The notes below the pieces were generated by a model. The model had not been told where the DNA came from, did no database searches, and saw nothing but the letters and a program-made list of their open reading frames with translations. From Phallusia mammillata (lineage: Eukaryota), in contig OZ281500.1 of NCBI GenBank assembly GCA_965637545.1, positions 6,510,001 to 6,574,000 of the forward strand: 64,000 bases of DNA. Direction: 5' to 3'. The translations under genes and the position numbers were made by a program. Of this stretch, positions 1 through 64,000 are shown piece by piece (positions within the stretch are counted from its first letter, which is position 1; the number at the start of each line of letters is the position of its first letter).

Positions 1-16
1 TTGTGTTATCTTGCAG

Positions 17-3000
17 CGCTTGCTCGAATACTGCAAGAGGAATTCGATCCGAATTTCGATCCAGTTTACCTTTGCCCATCCATACTCGTGGGATAATAAG
101 TACAATAAGGAAGGTTTGCAGAGTTTGTCCGAGAAGGGGATCAAGTTGAAGCCATTAAGGTACAATTTAGCAATTTCGGCTAAGTCAATAGACTCAATCT
201 GCGGAAGACTCGACACGGAGTAGCGGAATCCTTACTATTTATTGTTATTTTATTTTGAATCAAGAAACCATTATACCTGGGTCCTTTATTTTGTTTTATT
301 TTCAACAATTACAAGGAACAAACGTAGTGAAATGACAGTCAAATCCATGCTACAGGGAAAAGTAAACCTAGACGTAAGCTGTCGTGAGAAGCACAAATAA
401 TTTTCAATGAACAAGGTGTTGCTGGAACAGATTGTTTCTGGCAAAATATATGGCATATGATATGTCATGGCTCATATAAATGCAAAGATTTGTTCGAAAA
501 AGTTTGTTTCGTTTCATAACAAAAAAAATAATTTTTCGGTTCACCCTATTTTGGTGTCCATGTCGATGGTAACCCTGATATGTCTCCAACATCTTGACAA
601 GTTGAAATTGTCCACAAATATAAACCAAGAGGGTATTCCTTGTCACCTACACGACTACAATATACACCACACCTTCTGCAATCAAAACGTAACGTATTGC
701 ATTTATAGTCTTCAGCAAGGACTGAATCTAATGATCAACGATGTCCACGACACCCTGGAGACTTTCGACGAACTGCAAACGAGCAGAGGAACAATCCTTC
801 TCAATTATCACACACTGAAACGCGCGGCATCGAGACTGCGGGAAGCAGTGAATGTGAAAAGCGACTTCTATTTTCAGGACAACTTCGAACGTTTGAACGC
901 AATTTTAGGTAATGGTAAACTTGTGGTAAAAAATATAAATGCCATGTAGCTTGCAAATTAAGTTGGACCACAAAAAACAAGGGCTAGCCAGATCCACACT
1001 TTAGACCTCATTTCCCACCGGGTTTATGTTACCCGCTAGATAAGGTTTGCAGTAAACTGCCTGCAGTTTAAGTCAGTTTTTGAAAACCTGAGAAGCATAG
1101 AGGCAACCACAAAACTGCTGTGAAGTGGGAAACGTATTTATGCATGGTAGCGCAAAAACGTATTACCCAACAGTGGCCACAGGTGCGCCGCCAATAGCTA
1201 GTTAACCACTATAACGTTCCCGATATTTGTTTGTCACCGACAATGACTTAAGTACATACGTTATGGTTGAATTTTGTGCAGGTTACCAAAACCACCTACA
1301 CACACACACTTCAAGCTCAATTGAGGAAGCTACAAACTTTTCTTTGGCCACATACAGGGATTACTTTTTGCTACAAAACAGCGACGAGATTTGGGCAAAA
1401 TTAAAAGTCGACCTGACAAAGGACAGCGAAGGCGTAATGCGGGTGAGTATTTAGCTTTTTAACAAGTACTTACATAGGACTGTGGCTCACACATAACGAT
1501 AGACATGCAGTAACGAACCATTAAAACAAGTAATTTTTTCTCAAAGGAAGTAATTCACACAGTTACACAACAAACATGGCTTGTAAAACCTTTAGAAATA
1601 GATTTAAAAATCCAAAAACCTCAGCAATACAAATTTACTATGACAATATATTGTATATGCTCGAAACGGAAGGTTTGTGTTACAAAGCATGTTTACCATC
1701 CAGATGTTTTACCTTCCACATTTTTATAGGACCAAAAGCTATTCGAACGAATTTACAACGTACCAGGACCAAAATCGCCCAAGCATGGGAAGAACAATAC
1801 AGTGAAAGATCCACTGAACCCCAAAACTCATCTTCAACCGCTTGCTGACACGATCTGGCGTCTGGTGAGTGTTTGGTTGCGGTTTAGTAGAACATGAATA
1901 CAGATGATTGACATTTTGCTGACTACTGCTGTAATGTATTTATAACAACGCCTTTGAAATGTCCGTTTGCATTTTGTTTGTTGAGTTTAAACGCCTATTG
2001 AAACCATCTTGTAAGAAAATATTTTTTTAGGTGTCGAATTGGCATATTGTGGTTAATTTAACGTTGACAGAATTCCTGCTACAATTTAAAGCAACCTCAA
2101 AGGTCGACCAAAATAAAAGTAAACAACCCTACCCAGTGTAATTACACCTACCATTACAATATTTGACTTATATAAAGAGAAGCAATAAATGCGCTCTTTA
2201 CGATTTCGACAACGCATTAATAATGAATTCACAACACACTGTCGGTCCAGTGTGGTACAAAAATCGATCTTAACCTCGTTACTTTTAATCCAGATCGGCG
2301 ACAACGTCACCCTTGGCGAGCTCGCTAGTCAGGACGAGATAGTTGTTACCATCACTGCTGTTATGAGCGAATACCCGGACCGTATGAACTGGCACAACAC
2401 TGTACGGGCACTGCATCAAAAACTATCTGACAAAATTGAAGACGCCCATTTGGGAAAAGTAAGATATTAAAGTGCTATGTACTAGAATTACTTGGAGTTA
2501 GATATGGCCAAATACTTACAAACAGCTCATTGTTTACCCAGGTTTAACTTGTGATAAAATCTGTTGTAAAACAGAAAGATACACAATTCTTCCCCTGAAA
2601 TTTACATTGATTGCCCCTCTTTCCCACAGAATTTTTACGTATCTTCTTGCGTTAACCTTTTAATTCTTTCAAATCTTAGGTCCGCGTCGAAACACACATC
2701 CGTTACGCAATAAACCTCAAAGACAGCAACCAATCGCAACCGAGGGCAAAGGTCAACGGGGTCGCAAGCGGGGTCACAACTGAATGCATGCACGTGCAAG
2801 ATATCCTCTTCGACATGTTAGAAGACCTGGAAGACAATGTAAAGCACCTCGAAAGCGTGGACTTCGGAAGAGGAGTAAACCTTTGCGTGGACAAGACTTC
2901 TGTATCCTCGGCTCTCGGCGTCCTTAACAAAGCAATCAAGATACGAACAGGGGATGGAGAAATTCATTCAATGAACAGTGATTTTACTGACTGCTATGTC

Positions 3001-3018
3001 GAGAATTCTTTGGCATAA
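17..3018 (+). CDS. AID/APOBEC-like deaminase-fold gene A, 5'-partial, two tandem domains (D1 C-terminal half plus degenerate D2)
   Basis: Phase-consistent GT-AG exons 17-159, 709-908, 1282-1442, 1730-1864, 2294-2458, 2680-3018 (TAA). D1 reads RLLEYCKRNSIRISIQFTFAHPYSWDNKYNKEGLQSLSEKGIKLKPLSLQQGL, matching the alpha3-beta4-loop7-alpha4-beta5 pattern of AID/APOBEC (xIFxARLY...EGLRxLxxAGVxIxxM). D2 reads EEATNFSLATYRDYFL..EIWAKLKVDL..THLQPLAD..VTITAVMSEYPDRMNWHNTVRAL..VRVETHIRY..TECMHVQDILFDML. Confidence 0.7.
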
Positions 3019-3533
3019 ATACGCAGTTGGCGATAACGTATTTGTCGCCTACTTAAAATTAGAAGTCTCGTCTTGCTACCTAAACAGAATCACGCTCGCA
3101 CACACTTACGAAGTACATTTAAATTGCAACTCATGCGTTCGGTTAATGCAGTACTGTATTGCTATGTTATGTCTTTTGGTAGATCATTGAACGTGCATTC
3201 TAAAAACAACATTACAAGACCATATTATACAAGAATTGGACCAAAACAGTGCTCTTTTTGTTTTTCGTAACATTTGCAGTACAGTTTGACCATAAAACCG
3301 TAGTATATCCGAACAATGATTATGTGTCACAATTTTAATGTCCTCACACGTATTTTGCAAATACACAATATTGGACGTTTCGACAAACTTGTACATATTG
3401 CTTAACAAAACAGCGCTCAGCGCCACACAACGCAATATCCCGATTGCTAAATAATGCATAGGAAATTTGACCAATTTCTACCCCACTACTTTAATTAAAT
3501 GTTTTGAGCTATTTGTCAGCAAGCCGATCAGTC

Positions 3534-5510
3534 ATGAAAGTCTATTGCTGTCAACAGCACTGGGAAAACATGTTAAAGGTAGTTCAACCAGCCACAATTA
3601 GCCTGCATGAATATCTGGAATTCTTTCTCGAGACCCGAACTAGTGATGCAAATGCAAGCAGGATCATTGTTAAGTGCGACCTTGTGTATGACGGTCAGCT
3701 CAGGTATAAGAAAACATGATAAACAGCAAGCGGACCTAGGCTATTTTTCGAGTAATACGTTTATTAGCGTGTTTTTGTCACAGGTGCCGTTGCTTAACAG
3801 TATGATACTCTTTGGTGGGAAGGCCATTACCAAACAAATTTCATTGACTTCAAATTAGTAAACTATAACTTCATAAATCAATCAAGATATTTTAGGAGTT
3901 TAACCATTATCAATATGCAGCACAACATATAGCCAGAAAGCACATTTCGACGCCACTACAAATTACTTGTCGGTTTAATCAGGTTTAGCAAAGTCCTGCG
4001 AGGTGGAGAGAACAAGGGCGAAAACGCTGAACTTCAAGTGGCAAAAGATTTGAAGTCTATACTTACTGACGACCGGCCTTGGTCGAAAAAGGAATGCTCA
4101 GTAAACGTAAGTGGAGAGACCAAAATAATGCACTAAAACCGCAAAGGTAAAGAGCGGTTGTCAAAATAAATTTACTAGAGGAAAAAAATTCTGTGCGCAA
4201 AACAAAAAAATATTTTGTGATTGCAAAATAAAGACACTAGAACAACCTTAAAAACAAAAGTTCTGTCCGATGATTAAAGCGAAAAAAGCCTACTCACTCA
4301 TTTTCTCTACAATATACTTGTCTGTTTTTTTAGATAATCGTCAACAAAAGTCTCAGCATCATTAGCGCCGAGCAGTTCACGCAAGTTCATCGCCAGTTGC
4401 GAGCAAGGGTCGGAGCTGGCGCAGTGTTTAGGGTGTCGTACGCCCATCCCTGTCACTATGTTAACCAACGAGCTTTGACCAACCTCCATAGGGCTGGGAT
4501 TAAGCTGCAAGTGCTCGCGGTGGAAGATATACTCAGGGAAGCGATCAAAGATTGTCTCAAGCAAGTTTGTTTTTATTTTGCAAAAGCATTGTAGCCCACT
4601 ATTAGGACGAACGAAGTATTAAGTAAGAAAAGTGAAAAAGCTTTAGGTAACAAGAAAGGTAAAAACAGAGAAAAGAGTAAATAAAAATACACGCCAATGC
4701 ACTTGGCGTTACCTTTTTTGGTAAATCGGGTTGAGAGCACAAATCGGATGGAGTGTATCAATTTCGTTTCAATTTCATAGCGTTTATTTTATCATGGTAA
4801 TTTCATCGTAACAATTTCATCGCAGCAATTACATCGTGACAACACAGCAAGTTTGTCCCTTGTGATTATATCTTTGTGGTAATTTTAACCGGAAAGACAA
4901 ATTGACAGAGAGTATCAATTGACAACTCAAACTAAAAAAACCTGTCCAGATTCCTTTTACATTGTAAAAGTAAAATTTACAACATCATATGTTAATGCTA
5001 TCAGACGAAATCGGTTAATCAGGATAAAACGCAGTTGGAATCCCGACTAACCGGTTCGGGGCTTTTCACTAGCACGAAGTTCGTTCTTCATGTCCAACAA
5101 CAACGTTTTGCCTTAACTACACCTTAGTATCGTATAACGAGTCCAATCCATGTGCTAATAATAACGCGGCAACATAGCATCGAACTTAAATTAACTTTAC
5201 GAAATCTCACAAAAACAGCTCATGACTGGTAAAACTACGTACAATATCAATACTGTAATACATTTCCAGTGACGTGCAAGGCCTTGCCTATTTGTCGTTG
5301 CAAAAACTACGAAACGTATCAGTCACGTGCGACCAAACGACAATCAACGCAGCTCATTTTCTGCTACTGAATAGCTTCCAAGTAAACGCGACTTCCCTGG
5401 CCGAACACGTGATCAAGGGTAACTACGAACGAGATCAGTATGTGCTTGGACTTCGACAGGAAATGCGGAAGGTGGATCAAATCAAGTTAATCAACTTAGA
5501 ATGCCTTTGA
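3534..5510 (+). CDS. AID/APOBEC-like pseudo-deaminase gene B (single domain D3, about 273 aa)
   Basis: Exons 3534-3703, 3983-4106, 4334-4564, 5023-5078, 5270-5510 join in frame. Translation ATISLHEYLEFFL..RIIVKCDLVY..GENAELQVAKDL..IIVNKSLSIISAEQF..VFRVSYAHPCHYVNQRALTNLHRAGIKLQVLAVEDIL gives the full element order of the deaminase fold, with NAE in place of HAE and SLSIIS in place of SPCxxC. The ATG lies 14 nt after a 3' splice-type site at 3519. Confidence 0.72.
4799..4840. repeat. Three degenerate tandem copies of a 14-mer (AATTTCATCGTAAC) in an intron of gene B
   Basis: aatttcatcgtaac-aatttcatcgcagc-aattacatcgtgac. Confidence 0.6.
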
Positions 5511-6404
5511 AACTGCGTAACTGAGTGAAAATTTCTAAAGTCCTATACTAAATTAACCTCAAGACAAATCTTCTCAAAGTATAACTTTATCACGAGTCTA
5601 TACCGTATATAAACTAGCAATAGCCTATACTGTACAATGGATCGAGTTAATTATATAAAAAACAAGTCCAAAACAAGCTACACGTTAAGATTGAACACCT
5701 TCTAGAAACGTTTATGTACGTAAAATCCACAAATAACAAGACCCAGTTTGGCAACAATTTTTCAGCTTTTAAGAAGCAACAGCAAAACGAGATCACCGAA
5801 AGTGACCAGGAAAAATAAAGTCTCGTTTGATGCCAGTGAGGAAGATCAAAAAGACGAAATCATTACATCAGTCAGTCAAACACCCAGCAACAAAATGTCG
5901 AGTAATGTCAGCATAAGTAAAAAGTTTTCATCGATTTTATCAACTTTGTTTCACAGCGGTGCTGACATCTGGACCTACCGGAGCAACGACAAGTGAGGCT
6001 CTACATATGACCAAGTATTTGCTAAAGGCAAAGGAAACTAATAGACCGGAGATTTGCCTCGATTTTCAAACGTATCTGCAACTGTACTTGGCCTGTGGAG
6101 GTTAGTTCTTTATGTTCAGCTCCGAGATCAATTAAGTTACCTATTAATCCGGATAATGGCTAAAGTTTTATTGCAAGTTTAATCCAAACCGTGTAGCCTA
6201 CCATTAGTTAGAATAATATATCATTTATTTGCACATTCTGGTTCAAAACAAGAAATAAGATTGGAAAACTGGGTTTATCCATTATTGACTCAGATAACAA
6301 AAAAATGCCCGCTAGCTTTGCCTTTAAAGTTGATGGATCAACTTAAATACTTTGTCACTTATGTTAAGTGCCTTTCGAGAAAATAAAACGGACTATGTTT
6401 GCAG

Positions 6405-8111
6405 GAGTAACAAAAAATACAAAACCAAAGACCGTAGAAGGCAAGTGGACGATCGAATGTAGCGTAAGTAACTCTACATCAATGCTGCGATTCTCTGGCT
6501 TAACGTACAAGGGAGGCTGCGATGGAGACAACTCAAATATCAACAGCCCTGAACTGATAAAAGAAATCCAGGCTGCGTTGAAACAATACGGGGGTAAACC
6601 AAGAAAAACATGATCAAAATCTAAATAAACTGACACCAAACACTTGGATATGATAAGCTTTTGCGAATCATGGGTTATTTTTAGGCAAGCGTGAAATACA
6701 CATGAATGTGGAAACGATAGTGGCATGTATCCCGGACAGAAACAACAGCGTCAGGCAGATCACCGCTTTAGCTGAAAAGCTTAACAAGGATTTGAGAGGA
6801 AAGACAACAGTGTCGGTGTGGTAAGTCAATAATACTGTATTGTTGTAAAACTCTAACTTGAAATGCCCTAGATGTGGAGTGATTTCGTTTCTTTTTGCAT
6901 TGTAAAAACAAAGTTTTATGAAGTACTAAATTGGTTTACATCCCTAGTTGTAATACTACAACCTAAAATACGTGGTTAGGTGTGCTGGAGTGGAAAACAT
7001 GAACGTACCGACCCAACAAGCTATCAAGCGCATGTTTCAGTCGGACTCAAGTGGTCAAGTTGCCATAGAGAAACACCTGCGTGTTATGCATATCATTGAC
7101 ATATTAAACTTCATGGTAGACGACATACTGGTAAGAAAAAGCTACTTATTGTAAAAACCCACATGTTTTGAAACCAAGAATATTTTTTCTAGACCATGTT
7201 TACACACTACCACATGGCAGCGCATGAGCGTGGCTTGTCGATAAAGATTCGACCCGCGGAATTGACAACTGCTGTGCATTTGCTGCGTTCCGCTATGCAC
7301 GTTAGCAGCGATGAAAAGCCTTATTTAAAACATAGGTAAGTATAAAGAATATCTAGAACAGAGGTGGGCAACCTTTGTTACTGTGGGGCCAAATACAATA
7401 GCCAAAATTCGATCGCGGGCCGCACCTGTGTAAAACACAAGGTGATTTCACTTTGTTGCTTACCAAATATGCTTAACTACAAGTGGCATTCGCATTTGAT
7501 GCTAGCCACATATTGCCAGGTCGCATAAAAATAGCATCGGGCGCATTAATCTGCTCAAAAATATATAACAGTTGCTGCACTCGTTTGCCAGGACATTTGA
7601 AATCCAAGGGTCTCTGTGGGCCGCACAACCTTTAATCAAGGGCCGCATTTGGCCCGCGGGCTGCAGGTTGCCCACCCCTGATCTAGAAGATGTCTTGACG
7701 TTGGACTGTTTGAAAATAAACCTAATACGTCCGAATTAAAAAGAGGTAACCTGGTTAACTGTAATAACAACGCAACCAAGGCGTATTAGCCATTATAAAT
7801 CTCACTCAATTCACGTACAATTTAGACAACATTCATTTTAGCCTATATAGCTTAAAGGCATATCTTTCAAAATCCTGTACAGAAGGAAGTGAAGGTCCAG
7901 TTTAAGAAAGTAAAAAAACATGGTCTTTTAAGTATACCACTAGAAACACATGAAGACCCGATTTTTAAGCTAATTTGATTGCAGATTGGAAGATCACAAC
8001 GCACACGAACGACTTCGTGATTCTTACCATCAAAACAAAAGCGCTCTGCTCGCCAAGAACCTGCAGCCAACCGCACAAGAACGGCATCCCAGTGACAATA
8101 AGCTTGTTTAA
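6405..8111 (+). CDS. AID/APOBEC-like pseudo-deaminase gene C (domain D4); 5' exons unresolved, may start near 5895
   Basis: In-frame exons 6405-6593, 6685-6820, 6980-7130, 7193-7335, 7985-8111 (TAA). KWTIECSV..NSPELIKEI..VETIVACIPDRNNSVRQITALAEKL..LRVMHIIDILNFMVDDIL..ERGLSIKIRPAELTTAVHLLRSAMHV..AHERL aligns by eye with D2 (SEYPDRMNWHNTVRALHQKL; TECMHVQDILFDMLEDL; GRGVNLCVDKTSVSSALGVLNKAIKI). Candidate upstream exons 5895-5916, 5957 onward and 6294 onward could not be joined in a single consistent phase. Confidence 0.62.
7359..7680. mobile_element. Non-autonomous hAT-type MITE (322 bp) in the last intron of gene C
   Basis: TIRs CAGAGGTGGGCAACC / GGTTGCCCACCCCTG (14/15 match); perfect 8-bp TSD ATCTAGAA at 7351-7358 and 7681-7688; internal GGGCCGC subterminal motifs. 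Confidence 0.9.
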
Positions 8112-8186
8112 ACACATTTCATCAATCAGAAGAATAACCTTAACGCTGTCCGCGAAAGTAATGTTTTTTTGTTGCATAACCATTTT

Positions 8187-8248
8187 GATCAAATATACGT
8201 GATCAAATATAAATGTAAAATGTCTTCGGCGTGATCAAATATAAATGT
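8187..8248. repeat. Short direct duplication between the convergent gene C and HMMR
   Basis: CGTGATCAAATATAAATGT at 8198-8216 and 8230-8248, plus a partial GATCAAATATA at 8187. Confidence 0.75.
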
Positions 8249-8301
8249 TGTCTATATGATTCTGTCTGTAAAAATGGAAGATATAATATAACTGAATGTA
8301 C

Positions 8302-11300
8302 CTGGAATGTTCTTCTGTCTTTTCGCTTAAGTCCTGTCGGAGAGATTCTACGATAGAGTTGGCTTCTTTCAGCTTGTCCACATAAGACAACAACTCAGAT
8401 TTCATATGGCTGTAAAATACCATTGGTTGTGAAGATGTATAAAAATACAGAAATAAAATAGCTCTTTTGCGGACAACCCACGTTTGTTTTGCTTCACATT
8501 CTTCGTGGTTCGATTTGAAGCTTTGAAATTCTTGAAGTAATTTGTCTTTTTTCTTTTCGACAGATTTTCTGAAAGGGAAGGTTGAAATGATGTTTTCTTG
8601 CCAAGACGTTATTTCCTAACCGAATGGTAAAATTTTACGAATTTGAATGCCTGATACTTACAATTAAAGAAATATTTGTACAGTGCTAGGTATATACTAA
8701 CTTTTCAACAACGTGGTTCACAACTACATCCGAAAGTTTTGTGATTTTCGTGTTGGCATTCTCTACTCTCTCGACTTGTGTATCGAGTGCATCGTTGACG
8801 TTCTGTTAAGAAATTTAAAATGCCAATAATTTTACTTTTTACTCATTGACTTTAGACTGATTTGTATAAAACCAATTTATGTGTCAAGGCGTGCTAAATC
8901 TTACAAGCGTTGAGAATTATTGTTACCTTTAATTTATTCTCGTAATCGCTTATAATTGTAGCAAGTGCGGCATTTAAAGTCTCGGCGAACTTCGATTCGT
9001 ACGATTTTAGTTTGGCATCCGAACAATGCAAATCATCTTGTAATCTCGCGTTATCAGCTCGCAACTTGTCCGTCACACCTGAAAACGTGAAGTAATTACC
9101 AGATAATTTTAAGTACGAGTAAAATTGTAGTGAAAGTTGATGTTATACCTTGAAGTGCACTGATTTGTTGGCCTACGTCATCACTGTGCTTCTCAATGTC
9201 CTGATTTAGTTCCTCTAAAAAACAATTTATACGAAATATTACTTACAACACTGCTGTTTTTGTTTTCTTTTGCAAAAACAGCGGAAATTGGATCCGTGTT
9301 TAAAGCTTGTGACAGCAATGGGTTTCACATTGTTTTTCTTTGTGGTAATTTTGTGGTGGTACTAAATACCACATGATACCGCATCTTGCAAGATTCGAGT
9401 GGGGGTGAGGGTTTGTAATTAAAATACCACTATGTGACTACAATTTGGTCTCATTTACCTTTGTTGGGACTGATATTCTTACATTCCATAAACCATGCAT
9501 CAAATGGTAACGTCCGGTATTTAGAACCACTCCGAATTTTGTACTCACCCAAAACAGAGTTTGCCTGCTGCAAAGCTGCTATCCTTGCTTTTGACGCTGT
9601 TACATCAGTTTCAACACTTTGCATTCTGATGCGGTCTCTTTCCAGTTGCTGGAACAGTTCAAAACATAAATGAATGTAAAAACTATATTTTTAGTTAGGA
9701 AACATATCATAACCAAACCAGACACAAACCAAACTAAGAATCGCTTTGCTATTCATCGCAGTTCTACACTGTTGCATCATATGCATACACCATCATCCAT
9801 AATTGACATTTTGATATGCACATGTATTCGTTATGTCCATGCAACTGCCTATATCCTATCCTAGCATCAATATGGCATGGTTGTTTGATAAAAAAACTAT
9901 GCCAACAGGACAGCATGCAATTGCTAAGTTAACCATTACCCTTTCGAAACTGTTGGATAATGAGCCCTTATTAGCATGTTTTAACATCAAGCAGCATTAA
10001 CCATCAAAATTATACAAAGCGTTGGTCTCACTTGGCCAATGTTTAACATAAGCATATAGAGTGGCAACTGCTAATAGTTAATATTATGCCACTAATGTAC
10101 TACCCAAAAAAATGCCATAATCCAATAAACATTTTAGGATAAAAACCTGAGTCAGAGTAGAATTTTTCCCTCTGAAGGAAACCCATAATTTTGTTGCAAA
10201 AAACTGTTGCAAAGATATGTATTTACCTGCTTATATGTTGTTAGCTGAGATTTGGAACGCTTTAAATCTAGTTCCAGGTCATTATTTCTCTTCTCCTTCA
10301 CCTCCTGTGACAGATTTATGTTTTGGTATTGTATATGCCATGTTTGTGACTTTGCGCTTCAAAATGTGCATGTTACAAAGTACAAACCTTGGTCATCAGA
10401 AAATCATTCTTCTTTTGCAGAGCAGCAATGTTTTTTTCAGCAACTTTTATTTCGCTTCCAAGTGAAAGTTTGTCTTTTGATAGTGAAGTGACTCTGCCCT
10501 CCAATCTTGCTACTTCTTGACGACTGATTTTTAAATCTTTTTCACGGTCACTGCATTGTTGCAAAAGCTGTCGAATCTAAAGAAACACCACAACTGTGTT
10601 GTTTATGTATAGTAAACAAATCAATATGGTACTGCAGCTAAAAAAATATGGCATATAAGTTTGCTACAGTTTATATACATGTGTCAGTCACTTATAAACG
10701 AGATGCATGTGTATAAAATGGACAGAGCAAAACATAAATGTGTGCCAGCACATCAGTGTGAAAGTTGGCATACAAAAGTTCACCTCTTTTTCATAAGCTT
10801 GTTTTTCCTTGTTTACACCTTTTGGGGATGCTTTGATAGTGGTTGCTTTAGATTCTCTCTTGCTATTCTGTAACAAATCATGCAACAGAGCATTGGATTA
10901 ACCACTGTTTCTGCATAATTGAACTTTTTTTACATTTTCCTAAAAAATGAATCTTGATATCAAACATATTGACAAAGACACCCCTAACATTCTAATTTGT
11001 TGGTAAGAAATCATGATGGTAACAAGGTAAAGTTACATTGAGTGATGCAGGCCCATTGAAATTGAGTTTCTTCTTTGATGAGGTGATACTTTCTGGGGCC
11101 ACAAACACATCAGAATTCCCATCAGTTGATGTTGTTGATTCCGGTTTAAATCTGTCAGTGTAGTTTTCAAACTTTAGCACTCCAAATGTTTTTTCCTTCT
11201 CAGAAAGTGTATATTGACCAGGGGCTGGACCGGAACCTAAAATATACACAAGCAATTGAAGGTTCATTTAGACACAAGAAATTGTAGAACATAGGATTAG

Positions 11301-11651
11301 TTGTAGTCAAAAAAGTATTTAGTGGTGAATCAAAAATCACTTAACAAATATAATATATATATATACATAGGTTTAAACAGGGCTTGACAAAACCAATGCA
11401 ATTTGTCGATTGCAACAGCAATTTGATCCTTTAAAAGGCCGTGAGGACTATGATGCCAGGTTTAAAACAAGTGATGCCATGAAACGGGAATCTGAACACA
11501 GGGTACTCATTTAATGCTGCTCACAGTGGTCATCAATGTGATCAGGAAAATTGTGTATTTGTTGAAAATCTCTAAAATTGAAGGAATCATTTTAATCACC
11601 CTTACCTGCATTATCATTGAATCTTTTAATAGCAGCTTTTGGAAAAGACAT
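8302..11651 (-). CDS. HMMR: Hyaluronan-mediated motility receptor / RHAMM, N-terminal about 403 aa (11 exons)
   Basis: Begins MSFPKAAIKRFNDNAGSGPAPGQY (human HMMR from memory: MSFPKAPLKRFNDPSGCAPSPGAY), then EKEIRQLLQQCSDREKDL..LQKKNDFLMTK and coiled coil. Exons 11651-11606, 11236-11037, 10867-10784, 10576-10388, 10304-10227, 9648-9549, 9214-9149, 9078-8927, 8802-8702, 8568-8482, 8409-8302 are all phase-consistent. The last exon either uses a phase-2 donor at 8301 or reads through to a stop at 8235-8237. Confidence 0.9.
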
Positions 11652-12943
11652 TGTAAAACCAAATGTCAGCAGTTTTAAAATATGATGCTGCAAAATAGGT
11701 TTCGGTTCTATATGGTTAACATGCTTGACTGGATGATGCAATCAAAGAATTTAATCAAACTAAAGCATTAATAATCGATATGCTTATGTTAGGTTGGTCA
11801 ACATTCTTTGTAAAATAATCTGGCCCCAACCCATGTTTTTGTTCGAACCCTAATAACCCTTTACTTGTTTTTCTTTTTTGCTGAACTAAACTCCTGCTTC
11901 CATTGATTCAGCATTTCAGTATCTTACAAATTTAATTCATACGCTATATATAGTGTATACAAACTATATGCAATGTATAGAAACTAGGCGTCTTGTACCA
12001 ACGCGACCAGGGCAAACCGCAGAAAAAGGGTTCCAGCAAACACACAAAACATCGCATATATTTTGTTAAAAAACAGGTAAAAAGGTGAAATTTCACACCT
12101 GTACAGCTGTACTAAGTCGAGCATGCAGAATGGTGGGGGTAAGTGATAAAAAACACTATAATTTAATCTCAGATACCCCTTATGGTCTTAATATTCTTGA
12201 GGGTGGTTTGCGTATTCCTGAAACTGCGTAGTTTGCGTAGATTGTGTATTTTAGAGTAGCCCTCTTGTAAATACTTCCTTAGCCAAAATGCAATTTACTC
12301 GTTAAATGCGTCAATGTAAATCATTTACATGCAAAGTCATAGCACGTCTTATGACACTAATGGAAAAAGTGTATACTGTCCAATACAAAAAATCGACCTA
12401 TAAAGTCTAATCAAAAACTTAAAATCCAAACTTTAGTCCAAAACTTTAAACTCTAAAGCTATACTAGTTTCATTCATTGCTGACTGCAACAGCTTCTCAG
12501 TTGCATGAATCGGCATTTTAACGTCATGGCAAATTTGAATAATAGAGTGCAGTCATACAAAATCTTTTAAGACAACATTTGTAAGCAAAAAACAGTAAAA
12601 AAAACGCTAGTGTAATAAAGAGTCTCAATCAGCAACCGCAACAAACGAATTATATTTTTGAAGAATTCCCGCTGAACGTGAAAACTTGTTTTTCGAATCA
12701 GTGTGAAACTATAATTTTTTTTTCGGGGAGTGGTTGACAAAAATGTCCAACAAATGTCACATTTAATTTTTGTTTCAATTTAAATAGTTCAGTAGCATGC
12801 ATAACTTCGCATACAAAAATAGACTTTTCAATTGTATTTCTATGCTGCTGTTATAATACTACGCTACTTATTGTGGTTTTGGTCCATGTTTTAAGTAGGT
12901 TGAGTTTGTTTCGCTTGGTGAAAGAACACATAGCTACACAACG

Positions 12944-13375
12944 CAGAGTTGCAAGTCGGGCCGGGCTTTACGGGCCGGGTTCGGGTTCGGGCCGGGTTCG
13001 GGCCGGGTTCGGGCCGGGTTCGGGCCGGGTTCGGGCTTAGGTATTTATGAGAAAACGGGCCTAAAACGGGCCTGACTTTACGTTCCGTTTCCGCCATTTT
13101 TTAGTAACTATTCTCTGGCTTTGACCTAATGCCCACCTTGCTTTAAAACGTATTGTTTACCCCATTGTCTACTATTGTTCATTGTGTTTGTTGTCTTTTT
13201 TTCTCATCCTTTGTTGCGAGGCTTTCGTGGATAGGCCTGTCAATCAAAATTTCGGGCCTAAACGGGCTTCGCAAAAACGTTTCGGGTCCGGGCCGGGCTT
13301 CGGGCTTATACTTTCGGGTTCGGGCCGGGTTCGGGCCGGGTTCGGGCTCAGATTTCGGGCCCGCTTGCAACTCTG
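12944..13375. mobile_element. Non-autonomous hAT-type MITE (432 bp) with G-rich subterminal tandem repeats
   Basis: TIRs CAGAGTTGCAAG / CTTGCAACTCTG; perfect 8-bp TSD ACACAACG at 12936-12943 and 13376-13383; tandem CGGGCCGGGTT units near both ends. Confidence 0.9.
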
Positions 13376-14209
13376 ACACAACGGCTGGGCAACGTTAAAA
13401 CGTTAAAATTGTTAGATCAGTACCAATCGCGCTGTAGCTCCACTGTAATACGAAGCGTTGTATGGTGGGAGTTAACCAGAGATTTAAATCCATCTAAATT
13501 TCTAAAGATTTGAGCCTCACTTTCACGTATATAATATAAAAATGCTCTGTCTCACAACCAGGTAAGCAAATACACATCGCCATACTTCTAATTTTGGACA
13601 AACCAAAACGTTTCTTTCAGGTTTATTGGCAAGGTGTCTGCCAGCACACATGCAAAAAGAAGTACAAGGCGAAACATATATGATTATCTAAAGCAAAAAG
13701 CAAGTCTCCGTTCACTTGCCAACGGAACAACGAGGCGCGAGTTTCCCGCCAAACAAAATGCAACCTGCACCGATACCGACGATCACGAGGTGCTTTGAAA
13801 ATGCGAAAAAATGCAATTAAATAAACAGAAAATTCGTGCGAATCACAGTGGCACAAAAATCGGTAAAAACACGTCAGAGAATCGGCAAAAACAAATCAGT
13901 TACGTCAGCAAAACAACTGCGGAGCTATGGCAACGAGCTTAAACAGTACGAGGAAGAAAAATAAACAAAAAACAGCGCGGTCAGCGTTTAGCAGCTGAGG
14001 CACCCTCACAGTGGAGAACACAGAGGGCGTCGTCCTACTTCTGTGAGCGGCGAGTTTGGCCGGTAAATATATAGGCACTTAATCGTTCAAAATTTTGTTT
14101 TGGAAACTACAACAATACAAGTGGAAGTAATTGTGTTTTCATTCCACGTTGAAACGAACTAAACTTTGCATGTGTTTGCAATAGGCGCGGGTATGAGAAA
14201 AAGCTGCGG

Positions 14210-14904
14210 TTATGTCCTTCTCCTTCTTACAAATTTAACATTCCTTCCGGAATCTGCAAGTTCAGGATAAAGGTCCGCATCGAACGCAAATTCGACCGTC
14301 CACGTGGAAAGGGAACCACGCGAGAGAATCTCCTGTCTCTGTCTCTCATTCCACATTGTTTTTAGACCTTGTTTGATCTTAGCCTTTTCACGTGACCACG
14401 CATCCACCTCTGCCCTTCGTAACGCTTCACTTGCCACGCGATCACGCTCCACTTCTTCCGAGGAGTAGTCACTGTGACGTGATGACGTGCCGGAATTGAC
14501 GTAAAGAATTGTTATGACCGCATAACCGGTTTCAACGCGGATTTGTTTTTGATTCGTCGAGACCACGATTGGAGCATCACTACCACCAGGTGTCGCAGCA
14601 GTGCTACCACGACGTTGGGGATTTCCACCGTCAAGAATTCGGTCGTGGCCCGAAACAAGCCGTAGAGTTTGCTTGTCTTTTTCGAAAGAGTCAGGCGACT
14701 TGGCGAGGAAGACATTCGGTTTCCCTTCCAAGGTCAAGCTCATGGCAGCCGATGCTGAGTCAGCGTCTTTACCGAATATGACGTCAGCACCCTTAATGAT
14801 GCCACTAAGACGCTTTACGTCATCGGTCGCCGAGTTAAGCACTTGTGTAGCGATGCTACCACGGTCCACAATAAGCACGAGGCCTTGTGCAAACAGGGTT
14901 CCGT
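14210..14904 (-). CDS. TENM: Teneurin terminal exon: Tox-GHH / TCAP region
   Basis: EALRRAEVDAWSREK..WNERQRQEILSRG..LYPELADSGRNVKFVRRRRT-stop. Confidence 0.93.
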
Positions 14905-17900
14905 CTGAAACAAACAAATTTTAATGTTGAGAACAGCTCTATACCAATAGTGTTTCTTAAACAACGTAAACTATTATAACACTGATCAGACGTATATAAT
15001 TCATATACCTGGAATTACATCTTTTTCGTTTTGCATTTGACGAGTGGGCACAAGTACTGAAGGTGTAACTGTCTGGAGACTCATGTATGCCCTCAAGTGT
15101 TGAGAAAGCTGGCACTCAACGCTTGACTTGTCCTAAACCAAATGCTTTGTTAAACAAAAGGTAAAAAGCTTGCTATTACACTTGCTTAAACAGGCATTAC
15201 AACTTAAAGATTAAAATTTATTACATTTAAAACATGTAACTTATTTCGACAGAATACAACGTACCTTTTGTCTTGAGGCAATCTGTGGGTCTGGAGCAAC
15301 GTTCTGAAGCTTAAACCCGAGTGCAGTCAACCAAGACGAGGTATCGGTCATGTGATTAAACACTGGCACAGGGTTTACCGGGTCGACAACTTGGAAAGCA
15401 GTAAAAACAACGAGTTCTGTTCCAAGGTCTTTCAGTCGGTAAACTCCCGATGACGTCAGCTGACCCACTATTGCGTCATAATCAACTGCTTGCTGTAGCT
15501 GCCCTGTACTTTTTTCACGACTGGAGCTTTGGCCAAGGACCGAGTCCGGTGTGATCTTGGGCGCCGATAGTGGCGATAAGGCTTCGCGATTTGCAAACCG
15601 AACTAGGCCGGTAGTGACATCATATATGCCCCCGCGGAAGCCAATGGCGACAAAGAGGGAGGGTTCAGAATCATGCAGAACTTGTCCGAATGGTGAATAC
15701 CTAAAACAACATTTTTGCATTAAGTTTCTTTGCAGAAGTTTCGACCTGTTGCCTGAACATGTCAACCGGACAATCGGATTTGCTCAGTATGATATTACAC
15801 TTACTTTATTCGCTTCACCATCTTCATTCCGCTGTTAAAAACTCCGATCGGTGACCCCATATGGTCACAAACGATTGACCAGACCTGACCGTCGCTTCGT
15901 TCCATAGCGAACAAGTGACCTTCAACGTCATATCGGTACGTTGTGATGCGATCTGCGAATGCAATGTGCGTTAAAACCTGTTTCTGAATCAAATGCTTTA
16001 ACGTTGAAATTGTTGGACAGGGTACAGATTTTTACTTACGGGAAGTTGCATTAAATGTGTGAGTAAGGCGATCCGGTTTCGCAAGATCAGCGTATAGGAA
16101 TCGAATCACTTCCCCTGTACGGACATTCACTCTTGTTGTGAGGCGACCGAAACCATCATACGCATATTTGATCTGTTGATTAAAAAAATGAAATAAATTT
16201 TGAAATACAAACTGACTGTACTAGGGATTTTACGTTGTTTGTTGATTAATTACCTCATAAGCGTCGTCTAATCTGTATGCGGTGGTCAGATGGCCCATGC
16301 TGTCGTATTCGAATACCTCGTTGCCTCTTTGCTGCAGGAAACCGTCCTTGTCAAAGCGGTACTGCAAGTCTCCGCAAGACGTCAATCTATTACAAAACCA
16401 TTCCTCAATATTTTGCAAGTTAAAACAATATACATTGGCAAGACATTGTAAAAACGCTACAAATTGATATTCTGTACTATTAACGTTTCCTTAAAGGATT
16501 CTGTTTTATGCAATTGATCACCGAAGTATCTTCACCTTCCATATTTGTCGTATCTCAGTGTCGTTAACACCCCGTTTTCTTCAATCTTTGAAAGCTTGCC
16601 ATCAGCGTCGTAGGTGTAACGCCACTTAGTGGTTCCATCAATGGCACACGACTTGAGTTCGCCTTTGCTTGTGTAGCTATACCCGACAGTAGTCACGTTG
16701 TCATCCAGCCCACTGACTGTAAGCAAGTCAATTCGTCCAGCCTGGTCATAGCTGATTCCAAGGTTATAAATTGGAGCCCTAATGAAAGAAATAAGCAGTT
16801 TGAAATATAGCCTAGGAACGATAAAATAAATGCTGTAATTTCCTGCAATTGTTACAACCAATGCGTTTTACCCATAAAGTGGATGATGAAAATATAGTTA
16901 TGCCTGATTAACGTACCGAAACATGTAAAGGCTGACACCAGTGATCCTGCCACTGTTTTGGGACTGCTTAGAAAGAGTTACAGTGTCTGTGCTGATTGTG
17001 TAGATCTGGTCGAAGTCGATGACCTTATACGGTCCGAATGTGGTTAACTTGCCCGAAACATCGTCGTAACTGTAGAACTCCTGCGGCAGTCTAGTTCCGT
17101 TTACCTTTACCTAGAGAACAAAACGCAATGTAAAAATGTGACCAAACTTCCGTAGAACTTGTATATATGTAATAAAATCGTTGCAATAACTGCATTTTTT
17201 ATGAGTGCCTAATTTTAGTCAAATACCACTTTGATCTATCAGAGCTTTATGTAACATTTACCTGAATACTGTCCAAACGCAAATTCACGTCGTTAGTGTA
17301 ATCAAACACGGCAAGTAGGCCGCCATCGGTCGATGACGTTACTGTATGACGTTGCACCAGAGGTCCATTCCTGTGAAAGCGTAGCGTACATCGGTCAGTG
17401 CTCACGGACACGATTTCTCCCGATTGAGGATCGCGCAGCATACTGGTGCGTGTGCCGTCATGCAGAACCTCGGTCATGTGACCGTGCGCGTCATAGCGAA
17501 ATATGCTTTTGCGTTTCTCACCTATAAGAAAAACCATAAGTCAAGAAGGTTGCACAAATTTTTACATTGTTAAAGTCGTTGTTTACCAGGATAGTAAACA
17601 GCCAGGGGACTTCCATGGTCATTGTTGTCCAGCACCAACATGTCGACGCCATCGGCGCCGATAAATGTCGTCCGAACGAAACCAATGCCGATACGTCGGT
17701 CAAGCGTGTATGTTAGTCCTGATGGCAGGGTCAGTTTGTGTAAGTTGCTGCTTCCGTCGTATGCAAAAGTAAAGTGGCCCGTGGAATGGGGTGGAATCAT
17801 GCGCGCCATCTAGTAAAAAATATAAGTAAGGTTACTTTTTGGATGCACACTGGTAAAGACTTTAATGTGGCAGTTATAATTCGAAATATTCTAACCAAAC

Positions 17901-20900
17901 CTGTTGGCAAACATGATAAAATAGCCCTATTGCGGTTTGATTAAATTGACAACTTACTAAATTTCCATATGTATAGCGCCAGGTGTTGCCATCTGGTGTG
18001 CGCACACTCTGCATGTTGCCGCTAGCGTCGTAAGTGATGTGTTCGGTGTGACGACCTCGTTGCCACGTGCTCGCGTGACCTTTGGGGTCATAGGTTACGT
18101 TTACAGGGCTTATAACGTTGTTTGGCATCCAAAGGGTAGGAAGTCCCCGATCGTTATACTGGAAATGTCCAAAAGATTATAGTTAACCTCCATACAACTT
18201 ATAACTGGAAGGTACAAAACTCGATAGGTTTTCGTGCAACATTTTACCCGTTGGTATTTAGGATTTTACCTGGACGCGAAGCATAAACTTGGCATGATCG
18301 TCATAAATCTTCTCCATTTTTAAAGCTTGAGAGTAATCCAATGAAAGGATGTTTCGCCCGTTAACAGCCATTCGTCTTCCTAGAAGGAACTGACTGGTGT
18401 GGGAACCAGATCCTAAAAAAATCGATTGAGTAAAACTGTGGATTTTCTAGCAAGGAATGTGGATAAACTCAGGATCTTACCGGCATCCTTCTCTTTTCTT
18501 GTTCTCCAGACGATCTCATTTTCCAAGGGGTCCGATGGAAGACGGATTGTTCTCTTAGCGAGGAAGGGTGCGGTCAGTCCTAAGACTGGATGCGGTTTTG
18601 TCTCCAGAATCAAATCGGAATCGTCAAGGTAGTGCACGGAAATAGAATTGTCAGTCCATCGCTTGTATGTCGTCATCATTGCACCTACAAATAGAAAATG
18701 ATGCTAAATTCAATTCTTGAAGGTTCTACTAAGCGGGCATTTCGATTTTGTCGATTTTGGTGAATTTTGATAGGTTACTGTGACCAAAAAGGGATATAAC
18801 CTTGAAAACAAAACCAATACAAGCTCTGTACGTCCAGTCAGTATATTCAATAAAGATATGACTAAGTTTAAGACTGTTGTTGGTACACCAGTCACAAACC
18901 TTCAGTGGTTGTAATTAGATCACATAGGTATCCAGGCTCGGTGCTGATCACAACATCACGACGCCCAACTCCCATTTTAGTCGATCCCGCCGATGTCGCA
19001 GCTGTTTCGATGGTGACCGTGTACCGGGTAGCGTTGACGCTGCGATGCAATGACGTCATCGAACCGGTTGGCGAAACCGCGGTGATGACGCGTCCGTAAA
19101 CGTCATAGATGTAGAACGACGACGCATAACGACCGTAAACGCTGGACAATATAAGACCACTGTCTTCGCTTTGGTAAGTGAATGCCGCGATTGGAGTTGC
19201 TGAGTCTAAACAGGGAAAAAATAATGTCAATTCTGTCTTGAAATTTTTAGAGCTATTTTTTCGCTGTATGTGTTATTTGTTACCTTGGACGATTCTGGTG
19301 ATATCTCCATCCCTGTTGACTGTTAGCCCAAGGTTCTGTCGGTTTGGCAAGGCGATCTGGAAAGGTCTCTGAACACACACAAAATAATGCAAATTAATTG
19401 CTATAGCAAACACTTTTCATTAACAGCAGATTCGTCTAGCACAATATTAACACTTTAAAAGTACACAAAAAAGTACTAGTGCACAAAATTTTATCGAGTA
19501 TGTTCTCACCCCGCTGGCATCATAATCAATTTGAAGCCGATTGCCATTCACATCACGGATCACGTGGAGTCGACCACGTGTTGTATAGGCAAAGTTGTAG
19601 AGCAATGATCCGGTGATGACGTTGCGGGTTTCCACGTGGCGACCATCGCGGTTAAATACGTACAGCTGATTGGCGTCCGGGTTGGCCACGTGATACTCAG
19701 CGCGGGAGTTCAGGGAAGGTAAGGAATGCACCACCTAAAATAAAGGACGTTTTTTTACCAGACAGCTTTTGAAGCAAAATTTAGTTTTAGACATTAAAAA
19801 GCTAACCGAATTAAACAAACAATTTGACAGCAATCAAACTAAGGCATACTTATGTAAAACGCGAATGTCCGAGTTGAACTTGAACCAATATTTTTTACAA
19901 CCTACTTTTCGAATTCGAAGATTCAATTGGTCAGCGATGTACACGCTGCCATCAGGTGTCGCTGTAACTGCGGTTGGATTGTGTAGAGAAGCACTGCGTG
20001 CAAAGTTGCCATCGCCAGAGAAGCAGTTGCACTCCTGAACTGCGCAATCACACTTGGAGTCGACACCAGCTATGGTGGAAATGCGCCCGCTGAAATAAAC
20101 GTATCCAAATTGTTTTAGGTTGAAACAGTAGAACTTGTGTTATGAGTGCTGTGAGTGTAGTGTGGTGGTGTTTTCGTATCTAATATATGCAACGTGCAGA
20201 CGTCGTATTGTCTGTCTGCAAAAGGAAGAGGCGCCTAAAATCTGTGTATCAATCTAAACGAGTGATAAAACAATATAGGTTTTACAACTTCCACATAAAA
20301 GTCGATATCCGTTTTATGATTACATATACAAAATCAATATTAAAGAAAGCAACTCCCACGCTAAATTCACCTGTAAGGATCCACCCTTCTGACTCTGTGG
20401 ATAAACTTTTGATCCGACTCGGCAATGATAAGTGCGCCATCTGCTGGTGAAACTGATATCGACGTTGGTGAGATAAGGCTCACTTTTCTGGCATCGCTAA
20501 ATTAAATAGGAAAAAAATTAAACTCTGTTTTTAATTAATATTTTTACCAAAGTAAAAAACGAACCGATCGTCTGGATTCTTGGCTACAGCCCTTGTGCAG
20601 TGTACCGGAACGCCAGCTGCTAGCGAGGCGTGACGTTGAGTGACGTCAATACGTACCACCACGTCACCATCAAGTACGTAAAGCATGTCATCCAAATGAC
20701 TGATGGCCAACCCAGTGGGAAATGTGAATTCGACCTAAAGATGTGACTTGTATTAGAAAACCCTTACCATTAAGTTTAAATCTGTCATATATATTTTTTC
20801 CCGTCTAAAAGATAACGAAAAATTAGAAAAATCTTTCTATAGGTTGAAATCTATCATAGATAGTGTTTCAGAATGAATTGGGTTTATACCTGGTCTAAGC

Positions 20901-23900
20901 TGATGGTTCCCGAGCATGGGATGGGTCTTGTTCCCGACACCAGCAAGCTGCCTGCAAATGTACTGACTGTGCGGGTCAAAGGGTTCACAGTTCGAATCCT
21001 TGTCCCATCCACAAAGTACAGGCGCCCGTTTTTATCCAAGGCTAGACCTTTTGGTGCTGACAGGCGAGCCGAGGTGGCTGGTCCGTTATCACCGCATTCG
21101 TCTATTAACAGAAGATTTTAGGTTTATTATAAAGCGTCGGCAATATAGCAACACTGTGTGGTATCATTCATACCATTTTGAAGGGGATAACAAGCAGCAC
21201 TATTTCCAACCACCACTTCATAGTTGGTTGGAAGTTCACGACTACTTCTTGGTGCTGACATGCGACGCAGTTTGTAGATCTGGCGCTCGTTTGGGTTTGA
21301 AAAGTAAAGAACTCCGTCAGAGGTAGGACTGACCGCCATGTAGTACTGCAATGTAAATAAATATTTTTTTTGCAAAACCAGATCTATATTTTTTCGACAG
21401 GATGAACAGATGGTGATTTTACCTTTGCCGGTGCGCTGCGTGTGGAGTAAAGACTGGTGGCTGTGCCATTCGAGTCGATCTTGCGGATGAAATTATGGTC
21501 GCCGACGTAAACGCTACCGGAGGTGTCGCTCGCCAAAGCAACTGGTGACAAAACTTGTGTGCGTGCAGCAGGACCTATAAGAAAACCATAGTTTCGGTGC
21601 TTGTAGTCTTAACTCCATGGATCAAACAGTTTTATTCCAAAAGTCATTTTTTTACAAGAGTTTTCGAGTGCGAATGGATAGAATACATTTAGCGACACAG
21701 AACCAGTCTAAACAAAATTTTAACAAACTTTAATAAATACAGGATTTTTTACTAATTTGATTATATTCCAAAACCATATGAGCTGCTTACCGTTGCAGCC
21801 GCTACAAGACTCATGTCTGGTCATGCCATTTCCCATTACAGTTGACATCATAGGGGGTTGCTCAAGCAGTCGCATCTCGCCCCCATTACCCAGGTGAACT
21901 ACCCCAGCTTCGGGGTGATAAGTGTGGTGGACGTCCAACGACCAGAGGTCCATGGCCGGGTGACCTTGAACGGTACTGACCAATGTTTTCCACACCTTTT
22001 GTGAGCACGCCTCGTATTCATAACCGACCAAAACTACAAAAAGTAAAAATGGTTAAAAACGCATAAAACATACAATAGATATAGGGAGATAACCACACAT
22101 ATATAAGAACTTGCATTAGACACGATATATTACCTTTGGCTTTGACGTTTCCATACACAGAACGACTATAGGCATCAGTTCTCGGCCATTCGTATGTGTA
22201 ACGGAGGTTGGATTCGGCCTCGAATTTTTTCTCGAATAGTCGACCTTGGATGGCAATCTTAAGATGGATCTGCAGGAGGTTGGCCGGTTTCTCCCCTTCG
22301 ACCAGCGAAATAGTGAGAATTGAAGTGTAACCAGATGCACGACTGCTGAGGTAAACGAGGGAGGTTTCTGTGCCTGGAAGGTTGACGGCTTGTCTGATTG
22401 CCTAAGGAACAAATATTGACATGAATCTAGGTAGTTATATCACTGAATATTCTAGGTGTTGAGTTTTGACTAAAAGTTATAGGCAAGTATCCACAATTGC
22501 ACAGAAGCTCGAAAGCAAAACAATCCAATTATTACCTGTGCCTCAGGAATAACAGTCCCTCTTTCAGCACACTGAGCAGCAGAGTAAGACCTGACGCTGC
22601 TAACGAGCACAACAGCACTTGGTTGAGCAAGCAGACTCGCATCACAGTCGGTCGAATCATACACAAGTTGGTTGGGTTGACTGGGTGTGCGCATTTTGAC
22701 GTCAGGGGCTATGACGTAATCATTCCAGGGTGCAAACACAGTCAGAGTGGTGGGGACAAATGAGGTTCGATGTACGGAGAGAGTGAGAGATCCTCCGCCG
22801 TTGACTAGTATGTCATACCTTTGAATTGAAGTATTTAATTTGAGTATTAGAGATGTTTATAGAACTATCACCTCCATATTGTATAGAATAGAAAACAAAT
22901 GCACTCATGTTTGATATAACAAAAATCAACTTACCATCCATCTGTCCTGGTCTTGGTTGATCCCAACTCAGGATGGTGAGCAATTTCCACCTCAGCGCCT
23001 ACTAGCGGCGACCCGTCAAGCGTTAGGACTTTTCCTCGTATCACGCTCACTTGTCTGTCAAACGCACATTGTATAATCCCGATTAAAAAGTGCGTCCCGC
23101 GGCGGTGGCCGGTCGCTAAAATCGACGTCTTAATCTATTTTCGCCACTCGCTTTTTAAGCAGTTTATTACCGGATGAGAGAAGATATAAATAGCCGGCAA
23201 GAGGCCAAGTTTGGTTATGCGTTGGCAAAGAGTCAACATATCAACACGGGTTGAAATGAAGCGTCGGATAAAGTAGATGTGGTGGCAATACGGATAAGTT
23301 ACCGGGAGAAGCGAAGTGTCGACTACAATGAGGCCGGTGATACAGATTTAATGGACATCAAAAACTTTTGGCGGAAATTAGGCGATTTTCTCCCGATTTC
23401 GATTTAAAGAGACGCGGTAATTTAACGCAAGTCGCTCATTAATCATTGCCTGCGCAGTATTTTATAACAGATTCAAAAATTACCGCCACTATTCATAATA
23501 GCAATAAAGCTTACTTTTGGTTGAATTTTGAGCTCTGGGCTCCTCGCTGAATGCCGTTGTCGTTAATAAGAAACCGAACTCGCTCGTAGAAGGATGATGT
23601 GGCTTTTAGTGGGTTCCTACCGTAGACGCGCGAGATCTCGTGGGTTGGATTCAGCGAGCCTCTACACTGGGTGCTGTGACTACAAGCACGCTGGGAACAA
23701 CAGTCTGGATCCTGACAATCCGTGAGCGTATCTAAAGAATAAGATGAACTGACGTCACTAAAACTGTATTTTGTTAAAAACCGTGTATATTTAGTTACCT
23801 GAATCAATTATATTTGTTTTTGTACACCTATATTTCATAAAATTAGTTTAGCTACAGGCAGTGCACATTATTTCGATTCATATGGTCTCATCAGTGCAAC

Positions 23901-26900
23901 CGGTGGAAAGAGACAGGCCGTATTGGCTAGTGTAGCCATGTAGGTCAAAATAGTGTGCATTGTATCCAGCTTATCATATACTGGCTTGAGTTTAGTTCAC
24001 TTATTCGATTAGTTACCGTGGTCGTTGTCTCTTCCGTCATTGCACATCATTTCCACCTCCACGTTGCAGCTTTCTCCCTTCCACCCGGACGAGCAGGAGC
24101 AGTAATACTCCCCTTCCGCATCACGGATGCAGTTGCCGTGTCCAGAGCAATCGTTGGGACATCCGACTATAAATATATACACATTTGTTTCAACCAACAA
24201 AAATATACTATAGAACAAGGGGAAATATGATGTAACTTGACCAAAGTGCTACGCCAGGTTGTTACGTTTTAAGTTCGATGCCCGTTCGGTGAGCGGTTAA
24301 ACTTTCACCAAACATAGATTAGAAAATCCTATACTACATCATGTGCCAAACGAACGTTAAAAACGAACTTACCAAAAGTGCATGAGTGTCCGTTCCAACC
24401 AAGGTCGCAGAGGCACATGCCGTTCATACAAGTCCCGTGTTCATCGCACTTCAGAGGGCACTCTCTTACATCACACGCATCACCGGTCCATCCGTCGTTG
24501 CAGCGACACTCTCCGTCCACGCAAGCGCCGTTGTCATGGTGACATGCTGGTCTGCACATCGCTGCAGCAGGGGGAGGGTTCAGACTTGCTAGGTCTAACG
24601 TGTGTGTGTGTGTGTGTGTGTGTTGTGTTTGTTCGTATGTGGTTGTGTAAATTTAAGAGTTGGGCACCAAGGGTGTGGTTAGTATTTTTTGTGTTGTGAT
24701 TGTAAATTCGAATTTGCAGAATCACAAGATTTTTTTAACAATCATGATAAAAATGTAGAGATGATGTCGTTAAACATATGATGTTTAAGGACAATATTGT
24801 GATGGGGGTTTGGTTATCGTGCGTTGTATTGATGATTGGTGTTTGATTATTTTTGTTAGAATGACACGGCAAGCAAAATTAGGGGAAGAGAGAGAGAGAG
24901 GAAACAAAAAAACAATAATAAATAAAAAGGTTACAACTACAACACAACTCCATACAAAGCTAATGTTTAATGCAAAAACACAAAATATATAAATAGTAAT
25001 TACTGCATAAACCAAACTAAAACCTACAACAAACCAAATGATAAAATATGACTAATCAAATCATGCAGAAACACGCATTCAATGACATGTTAACTGATGA
25101 CGTCACATCAGACGTCACGAGCTTCCCTTTTCTACTACACATGCGGAAAAGAGAACATGAGGTTTTTGATCTCAAACAAGTCCCCATTCTATTTTAATAC
25201 TACTTGCTACAATGCAAGCTTTTTAATTTTCACTGCAAACCAACTAGCACCCAGTCATCGGTGCAGTTTGTGTTGAAATGTGATATGATTTAATGTAAGA
25301 GTGTTTTAGCTTGCTACTAAAACAGTAAGGTGTGTTTCAGTGTGTGAATTTTAGCATGTCAAGTTTGTACATTTTTCACAACACTTTAAAGCGGCAAACC
25401 AACTTTAAAGTTGCAATGTCAAATTATGCTAGCAGCATGTTTTCTAAATTAACATTGCTGGCCCATTAGCTGTTCAAATAATTAAGACAAAACATGATTG
25501 CTTACCTGTGGCGCAGTTGGTGCCACCCCAGCCGGGATCACACACACATTGTTTGGTTACTGTGTCCATACGACCGTGTCCAGCACATCCCGCAGGACAC
25601 GAGGCATCCTCCAGGGAGCACGTGGTTCCCATCCAGCCTCGATTACATCTACACTGGCCCTTGACGCATATTCCATGTCCGGAACAACCGGGGTCAACGC
25701 AGTCCACTACAAAAGAAGTGTCAAGACTTTTAGGTCAATAGAACAGCAATATTACCATGGTTTTTTAGCCTCGCGTTCACAGAAAAGCTTAGAAAACTAG
25801 TCGAAACATGGATTGATAAAAAATGCTTTCTCATTTGACTTTTGTAAAGCTATTTAAGCTGTAACTTATTGGAGAGCTCACCTTCTTCACAGGCTTCGCC
25901 TTTAAATCCCTGTTCACATTCGCAGACGCCGTCTCCCCCGCAGGTCCCATGACCTCCGCAGTCAGGTACTAAGCACTGGTCTGACCTCGTACCGCAGTCG
26001 ACTCCTTTCCAACCCGAGAAGCAAACACATTTTCCGTGGGCGTAAACACCATTTCCACGACAGTGTACTGAGCAAGAAACTGAAAACAAAAATCTGTTAT
26101 GTAGATCATAAGGATTTATTAACTTGTACATTTTTAGCTGTAAATGGTTGAAATTTACAGATTTGGTTTAACAAGTGGGCTGTCTACCTTGAGAGCAGTC
26201 GCTGCCTTGAAAACCGACGAAGCAGTGGCACCTGCCAGCGATGCAGTCACCCTTGCCTCGACAACTGTTGGGACATTGCGACAATCCCTCTGTGAATAAA
26301 AACATAATTGGAACAGATGTCAACCATGCTGCAAGTGGAATGGATTGTTTTATTTTCACGTGTTTGGAAAAATATTAATATTTTGAGCGATTAAATTTCT
26401 CAGAGGTTTGCAAATTTAAATGTCATTGTACCTGAAATTGATGTTTTTAATTCGACCAATTCCACGTTTTCGCCGTCGTTAAACACAGCGAGGTGCCAAG
26501 TGCCAGGTTCCATGAATTGGAGGAATCCAGTATTTACTCTTCCTTCCGACGAGGAAGATACGCTTCTTCTGGACCTGGATGATTCGATGGCGAATGTGGC
26601 AAACGAGGTTTGAAGCGCCCGAGTAGATGGCAGAGCGTCGCCATCAATCCTCTCGAAAAAATTGAACTGGAATAAAATGTGTAAGGTTAAAAGATAAACT
26701 AGACCCAGTCAAGAGCATTGTTATGTCTAAAACCAGACTAACAGAAAAATGTAGCAATTAAGTAGCTATAACGACAAACTCTTAATAAAGTGTAAAAGTG
26801 TCAATAGGAAGTGAAACTTTGAAATACGAACAAGGTCAAATCATTTTAAGTCACAGAGAATCTGTACGAAGGTGGGGTGAGGGGAGTGCACCTCAACTAC

Positions 26901-29900
26901 AGACTTCAGGCGCCTTTCTAAATCCTATCCTTATCTCATTTTGCCAGGCTTCGACGTGTACTGCATCCTGGCTTATTTTATAATTCGCTAAAAGGGGTGA
27001 GATTTGGACCATGATGGTACAAACGTATAAAGTTCATGTGGTTTGGAACCTTTAGTTTATGAAAACTGGCTGGGTGGGGGCAAGTTGAACAATTCGGCGA
27101 AGACGACTTAGGCGGCTATTGTAGTGAAATAGGGGTACAAGGTAGCCGGAGCAACATTATGATACTGTGATAACAACGGACCAATGACAATTAATCCCTA
27201 TAAAACTTTATACACCTGTTGAGAACGTCTGATCCCTACTAACGATACCAAGCACAGCTGTATGTATTTTGTGTCTCCATGACGTAATTTTTTTCCGCGT
27301 TAGGTCGATTTACCGCGTTGTGTTATGCGTTTAGCGTCACCGGAACAAACGATACATTAGCGGTGGTTCTATTCCCAGGTTGTGACCTAAGTTCGGCCTT
27401 CATTCAAGGTTTGCAAGTAGGGGTCGCGTAAAACCGACAAATATTTGTAAACATACATCTGCTGCTATGACGTATTGCATTTCTAGCAACATTGGACCTT
27501 GACAACTTGTATTGTCAACAAACATGTGTGCGTAACGTGACTGGCAAAGTCCTGACTCAATTTTGACTCGTTCAGACCACCCACACAGTACATGGACTAT
27601 AGAAATACCGTTGCAAATTCGGACAGTACTAATCCTGGCACGAATCAAGTCGGGACTAGCGCTCACGCGACGTGAAATACATTGGACACGGTTAAGCACT
27701 GAGCAAACAGCAGGTCTGACCAACCTCTGAGTAATACGTTCTTGCGACACTATTTGTTTGAAGGTAGAAGACTTTAGGCTTTCGATAAAGAAGATTTATA
27801 TCAAATGATTGGAAAACTGCGATATTTGAATAAAGGTTTGCCAGACTATTTGAAATTTCAAATCTCCTGCGGTTCGACACAATAATCTTCGTGTCAAGAA
27901 CTAGGTCAAACAAATAATGCTTTAATCGTGTTGTGGTGTTTTTGGCACGTATCCTCTTAATGGTAACTAAATCCAAGTGATTAAAGTCGCACGTGTAGAC
28001 AAACATTTCTTGTAACTTAGATTTATTCGGATGCCTGTTTTGATTCTTGCCCTATAAAACGTCCGTTATGTGAAAACATTTTCTTTCAAAACGACACAAC
28101 GGGACATGTGTCAGTCGTCAGGTTGTTTGACAGGCGACTTACGTTTTCATTTCGCTGACCACTGCGCGGATTACAAGGTATGCGAAGTGTCGGGTTACTG
28201 AGGCACTGACGTACTTTCTTGCTCGCAAGTTTGCGCAAAGTATTAAGGACCAAACGCGGCCTGTTTAAAAATGTACCCAGTGTCCAGTGATCAGTAAAGC
28301 CCAAACCACCGGTTTAGTGGGAAACTATAGACTACACCTTCTAACAACGGTTTGTCTTGTTTCATGTTGTCATGGTGAATAACATGTTGAACGCACAAGC
28401 GGCGTAAAACGGCCCATGGTCGGTTGGGATCGGAGCCTACCTAACTCAAAGTCCGTGACACGAAGCAGAAAACTACTTGACTTTGCAAGTTTGTTTTGAC
28501 GTGCCCGAGCAGCTGACCTGACGTTGGACCGACTCAAAAGGGTTTCTTGCGTTTTTTGAGCGGCTTTATACCCCTTTGGTGTCCAGTACCAGTACCAACT
28601 AATCACAAGGTAATTTTTGGTTGTTTTGTTTAACGTCACCCAAAAGTACAACAGATGGTGACAAGGTCGACCTAAGGATTAAAATTCCTTCTTGAGCAAA
28701 CAATTAGTTAAAAGAGTTTTGAGCTCGAAATTCGGCTATGTTTAGTTCAACGCTTGTTTCCTTACCTTGGTGTGGGATGGTCTGAGGCCTTTTCTGCCGT
28801 ACACTGCGATTTGAGCTTTGGATCCCAGCGAGCAGTTAAACTTTATATGATAAGGTTCTTCAACATAAATTTGCATGTAACTAAATGACGCTGGGTTTAC
28901 TTCAAAACTCGATTTCCGCTTGAACTGCAAAACGTCTCCTGACCCTGAGAAAGCAAATGCATTAGTGTTGTTCCTTGCACTACTAAGTATTTCGATTATG
29001 TCCGTGTTCTCGACTCGTTTCAGGCCATGGACCACCGGTCCAGTTAAATGAACATCGTGGACCAGTCCATTTTTAAGTAAGGATAAAGAAAGCATCCACA
29101 ACAAGCATATTGGCTTCAAATATATTCCTTCATTACAGAATTTCGAGGAGTGATAACAAGCAACTGACAGCTAACAATAAACACTGTAACTTGGATAAGC
29201 TTTTTTCGTACTGTACATTCTATAAAATATATGCAACTATTTCCAGTTTAGACCATTATCATCATGGACCTCTGGCTGAGAACCACAGGATTTCTTGAAG
29301 AATACTATTTATTTACCATTTACGAGAACTTACCGTCAGGAAGTGAAGGCACAGTGATTATTGAATCTCCGTTGGAACTGCACTTGGTTGGAACACCGAC
29401 TTTCGAAACAGATACCGGCGAATTGAAGATACCTGTGCGATAAAGTAAATGTAAAAAAACTAGAATTTCAGTAATGAATGTTATCGTTGTTGTATCTTTC
29501 TACGGTTACGGAATGCCACCACACTTTGACTGACATGCAGTGATTTCAGTGACTCTTGTCTTCAAGTTTGAAAACTAAAAATAGGTTTCTGATTTCGATC
29601 TCTGTCTATCTTAATCAATGCCCTTCAAACATTATCAAAGTACTAAAACTACTTAGGCTTAGCAATTTGTTGCTACAGATGAACGGTTAGATGTTAAAGG
29701 CAACCAATTCGGTCCAAAGGTCATGTTGTAAGGTGCTACATACAGAAAAAACAACGTAAGAAACAAAATAAACAAACCGGACCTCGAAATACCAGAAACG
29801 CAACACTACGCCATGCAAACTTACAACGTCAATTTCCAAGCATTTATAAATGAGGTATGATGCTCTAACGCTATTATTAATATATTTTTGGAGCATTTAT

Positions 29901-32900
29901 TTTTAAAAGTGAACAAGCCGGGTCGTAATTTCAATTTAGCCTTCGAAGCGAATCTTCTTAATGTCAACGGGGTGATTAATATTCCGTGAAGCCCTCGGCA
30001 CCAAGGGTCGCCTGATTTTGGTATCAGGCCAAGTAATACATAAATGCCTGGGGGCCGAGGTTGCGGCACGAACGGGCATAAACAGACATCCCTTATCGGT
30101 CCCGGCATCTCTACCACGCCAAAGGTTCTCGACCCCAGTCATAATGTAGACACAATAGTGGTGCTAATTATGCACGAGGTCGTGTTTTCTTTAGACAGAA
30201 GATAGCCATCTGCGAGCTCGCAACTGTAACGACTGCACACTTTTAACCCACGCCTTCTGCCCCTAGCGGCTACAAATCTGTTTATAATAACTTACAATAC
30301 ATACAGTGTGTTTCAAACACCAGGAAAACATTAGAACACGCGATGGTTATTTGTAAGAATTGTAAAGAACAGGTCTTTGGCAAATAATTTTGCATCTTTA
30401 GGTAAATCCACATACCGTGGTATTTAAAATACAGACAGGTTTCTTACTCACCTAACACAAATGCAAGCAGCGAAACTCCAAGGATCAAAGAGATGAGGAT
30501 AAACGAAATAGCGGCGCATTTCCACGAGAACCTTGTCCTAAATCGACTTCGAAACTTCTTAAAACTCCCTGTGTACTGTTGCCTCGATTCTCTTCTGTGG
30601 TGGTGAAGGTTGTGGTCAAAGTGGTGACGCCCAGCCAGGGACGGGCGTTTGCTCATAAAACGGGCTGTGGTGCTGTTCCCGGTCGCCGATGAGTTGGGAG
30701 TTGTGTGTGGAGGAAGAGAAGATGGAATCCCGGGAGTGTATCCACCGAAACCCGATCTAAAAAGAACGAAATTTTACAGCCATACCGTAGCAAAAAGTTG
30801 AGCTATCTCTAAAAAATCCCAGGTTTAAAGATATACAGAAAGTATTTCTTGTACAGTAATCTGTAAACCGAAATCAAAAGTTTCACTCATACGAAAACTT
30901 CAGCGGCAAATGGTACGGCTGACTGAAAACCTTGACATTTTTCTGTGGAACACTTGCGATTCCGTTTGGAGGAATACATGCGGAACTGCCTTGTGTTGCG
31001 CTAATGGTAATACAAGGCGACATAATGAGGCGAAGCGTTGTCTAGCCCGTGTTGTTGCACAAACACCTCGCACTTTGTAGACGCGAATTGATTTCGATGT
31101 AATCTCGGAAATCGGAGAAATGGCCACTTGACCCTGAATGAACTAAATGCATAGAGATTCGAAAGGCATTGGCATGGCAAAATTGAAATTTGGTGCACCC
31201 ATCTGGGGCAATTTAGCGTCATGGAGCAAAACGCGACGTGCCAAAACGACCAGCTGACCCATAACGTTGTGAGGCTAAGAAAACACTAAACATTAGACAA
31301 AACCAAGGTCGCGGCGCGTATACTACCAGTGAACCACGATGCGCGTGAAGTAGTTTGGACGTTTCACAATCCAGAGCATTGTAATTCTATGCATTTCCGT
31401 CATCACAACAACGTAGCCAGATGGGTCAAAAATCGGAACCCATACCAGCAGGAGCAATTGTAGAAGACTTGACTTAGCGGCGGGATGACAGTTTTAATGG
31501 GCTTGTTTTTACACAAAAACATTTGAAATTGATTGCACCTTGTTAAAAAAGGTGGAAAATTAGGCGTTAGCAGTGTGAATGCAGTGTGAAAGTGAGTAAT
31601 GACCTCGACGGTTATCCAAGCTAAAAATGAGCATCGATAGCATTTCGTTTTGAGCCAAACGTAAGCAACTAGACCCATTTTGGCTCACAGGGATTAAATA
31701 ACGCCTTCAAAGCGCTTTTGTGGTGAGTTTTTACTTTTCTTTAATTGACGGGTTTTCGAACCTGACAGGGACGACAAAACACTGGCGCTCGAGTTCTTGA
31801 AACGACGTGTTCTTGGCGTTGGATGGCAGGCGGCCTGGCTCCAGCAGCAGGCCGAGACGGGCGGAACAAATAATGGATGGAGGCATGTATGTCACGTGTC
31901 ACAGTGTAAGGCGAGGCCTAAACCGCTGTTCGGGCACATACGGTACGCTGTACCTAAACCCGGACATGTTTTGATACGCATGACATACATACGAGGGAAC
32001 TCACTGCCGCCTGGTACCCTGCATGCGTGGACTAATACAGGATGGGGTTAAAATGGGACAGAGATAATTAAGCGAGTCCCTTGACCCACACCCGGTTTGA
32101 TAGGCATTAGTTGCCCTGTTCAGCTTGGGCAAAGTACCTGTCAGACCAGCGCAATTTTAATTCCTGTAATCGATGCAGCTAGAGGGAACACAGAGAATCC
32201 AGTGTCTACTTTGAACACGCCTAATTGCATGTTTTGGGTGAGTCTTCGGGAATTCTAGCCAAGCATAAACCAGGTCTGATGCCATGCAATAAAACATTTC
32301 AATCCTTTAGCGGCGACCTTTAGCTGAGAAGCAAACTCCGCGCTCTAATAAAAATGCCTGAATGATCTTAAGCCGAAGAAACCCGGTATTGTACTTCGTC
32401 ACAGCTAATCGGAAGTGTCACATTCGCACCCAGACGTGTAAGGAATGTTCTGCCTTCAAAGTCGTCTAAGGGCGAAGTTAAGAAGTCAGGACCGAGATAC
32501 AATTTCACCACAGCCGTCGCCGTCTTTGTGCAGGAGCTTGGCATTGACGCGAGCATACGATGGTTAAAGCCATGTGAGTTAAACCAGACCCTTCTCCTTG
32601 CGCCTTCATGGGAGAGCGGTTAGCCCGCAAAGGTTTTCAGGCCAAAATCGACGTTGCAAACGGTCAAATGTCAAACATTGTCTTCGAGATATTTCCGTAT
32701 TACGTGCATGTAAAAAGCCTAGAATACTTTATTGGAGTTGCAGTAAAGGCTAGCACAGTAGAAGCGGAAGTGTGCAATGAAATGACACCCTTAACAACTT
32801 TTCCCACGGCCCAGTGACAAGGGTCCCGGTCCTGATACGCATTTCAGAGCCAATAGGAATTTCCACAACAATGGAACAAAGGTAATGCGGCCTAACAGTG

Positions 32901-35900
32901 CTTAAAACCGTGTCAGCAAAAGCGAAGAGACAACAGGCTGGCTTCACAAACCTCAACAAGACCAGGATACAATCTTGGACTCTTTATGATATGGATAAAT
33001 TCTTGGACTCGATCTATAACATTGACATTTTTGGCAACTCAATAATGCCATGATTTTAACAAGTATTGGTAGCCCTCATCCATCACTGGGCGTCATTTTC
33101 GACGCGTGTAGCCGGGTTCCACTCACAAGAGCCTTTCCCGTAATGCGATAGACCAGGGAATTAGACTTGATCCGTCAGACTGGTGCGTTAACGAGTTTTT
33201 TGGAGGCGCCAAAGCCCGATGTGACGTAGAGACCCACAACAAACCGGAGTTGTTGTGATGAGGACGCAGAATAACGATCAGGATTATAATTTGTTGTGCT
33301 GCGGTACATTGCTACTACGCCGTGTACAAAACACACAAGCGGCTCGGTGGTGCATTTTTACGACCAAAAACGTTTGGAGAAATGCGTCGAGGCGTGTTGG
33401 TAAATACTGCGTCCACGCTGCACGTGCTTATAATACCACAAGAGTAAAGTCTGTTTAATAACGCCACGAAAACATATAAGCTAAGAGCAGCCTTAAACGC
33501 CTTGGTGGACAAGGGGCTACCACAACAAAATTTACAAATGTATAAGTCAAACTAACATCGTTACTGTAGTACATATTACATCCTAAATCTAGCATACTTT
33601 GTTGCTCGGTATCGCTCCATTGCTTCGAAGCAAACGCCCTGTAATCTGGGCACGCGTATAATTCGTGGCTGGTGGTCCAATAGTAGGCGTAACCAATGCC
33701 TCTAAGAATGCTCGGTCATATTTGCTAGCCGGATTTGTACAATCTCGATTGTTTTTATTCAAGTAAAGCTTGGTTACCAGCACGCTCTTGGACTGACCTT
33801 AAAACCATCGGGTTAGCTGATGAAATTGTTGGAGTGTAGTGCTATTCTCCTTTCATAGACGAATGTTTTGCAACTGCAATTAGCGTAATTAACCCCTTCA
33901 GCCTTCATGTTTCATATTGTTGGGCGATAATGATATGTACCACTAAGTAGTATATGCTTGCTCAACCAAAGAACAACACTATGTCTGTTTGGATGAGTGA
34001 CAACGGGTTGCAATGGGGTCGCACAAACTTTGCGTGTGGTCCGCTTGAAACCCAATACAACCGCATATTTCAACCGGCGACATTTTGCAAGGGTGTTGTG
34101 CCGACATGGCAAAAGCGTGCCACGAAATTTGGCATTATGTAAGCAAACACACCTTCATGGTGATTGCCATGTGGCTGGAAATAGCACGTTCGGCGGAAAT
34201 GCTATATGTCAATATTTTGCGGTATATTGCCTATTGGTTCAAAACTGGGACCGTTTTTAACCAAAACCGTTGCCAAACAACCGTTTCAAACACCCCCTTT
34301 GAAACACCGGGAGTCGCGTTCCTTTGCTGCGCATTACTAGCACCTGAGCATACCGCCGCGCATCTAGCCGTGACAAACACGTGACATGGTCGTGATCAAT
34401 CGGTCATGACGATAGATTAATGGTGACAGAGTGGGGCAGGGCCTGCGAACATTTTGCTGCGTATTCACATTTGCCGCCAACAAATTCGGCCCCAGGTTAA
34501 GCGTCCCAAGTAAGGGGCAGACTTAATGGCTCATTGAGACGGACAGATGACCAGTTGACGAACGAGTGACCCCAAGAAATGACCACTTGACCCCGATGGA
34601 TTTAAGTAGTAAGGTGATGCCAATGGGGCCTGTTCGTTGATCCCTTTCAAGGCGTGATCGACGATTGGACAAGTCTTACACAATCGCTAGATACTTGAAG
34701 TCTAAAACCTGACTAATTTGTCAACCAACGTTTTCAAATGTTTGTAAACACGATCACGGTGAAAGAGCTGGACTCGGTGAGCAAGCGGATGGTTGAAATC
34801 GCGGAAAATACGTTTTATGCGGTCAGGAAAGTTAATGTAAAAACGTGAGCTGGTGACAGGTAGATGATGGGACTGATGGATGGACTGTCAATAAACTTTA
34901 CTGGACATTCTCCTGTCCACGCGTCAACAACACGTGAAAAATTGTTGCAAAACAGGGATTAGCGCCAAAGTGTCGCCGCCAAACCGCATTATGCCCAGCA
35001 AGCAAATTAACAAATCGTCAAGATATCTCACGTGGCTGGAAGGCAACCAGTCGCGACAAAACAAGCGGGCGCGGTTTAATATCTACATGAACCGCGCATT
35101 CCACGTTGCCCATACCGAATCCGAAACGTATGTGACACGCGAAGTCACCAAATTAAACTTTAGATCATAATATGAGGCCACCTGTCGTGAACTCTCAAGG
35201 AGCGTGAATTTTCCTGTAACTTTCACTTAACAGTAAGGGCGTTGTAACCATATGCGGAAAAAATCTTATACACAAAATTAATTAAAGAAACATTCGATAA
35301 TAACAAGAATAAATTTGAAATGTTTCAGTGACCAAGTGATATGAAATGCTGAACGGCAAATAAATTAACCAAGCACAAAAATAGCTTTGCCTTTCGCTAA
35401 TTTTGCTGGGCAAGGACAAACATTTTAGTAAAACTTTAAGCGGACACTGTACATAAACCATAAGTTTTATTCCGATTCTTTGGGTATGTGTCTAAATTTT
35501 CAACAACCAAGATACGGCCTACATTATGATTTCATGTGACGTTCACAAATGTGAAACGCACAGTTACCATTATTTGTCAATTGTGTTTTAACTCATAAAC
35601 TGTAGACTAAAAACTTACCGGTCACTTTCGGTGCCCCTACTGAAGTTCCACATTCCAGTGGCGTCAACCTCGTACGTAGGTTTGAGGGTTGTGGTCACTA
35701 CAGGGTCGTAATGATCTGCATCCACCGCCATAGGTGCCGTAACGCGTGATGTCATTACTGATGACGGGGCCTGTACGTAAAAATAAGATCGTTACAAGAT
35801 TGACCGGAAAAAATAAAAACCCTCACAGTCTTAGAGTTGAACAGACATATTAAAGATAATATACTTTGCAGTTACACCTTTACCTGTTGGTTGTAATGTT

Positions 35901-38900
35901 GGCTGGTTGGGGCCGGTATCGTGTTTGGTGACGTAACTGAGGCCTGGACAGCCCCAGTGCCCATGCGGGGAAGTCCCGGGTGTTGACGGACCTCGTTAGG
36001 TGAAGAAGTTGATCCTGTTGAAAATACAGTTCGGGTTTATGCATCGAATTTTAAACTCACTCAACTCAGTTCAAAATATAAATGCCATTAGAACTGAATT
36101 TATACTTTATTTGAATACAAAATTGATGTAATGCTATAAAGTAAACGGATTCTTCGTGTATTTTTGGAACAAAATACCTAGTGAATTAAATATATCCGGC
36201 TAAAGCGAAACTAACCAAAGTGTTTGTTTGGCCTAAATCAACCGATCGACTGCAGGATTAACACGCGTTCGGTTCCCATCAACAAGCTGGAAACAAGCGC
36301 TGCAGTAAGACTGGCGCAAACAGTAGCTGTTGGTAGACCAGGTCACCACACTGGCACTGGTGTTTGTCTTAGATTTAACTAAAACATCGATCACGCTGGA
36401 AGGAGCGATTGGCTTCTACACACAGGCCAGATTCTTTGCAACGGGTCACGTACTTTTACTTTACAGAGGCTTGGCGCGGATTTTTAAGCAAACTCGGACA
36501 TTGGGCACCTGGTCAAGCCCTTACAATGCGTGGAATTACTTGACAGTGAGTTGGTTGCTATCAGCAATCGTAAGTCAACATTGAATAATCCACGCAAACG
36601 ACCTGGCGGTTTTATTGTTTGGCTTTACTCGTTTATAAGTGCTCTCTATCAAATTCTGAAACCTAACCTAAAATGCCTAACAAACACATCGGATACCAAT
36701 ACGCCATTTTCACTTACTGAATATTATATCAAGTGTCATCATTGATGCGTATCTTCAATGACCAAATCACACAATTCTGCATTAGCTTCAACTAGATTTA
36801 AAAAAATTCTTGCATTTACTTATTCATTGCCTCTGCAATATCAAACAAATAAACAAGCTCTTTACACACGGTGCTGTTTAAATACCAATCGTGTAAAAAA
36901 CGCGGGCAGATCAATGCACACAGCAGGCGAGCGTGTAAATGATGTAAGTTAATACTAGATCAATGTCGTTTGGGGCAGCTGTATGCAAAGCTGACAGGCC
37001 TATTACGTTTCCACCACCTACAGCGCGCGAAGGTGGACATAACGAAGCACCCTACTGTGCTTTTGACACAATGATTTATGACTGCACCTCGCACCTGCGA
37101 AAAGGACAGTGATGAGGTTTGGCAAATGTTTAAGTAAACATCTGCCATAGATTACATACGAAGCATTTGTTTGGGTTGCGACTTTAAAATCAGTACATTA
37201 TCATTCACTAGACAACGGGATACGCTTGGGCAAAAAACGGTAATTCACGTCAATCGGTATGCAAATACAACAAGAAGTGTTTAAAACACGCACATGGCCA
37301 GTTAATACGAGGTCAAACAGTTGTTTCACTTGTTACACAAACTTCAAACACTTGGTATCACAAATCACTCGCCATTTCCTATCACTTTGCGCTTTTTGTT
37401 CTACGACAGCCCCCAAGCCGATTCGCAGGCCAATAAAACGATCGCTTACTGAGTTAATGTTCATGAACGACCGTCCGAGCACCCAGCAATACACAACGTC
37501 GCGGGGAAATCGCATTTCTCCGCGCTGCAATAACCAATCGATAGTAATCCAGTTCGGATGCAAGGCCATTGCGTTTGAATTATTTAGCGTTGGCGGAAGA
37601 AAAAAAGGCAAAACTGTGGCTAATTATGTACTTACAGCTACTGAACTGCAGTGGTTCGCAGCAAAGAAATTTCATTTTATTTTCTATTTTTGACTTTTCA
37701 ACTCATAAAACCATGCGCACTTTGACAGCTTGTCGCAAAAAGAAAATGTCAAAATGTGGCTACGCTAATTTACAGTGGAAATTCTACCTGATTTGGGCGT
37801 CAGAAGATTTCCGGAATTTGCTTTCACCAAGTAAGACGAGCCTCTACGTCCGCCATATTGGTTTGCTTGTGAGCTATTCCTTGGATCGAGAATTGGTGAC
37901 GACATGCGTCGACGTGACGTAAGAGGTCGCTCCTCTTCGCGTGGTACGACGTCATCCATGTCGCGGATGTCGTCATCAATTTCGTCCAGTTCACTGTCGG
38001 TTGACGTGGATCGCTTCCCTAGCAACTGTCGCCGGCCGTTAGGGTGGTTGCTAGGCGACGGTGGGGTACACGAATGGTCAGTTACTACGGGTTCGTAGCG
38101 GACCGATGACCGGTGGGTGTCGCTCGATGAAATTCCTGCAATAAAAAGGTGATTTGTTTATTGGCCGTGTGTATAGTTGTAACTTAAAACTAAAAAACTT
38201 TTGGACCAACAAAAATGCATACACAACAAACAAACTGAAAACATTCAAGGCAACCATGCCACAACCAAGCCTATTTCGTATCTTACAAGCAAACAACAAA
38301 AGGTACTGGACAATATCAATATTTACATTCCAAAAAGGTTAATTCGCGCGTGCAGAGACAACAAACAATCCCGAACAGACAACATCAACATCCAGGGCCA
38401 AAACAATGTCACGTGACAACGAAGACTGCATCACAATGGGTGCAGTCATGCGTGGTACCTCGCGAAAGTCGCGGCGTGAGGCTGGAAACAGTTCGATATT
38501 TCAGTGATCTCGATTTCACGGACTGTATTTCGTAAAGGCGGCAGTCTTTGGTGTTTCCAGCCAAGAAAAGGAAATCTTCGTGGTCTAAATTTAAACACAG
38601 GCGCTGCAGATACACACCAGTTGACCCTACATTCTTTAAATGTTTCAACCTACTTTGGGTTATTTAAAGCTAAAATGTTTGAACCCATAAAAGTTTGATA
38701 TAAATCATTTGACTACATTAACAAAGATAACACCCCGCACATAACAGACAACAAGCCACGAAGCAACAGTTAGAAGACTAGAGAAACGTCTTTGCCGCTA
38801 ATCCTATTTGCTCAAGTTTGTTACCAAAACGCCCAGACCAGGCATGAAATGAGATTGTGACGTAGAGACGTCTAAGAAACAAAGCGCAATGCTACTTTTG

Positions 38901-39338
38901 CTACAACACGTAACAAACCGGCTTAGATGACGCAAACATTTCAACTCGATCACCAACAAACACATTCTCACTGGTTTTCAAAGCAGTTTGCGTTTCAGAG
39001 TACAACAATAAGCAAGAACTTTCAATAGCCAATCCTAAAAGCATGTTTCATCCATAAGGCAACGTATCCAAGTGTCTTGTTTTCTAAAATTTGACTGAAA
39101 AGCAAACTCCTATACCTGGAGCTTCTTCCTGTAGGCAACTGATAGATGGTGGAAGAGCCAGGCTGTGTCGCCAACGGACTCGCTTCATATCGTTAAGTGC
39201 TTGATGACCGCCTGACACTGCCGCCGCATCAAGACTCACTCGGCGGGAAATTAAGGGTCTATCAGGCCGCAAAATGATCTGCAACTTGTCGGCCCCGGTG
39301 TTCGTCAGGCGGATTTCGTTACACTTTAATGCGTCCAT
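14210..39338 (-). CDS. TENM: Teneurin (Ten-m/Odz), full-length multi-exon gene; start shown is the proximal first exon (39338-39116)
   Basis: Canonical domain order: intracellular exons (39338-39116, 38135-37788, 36014-35884, 35770-35619); TM FSWKCAAISFILISLILGVSLLAFVL; furin-like RSRR and TGFLQFMEPGTWHLAVFNDG; 8 EGF repeats; DCQDPDCC; VIRGKV..GSPLVG; NHL repeats; YD repeats; RHS core YSPFGQV/IGFRGGIYD; terminal YPELADSGRNVKF. Confidence 0.97.
15245..21574 (-). CDS. TENM: Teneurin exons encoding the NHL beta-propeller, YD shell and RHS core (span approximate)
   Basis: SPVALASDTSGSVYVGDHNFIRKI, YYMAVSP, QLYVFNRDGRHVETRN, YIYDVYGRV, YDASGNMQSV, YTYDADGKLSKI, FEYDSMGHL, CDHMGSPIGVF, YSPFGQV. 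Confidence 0.93.
24017..26289 (-). CDS. TENM: Teneurin exons encoding eight EGF-like repeats
   Basis: Eight CxxxCxGxGxCxxGxCxCxxGxxGxxC units. EGF2 (GNGVYAHGKC) and EGF5 (GHGRMDTVTKQC) lack the third Cys, as expected for the teneurin dimerising repeats. Confidence 0.95.
24600..24623. repeat. (GT)n microsatellite, read as (CA)n on the teneurin sense strand
   Basis: About 12 consecutive GT units. Confidence 0.95.
24887..24900. repeat. (AG)n microsatellite
   Basis: agagagagagagag. Confidence 0.85.
30452..30756 (-). CDS. TENM: Teneurin transmembrane exon
   Basis: KKFRSRFRTRFSWKCAAISFILISLILGVSLLAFVLG; phase 2 to phase 1, consistent with its neighbouring exons. Confidence 0.9.
31762..31917 (-). 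other. Possible additional or cassette teneurin intracellular exon
   Basis: AG...GT-bounded 156-nt open frame ASPYTVTRDIHASIHYLFRPSRPAAGARPP...; HYLFRP resembles the teneurin intracellular HFLFKP motif. It is phase 0/0, whereas the flanking exons join in phase 2. Confidence 0.3.
32560..33530 (-). mobile_element. Possible heavily decayed non-LTR retrotransposon RT fragment in a teneurin intron
   Basis: In order on the - strand, interrupted by stops and frameshifts: GSPLS (near 33515; RT motif 4-like), EGYQYL (near 33070; YKYLG-like), QGEGSGL (near 32595; GGRGL-like). Spacing is roughly as expected, but no YADD motif was seen. Confidence 0.28.
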
Positions 39339-42300
39339 GTTTTAGTTTTCTTGTGCCTCATGTCGCAAAAAGCTGACCAATACCGGCACTTTGGAAACCC
39401 GGCTGGTTGATGTAAACTAAAGAGCAGTTACTGGTCTATGAAGTAGATGGTAAGTCACGCTGTGGTGTAATGTGTCTTGGCAAAACAGCAACTACAGCAT
39501 GTTATTCGTCTACCACAGCAGTTCTATAACTGTCGAACCAGCAATGTCGAAATACAACTTCGACTAAACTGAGAAATTTGTTGGATATGAAGCTGTCTGA
39601 AGAGAAATTTAATTTAACCTACTAAGTTATAACAATATGTTGTAAACAACCTGCTTACCACGCAAATTTGCTACAAGCACAACCTTGCAAAACATGTACA
39701 ACTTTATTGTTGTGGTCTTGCTTGCTGACACGAATTAAGTAGAATAGCAACATCTTATAACCACTCGACATATTCGGAACTAGTATACGAGAAATAAGAT
39801 CTTTATGAGTCTTCGAACGACTGAGCTATATGACTGCTGACGGCGCGATTTGACTGCATTAGCCTGATGACTTCCGACAAACGTAATCTTTTTCGTCTTG
39901 GTTACGACCCGACCATCGACGATTACGTACGATTCGAACCTATAAGCCGAATGCTTGAGGCTACGATACAAGTAAAGTAAACGACTGCGCATTGTCAAGG
40001 CCTTAAAACGACTGGCTGAAGGGCACGAAGAGGGCAAAGCTACCACAGTGGCAATAAAATATACCTTGGGGTATTTCAGTCACAACAATATAAAGCACAA
40101 GTAATTAATGTTAAGTGCATTTAATGCTGAGGCAATTTAACAATATATTATGAACATAATACGGCATTAAAAGTGTAATTTTTAACAATTTTTAATATTT
40201 TTTAAGATTTAAAAATACGTTAATGAAGTACAAGACGGAAAACCTAGTCTTACTCCCAAGGCGGTAGTCAGGGCTTGAAACGCAATAAATCGGTTCGCAT
40301 GACGCCATTTTACTTCAGGTCAATACGTCTTAACTGTTTAGGTCTCAGCTTACTACTCAGGAAAAGCGTTCATCCCCACGAATGTTTCAGGTGCCAAAGG
40401 TCCTGGGACGCATTTTATTTGGGACCAAATGACCAAGAAAAATCGTGAAAGCGCCAAACACGGGTCACGCAATCCGCAAGGACAGGGCGACGCCGACTGA
40501 TTCTGTGACCCAAAACCGAGCCCTTGAACCCTGCACCGCTGTTTACTAAGTTGAGGCGAACAAAATGCTATAAATTCACTTCGGCTGTTTTTGACGATGA
40601 TCAAGCAGGACTACGTTTTAATGGTTATTTCACGTATGTAGCTATTTACAAAACTGCCACTCATATATACTCTGCACACTAAATATTTTTTTACTGACGT
40701 AAGATGCTGTATAAATTACTTTAAATGTTACATGCTAAATTGTTACTCCACCCATCTGCTTTTTAATAGTCTTCTACTATGCATCTATATCTGTATAGTT
40801 ACCGTTGACACTCAAAGCAATAAGCAGATGTCAACGCCTATCTCAAGTCTACGACTGAATGCCAGTTAATGTGCGGGCGCCAAACTCGCTACCCATCCCC
40901 GGTCGACCATTAAAGCGAGTCATCAGCACGAATGCTATTTACAAACGTCATTGCTTCGCGGAATCGAACCAAGACCTCGCGGCGTCCTACAACATAAGAA
41001 TCTTTTCTCATCAGCATAGGGATTAAGACTTGGGTTTATTGCTGCTTTACAGCTCCTGCTTGTGCGGTGAGGTTCGGTCACAGGCCAAGTATTCGTACAA
41101 CGCTTTCTATATTGCGACATTTAGCCTTAGCGTAAATTTGTAGTGTTCCGTGTTTCTGTAATTTGCAGTGACTGAAGTAAATCCATTAAGAGTAACGTTA
41201 CCAAAGGTCTGACTACCCAACCACTTGACACAAAAGAACGTTACATAAGCATGTTTGCCAACCTGAACGCAACTTTTCTGGGATAACCATTGGGCCACTG
41301 TAAGACAAGTACACGGACCAGGCAGGTGAAAATAAAGAACCAAGAACGGTTTCTAAACATCGACTCCAGAAAGGTCATCAAACGCCTATTTGCCAGATGA
41401 CCATATGCTGCACTCGTAACAACAATTACCCGGATTGTTTGCCCATTATTAGAGGGTATAACGACTAGAAGAGGATACAGATAAGAAGGAGATTATTACT
41501 GCGAAACAATCGAAGTCTTGGAAAGCTGAAGAGAAGATGTAATTGCGCAGATGTACAAATACTGAACGCCGTGTTGCATTACAGTCAAGACGTGTCTTAA
41601 AAATACAATTCAAGATGGCTAAAATCTTTAAAGAGTGTTATGTCACAGGAGGATTAACTATTTCCAGAGTTCGGCCTTAAATACAATAACATTTATTGAA
41701 AATACTTCTAAGCGTGGCACAATGTCGTTTGACCCCACTATCTGGACATTAATATCAATATCCCAGAAATCGCGTTAATAATCTTGGTCAAACAACTTGC
41801 GATATTGAAAATATGTGCGCACATATGGCTAGGGAAATATGCTAGCGATAATATGGGTATCGATTTGACCTGCTCAGAATCTGATTACACTGGTCGGTGG
41901 AGAGTAAAAACCAATTCCACCCGGTCAAAATTCATCACGTCCATTGATGCATGGTGTAGTTTGTTTAAAAGGTCAATGTTCGCGTGTGCAATCTGCATTT
42001 GCCACCTTGACAAAGTAACGCTATTTTGGCAGCATTTTGACTCAAGCGCGCCTGTGGTGGAAGGTTGACAGTGGCAGCAAATTAACGTAATCCTTGACAC
42101 GAATAACAAACCTTCTTGGCATTATCGTGATATGGTGTAGCAATGTATAGCAGCGGCCTAGATCAACAAGTCAATCTGCTGTATCACCGATATAGCAATG
42201 TGGCAAATCAACCGCACAAGGCTTTGCATACAAATTGCACCTGTTTCGTTGCCGAACAACTTATAGGGCTGTTAGCCTTTTGTCAGCCTGTACTGCGGCA

Positions 42301-42501
42301 AGATAAAGATCGACATGGCTTGCCTTTCTAAACAGTTTCACACGGCAGATGCTGCGTCTTGTCGTTTAAGTTATCAAACAAACGCAGAACTGGCGCCACC
42401 CCAAAGTTTTACTTTGCCACATCTTATTGCATGCGGTGTACATTTAATATCATCCCACCAAACATATACCAACACAAGATAGTTATCATATTATTTATTA
42501 C

Positions 42502-42595
42502 CTGATGATTCAGTGTCGGTATAACTTGTCGTGCCTTTTCTGTCCCGCAGTGCGGACGCCTCGATTTTCATGTCGTAATACATTCGGCCCGACAT
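42502..42595 (-). CDS. Candidate alternative first coding exon of teneurin
   Basis: ATG at 42595; MSGRMYYDMKIEASALRDRKGTTSYTDTESS followed by G|GTAATA; 94 nt, phase 1, matching the acceptor of exon 38135. Confidence 0.55.
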
Positions 42596-45500
42596 GGGCG
42601 CCGGGTAATAGAAAATAGACTCACGCCAGTCGCAAGCAGCAGATCTTTGACAGTGTCAGATCACTGTTTCATACACAATTCCTATATTTAGATTTGGCTT
42701 TGCAAAGCTTGCTAATACAGTAGTATAAAGTGTACTCCGTGGTGCTGTGGATAAAACAGGTGCCATGATCGATTATTATCCGTAGCATTGCAACGCTCCA
42801 ATGCGGATTTGTTGCAAACTTGCGGCTATGCTATGCCTGATTTAACCTCATAACTTCCAAATATAGCTTGTTACATCAACATTAAACATCCCTTCCAAAA
42901 CATGTGCACTTCATTGGACGTTTTGTAATCGCAACCTTTATATCGGTTTGTGGACGGATAAACAATACACACACTGTTCCAGATACACACTGTGAAAAAC
43001 AAGGTTGTTTATTATTCCGGTTTTAAGGTGAGCAGTTTCTGCAACAAATCGTACGTGTTTTCCTTGTTATTTTATTTGTATTTTATGGGCTGGTCTTTCA
43101 CATAGACCTGACATTTCGAGAAGTTTTGTATGGCTTACAATTGGCAGTCAAACGTGACGGTGTTCACGCTTGATTGGTCAGGGAATGTAATTACTCAATT
43201 TAGCCAAATCCAGTAGAAGCCCCGTATAATACACAGGGAGGTGCGAGATTTGCCACTTAGAACCGGCTTCTTTATAAACTGGAGCCGATTTAGCTCTCGT
43301 TTCGTGTCAACTTCTAAACACGGCAACTAAACGAGCACGGTAATCCAGATGCAAAGTTTCCCCATTCATAAACTAATAACTTGTCCGATATTTACGCAGC
43401 GCTCATGCGTTGGCCAATAAAAGGCTCAACGGATGCCGTTGCCGGAATTTCACGCTCCTCTAATCCTATTTTCAGAAAAATTTACTGTAATTAGTCGTGT
43501 CCTGTTTACATGCGCCGACTGGATTACGAAGCTCAATACATTTGGCGGTGAAACGACGGCGCTTGTTTGCGAACGGGCGGATCGCGATTAAGGTCCCATC
43601 CGAGTGAGGATAATCCGTCTTCTCGTGCAACTTGACATTAAACTGTGAACTGAAAGCTTAACTGCTCGCTGTTTGGCCAACACACATTGATGGGACGGTC
43701 GACGCACGAAGCCCCGTGAACGCGAGGGATGAACTATTTTTAGTTTGCCTTTTACAGCCTTTGTGATGAGTCGCATTTTTGCGTCGCACTGAGCGGGGTC
43801 TTTTGCTGACGAGAATTTCTCATCAAACCACTCTACGTAGCACTAACCGACCGCCGTTTCTAAGCAAGTTTCAAAACATAATACAAACAAACTAAAAACT
43901 GACCTCAAACAGACCTTTCTGCTTTCTACATCATCAACTGATCAAACTGAACTATAAACTCCCTTGACATAATCATCCCAACCCCACAATCTGGTTTGTT
44001 TACATTAGATTCGAATCCACGAGAAACATTATGTTGATTTTCGTTCAAAGGTCGCCAGGGTGACCCGAAACTCAAGTAGGAGGCAAAAAAATGCGCCCGC
44101 AGGCGAAAACGATGCCAATTCGAGACTGGACATCGCGGCATGGCGACAATTTCACTGATTAGCGCGATTGGGCGATTATGAACCTAACATGTGGCGCTTG
44201 TTTGTAGTAGTTGTGCGCTGTTTGTCCATAGTGGCGTCATGGTACTTGAGAAATCATGTTATTTGAGCGTGCTGGGCATTGCGGCGAGCTGTTAGAAAGC
44301 ACAAGGGACTTGTTACATAAATATTCGGGGCCGGTAACATGTTGATCATAACGAAATCATTTGTCAAACATAACCACACCAACTTCAGGGACTAACTTGA
44401 TTCCCATGACTAAAACATTTTCTCATTGTTTAAGTTGTATTGATTACGTCACAGTGGGAACACAGTCACGTGTTCTGCAACTGCCGCCCACCGAGCGTCG
44501 GTCACGACCCCACGACAACAAATCGCAGCTGATTTATTTCGGTAATTCTCGGCCCAGCGGAGTTAAGCACAGGCGAGGTCACGGCTGGGTCTCACGTTTT
44601 GCTTAGCATCAGGCCTAATTCCCCGGCGACCGGCTTTACGCATGCGCTAAAATAACTCTACGTTAATAACTTCGTCTGCACGTTACAGACATATTATACT
44701 CAAGCTTTGTAAAAAAATTATAAACCTATAAGCACTAAAAACTTAAAGGCTATCATCGTATCACATTCTTTAAGGTTCGTATGAAAAAGCTTACAATGCG
44801 TTAAATACTATTTGCTGACAATTCTTGCCATGACCCGAGGGAGGTTATTACAATAGCTTGGCGAGAGAGACAGGGTTATTGCACGTAATTGCGGTGAAGC
44901 GAGGCTAAGCCAGCGGCTGAGGGGACACACTGCTGCCTGGGGGAATGGCGTCATTCGCTTTGATGTCGTCCCACCTTCAGATCAGCTTCTTCCGATGCAA
45001 TTACAAACACAAGGAGCTCGCGCCGAGCCGCATCAGAATGCGCTTAAGTTACTCCTGCCGCTGTTCGGCGGTCGGGATCAATTAAAGCTCTCTGTTGAGC
45101 TGCCGCTGCGAACTCAACCGGTGTTTTGTAAAGGTATGCGCGGCTCTTCGTGTTTTGCCAAAATAAGTCAACTTTTTCACGATTCATCGCATTAAAATAG
45201 CAACTTGGTATACAAGGTGCCGCGTAAATACCAGAAACCCCTTCCTAACTGGCAGTCTGGCACGTAAGGTATTAATGCCTTTTAAACACCCGGGTGCGAT
45301 CCATTAGCAACCATCGGCGCCGATTAATCTGGTTTGCTGCAACCGTCAGCTTGGTTTAGCACCCGCAATCTCTTTGCATTATTGCATTGCCTTTGATGAA
45401 AGCGCAACGTTTATGGATTACGGTCAGAGACAAGACGATTGCAAAAGCCATTTATGTCGATTAAGAATCAAAATTCAGAATTTACTGGACACAGTAATTG

Positions 45501-48500
45501 CATTAAACAGTTGCGATTCATTCCATTGTTACGCAAGGGCGTAAGTTATAAGACAAAGCATATTTTTTCTTTGCCACGGTATTTTTAAATTCAGGTTTAA
45601 AGCGCGCTATAAACTTATCAAAAACTTTAACCTTGTTTACCGCTATATGGCGCCGTTGAGCTCGATACACCTCTTCAGTTCGGCTGAGGTGGTTTATTAC
45701 TGGGTTGATACAAAAACAAACACAATCACAGCGCGACGCGAACTGTTGTTGCAATCCTGTTTGAAATGAAAACAAACGGCCATTCCATTCGCACAGTATT
45801 AGAGTCCTGGCTTACACCTTTGGCATGTCTTCTAACCTTGACGTACTGACGACTACGATTTGTTATCGAGCATAAGTCGGGGCGATTGAGGTGACAAACC
45901 GTGCACCAGCATCACCGTATTGTTTTGTTTATGTGTTTAACGCACGTAAGCCTCCTGTTTGACAATTTGGATACAATTATCAAGGATTTGGATTAGAAGC
46001 AAGTCATAAATAAAGCTACCGCAATTTCACGCACTTTACCAACTGACAAACAATAACTTCTTTCTTAACTATAAACTATACAACTCAAAAAATGCTCCAC
46101 AAAGATTTAATCTTGTAACCATTATTTTAAAAATTAAATATGACCCCTTTTTTGCCTGCTAACACTTGAAAACGAACTTTTCGACTCTTTACCTTAAGCT
46201 TAGACAAGCATTACCGACTTAGACATACATAGTAAACTGCAAGTACCATCTCAGGACTGACCCTATACTGACCAATGCAACTGGCCGAGTGTCCACAACC
46301 ACACGTGTGACTGCTGTCTATTTACAAGTCGAGCGTTTTTCTTTACACGACCCACAAACGGAACAATGGCTTGTGTTTAATCACGGCGACGGTAAAAAGG
46401 CAAGGAGCAGACATGGTAAAGCCGAAACCTGCTTCGCCGGCAAGTAAGGCCCGAAAGTCCGCGGACCACTTTTTCCTTCCTGTCGGCAAATTATTAGTTC
46501 AAACGCAGCGACGGCAGGCCATTGTTCATTCACACTTTAGTAGTTGAGTGTGACATATGGCTATTTGGGTTCATCTTTGATGAGTTATTGTTTAGACGTA
46601 CAGAACTTTGGCAAGGATGAAGTTGCAAACAAAAGGGGCATTACAAACAAGGTTAACATACTTTAACGCATGACTTAAAAAGTATTCCATAAAATCGGGA
46701 TAGAAAAAGTATAAAATATATGTGACTTTAACCATATTTAAAAATGCCGTTTACAATTTACCATGCCAAAAATGAAACATATATACAAACGCATCTTACA
46801 CCATAAACAAGCTTCTCAATATATACGATTCATTTTTTAACTCTATGGAGTCCCGACTATTCAATTGTGTTCACACACAAAGCATCAAAGCAAAACTTGG
46901 AGGCCCTAAGGGGATTTGATGCAATATATCGTAGAAAGTTGACGACCCTTTGTGTTTTGAACTCGAGATTTGAAACGATATTAGCTCGACCCCTGCATAC
47001 CACTCAAGTGATAGAGAACCCTCCTAAAGTAAATCAATCGGCCATTAGCTTAATGCGGAACGACAACAACATCTTAGGCTCGAAATCGATCAGTAATTGG
47101 CATCGTATCGACTTGATTTTCGCGTTTGCTACAGTTTAAAAGGTTCCGGTCGGTACTTGTTTATCTTCGGCTGCTTAACAAATAAACTAATTTTATTTGC
47201 TTAAAATTATATGTTTGCTGCACCTTAAATAAATTAATGTAAACCAAGAGAGACTGCCACATTTTTTGTATTTAAATACACAGTAGCCTCTGTCTGTACA
47301 AACTTTGAAGTAAAAAACAATGCTTTCACTTTAGGGGCAAGGGTAAGCTAAATGATGTCACCCGTGGCGTAATCGTTACTATATCTACCTTTTTTCCGGT
47401 TCGTTCGTTTTAGTTACGAGTCCAGGATATCTGGATGTGAGTCATACGCTGGAAATCTAGTGTCACAAAAATCCGAAACACGACCGTTAAAATATTCGCC
47501 AGACAATGATTGTTACGTCACTGTCTGATGTGTGTAATGGTTTGCGTCGCAAATGATTTCCAAACGTTACTGTAACCATTTAAAAAATAAATAATGAATA
47601 ATTCCGAACAGAAAGCGAAAGTTTTTTTGGAACGTGCAAAATGTTTGCTACATCGGCGGTTTTAAAAACCTCTGGCGGTAAACAGACGATCAAATTTCCG
47701 CTGACGCGGGGCGCAGTTTTTATCTTGGAAGTTGTAACCAAGTAGTATTACAATTTCATCTGCTTTAAGATAGTTACACTGAAGCAAAACAAACACCGCT
47801 AAACAATGAAAATAAAACACCTTAACTAATGCAAATTGCTTTTGACAAAAACTCAGAAGTACTGGCGCAGATAGGAATTGTTGGACGTAAATAAACACTA
47901 TAACTTGTTAAAATGCTACATTTAGAAAGTAAAATATTGAAAATAAATGCAGGCTACTACTATTTTCAAACTGAGGCAAGCCACACTTTAAGTTAATGTT
48001 TTATTTATAACTGGGCTGCAATTCGCTTTCTGTCGAGATTTTTGAACAATTGTTTTTGTTCACAGTTAGATCTGAATTCACTGGTATATGCCTAGCAATA
48101 GTCCCATAAAGCACACTGCAATATCTCTATGAGAAGCAATGCATAACAAACTAGATATTGAAACCCTAAAAACGCTCGGCACTTGCTTCGTAACTGATCT
48201 GAATGGCAACCACAGAACGGGGCAAAAACTCTGACGGCAAAACGCACGGGCACTTGCACACCCACGCGCGTGCACTGGTGGTGATTTCTTCGCACACACA
48301 CGCACGACAGGAGCGGCATGGGGCCAGGATTACAGTCCGAAACAGACTTGGGAGCTACCAATTCACTGGCCAGACGTCGACTTCGCTTTGACCGGCCACC
48401 GTTGTTGCAGGATTAAGTCGGGATTTATTCAATTGATCAGCGCTGCCGCTTCATGCTATTGGGGACTGTCGGAGAATTAAGGATTTAGCCCCATTACCGA

Positions 48501-51500
48501 CTGAAATTAAAATGTTTTTTGTATGGTCAAGGCCTGAAAGTAACTTTCACGTTAGATGTGACAACTTAGGATTCTTCAAAAACAAATTCAATCGCACAGG
48601 CTGTATGCTTTTTGCCTTAAAACAAAATGCTTTAGTTTGGATGGAAAAAAATCCCAATATAGTACTAAACCTTTAACAAACTTCACAATTTTACATTCAG
48701 GGCGCACTAAAAAGTTTTGAAACATTGTTCGAAATAAGTAACAGTGCAAGGTCAATAAGTACAACTTGTCGTTTTTAGTTATATTGGTTTTACCATCGAC
48801 GCTGAGAGGGTTACGAACGAATGCTACGTGACATTTTGTCTATACTCAGAGAGCGCACTAAAAACCCAAACCACATCACAGGTCATCTGGGCCGACCACC
48901 CCGGCGCGTGAAACGCATGAAATACTTAATTTGGCCCTTTCGTAAAGTCCACAGTCAATTCCACACTCTTACAAACTTACAAGCCTGAGTTTGAAATTTA
49001 GAATAAAAGCATTCATGTAAAATACAAATTACAATTTGGGAACACTATACACGGACTTAAAAAAAGAATTTAATCAAAAACAAAACTGTCACAGAACTTT
49101 TGCAGACAACCTGCACTGATGATGACAACAGCGATTGTTGAATAGTCTGCATGATGTAATCTACACACACAATTCTCAAAGCACTTATGTTTTTAATTAA
49201 ATTACAATGTATTACGTGACAATTATATCAACTGCCAAGTCTTTGGACAAAAGTCGGTTCCCATTCAGCAAAAACAAATAATCGATGCACAATATACACA
49301 AAAATATTGCTAACACATTGTGACACGATTTGTAACTCCCTTATGGGACTCTAACATAATACAGGCTGTAATCAAAATCTGAACACGATCGATGTATAAA
49401 TTTAAATGCAGTCAAATTTATCCGACTTTTTGCGTATTTTCAGCGCTTCCAGGTGGCAATGCCCGGTTGTAATGACGCAAAGTATGAGAAAGAAATTAGC
49501 GGATATTGCGTGGAGAAGTCAGCCATGCCGCAAACACCTGTAATAAGTAACATTCAAATCTGATCGACCATCACTAAGCTGTTATCAATTCGTGAACGTC
49601 CTTATTACGCACGAATCTCCGTTCGTAATAGTTAGTTGGCAAAAATGAACAGAATTCTTTGTTACGATTACAAAACACCTTTACATTTAACGGTTGTTGT
49701 TTGCTAAATCAACTACTTAACACATTAACTAAAACAGCCCAAAGTTTATGTAAACTACAGTGATTCGCCTGATCCATCAAGCTATAAACTCAACTAAATC
49801 TAAAAACATGCTCTGAAAATACAGAGCTTGCATGTGCGTTTATGCAACGTATTGCCTGTCATCTAATTCTATTACTTGCTTTATCTATTCTGGTGTCAGC
49901 ATATTCAGTCTGATTAGCTGCAAAGTGATACATGTGGCTTCAAAAGAGCCCCGGTCACAGCTAAAGGTTACAAGACTTTTGAGTGATCAATTATTGGCTT
50001 GATCGCATTCCACTGCCGAAGAGAAGTTATTTGCCACAAGCGCCTGTGTTTGCTTTGACTGCATGAAGCTGCTCGCCAAGACAATATGGTTTCCCAAATT
50101 GTTTCTTGCCAAACTGCATGACGTATAATCAGAGTAAACAGACTGGTTTTGACGCAGCAAAGGACATGCACTCCATAAGGCAAATGCGTACGCAACTTAT
50201 CGCGGTTAAAAATCCTTCGCAAAGTTAAGGTTAATTACCGTAAACTTTGTAAGGGAATTTTGCGCATTCCACCTTGACACCGTGGCTTGCCGCAATCGCG
50301 CGAATCTCATCATTCGCCCGCATTAAACGTAGACAGCGAAATGCACTTAATGGAGCGTAGCAGGTCTTATCAGCGCGGAATCGACACAGCATCAAGCTAT
50401 CTCTCTCCTGCCTATGAAAACCTGCCCGCCTGCTGCCAAATCCATTTCTTGCATTCGAACGAGTATAAATCCCAAACTGCACAAGGAGTCAATCTTGCGG
50501 CACCCTGTGGTCCGGGTAGAGACGCTTTCACATTAAACGTCACTTGCGTCAAATCGATTTTGCCCTTCTTAGGCATTTCGATCGCTGCAAGCTTATCATT
50601 TTGTAATTTGACTTTCCATATCCAAATTACATGCTTTTCATGAAACAAATTTTGGTAACAAGAGATGCAATTAATGGTAGAAGTGTGCTTATAGTTGACA
50701 ACGGTGTCAGTTGAAACATTTTGCGGTAAAAAGGGAAATTTCGTCAACTGGTTGCGAGAAAATCCAAACAAAATTTTTGACCCGCAATGCACTATCTGAA
50801 ATAACACATTTATCAATCCCAGGCATAATACTTGGTTCAGCCCCAGCAAGTAACTTTGAGGCCAAGCCACTTCACAGGAATATTTGCTTCCATTCCGTCT
50901 CCGTCGCTGCTCATGTTTGTATTAGCGACACTCCATCGTGGAACGCCGCCATCCCCTGGCCCACAGCACTGTCGCAATTATTCTGGGCACAGTGTCTGAG
51001 CACAACAGCGTTATGTCACCAGCTTCGTGCTTTCATTTCGATCCACGCGTTGCCAATATTCTCGCCGAAGTTGTTTTTTATTATGCCAAGTGTTACGCCA
51101 CGATACCCATGTTGGTACATTGTACCTGCTTGTGATGTAACGCCTGGTTAATGTTGCGGTGGTGAACGTGGCATTTGAAGGGAAATGAGTAAGAAAAGCG
51201 ACCATATTTAACTGAATTGTGTTGCACCTAACCATGTAGTAAAACAAAACTTTTCAGTAGCACATCTCCGACACAGATGACGTTTTACCCCCAAGTAATA
51301 GGGCAAGGTTATTCTCGGGGACAATTCTTAGGCCTTGCGCAAGCATTCAATTTATTCTCACGAACATGGCTCCGCGTCTGATATAAACCATGCACTTCCT
51401 CTGAGAATGAAAATGACGTAACACTGGATTTAGACACTGTCTACAGAATTTGACGTAACAGATATGATATAAACCACAGCGTAAACATGTTGATAGCGGC

Positions 51501-53493
51501 TTTGAGTCCCTTCTCCCAATATCCAGTGTACAGAAAACGTCGTAAAAGCCGTAAAAAGCCTTTAGATGGGTCGGCAAACCCACACCCACGAATTGGAGAA
51601 GGCTGGCAGTGGATGGAATTATCGTTAGTCACCACGAAGGTTTTGTGAGGGCCCCACGCTGGGACCTGGCATAAGCACATGGATTTACGAGTTTCTGACG
51701 GGCCACTGTGTTCCCTTCCGCCCGACGACAAACAGCAACGACTCATGCTGATATACGGCGAGTTCACAAATAACCACTCCACAACATTCCCTAAATACTA
51801 CTAGTCTTTACTTTACATGAGCCAAAAACGGCCAGTGGTTCGTTAACCTACTGGCCTTGTTTGTATCAGCATGTGAACATTACATAAAGGTCGTTTTGAT
51901 CTGAGATCGCTACACTGAAAAACGTGGTTCATCGCTAAATACAAAAAAACTCTATATTATCATAACTTGGTAGTTCATTTAGTTCAGTATATTAAATAAA
52001 CGGACATTTTTTCCTTATTTTGTGTCCTCAAATGCATGTTTATCAACTTTGAGAGTTGACTGTTGTTCGGTCGAACCGGATGGTGCCGAGTGACGCATGA
52101 GGTTAAAAAGCGACAAATTAGGATACAATTTCAAACTCTATCAAAAGGCGCACAGTCTCTATTCCCGCTGAGTAATGTGCGGGGTCTGTTCCGTCTGGCC
52201 GGGCACTCGGCTTCCCCCGGGTGATAAACGAGTTGTAATCCGACGGACTCACGAAGTAAATATTTAATAACAGCGTAACAGGGGCGAAGGCCCAAAATTC
52301 AATACTAGGTACGAACGCTGCCCGGTATCATGTTTCACTTAATTTTCGCCATTCCAGTACGAAATGACGTACAACGGTTGGACATCACTTTCTCTTGGCC
52401 ATAGATGATTATCATCTTGTGTTACACGCGCCGGGGCTCGATTACATAACCGATGTCCCTAATTTCAGTGAATAGTCACGGCCATTACATCTTTCATTAC
52501 ACGGCGTCGCAAACGAGTCAACGGCAATTTTTCCACCACTTTAGCAATCTCGAGATGGAACAGATCGATAAGGGAACCAGTCACGAGGCTTGTTAAGTGC
52601 CAAGCACCCTGTTTTCGTCGTTATTTCAAGCTTTTTCACTTTACTATAAGAGCGTGGGTTTGATGTAACTTGATTTTGAATGAAGTTCAGTGGCTGGTAA
52701 TGGCTGCGGTCAACTTTCAAAAAAACGTTTACTTGATATGTGGACAGGGTGTAGGAAAATTATGCGAGCAAATGACTTTAGAGCAAATTGAAAGCTGTTG
52801 TGGTAAAACAAACATAAACGTAAAACGCGCCAAGTTAAATTTTCTAAGCCATCAATTTTCCAGTCAACATCTACCCGTAAATCTTCCGCTTATCAAACTA
52901 AGCTGTTTGCACAAACATAACTATGAGTAATATGAACAACCCAAGCCCGCAAGTCGAATTGCAATACAAATACATGGCATTCTCTCGCATGTGTACGAAG
53001 CACATATGGAGGATATAGACTTTAACCCATTATCGGCAATGATCGCTAAAACGGGAAGTGTAACGGAAGGTCATCTGATGATTCGAAGTTGCAGCGTTCG
53101 ATCGTTGAAAAAACACGAAATCCGCACTGAGTCCATGCGCTTGTGTAGTCAGTTGAACAAATATTATTGGCCACTTCAAAAGGCCAGGCCGTCTCTTGGC
53201 GTGGAAGAGAAGGCGCTGGTATTTCATCTCAAGTTAGAAAAAAATCGATACAAAAACGTCTGTGGCGTTGATTCACCTCAAAATTGTTGCGTGAATCAGT
53301 TAAACGCATATATTTAAAATTTCTATGTCGTCATATAATGGATTGGTTCCTTGAGCACTTTGGATCATAAATCAATTCAAAAATTGATGCTAAAATACGA
53401 AAAGTTCGGACAGTTTGAAATTAATACATCCGCGCTTAGAAAAATACAGTATTTATGTATCGTACTTGTTATTGGTCAAATAGTTTAACTAAC

Positions 53494-53512
53494 CTGGAGA
53501 TAATCTTGGCAT
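53494..53512 (-). other. Possible very short alternative first coding exon (MPRLSP)
   Basis: ATG...CCAG|GTTAGT; 19 nt, phase 1. Short enough to be chance. Confidence 0.2.
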
Positions 53513-56500
53513 TTCGGCAGCAGGGGAAGCAGAATATCATGAACAAACCGCTATTTAAATCCATTCAATACAAAGAAAAACGTTTTACAATTGCTGCAAA
53601 GTTACCATAAAAATAAATTTTAGTTGGCAAAAAGATAATCCCTTGAACTGCAAAAAAGTTCCAACCAAAGCTGCACGCTGCAATTACCCACCAAGCAAAC
53701 TGGTGGTCTACAAGTCCAAACCGATCCTTTAGCTGTGCTGCGCTACGGTACACTTTGCGACCACTTATACAGTTATGATTTGCGATAGGCGACGTAATAT
53801 GCTTGAAAAAACATCCGACCAGCCAAGAACCCACGACCGGACGCGATAGTACTCAAAATGCAATGGCTGTGATTTCTAGAAACCACTTTGCTGGGCAGCA
53901 ACGCGTGTTGATCACGACCTGTTTGCTAGAGCAGCCACGACGCACCCACACAATACAGAATAGGAATGTTCCCATAGTCAAGCTTGGTCGAGCTAAAGGC
54001 CTCGTTCCATTAGATTGTTCAGTGTGTTGTATTCGTACACAACGCCCACTGTTCATGAGGAGCAGGGGTACATTTGGGGCAAAAAATAATCAAGATTGCA
54101 TCACAATGACGTGGGGCTCATGCGTAACAATAGCGCGAGGCAGTGCAGTCTGGGATGGTCGCGAATTAGGAAATTGATCTCAGTGGAGGCGGCGCAAAAG
54201 CAGCTCACGTGAATTGGTTAAGCGGCCATGCGCAATGTTTGACAACAAAACCGACAGGGCGGGTGTTTCGACGAATGACTTCAAAGATTGTGTGGTTGCA
54301 TGGGGTTAAAATGTCCAGCATTGTATTGTCTGACAACCCATCTGAAGCAATTTGTTGACGGTGTTCAATTCGTGGTCCTGAGTATTGAGGGGAGGCATTT
54401 AGGTGAAACACGCTATTCTGCACCTTGTTATCGTATTCGAAGAAACACAATACTGGTCACAAAAAGCGAGAAAGACTACAGATGTAGATGAAATTGCTTC
54501 AGCAAAAATCTAACCTTCAATGCCCACTGATTCATCATTTTTGGAAATGCAAGAGAATCCATTTTAATTTAGCATGACATTACACGTACTTCAACTACAC
54601 AATGGATCTGCAATACAGTGAGGTTAGACACAGTGGAGACTCAAAAATCTTTCCTATACACCTCAGTTTGCCCCCTGTAAACACAAAAGAGCAAATGTAG
54701 TCGATTTGCCATTTGTGTGAACAGAGTGAAGGACATAAATTCACGACCCACTCAACTTTAATAAAAACTTGCGGCGTTCGTACAACATACCACCGCCAGT
54801 ACACGTCCATGCCTAATTTATCAGGGTCGGTGGTTGAATTTCAATTTGCAGTGCCATATATCATGCTTTCACTTGTATTTGCTTAAGGAAGAAGCAACGC
54901 TGCTTCGATCATTTGTCAAAGGGCAATGTTAGAACAGAACGAGTAAAATCCGACGATGTTTGTCGATTCAATTAAGTACTCGTATTCTACTCGGGTTTTC
55001 AAATTTTGGCTTGTCCACTGTGAAAGAGATCAAAACGCGCTGTGGCGATTTACACGCGTTGTATAAGAGGTCAGAGAGACCCACAATGTTATGACTTGGG
55101 AGCGGCAAGCGCTGCCACGGTGGCCAAACTTATATCGGAATCACACGATCAAGCATCCACACTTGAGTATTATTCAACTTAAAATATAATTGCCTGCAAC
55201 ATTACTATTTCTATTGGAATAATAATAGGTTTAATAACAACGTTATTTTGAGGTTGTCGGCGTGTATAGAAAGCCCTTTGACCATTCCAGTGTATCGCCT
55301 GGGCAGCATAACAAATGACGATCTGCAACCTTTCCGACCCCTGGCCAGCGCTCGTAATTCATTAACATTTCGACACGATTACGTCGAGTCCAGTGTATAC
55401 AGCATCACGTCAGTGCAATGTTTGTCAAAGGCCATGTGTCCAGTTTACGTGAATATCCGCATGGATGGATACTTTCCAGACCGGTTAAGCTCTTGCTCGG
55501 TTGCTCAAATATTGACTCACCGACGAACGGCGATCAGACGCCGATGATTTAACCGGCGATAAAACCGCGGTTATCAGTACTCAGTGCAGGCCAATTGAGT
55601 TTACGTCATAAAATTATGTTACGAGTAAAAGATGCTTGGTAAACATAACAGACGAACACTGAGCGACATAAATGGTCCTTTTTATCTTTTTCGGAAAGCA
55701 TCTGTCTTTACGAAGTGTCAGATCTAAATATAAGTTTGTGTATATTTTGCACTCCACTAATCACAATGTAACTAAACTGGTTAACATCTTCAAAACATTG
55801 ATTGATGTAGCCTGTTTTGCCGTCCTATATATGAAATGAATATGAGTAGATAAGGTCTTATGAATCCTAATAAAAACCCAATACGCCACTGTGTGTTTAA
55901 TCGGCTTAGATGAATTTTTAATTGGTTGTTTTTTTAGCGTTACGAAAGTCCGAATTAAATTCAGGCAACAGACGCATCGCTTCCTGCGCCCACGATACGG
56001 CCTTGCTTTCTTGGATAGCGGACAGTTTAATCAATTATTTATCGCCAACGCTCGCTCATCAAGCGAGAATTCCGACCTGACGTAAATTTCTCGCAAGCAC
56101 GGCGTCGTTAAAAATACCTCTGTAAACAATTGTCAATGATGGACAAACATGGGGCGAATTGGTATCGGAAAACAAGCATTATTAAGGAGTGAGTTACAGA
56201 AAATGTGACGTTAACGACAAACCGACCACAAATTTTTGATCCGTATTGTCAAGCGACCGTTTACAACTCCTTAGTGGTGCAACGTAGTTCCTGATTTTCA
56301 AAATACATGATAATTTGAAAAATTTACAGGTTTGAATACTACAGTGAAGGTACATGGCCATTGCTAAAATCCAACCCGGCAATTCAGGTTCTCGCTGTAG
56401 CGGGAAAGGGTTAACCGCCTTGCAATTCACACCTTCTCATGACGGTTCATCATACGCTCACTTACACCTCAATATCGGTGGCCTTGCACAAATCGATGTC

Positions 56501-57440
56501 AAAGTGACCATCAATTACGTGCCACATCGGCGGGCGAACATTTCTGCATGCCTATAGCACACGGGTAATAATATGCCACAACCGATCGTCAGACTTGACA
56601 GCGTGTTATCATCGACGCTGTTATACCAACCTATTTTCTGCCAGCCATGTACCTGGGATTCGCAGTATTGCTCGGAAAGACGGTAATGAAAGTGGACAAT
56701 TTAATGCGAATCGACGGGCTTAATACTCTCGACCTCCAGTAAGATGGCGGTCAAGGATTGTCGATGAAATCCCAAGTAATAGATTTGTGATTGTAGGATT
56801 TTAGTGCTTATCCTTGTACTCGCTATCATATTTATTAAAAAACCTTCGCATGTGGCGACCGGCAAAACTATTTTTTGGCACGTCTTTGTAATAGACTGAG
56901 CTTGAGTTTTTTGACAGCAGGGTACCACGAATTGTTCATTTCTACTTTTTTGTCAGCTCCAGTGACATATTTCACGAGAAACAGAAAGCTGCTCTAATTA
57001 TAGCTGTCGCGGGCTTTGAAGCAGCAGGCAGAACACGGTAACGGTCGGAGCGAATTAACGAGGGCCTAATCATCGTAATGTAATAATGGCCGAGTACGCA
57101 CAACAACCGTTGCGACAAACAAAGCACATGTCTGGAACATTCCTATGCGATTTGAGGTGGGAAAGATGTGCTCGTTTGATCACGCAACAAGAGCCAATTA
57201 CCTGGTTTCCGCGTCTGTCAACCAACACCATAATTGATATGCTGCATCTGGTGGTGAAACTCGCGTGCGCATTTACTGCGATACATATCGACCCCGGCTG
57301 GATAGGAAGCTTTTTGTCACGCAGGATCGTGTAGAGTTTCGTGCTCCGAGACGCCGGTAAATGCGGTTGGAGAGCAGATGTAAACGAATGTCATGGCGAA
57401 CCAAAAAGCCGAGAAACTAAGCCAAAATTTAAAGCTGGTT

Positions 57441-57483
57441 GTTTTTAGAAACGTGTCCTCATGGCACGTTTTTAGAAACGTGT
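57441..57483. repeat. 16-bp direct repeat
   Basis: GTTTTTAGAAACGTGT at 57441-57456 and 57468-57483. Confidence 0.8.
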
Positions 57484-59080
57484 TGCTATGAATAGGGTGC
57501 AATTACCGGGCGCTCAGCATCCAATCTATTATTCATAAATCCCTGAACCGAAAGATACAATTGCAAAGGACACATAATGCAATCGAATAGCTGGCGTTAA
57601 AGCGGCAACAAATCGCATTTTCTCGCGGCGCTCTTGCAGAAGACAAATGACATAACACATACACGGTCGTCCATCATGATATCTACAAGGTCAAAGAAAC
57701 GACCTTGGCCATATTTCAGCGCAGAAGAGGTCGTCAATCTGCGAGGCTGTGAAAAGACGGTTTTTTGATATTAAAGAAAGGAACCCCGCAGTGTTTTGAC
57801 GTGCAATGCAATTGTGATAGATGAGAAATCGGAGTCAGATTAAGCGCATCAAAGCTATACACAGGACTGCAACAAGACGAGTGGCTCAGCAACTGTAGAA
57901 AGAGGCGACTGTCCATAGCCAGCCGGCGCCCAAGGTATCCAAGACCCAGATGGTTATCATGAGGGCGAGCGGTCACGTATTTTCGCAAATGTTATCACGA
58001 TTTATCGTAATTGTGATGTAAAGCGCGTGTCCAGAGTGAACTATGTTGTCCAATGAAAGCATTTGACCAATGCAGTAGTCGTAAAATTATATCTGTGGAA
58101 ATCTAATTTGGACATTACTCAAACATCTCCACGTGGTAGAATGTCTCAAAAACTAGAATATAACGCCATGTGAAATTGAGCCTTTTCAGTATTCTCTATC
58201 AAAGCACAAAGATATACTTGTATTTACAGTTGGATACAAATTTAGCGTCAATAATAATAATTAAAATCATTTTTTGGGTCATCCGCATTTGGCAAAAATA
58301 CAACAGTGTCTTCTGCCATTGATATTGTAGCACACATAACCAACACACTTTTAATGCAACTACACCTCCATTTTGTTTTACCACCAGTCGTTAAAGATAC
58401 TTTCACATCCCGAAAGTTCGACCGACATTCCCGAAGTGCCGACGCAACTCTGAAGAAACACAATCATCACCAGACAATAAACAAATGTGAACGCCACTTC
58501 TGTGTGTATTGAAAACAGCGCTAGGCCATCGTGGGGGTTTTACCACAGCGGGCATCGAAGCTGAAACTTAGGGACACAAAACCGAGACTTATAAGGCGGA
58601 ACCCTGTTATAAGAAAACGACAATAAATCGATTGGCAAAATTTGAGGGCCAAAACTCAATCTAAAACGACTAGCAGCGGGAGAGTTGCAATAAGCCGGGC
58701 ACGCGAAAGCTAATGAAGCCTCATTACATTGCGACATTGTGTGGGACAACTGAAGCGAAGGAATCGATGAGATTATGAAAGAATGTCGATGCGACAGAGA
58801 GAAACGGGAGCTAATAATAGCTCTAGCGGTGCGGATTTAACTTGAGCGATTTAAAATGAAAGTGACTGCCTTGGCTGAGCAAAGGTTGTCGAGGTTTTTA
58901 ACTGCAAACGCCAAAGATTCTTTATAGATGTAAAATGGAAAAATCAAATTGATCTGTGCTTGGTTAAATGTACAAAGCTTGCGTTGGTTAGAATATAACT
59001 GTTTTCGTTGCGTTGTGACGTGTTTGTGTTTAAATATTTTTTCCTTTGTTTATAGTGAACTATACTACGCGCATTCAGTG

Positions 59081-59130
59081 TTATTTACCCTGATGAAGGC
59101 GACCTGTGCAGGACGTCGAAACGTCGAAAC
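59081..59130 (+). ncRNA. Minimal hammerhead ribozyme-like motif (Penelope-type), possibly degenerate
   Basis: CTGATGA (59090-59096), then a hairpin GGCGACCT-GTGC-AGGACGTC, then GAAACGTC (59118-59125) with a palindromic ACGT. Stem I pairing is poor. Confidence 0.35.
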
Positions 59131-60550
59131 AAAAATACTTGCAAGAACAGCTCTATAATCTTGATTTAAAGAGCTTGTTAAAACGACGAAATGTGAAATA
59201 AGTTAACTTTCAGCAGTCTGATCGATAGTATGCTTATATTGTGACCCGTTATATTATGTATAAGGCCACAATGAAACACATTGCCCAATTTTTAAACACC
59301 ACAAACTTTGTTCCCCGTTTTTCGATTTTGAAGTGGTGACAGATGGAATCTATTGAACACCCAGCCAGGAAGCTGTCAAAGTCAAGCACACACAGAAAAG
59401 GAGTCTTAAATTACTGCGCACACAACAATTTACTCTGCCGCCCGTCACCACGATCAAGAGTTGTGCACCTGGACGCGACAAGCGTCACACAAACGCATTT
59501 GTCGCGCTTGGCCAGCTTTATATCCCAACCCTGCTAATGGCGCCGGTCGGGTCCCACCAGGAGGTTTCTTGTAATTCGGTGACGCGTGGCAAATACCTAA
59601 ACATTATCCGCACGAGCAATTACTGTTTTTCCCCCTTCAGTCTAACAGTCAAGGCTGCAGCGAACTTCAAAGCAATTTGGCGACCAGGCACTCGCGACGG
59701 CCAATAAGTCCAGCTGACCGATTTTCCCTCTTTCGCTTTGTTGTTTACACAGTGTTTATGAATGTGTCGGCGACCCCCTTTCCTCTGGCGCGCCCCAATT
59801 TCTCGGCATTCGCGCTCACCGGAGCTTCTAATAACTGCTTTGCCCGGAATTCAGGCGGAAAACAAGGTGCTGTTCACCACTGTAGGATAAATACTTCGTA
59901 ACAAAGCGACCAGTTGCGTCGGGCACTTAAACAAAGGAATAAATATTAAATCACGAGAACGTGGGCTACATTTTTCGAACCCTGGTAATCTAATCACCTG
60001 ATTTCAAAGTTACACAACAAACGGGGGCCTCGTTTCGCTTCGCACTGATTTCTATTTCGACAGGGTGTAACTTCCGCAAGTGACATCATTAAAAATATCT
60101 TTTATGTAACATTGGTGGCTCAATTCTCAATCACAAACACAGGTTTCGTGCAAAACTGAAATTTGTTTGCCACTAAAAAGGCACAGTTTCCTGGCCCTTG
60201 CAGCGTGGCTTTCTTAAAAAGCGAATTTGCAAAAACTACGATGCATACTGTTTAGTGACGCTGAGTTAATTGCGCTGTCAACCAAATTCTAACAAACGCC
60301 AATCTTAAGCACAACAAATGAAATGATCATTTCCGGAATTTAAAACCTTGGTTTCTTCGTCAATCGCAATCATCTTGCATAATCCAACAATCCAACCACT
60401 ATTTAATGACACCTATACCCTCTTCAACTTCGACAACAAGATTTCATGAAACCTCCACTTTCAAATGTATAAAATTGAGGTACAAAGTCAACCACTATTT
60501 TATATCAAACGCATCAAATACATTAAATAGTCATGCCTCATGCATCTCAC

Positions 60551-61016
60551 CTTTGCTGGATTCCGAATACGGACGGGCGCTAGTTGAAGCAGCCACTGTA
60601 CCAGACTCGTTTAAACTCGATCTCATCACCGCCTTCTGAGTTTTACTCGAAAGCTTACTCGAATCGGAATCGTAACAGTCGGGTTCTTTATGAGTAACAG
60701 CGGTCCTGTGACTATTGTACTTGTTTGAGTCTATCCGCTTGAAGGCGCTGCCGTCGAAGAGTGGAGCGCCCTGCTGAGTGACGTCACCTTCGCTTGCCGA
60801 CTCTGATCCCTTTGCTGATTTAGGATGTTCCTTGTGTGGCTTCTTGTGACGTAGCAAACTGCTGACGTCACGCCGTCTGTGACGTGTAGGTGAACCACCT
60901 TGCGCGGGTTCGCCGATGGGTTGTACTTTTTGGGGTGCGCTTTCCTGGGGGATTTCCTCCTCAGCGAGGGTCTGGTCCTGGTCCCACAGGGTACTTGGGG
61001 AACTTGACGTCATCAT
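60551..61016 (-). CDS. Isolated 155-codon low-complexity exon, probably a distal alternative first coding exon of teneurin
   Basis: Acceptor TAG| before 61028, ATGATG at 61016, S/P/K-rich open frame, strong donor AAAG|GTGAGA in phase 1 matching exon 38135. No other downstream coding exons were recognised between 39.4 and 60.5 kb. Confidence 0.55.
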
Positions 61017-64000
61017 GATGTAACTGACCTACAGCGTATAAAACATTGTTACAAAATTTGCTTTTCGATTTAACTCCTTAAACGTTGTATCATGTCAACG
61101 AAGTAAGTAAAACAAACTATTTTTCAATTTAAAATTCAAGTCAATTTTCAACTTGATTATTAGGTATCATGTTTAAAACGGGCCAATATTAACTGAAAGT
61201 TAAATGACACATATTGTAAGCCTTAGTTAAACGTAACTGTCCTCTGTACACAAACTTGGCTTAAATTAAACGTCACCTTCGTTACACTAAACAACATGTA
61301 CAGTTGGTATTGCCAATTGTTACTATTGCAGTTTCGCTTACAATTTACACCGCAATATAAGACATAATTTTTATAAAAAAATGATCTGACCTTGGGCTTC
61401 GGCAAGGGCCTGAAACGAATCACTGGTTTCATTGTTCACAATCGAAAAAAGTTAAACAAAGCAAACGACAAAAATACTTCAAAATCGCATACGCCTTTTA
61501 TGCTACTAACAGAACAAATGTCAGCACAACCGGATTTCTCTTCGTTCGGGTTTTCGTTAAATGTGTTTGGGTATAAATTACTTTGCGTGTTGTACCAACG
61601 TCAGTCGTTGAATAGGGACAATATGTAGGATAGTATTACACACGCATTCGCTTGGTCACCACGGTAATCGTCGATAACTAAAGTCAATAATAAACATGCT
61701 TGGTTAGCACTTTCACCAGAATACGCGTAGTACAGACAACCCCATTCATTACACTTTTTAAATCTGGGAAAAATGTTGCCAACGCTTGTTCGAACTGTAT
61801 GCCCGACACAATTTCAACAGGTTTTAGCGATAAGGTGACGTACTTAAATATGTTTATGTCAGCATCCTTTTTTTATTGTGAAATCTCAAATTCGTTACTC
61901 AAAAACCTGCCCGGAACGTGATATAAAAAGTGGTCCAAATGGTGGAACTAAACAAAGTGCATGCGAAAGTTTTTACCGGCAGAATTAGAGGTTCTGTGGA
62001 ACAGGAGTAACTCAATGTGTTACAACTAATCGGAAGCTCATGGCGCCTCTCGTTGTAGGGGTCTCCCCGCCGAGGGCTTCTGCTGTACTGTCGCACATTT
62101 ATCATCTCGTGAATGTGCAAACAAGGTCACAGAACAGTTAAATAACCTATAGTGTTAATTATCCCTGAATTGTTTGAAGTACTGACAAACAACAAGGTTG
62201 TTTAAAAGCATACGTAATATGTTTTAGCTACCTTTTGTGTACATGGAGGTTTCAATGGACTTTCTCAACATAAAATAATCGTGACGAATAAATCTCATCT
62301 TTATCTGTTCTCAGTATTATTTTTTACTTCCACTAAGCTATATACAGGACCAGCTAAACATTAAGTTAAGCTTTGAAGTCGCACTGCTTTCCAAGCTCCA
62401 TCAATATCAAAGTCATATCTTTCATAATTTTTAATTCACATCGCTTTACGGCAACTACACCTAACCTGCGCCTTGCAGCAATGCGAACCAGTGTGCAGAT
62501 AACAATGAAGGACGATTGTGCAAGAGTCGATTTCGTTACGAGCAAAATGCAATATTAATATGACGGTGAGAAGTATTAAGCCTCTCGTACTTCACTCATG
62601 GAAACGAAAAACAGTAGCGACCTACTCAAGCGTCCGCCCTTAATGCCTTGTGTCGGAAAAAGCATTACCCACTGCCACGGTTGCCAGTGTGAGGCCGAGA
62701 GCTGATCGATAAATCGCCTGAGCCGCCGTTGAACAGTTCGATGCCAGTTTTACACAAGAGATAAACAGCAGCCGGAATATTCACTTTATTTGCCCACCGT
62801 TGACCCTATAATCCGGTATTATTTGATTTCAATACTGTATTGTGGATTAAACGTGTAGACATGTCGATAAAAATGTTCTAAAAAACAAGGTGCAGTTATT
62901 GTAACCGGCGTAGTCTTACAAACTCGATAACATTTCGTAACAACCTGAATAGCCTTTTATTTACAAAAATCTTATGTGGTCAGCTTTTCGTCATCGACAA
63001 AAATATATTTTTATTTCGCGGGTTGGGTTCGTCATTTACGTTACCAAGGGGATGTTGTTTTGAAACAATAGCCCTGTCCTGGTAAAGGCGCGACGCGCAC
63101 ACATTAATAATGCACAACTTGTCGCGTTCCATTACCGAGGCGACGGAAAATGGCGTCACAATCTTTTTCTTCTTCCCGTGGGTTTTAGACGTGAGTTCGA
63201 CCGCTGTACTTTATTCCAAGCACATATTGTTACGAAATTTATTCGAAAACGTGGTAAAGTTTGTCAATGGGAATATTTTGCATGAAAGCAAATTTTATTC
63301 GAGCAAATTTATTGAATTATTTTTCATCAACGTTTTAACAAATGTAGTTGCGCTACCAAAATAACCAACATACCCATGTGATCGATGCGAGAGAGCATCT
63401 ATAGTCAAACTGCGTAAAATTTCCCACATAACATTTTATTCTCCGAGTGTCATAGTTTTTAAGGCATTTTCCTTATTTTTTGGGAAATCAGTTAAACATT
63501 GTGCCCGTTAAATTTGGAAATTTATGCGCTTTTTTAAGTTGTATGTGTGTTTACTGATTGTGAATAGTTTAGTACGATGTTAAACTGTTTTCAGGATCAT
63601 ATTCGTTGGTAATTTAATATCACGAGAATTTCTGATCTCTTTTAATTTAACAATTACCTCTGCACTGATTAGGTTTAGTGCTAACTTTGTAAATTCTGGT
63701 CATTAAATATCTGCTATTTGGTTTGCCTTCTATTTTTATTCCTAATTTCCATTAGCTTGGTTCATCCCTTGCTTTTCCAATACATTTGAAACCTCCCTTA
63801 AGCAACAAATCACAGCAGCCCCAACTCAAACTGTGTATCTGGCGTTCACAAACGCTGAACATAAACTCTATGCAAACAGTGTACACATGTTAACCGCTCT
63901 CCGGACATCTTGTAAAAAGCAGTTCGTATAAGGACCTTCCCAGTCGGGAACACGTTCGAACAAGGCTATAGCGACTGGGACTTGCTACAGCGACTAATAA

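What the first reader, a model, noticed from the sequence alone, without database searches (positions are those of the whole stretch)
1..8111. Tandem cluster of AID/APOBEC-like deaminase-fold genes in an apparently non-vertebrate chordate
Seen: three spliced + strand genes carry four repeats (D1-D4) with the element order of the AID/APOBEC fold: alpha1 (ISLHEYLEFF / FSLATYRDYF), beta1, an HxE position, beta3 plus a PCxxC position, beta4 with loop 7 (FAHPY / YAHPC), then alpha4-beta5 (NKEGLQSLSEKGIKL / NQRALTNLHRAGIKL). Recalled knowledge: several motifs resemble APOBEC4 (EEARVSLTEFCQIF, HPE, NNSPC, NREALRSL). AID/APOBEC-like families in invertebrates expand in lineage-specific clusters and are linked to nucleic-acid defence. 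Inference: a divergent, locally expanded editing or defence family that annotation would call hypothetical. This is the best candidate for an undescribed system in the window.
Basis: partly seen in the sequence, partly recalled or inferred. Interest (0 to 1): 0.88.

Follow-up and report, generated by a model that had tools for sequence, protein, structure and literature searches.

The report
Zinc-less double-domain APOBEC-like gene pair
Two neighbouring sea-squirt genes each encode a protein built from two AID/APOBEC-type deaminase domains that have lost their zinc-binding catalytic residues; this kind of inactive tunicate deaminase was already reported for Ciona in 2018, so this is a further member with some new anatomical detail.

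Summary
The last exon of D1 (17-159) passes Pfam's cut-off for APOBEC4 (E 3.5e-10).

The region holds two tandem paralogous genes on the + strand, not three:
- Gene B is cut by the window start and runs to about 3350. It encodes D1 + D2. Spliced transcript contigs from 4 runs and full-length orthologues in Ciona, Clavelina and a third species support it.
- Gene C spans 3570-8111 in 11 exons (580 aa). It encodes D3 + D4 and is 41% identical to an unannotated or truncated Ciona gene at the same position.

In Ciona and Clavelina the genes sit antisense inside HMMR. The window shows the same flank.

The AlphaFold model of D1 (Clavelina orthologue) has the complete APOBEC fold. D3 is homologous to D1. 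D2 and D4 are degenerate copies: they share only helix 1 and the helix 5-6 tail with D1/D3 at sequence level, and their fold match to APOBECs is weak.

No domain keeps HxE plus PCxxC, so these proteins are predicted to be non-catalytic. They most likely bind nucleic acid or protein (inferred).

Krishnan et al. 2018 already reported catalytically inactive AADs in Ciona. The locus is a conserved pair, not a lineage-specific expansion. The scan's other notes on this same stretch agree on the lost zinc ligands and on HMMR. Interest is moderate to low.

The parts
17..159 (+). Gene B, last core exon of D1 (end of alpha3, beta4, loop 7 FAHPY, alpha4, beta5). The earlier D1 exons lie left of the window.
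   Evidence: Pfam APOBEC4 E 3.5e-10. 79% identical to Clavelina P0013. Acceptor ends at 16 and the donor GT is at 160. The junction to 709 matches the orthologues' KLKPL-S-FQQ.
709..908 (+). Gene B exon encoding helices alpha5-alpha6 of D1 (the 'linker').
   Evidence: The loose end of the RNA contigs equals window 877-906 and is joined to 1282. 58% identical to P0013. In the AF2 model of the orthologue this stretch forms helices 189-254, and the Foldseek and Atlas matches to APOBEC structures span almost the whole 258-residue model.
1282..1442 (+). Gene B, D2 exon 1 (helix 1 FSLATYRDYF, beta1, beta2).
   Evidence: GT..AG joints in contigs of 4 runs from 2 studies. hhalign aligns its helix 1 to that of D1/D3.
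1730..1864 (+). Gene B, D2 exon 2 (lysine/proline-rich loop and a helix; no HxE).
   Evidence: Joints 1441>1729 and 1863>2293. pLDDT is low for the loop.
2294..2458 (+). Gene B, D2 exon 3 (strand IVVTITAVMSEY, PDRMN at the PCxxC position, a long helix).
   Evidence: Joints. hhalign mapping. pLDDT 80-86 in the orthologue's model.
2680..3350 (+). Gene B last exon: a strand, a disordered insert, and the alpha5-hairpin-alpha6 tail of D2. Stop at 3016-3018; the 3' UTR runs to about 3343-3350.
   Evidence: Contigs end at 3252-3350. Tail versus D1/D3 tail: hhalign 95.6%, E 1e-8.
3570..4590 (+). Gene C, core of D3 in three exons: 3570-3703, 3983-4106 and 4334-4590. It has NAE at the HxE position, LSIIS at the PCxxC position, and loop 7 YAHPCHY.
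   Evidence: The exons are conserved in order in the Ciona locus at 55-69% identity. hhalign D1 vs D3: 97%, E 1e-10; 92%, E 6e-7 with the tool's own hhalign. The donor at 4591 (GTAGCC) is weak and overlaps the in-frame TAG at 4592. No RNA contig was laid here.
5270..5471 (+). Gene C exon: alpha5-alpha6 tail of D3.
   Evidence: 35% identical to the Ciona exon at L001 14972-15173. It aligns to the gene B linker.
5766..5901 (+). Gene C exon: low-complexity spacer between D3 and D4.
   Evidence: tblastn match to L001 15291-15420. Followed by a 55-nt intron in both species.
5957..8111 (+). Gene C, D4 with its tail, in six exons: 5957-6100, 6405-6593, 6685-6820, 6980-7130, 7193-7335 and 7985-8111 (stop 8109-8111).
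   Evidence: The complete model is 580 aa with GT-AG at every junction, and is 41% identical to the Ciona model over 562 columns (E 1e-142). hhalign D2 vs D4: 94.7%, E 6e-8.
8235..11669 (-). 5' exons of the host gene HMMR, for example 8924-9079, 9544-9651, 10385-10585 and 11604-11669.
   Evidence: tblastx collinear with the HMMR exons of Ciona and Clavelina. Pfam HMMR_N E 2.9e-5 at 10373-10564, below Pfam's cut-off. In both other species HMMR encloses the APOBEC-like gene(s).

Best explanation
The region holds two tandem paralogous + strand genes of an ascidian. By synteny they are nested antisense in an intron of HMMR.

Each gene encodes an intracellular protein of about 500-580 aa made of two AID/APOBEC-derived modules (core plus the alpha5-alpha6 helices).
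- The N-terminal module (D1 in gene B, D3 in gene C) keeps the full APOBEC fold.
- The C-terminal module (D2, D4) is a degenerate copy.

None of the modules keeps the His/Cys/Cys zinc site, and only D3 keeps the catalytic Glu. The proteins therefore cannot deaminate by the family's mechanism.

Shown here: the gene structures, transcription of gene B, the orthologues, the fold of D1, and the loss of the ligands.

Inferred: they act as non-catalytic binders of single-stranded nucleic acid or of partner proteins. This would resemble the non-catalytic N-terminal domains of double-domain APOBEC3s, or APOBEC2. Krishnan et al. proposed the same for inactive AAD copies.
For: Family and fold:
- Pfam APOBEC4 is above its cut-off in the window exon and in three orthologues: 40.4, 81.4, 39.4 and 45.3 bits.
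- AF2 model of D1 from the Clavelina orthologue: pLDDT 72, element order a1-b1-b2-a2-b3-a3-b4-a4-b5-a5-a6.
- The Foldseek top 50 for that model are all APOBEC3, AID or APOBEC2, down to E 5e-9, with target TM 0.6-0.73 for single-domain targets. The ESM Atlas gives the same families.

One protein with two domains:
- Spliced contigs carry 716-861 nt upstream of exon 1282.
- The orthologues are collinear with gene B.

Paralogy and internal duplication:
- hhalign D1/D3: 97%.
- hhalign D2/D4: 94.7%.
- hhalign (D1+D3) vs (D2+D4): 97.5%, E 6e-12.
- Reversed or column-shuffled controls give 2.5% or less.

Loss of the zinc ligands:
- D1 has SPSNxG where APOBEC3F has SPCPEC.
- D3 has LSIIS.
- D2 has PDRMN and D4 has PDRNN.

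Conservation and synteny.

Literature: tunicate AADs predicted inactive.
Against: - The N-terminal half of this organism's own D1, including its HxE and PCxxC positions, lies outside the window. Its inactivity is inferred from three orthologues.
- D3 and D4 could not be folded, because no protein id could be obtained for the spliced product.
- The core-only comparison of D1/D3 with D2/D4 is significant only for helix 1.
- Gene C has no transcript support in the four runs laid, and one of its splice donors is weak.
- No binding or activity data exist.
Confidence: 0.8

Rival explanations
1. D2 and D4 are not deaminase-derived. Only the short helix-1 motif and the helical tail were duplicated or recruited, and the core between them is an unrelated alpha/beta domain.
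For: - The core-versus-core hhalign aligns only 19 columns (helix 1; probability 30%, E 5e-4).
- Pfam finds nothing in D2 of three species.
- The ESM Atlas shape search gives no family for D2, and the feature search gives no hit.
Against: - Homologous elements bracket the core at both ends and in the same order as in D1/D3.
- All 50 best Foldseek matches of the D2 model are AID/APOBEC proteins.
- The unbiased VIA search is rich in cytidine-deaminase-fold and JAB proteins.
- The S-x-x-P-x-x-x-G pattern after the central strand is shared by D1 and D2.
Confidence: 0.2
2. D3 and D4 are separate genes in this organism. D3 ends at the TAG at 4592 as a protein of about 172 aa, and D4 is transcribed on its own or is not expressed.
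For: - The only in-frame way to reach the conserved acceptor at 5270 uses a weak donor (GTAGCC) that overlaps the stop codon.
- No contig covers 3400-7200 in four runs.
Against: - The Ciona annotation joins the D3 core exon to the downstream exons in one product of 423 aa.
- The window's 11-exon model stays open for 580 codons and is 41% identical to Ciona's along its whole length.
- The exon at 5270-5471 is the alpha5-alpha6 tail that a complete D3 module needs.
Confidence: 0.25
3. One reading: an active, locally expanded editing or defence deaminase cluster. It would perhaps use non-canonical ligands, such as the conserved HPCH in loop 7 of D3 together with its retained NAE.
For: - D3 keeps the Glu of HxE, and H-P-C-H in loop 7 is conserved between this organism and Ciona.
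- Neomorphic metal sites in loops are known in AADs.
Against: - None of the three zinc ligands is present in any visible domain or in D1 of the orthologues.
- The locus is a conserved pair, not an expansion.
- Gene B's identity to the orthologues (48-57%) is in the same range as the neighbouring HMMR exon (47-63%), so there is no sign of arms-race turnover.
- The literature predicts inactivity.
Confidence: 0.06

Closest known systems
Catalytically inactive AADs of Ciona intestinalis / urochordates (Krishnan et al. 2018, PMC5889660); NCBI LOC100182559 (P0002)
   Same: Gene B is its orthologue: 48% identity, collinear, and in the same position inside HMMR. Both are AID/APOBEC-fold proteins without zinc ligands.
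   Different: - This is another ascidian species, closer to Clavelina (57% overall, 79% in the D1 exon).
- The main text of the paper does not describe the degenerate second domain, the second paralogue (gene C, which has no Pfam hit in the Ciona annotation), or the nesting in HMMR. The paper's supplement was not available to check.
Vertebrate APOBEC4 (Pfam PF18775)
   Same: It is the best-scoring Pfam family for D1 in all four species. Its deaminase activity has also not been demonstrated.
   Different: - APOBEC4 keeps HxE and PCxxC. It also has a metal-chelating insert from loops 1 and 3 that is not conserved here.
- APOBEC4 has a single domain.
- The 2018 paper places the tunicate proteins in a different invertebrate clade.
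Double-domain APOBEC3 proteins (A3G, A3F, A3B, A3D)
   Same: Two tandem AAD domains in one polypeptide, one of them non-catalytic and used for RNA or protein binding. These are the best structural matches of D1 and D2.
   Different: - The duplication here is independent.
- Both domains here lack zinc, whereas the inactive APOBEC3 domains keep theirs.
- The second domain here is structurally reduced.
APOBEC2
   Same: A slowly evolving AAD without demonstrated deaminase activity.
   Different: APOBEC2 keeps the complete zinc site and has a single domain.

Membership tests
AID/APOBEC (AAD) superfamily, D1 and D3 | Profile match to curated AAD models | tested here: met
   D1: PF18775 above its cut-off in the window exon and in 3 orthologues, and PF08210 above its cut-off in the orthologues. 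D3: only via D1 (hhalign 97% and 92%). Its own Pfam and PDB sequence searches found nothing significant.
AID/APOBEC (AAD) superfamily, D1 and D3 | Five-stranded sheet with the order a1-b1-b2-a2-b3-a3-b4-a4-b5 plus a5-a6 | tested here: met
   Met for D1 of the Clavelina orthologue. AF2 pLDDT 72 with those elements. All of the top 50 PDB matches are APOBEC or AID, E 5e-9. D3 was not folded.
AID/APOBEC (AAD) superfamily, all four domains | Zinc site H-x-E ... P-C-x-x-C | tested here: not met
   PCxxC position: D1 orthologues have PSNxG, D3 has LSIIS, D2 has PDRMN, D4 has PDRNN. HxE position: T/S-x-D or N-K-N in D1 orthologues, N-A-E in D3, no His or Glu match in D2/D4. The window's own D1 motif lies outside the window.
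AID/APOBEC (AAD) superfamily, D2 and D4 | Deaminase-like fold or profile match | tested here: inconclusive
   - No Pfam hit.
- hhalign to D1/D3 is strong overall (97.5%), but the signal comes from helix 1 and the tail.
- The AF2 core is confident but has 4 strands.
- The Foldseek top 50 are all APOBEC at E 2e-4 or weaker, with TM under 0.4.
APOBEC4 clade | Metal-chelating insert: two Cys and one His from loop 1, one Cys from loop 3 (Krishnan 2018) | tested here: not met
   Loop 1 of Clavelina and P0005 D1 has no Cys, and the two Cys in Ciona are not conserved. Loop 3 is a variable, disordered insert.
APOBEC4 clade | Groups with APOBEC4 in a phylogeny | not tested
   No vertebrate or invertebrate AAD sequences could be obtained, because the last homology search returned nothing. 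The only indication is the Pfam score ranking.
Tunicate inactive AADs (Krishnan 2018) | Tunicate origin, AAD domain, predicted catalytic inactivity, orthology to the Ciona protein | tested here: met
   Whether the paper's Ciona sequences are exactly LOC100182559 could not be checked, because the supplement is not held.
Any deaminase | Deaminase activity | not testable with these tools
   Needs biochemistry.

The most novel reading that the evidence does not exclude
Ascidians keep a stable, HMMR-nested pair of zinc-less double-domain AID/APOBEC pseudo-enzymes. The second domain of each, and the whole second paralogue, have escaped profile annotation. They would be a chordate example of AADs retained under purifying selection for a non-catalytic role, such as binding nucleic acid or acting as a decoy. 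They may also inform how the vertebrate AID/APOBEC4 lineages arose.
Probability: 0.3. Interest if true: 0.5.

Novelty: new member of a known kind. Interest (0 to 1): 0.35.

Why it matters
It confirms in another ascidian that the closest invertebrate relatives of vertebrates carry only 'dead' AID/APOBEC-like proteins.

It adds anatomy that annotation misses:
- a two-module architecture;
- a second paralogue (gene C) with no Pfam hit on record for its annotated Ciona product;
- a conserved position inside HMMR.

This gives a defined pair of genes for testing what a zinc-less APOBEC fold does, in a tractable model (Ciona). It is not a new defence system or a new enzyme.

Tried and rejected
- **phmmer of the D1 exon against 1.84 billion proteins.** Only P0002 and P0005 are true hits. 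P0001, P0003 and P0004 are bacterial Ig/PKD-repeat proteins, and the remaining multi-stretch hits were not checked. A designed PPR protein in the PDB search was also spurious.
- **Getting a protein id for the Ciona gene C product so D3/D4 could be folded.** I used an alignment of P0002 with all gene C exon translations as the query. It returned only the two gene B orthologues. As a result D3 and D4 were never folded.
- **Third homology search, with the D1 alignment (142-451 aa range).** It found nothing, so no phylogeny with APOBEC4 or Inv-AAD sequences was possible.
- **Other blanks.** P0005 has no encoding contig on record, so its species is unknown. A PDB profile search with D3 alone found nothing. 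The ESM Atlas gave nothing for D2 by features or by shape.
- **Gene C in the Clavelina locus.** It is absent even at E 20.
- **Possible HMMR exons inside gene C's last intron (7350-7700).** Rejected. The weak matches occur on both strands and at several places in the Clavelina locus, so this looks like a repeat.
- **Alternative junctions between exons 4334-45xx and 5270.** I enumerated them. None has two good splice sites.
- **Spliced protein models.** I did not type them into any tool, so Pfam and structure prediction on D3/D4 were left out.


Full report
**Observation**

The window is eukaryotic, 34-45% G+C, with short GT-AG introns. The exon at 17-159 is a significant match to curated deaminase profiles when translated within 2-220. 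It scores 40.4 bits on Pfam APOBEC4 PF18775 (E 3.5e-10, cut-off 27.2). NAD1 and APOBEC_N hits are weaker. A direct PDB sequence search gives only marginal APOBEC3F hits plus a spurious designed PPR protein.

**Organism**

- The minus-strand ORF at 14210-14917 is the C-terminus of a teneurin. It is only distantly like vertebrate teneurins (E 1e-14).
- The only true homologues of the D1 exon among 1.84 billion proteins are two proteins of 496 and 572 aa.
- The first is Ciona intestinalis LOC100182559, 'uncharacterized protein'. A third homologue of 526 aa is from Clavelina lepadiformis.
- The window's protein is 57% identical to Clavelina, 48% to Ciona and 40% to the third.
- The host is therefore another ascidian. 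The public runs that hold the stretch have coded names.

**Gene B (D1 + D2)**

Contigs of four runs from two studies were laid on 1201-7200. They skip 1443-1729, 1865-2293 and 2459-2679, each skip bounded by GT..AG. They end at 3252-3350. These runs are labelled 'RNA?', but intron-less contigs are what transcripts give.

The contigs carry 716-861 further letters upstream of 1282. The last 30 of those equal window 877-906, so an exon ends at 908.

The orthologues read KLKPL-S-FQQG... across the point where the window has a donor at 160 and an acceptor at 708. This gives exons 17-159 and 709-908. The 159>709 junction itself is inferred from the orthologues.

Gene B is therefore one gene. Its exons are 17-159, 709-908, 1282-1442, 1730-1864, 2294-2458 and 2680-3018, collinear with the 496-572 aa orthologues. 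Its first exons lie outside the window.

**Gene C (D3 + D4)**

- tblastn of the window's open frames on the Ciona locus finds the D3 and D4 exons in the same order, just downstream of the Ciona gene B.
- Using those matches and the splice sites, I built an 11-exon model from 3570 to 8111. It has 580 codons and GT-AG at every junction. It is 41% identical to my Ciona model over 562 columns (E 1e-142).
- The Ciona annotation has a 423-aa product there with no Pfam hit. It starts at an internal Met in the D3 core exon and so misses the first two exons. My model from that Met gives 422 aa.
- One junction is doubtful. The conserved acceptor at 5270 can be reached in frame only from a weak donor (GTAGCC) that overlaps the TAG at 4592.
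- No contig of the four runs covers 3400-7200, so gene C has no transcript support here.
D4's helix 1 is in exon 5957-6100, after a 55-nt intron that Ciona shares.

**Relations between the four modules**

| Comparison (hhalign) | Probability | E-value |
|---|---|---|
| D1 vs D3 | 97% | 1e-10 |
| D3 core exon vs D1 profile (tool's own hhalign) | 92% | 6e-7 |
| D2 vs D4 | 94.7% | 6e-8 |
| (D1+D3) vs (D2+D4) | 97.5% | 6e-12 |
| Reversed or column-shuffled controls | 2.5% or less | - |
| Tail vs tail (alpha5-hairpin-alpha6) | 95.6% | 1e-8 |
| Core vs core (helix 1 only, 19 columns) | 30% | 5e-4 |

Genes B and C are paralogues with the same architecture. Each is an internal duplication of a module made of a core plus a helical tail.

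The split comparison shows where the signal between the N- and C-terminal modules lies. It is in the tail and in helix 1. The best shuffled control for the core comparison gave E 0.044. The strands between helix 1 and the tail carry no significant sequence similarity.

**Structure**

D1 plus linker of the Clavelina orthologue:
- The model is built on only five alignment rows and reaches pLDDT 72 and pTM 0.72.
- It has the complete AID/APOBEC order of elements, including alpha5-alpha6 from the 'linker' exon.
- All 50 best PDB matches are APOBEC3, AID or APOBEC2, with E down to 5e-9 and target TM 0.6-0.73 for single-domain targets.
- The ESM Atlas returns AID, APOBEC2, APOBEC3, cnidarian APOBEC4-like and APOBEC4 clusters.

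D2 plus tail:
- The model is poor overall (pLDDT 55). Its core is confident (80-86) and consists of helix 1, a hairpin, a helix and two strand-helix units. That gives four confident strands.
- Its 50 best Foldseek matches are again all AID/APOBEC proteins, but only at E 2e-4 or weaker and TM 0.25-0.39.
- The Atlas gives nothing for D2, and Pfam sees nothing in D2 of three species.

I read D2 and D4 as degenerate deaminase-derived modules, with about four-in-five confidence. D3 and D4 themselves could not be folded.

**Catalytic residues**

| Module | PCxxC position | HxE position |
|---|---|---|
| D1 (three orthologues) | P-S-N-x-G, aligned to SPCPEC of APOBEC3F | T-A-D, S-L-D or N-K-N, placed by the start of helix 2 |
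| D3 (window and Ciona) | L-S-I-I-S in the window (P-S-I-I-S in Ciona) | N-A-E |
| D2 | P-D-R-M-N | no His or Glu match |
| D4 | P-D-R-N-N | no His or Glu match |

No module has the zinc ligands. The window's own D1 motif lies in an exon outside the window, so for it this is an inference from the orthologues.

**Context**

- In Ciona and Clavelina the HMMR gene on the opposite strand encloses the APOBEC-like gene or genes.
- In the window the 5' HMMR exons lie at about 8.2-11.7 kb on the minus strand, collinear with both species. The pair is therefore almost certainly nested here too. The 3' HMMR exons would be left of the window.
- Clavelina has gene B but no detectable gene C at the locus. 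The duplication predates the split of these ascidians, and gene C was then lost or moved in Clavelina.
- This is a stable old pair, not a lineage-specific expansion.
- Gene B's identity to the orthologues (48-57%) is in the range of the neighbouring HMMR exon (47-63%).

**Comparison with what is known**

Krishnan et al. [quoted passage not shown] They list AADs from Ciona intestinalis among repeated inactive versions. [quoted passage not shown]

They place the tunicate proteins in an invertebrate clade, not in APOBEC4. The loop-1/loop-3 metal insert that defines APOBEC4 is not conserved here. 'APOBEC4-like' is therefore only a Pfam score ranking.

The paper's supplement is not held, and no other paper mentions the locus. 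I could not check whether the second domain, gene C or the HMMR nesting were noted before.

**Verdict**

These are real AID/APOBEC-derived genes, correctly spotted. They are two genes of two modules each, all without the zinc site. They belong to a family whose inactivity in Ciona is already published.

The most likely role is non-catalytic binding. That is inferred from the fold, the conservation and the precedent of non-catalytic APOBEC3 domains. It was not tested.

Noticed in passing
window 14210-19230 and beyond, minus strand: The last exons of a teneurin gene. The C-terminal 235-aa ORF matches vertebrate Teneurin-2/3/4 structures only distantly (E 1e-14 to 1e-9) and fly Ten-m more weakly.
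   Followed up: partly
window 12944-13375: Two blocks of an 11-nt tandem unit (CGGGTTCGGGC-like) lie at 12971-13051 and 13304-13362. They are bracketed by 20-nt inverted repeats, between HMMR and teneurin. This may be a small mobile element or a satellite.
   Followed up: partly
window 7350-7700 (last intron of gene C): Weak similarity, on both strands and in several frames, to several places in the Clavelina locus (L002 16823-17441). It looks like a shared repeat, not an exon.
   Followed up: partly
window 3132: C in the window and in both contigs of study P1, but T in both contigs of study P2 (3' UTR of gene B). This is most simply a polymorphism.
   Followed up: no
L001 14034-14682 (Ciona locus): The Ciona annotation of the gene C orthologue (423 aa, no Pfam) starts at an internal Met. 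It omits two conserved upstream exons and half of the D3 core, so it looks 5'-truncated.
   Followed up: partly
L002 14915-20862 (Clavelina locus): No gene C could be detected between gene B and the 5' HMMR exons. Clavelina appears to have lost the second paralogue at this locus.
   Followed up: partly
window 4440-4460 and L001 14700-14720: Loop 7 of D3 carries H-P-C-H, conserved between this organism and Ciona. D1 has H-P-Y/F-S at the same place. A neomorphic metal site is conceivable but untested.
   Followed up: no
window 3553-3569 and L001 14024-14033: An AG acceptor lies 5-12 nt upstream of the gene C start codon in both species, about 200 nt after the end of gene B in the window. This would fit a trans-splice acceptor or a short 5' exon. 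Untested.
   Followed up: no

Follow-up and report, generated by a model that had tools for sequence, protein, structure and literature searches.

Results

We consider it probable that this tunicate locus carries a tandem pair of two-domain genes (D1-D2 and D3-D4) whose zinc sites were lost before the genes duplicated, whose proteins have been kept by selection, and whose products likely serve as non-catalytic binders or adaptors. The window, meaning the whole stretch of 64,000 nucleotides of Phallusia mammillata DNA that was analysed, contains parts of two adjacent APOBEC-like genes: the C-terminal half of gene 1, which encodes domains D1 and D2, and most of gene 2, which encodes D3 and D4 and extends past position 7335. 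Both are nested in an intron of HMMR, on the opposite strand; the 5' exons of this host gene (8897..11741, minus strand) were located by tblastn to the annotated HMMR at the Ciona and Clavelina loci. The gene-1 orthologues of Ciona, Clavelina and Styela likewise lie antisense within HMMR. A second gene was found downstream in Ciona and Styela. A search for D3-D4 orthologues over 10 kb downstream in Clavelina and 6.8 kb in L004 found none, and some lineages may do without gene 2. In Ciona, the model of gene 2 seems to lack part of its N-terminus. Instead of three separate proteins, we find a D1-D2 gene and a D3-D4 gene. D1 and D2 form one polypeptide in the Ciona, Clavelina and Styela proteins and are joined here by in-phase exon links, and a spliced, transcript-like D1-D2 contig from a JGI sample retains a single 47-nt intron.

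All sixteen exons lie on the plus strand, are free of stops and have compatible junction phases; the junction link test covered all but two splice junctions. The window opens on the 3' end of a gene-1 intron (1..16, plus strand), a non-coding tail with a ttgcag acceptor. In four relatives an intron ending in ag, with stops upstream, lies directly before the homologous codon, and the Ciona protein and its own genomic sequence part ways at the site homologous to the end of this segment. The zinc motif of D1 is wholly outside the window. The first exon (17..159) covers D1 from helix 3 to strand 5, matches Pfam APOBEC4 (E 3.5e-10; 40.4 bits, cut-off 27.2), is about 79-80% identical to Clavelina, and joins position 709 in phase from its donor at 159/160. 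The D1 tail-module exon (709..908; 42-58% identity, four tunicates), a region that forms a hairpin and two helices in the Clavelina D1 model, joins 1282 in phase. D2 begins with an exon (1282..1442; 51-70% identity, four tunicates) that encodes a linker, helix 1 and strand 1, reads F-S-L-x-T-Y-R-D-Y-F-L-L-Q-N, and runs on from D1 in the Ciona, Clavelina and Styela proteins. Its second exon (1730..1864; GT/AG, phase 0) aligns with Clavelina alone, at 38%, and is followed by a third (2294..2458). The last exon of D2 (2680..3018) encodes strand 4, a disordered loop, strand 5, the tail module and a TAA stop; it is 46-59% identical to its orthologues, and a search of representative proteins matched tunicates only, with E down to 1e-27.

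Gene 2 starts with a D3 exon (3570..3703) whose start codon and sequence (M-L-K-V-V-Q-P-A-T-I-S-L) are conserved, at about 57% identity in Ciona, about 45% in Styela and 82% in a JGI tunicate. The second D3 exon (3983..4106), with junctions in phase, carries G-G-E-N-K-G-E-N-A-E-L-Q, invariant in four species, and the third (4334..4560; identity 69% in Ciona, 68% in Styela, 80% in the JGI tunicate) an invariant A-H-P-C-H-Y ... R-A-G-I-K-L block. The D3 tail-module exon (5270..5471) is conserved to ...Q-E-M-R-K in Ciona, Styela and the JGI tunicate; position 5471 joins 5766, the start of a Ser/Lys-rich linker exon between D3 and D4 (5766..5901) that keeps L-R-S-N-S-K-x-R in Ciona and the JGI tunicate and whose donor, TCGA/GTAATG, matches that of Ciona in phase. 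A candidate D4 exon (5957..6100) with matching phases carries the helix-1 motif C-L-D-F-Q-T-Y-L-Q-L-Y-L; a helix-1-like motif can be seen by eye in open frames at the collinear place in Ciona and Styela. The further D4 exons are 6405..6593 (28-33% identity to Styela and Ciona), 6685..6820, 6980..7130 (strand 4 to helix 5, M-H-I-I-D-I-L) and the tail-module exon 7193..7335, the last two with orthologous exons in Ciona and Styela. The earlier note had called the frames intact and the splice sites clean. Frames and phases hold, but the third D3 exon has a GC donor (AA/GCAAGT at 4561; GT at the same phase in three relatives) and the GT donor of the D4 exon 6405-6593 is weak.

The six motifs that the note had placed in D2, D3 and D4 were all found in stop-free exons: THLQP (1826-1840) and SEYPDRMNW (2366-2392) in D2, ENAEL (4020-4034) and NKSLSIIS (4343-4366) in D3, and NSPEL (6542-6556) and ACIPDRNNS (6723-6749) in D4. 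At the start of helix 2, where HxE is expected, D2 reads H-L-Q, D3 N-A-E (4023-4031) and D4 S-P-E, the D2 and D4 sites being presumed. At the strand-3/helix-3 junction PCxxC is replaced by P-D-R-M-N in D2, L-S-I-I-S in D3 and P-D-R-N-N in D4; the wider SPCxxC site corresponds to S-E-Y-P-D-R-M-N-W (2366-2392), S-L-S-I-I-S (4349-4366) and I-P-D-R-N-N (6729-6746). E-Y-P-D-R is kept in Clavelina, Ciona and L004, and the P-D-K/R-x-N of D4 in Ciona and Styela. By hhalign, D2 Y-P-D-R-M-G falls on D1 S-P-S-N-V-G and D3 S-P/L-S-I-I-S aligns to the same D1 site, and both the D1-type and D2-type sites lie at the strand-3/helix-3 junction in AlphaFold models from Clavelina. An alignment of ligand positions, as proposed in the earlier note, supports the placement of the PCxxC site. 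The HxE placement in D3 is solid, N-A-E being invariant in four species, while in D2 it is loose: Clavelina has Ser in place of the His, which is not conserved, and the helix-2 register may be off by a few residues. At the presumed D4 site, Ciona has M-T-E and Styela N-P-Q.

It is unlikely that at least one domain is still enzymatic by way of unconventional residues. In D3, the most constrained domain (dN about 0.2), the N-A-E Glu and the H-P-C-H-Y block are invariant in four species, D2 and D4 carry Asp in place of the first Cys, E-C-x-H is invariant in D2, and neomorphic metal sites have been described in other AAD clades (Krishnan et al. 2018, PMC5889660). However, we could not assemble a full, conserved His/Cys/Asp triad near the pocket, neither Asn nor Ser coordinates zinc well, Styela has Gly in place of the D2 Asp, and N, G and E all occur at the second position.

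Structure prediction with AlphaFold covered D1 and D2 of the Clavelina orthologue; the fold of D3 and D4 was assigned by homology. The D1 model (pLDDT 81) has the element order a1-b1-b2-a2-b3-a3-b4-a4-b5-a5 and the five-stranded sheet of an APOBEC fold, and its Foldseek match to APOBEC3F has E 1e-8 and a target TM-score of 0.69-0.75. D2, modelled with moderate confidence (pLDDT 64), follows the same canonical order without helix 4. These models show a clear APOBEC fold in the D1 type and a degenerate one in D2. The claim that the deaminase fold persists without zinc ligands is thus partly confirmed. D1 matches Pfam APOBEC4 (above its gathering score), APOBEC_N and NAD1, and the exons of D2, D3 and D4, queried singly, gave no Pfam or PDB sequence match. 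The missing sequence matches for D2 and D4 would suit an unrelated alpha/beta domain with a mere resemblance to a deaminase, as would the absent helix 4, the TM-scores of 0.27-0.41 and the VIA Z of 5-7 of the D2 model, a range that the tool calls common and in which Top7 and RadC score alongside APOBECs. We nevertheless think such a chance likeness improbable, since the top 50 Foldseek matches of D2 are all APOBEC3 or AID (best E 8e-4), hhalign joins D2 to D1 over 120 columns with the motif site in register (prob 90%, E 1.4e-6), and D1 and D2 have in common an N-terminal S-L-x-x-Y-x-x-F-L-L-x-N motif and the tail module. D2 and D4 can be annotated as previously unrecognised degenerate deaminase domains.

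The earlier note had proposed a system of one active enzyme with several inactive subunits, in which D1 would be the deaminase and D2-D4 its non-catalytic partners, decoys or regulators. The D1 half-domain alone does pass the Pfam deaminase threshold, and the D1 motif region of this genome falls outside the window. In relatives, however, the PCxxC site of D1 reads S-R-S-P-S-N-x-G, invariant in Ciona, Clavelina and Styela, or S-P-N-N-V-G in a marine transcript contig (L005), and at the HxE site, which reads A-D-P, L-D-P or similar, all four lack both His and Glu. Clavelina, with its S-P-S-N-x-G, is the species 79-80% identical to the D1 exon here; the 'C' at the edge of the window belongs to an intron; and D1 and D2 belong to one chain rather than to separate subunits. 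Because D1 lacks the ligands in all four readable species, an active enzyme with inactive partners is unsupported, and we regard it as very unlikely. All of D1-D4 appear catalytically dead, D1 of this genome as judged from four relatives.

Each domain had been thought to have lost its ligands independently and in its own way. The motifs instead fall into two inherited types, an N-type pair (D1/D3) with S-P/L-S at the SPC site and a C-type pair (D2/D4) with a common P-D-R/K-x-N/G. D3 aligns with D1 in hhalign (prob 93.6%, E 2e-7), and three matches of D4 exons to D2 are collinear, cross pairs being weak: the I-P-D-R-N-N exon onto P-D-R-M-G (E 1.4e-3; pairwise z 6.3), exon 6980..7130 onto E-C-M-H-x-Q-D-I-L (E 3e-4) and the tail module onto the D2 tail (E 4e-5). 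Since D3 pairs with D1 and D4 with D2, and the motif is alike within each pair, the ligands were lost before the gene duplication and not three times independently. The zinc sites would have disappeared in a two-domain ancestor, prior also to the split of the ascidian orders; genes 1 and 2 would then be tandem paralogues whose proteins purifying selection preserved afterwards.

The D1-D4 exons are collinear, with the same substitutions, in Ciona intestinalis, Styela clava, Clavelina lepadiformis and further tunicates. Two-domain orthologues of gene 1 are LOC100182559 in C. intestinalis, LOC120332373 in S. clava and LOC143444357 in C. lepadiformis, with RefSeq models in the three species. Collinear exons, HMMR synteny and shared substitutions link the locus to the C. 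intestinalis AAD and its loss of catalytic residues. Protein identity across orthologous exons is 26-82%, with dN of 0.2-0.9, saturated dS and no alignable introns; conservation is poor in D4 and in parts of D2 (dN up to 0.9). Because orthologous exons are conserved where dS is saturated and introns cannot be aligned, these are maintained genes, as the earlier note had held, and the comparison of dN and dS that it had suggested reveals constraint. That they are decaying pseudogenes with frames open by chance is scarcely credible: the canonical catalytic residues are all gone, conservation is uneven, one donor is non-GT and D3-D4 was not found near the Clavelina gene, but sixteen open exons with compatible phases have been kept across ascidian orders, the core blocks of D3 are invariant, and the GC donor fits the consensus GCAAGT at an orthologous position.

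Discussion

That inactive tunicate AADs may be binders or decoys, the main idea here, has been published before. Tunicate AID/APOBEC-like proteins were called catalytically inactive in 2018, and a decoy or nucleic-acid-binder role was proposed for them (Krishnan et al. 2018, PNAS, PMC5889660). The genes described here belong to the same lineage and gene 1 is apparently the same gene, with catalytic residues lost in both; the Ciona orthologue LOC100182559 has a precomputed Pfam Inv-AAD (PF18785) match. The main text of that study gives Ciona one sentence, and the second degenerate domain, the paralogous gene, the HMMR-nested synteny and the degree of conservation across ascidian orders are absent from it.

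Tandem deaminase folds in one chain are also a feature of the double-domain APOBEC3 proteins (A3G, A3F, A3B), and APOBEC3 structures are the best fold matches. In APOBEC3 proteins the N-terminal domain keeps HxE and PCxxC and binds zinc, the C-terminal domain is active, and the non-catalytic domain binds nucleic acid and partners. The tunicate proteins share the tandem arrangement of APOBEC3G, but no domain has the catalytic residues, both lack the ligands, each has an extra tail module, and the duplication is independent and tunicate-specific. ADAT3/Tad3 is likewise a deaminase-fold protein retained for a non-catalytic role. It keeps its zinc ligands, misses the catalytic Glu alone and forms a heterodimer with its active paralogue ADAT2, whereas no active paralogue is evident at the tunicate locus. 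APOBEC4 (PF18775) is the best Pfam match of the C-terminal half of D1 (40 bits here, 81 bits in Ciona), although the APOBEC_N, NAD1, SNAD4 and APOBEC3 models cover the same stretch and the 74-position model spans helix 3 to strand 5 only. Tunicate AADs have been placed outside the APOBEC4 clade, whose hallmark is a long metal-binding insert common to the cnidarian-algal clade (Krishnan et al. 2018, PMC5889660). The portion of D1 in which such an insert would lie falls outside the window.

Each protein would comprise two AID/APOBEC-derived domains, both followed by a hairpin-plus-helices tail module. With no metal to activate water, no deamination would take place by the known mechanism, and the most likely role is that of non-catalytic binders or adaptors; the binding itself, its targets and the biological role are pure inference. 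The D1/D3 type would retain the full APOBEC topology, and the invariant loop 7 and helix 4 of D3 suggest that a surface able to bind single-stranded nucleic acid or a partner protein has been kept. The D2/D4 type would be more degenerate, with a predicted disordered Ser/Pro-rich loop in place of helix 4 in D2. A putative decoy or nucleic-acid-binder role is a reasonable inference. There is a slim chance that D3, with its Glu in N-A-E and its invariant H-P-C-H-Y loop 7 by the old pocket, harbours a relocated metal or ligand site and performs new chemistry, or reads a specific base or modification; if so, the sister group of vertebrates would have repurposed, and not simply inactivated, its only classical AADs.

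Among living animals, tunicates stand closest to the vertebrates, whose AID/APOBEC enzymes drive antibody diversification and antiviral mutation. The conservation of zinc-less tunicate copies as a two-domain gene pair at a fixed position gives a sharper picture of when mutator activity gained importance in chordates, and the locus illustrates how a deaminase fold can be retained in nature for a non-enzymatic job.

Results

None of the four APOBEC-like domains (D1 to D4 in order along the plus strand, D1-D2 in gene 1 and D3-D4 in gene 2) carries a zinc triad, D1 being read in relatives, and the loss of zinc ligands proposed in the earlier note was thus borne out. At the junction of strand 3 and helix 3, where PCxxC is expected, D1 reads S-P-S-N-x-G in Ciona, Clavelina and Styela and S-P-N-N-V-G in L005, a JGI marine contig, while D3 reads S-P-S-I-I-S in Ciona and Styela and S-L-S-I-I-S in this genome and in a relative from JGI metagenome contigs (the JGI tunicate). 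The codons of this D3 site are AGT CTC AGC ATC ATT AGC; every serine codon is one base from cysteine and the leucine codon one base from proline. D2 has P-D-R-x-N/G/E at the same junction in this genome, Clavelina, Ciona and L004 (an ENA tunicate contig), P-D-D-L-G in L005 and T-G-R-T-G in Styela, and D4 has P-D-K/R-x-N in this genome, Ciona and Styela. At the HxE site, D1 has neither His nor Glu, D3 has N-A-E inside an invariant G-G-E-N-K-G-E-N-A-E-L-Q, and D4 has S-P-E here, M-T-E in Ciona and N-P-Q in Styela. D2 reads H-L-Q here, against H-L-M in Ciona (manual alignment) and S-L-V in Clavelina (tblastn), in a register on helix 2 that is uncertain by a few residues.

The ligands were supposed to have been lost in a different way in each domain; instead, two inherited patterns of substitution run across D1-D4 and, judged from sequence, predate both the gene duplication and the split of the ascidian orders. 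The idea of one active enzyme accompanied by inactive partners fared no better. D1 is without the zinc motif residues in Ciona, Clavelina, Styela and L005 and lends no support to an active member, the D1 motif of this genome lying outside the window.

The window is free of N runs, and all six motifs on which the earlier note relied are present in frame: THLQP at 1826-1840, SEYPDRMNW at 2366-2392, ENAEL at 4020-4034, NKSLSIIS at 4343-4366, NSPEL at 6542-6556 and ACIPDRNNS at 6723-6749. The three domains that it described do exist, but the exon structures of the two genes distribute them over two proteins rather than three: one forms the C-terminal half of the first protein, and the other two make up the second. 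Exon linking placed gene 1 at 17-159, 709-908, 1282-1442, 1730-1864, 2294-2458 and 2680-3018 (stop included), with the junction 2458/2680 read from sequence, and gave the same two-domain product as the three named orthologue proteins. Window positions 1-16 are an intron tail. Since an intron occupies precisely this place in four relatives, the cysteine at 2-4, a candidate second zinc cysteine of D1, is non-coding and was ruled out.

Gene 2, with a conserved start Met at 3570, comprises exons 3570-3703, 3983-4106, 4334-4560, 5270-5471, 5766-5901, 5957-6100, 6405-6593, 6685-6820, 6980-7130 and 7193-7335; it was traced as far as 7335, and its 3' end was not found beyond that point. The junctions 5901/5957 and 6100/6405 are supported by phase agreement, by splice signals and by collinear motifs in Ciona and Styela, not by a link test; cross-species comparison favored 5471 and 5901 over donors at 5418 and 5992, which were dropped. 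The frames were said to be intact with clean splice sites. The motifs do lie in stop-free segments flanked by splice signals, but exon 6405-6593 ends in a weak GT donor and the intron that follows the core exon of D3 (4561-5269) opens with a GC donor at 4561 (AA|GCAAGT), the donor of identical position and phase being GT in Ciona, Styela and the JGI tunicate.

Deaminase ancestry is clearest in D1, which scores above the Pfam APOBEC4 threshold, also matches APOBEC_N, NAD1 and others, and has a weak PDB alignment to APOBEC3F. Fold predictions were made for Clavelina D1 and D2 only. The D1 model (AlphaFold, pLDDT 81, pTM 0.78) has the canonical order of elements followed by a hairpin and two helices, and Foldseek matched it to APOBEC3F, 3C, 3G and AID (E about 1e-8, target TM-scores 0.6-0.75). 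The D2 model is weaker (pLDDT 64), with the right element order and a disordered Ser/Pro-rich loop in place of helix 4. Its top 50 Foldseek matches are all APOBEC3 or AID (best E 8e-4, low TM-scores), and its VIA Z is 5-7, a range described as common by the tool. The stretch of D2 that links strands 4 and 5 (window 2700-2760; residues 420-445 of protein P0018), the expected place of helix 4 and loop 7, is in every species a Ser/Pro/Asn-rich loop, variable and of low confidence.

Profile comparison with hhalign tied the other domains to these two. D2 matches D1 over 120 columns (probability 90%, E 1.4e-6), and both have the motif S-L-x-x-Y-x-x-F-L-L-x-N at the N-terminus as well as the tail module of hairpin and helices; we regard the two as homologous. 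The D3 exon alignment matches D1 at 93.6% probability (E 2e-7), against 18% for D2, and identifies D3 as the paralogue of D1, while yielding nothing significant in a Pfam scan or a PDB profile search; the 41-residue D3 HxE exon had no hhalign match to D1. D4 gives three collinear exon-level matches to D2 (E 1.4e-3, 3e-4 and 4e-5), and its exons gave none to D1. With D3 pairing with D1 and D4 with D2, the cluster arose when a gene with two domains was duplicated.

When the longest exon (2680-3015) was used to query 1.84 billion representatives exhaustively, nine matches came back: eight tunicate-like proteins or fragments, which place the window in a tunicate, and one low-complexity false positive (P0008, a sushi-repeat protein). 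Named orthologues of gene 1 are LOC100182559 of Ciona intestinalis (496 aa), LOC120332373 of Styela clava (572 aa) and LOC143444357 of Clavelina lepadiformis (526 aa), each with D1 followed by D2. Of the named species, Clavelina is closest, its D1 exon being 79-80% identical in protein; the D3 exon of the JGI tunicate is 80% identical to the window. When each window exon was searched by tblastn, Ciona and Styela showed collinear orthologous exons for D1, D2, D3 and D4, Clavelina and the ENA tunicate matched for D1-D2, and the JGI tunicate matched for D3, its fetched locus stopping where D4 begins. No D3-D4 orthologue was found downstream of D1-D2 within 10 kb in Clavelina (L002 14915-24915) or within 6.8 kb in the ENA tunicate (L004 10333-17134), and some lineages may have lost the second gene or carry it elsewhere. 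The window was searched one exon at a time. Of the word searches, the one with the D3 exon had no match within its length band, and those with the Ciona protein and a mixed D1/D3 alignment found only the Ciona and Clavelina D1-D2 proteins and no D3-D4 product. A feature search of the ESM Atlas yielded no usable match. Tiled multi-exon MAFFT alignments misplaced short exons, and only clearly aligned blocks were read.

The view that these are maintained proteins rather than pseudogenes was upheld by retained orthologous exons, by dN of 0.2-0.9 against saturated synonymous sites, and by unalignable introns. Protein identity of orthologous exons ranges from 26% (D4 versus Styela) to 82% (D3 exon 1 versus the JGI tunicate); constraint is strongest in D3, the core exon of which alone aligns at the DNA level, and weakest in D4. 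Synonymous differences reach or exceed saturation in nearly all pairs, nearest relative included (pS at least 0.75), so that a dN/dS ratio is not computable. L005 (1-1535, JGI 3300019016, environmental sample), a 1.5-kb D1-D2 orthologue contig, keeps just one intron, 47 nt long, where the window has intron 1865-2293, all others being removed; it looks like a transcript, and we infer that its sample is a metatranscriptome.

The D1-D2 gene lies antisense within HMMR in Ciona, Clavelina and Styela, with the second gene directly downstream in Ciona (423 aa) and Styela (580 aa). As HMMR 5' exons occupy about 8.9-11.7 kb of the window on the minus strand, this arrangement is conserved. The annotated start of the Ciona 423-aa gene downstream of LOC100182559 (14683 in the Ciona locus L001) falls within the D3 core exon, and conserved D3 exons with the conserved start Met lie upstream of it at 14034-14464 (region 14034-14817); the public model seems to be missing N-terminal sequence. 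A MITE-like element of ~336 nt (7352-7687; 23-nt terminal inverted repeats, 91% complementary), the sole copy in the window, begins 17 nt past the D4 tail exon donor. Adjoining HMMR, a minus-strand open frame at 14210-14917 forms the C-terminus of a teneurin gene: it encodes a Tox-GHH domain (E 3e-18) and matches Teneurin_ABD weakly.

Discussion

The core of this finding is already known, since Krishnan et al. (2018, PMC5889660) describe urochordate AADs as 'predicted to be catalytically inactive', naming Ciona intestinalis, and the Ciona orthologue has a precomputed Pfam Inv-AAD match. The same authors suggest decoy or nucleic-acid-binding roles, and a full-text literature search turned up no later study of these proteins. 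Our additions are the second degenerate domain that each protein carries, a paralogous second gene, nested synteny in HMMR, two inherited patterns of substitution and the strongly conserved D3.

The resemblance to ADAT3 and to double-domain APOBEC3 proteins is one of functional analogy only; both keep zinc sites that the tunicate domains are without. The known mechanism of the cytidine deaminase superfamily requires a zinc-activated water, and since D1-D4 have no zinc triad, these proteins would not be expected to deaminate. They would instead serve as binders or adaptors in place of enzymes. The alternatives weighed, each of them judged unlikely, were a D1 that is still active, pseudogenes in decay, catalysis by unconventional residues and an origin of D2 and D4 outside the deaminases. 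In D3, an invariant block running from A-H-P-C-H-Y through R-A-G-I-K-L, which the D1 model and known APOBEC structures suggest to be loop 7 and helix 4, points to a conserved ligand surface.
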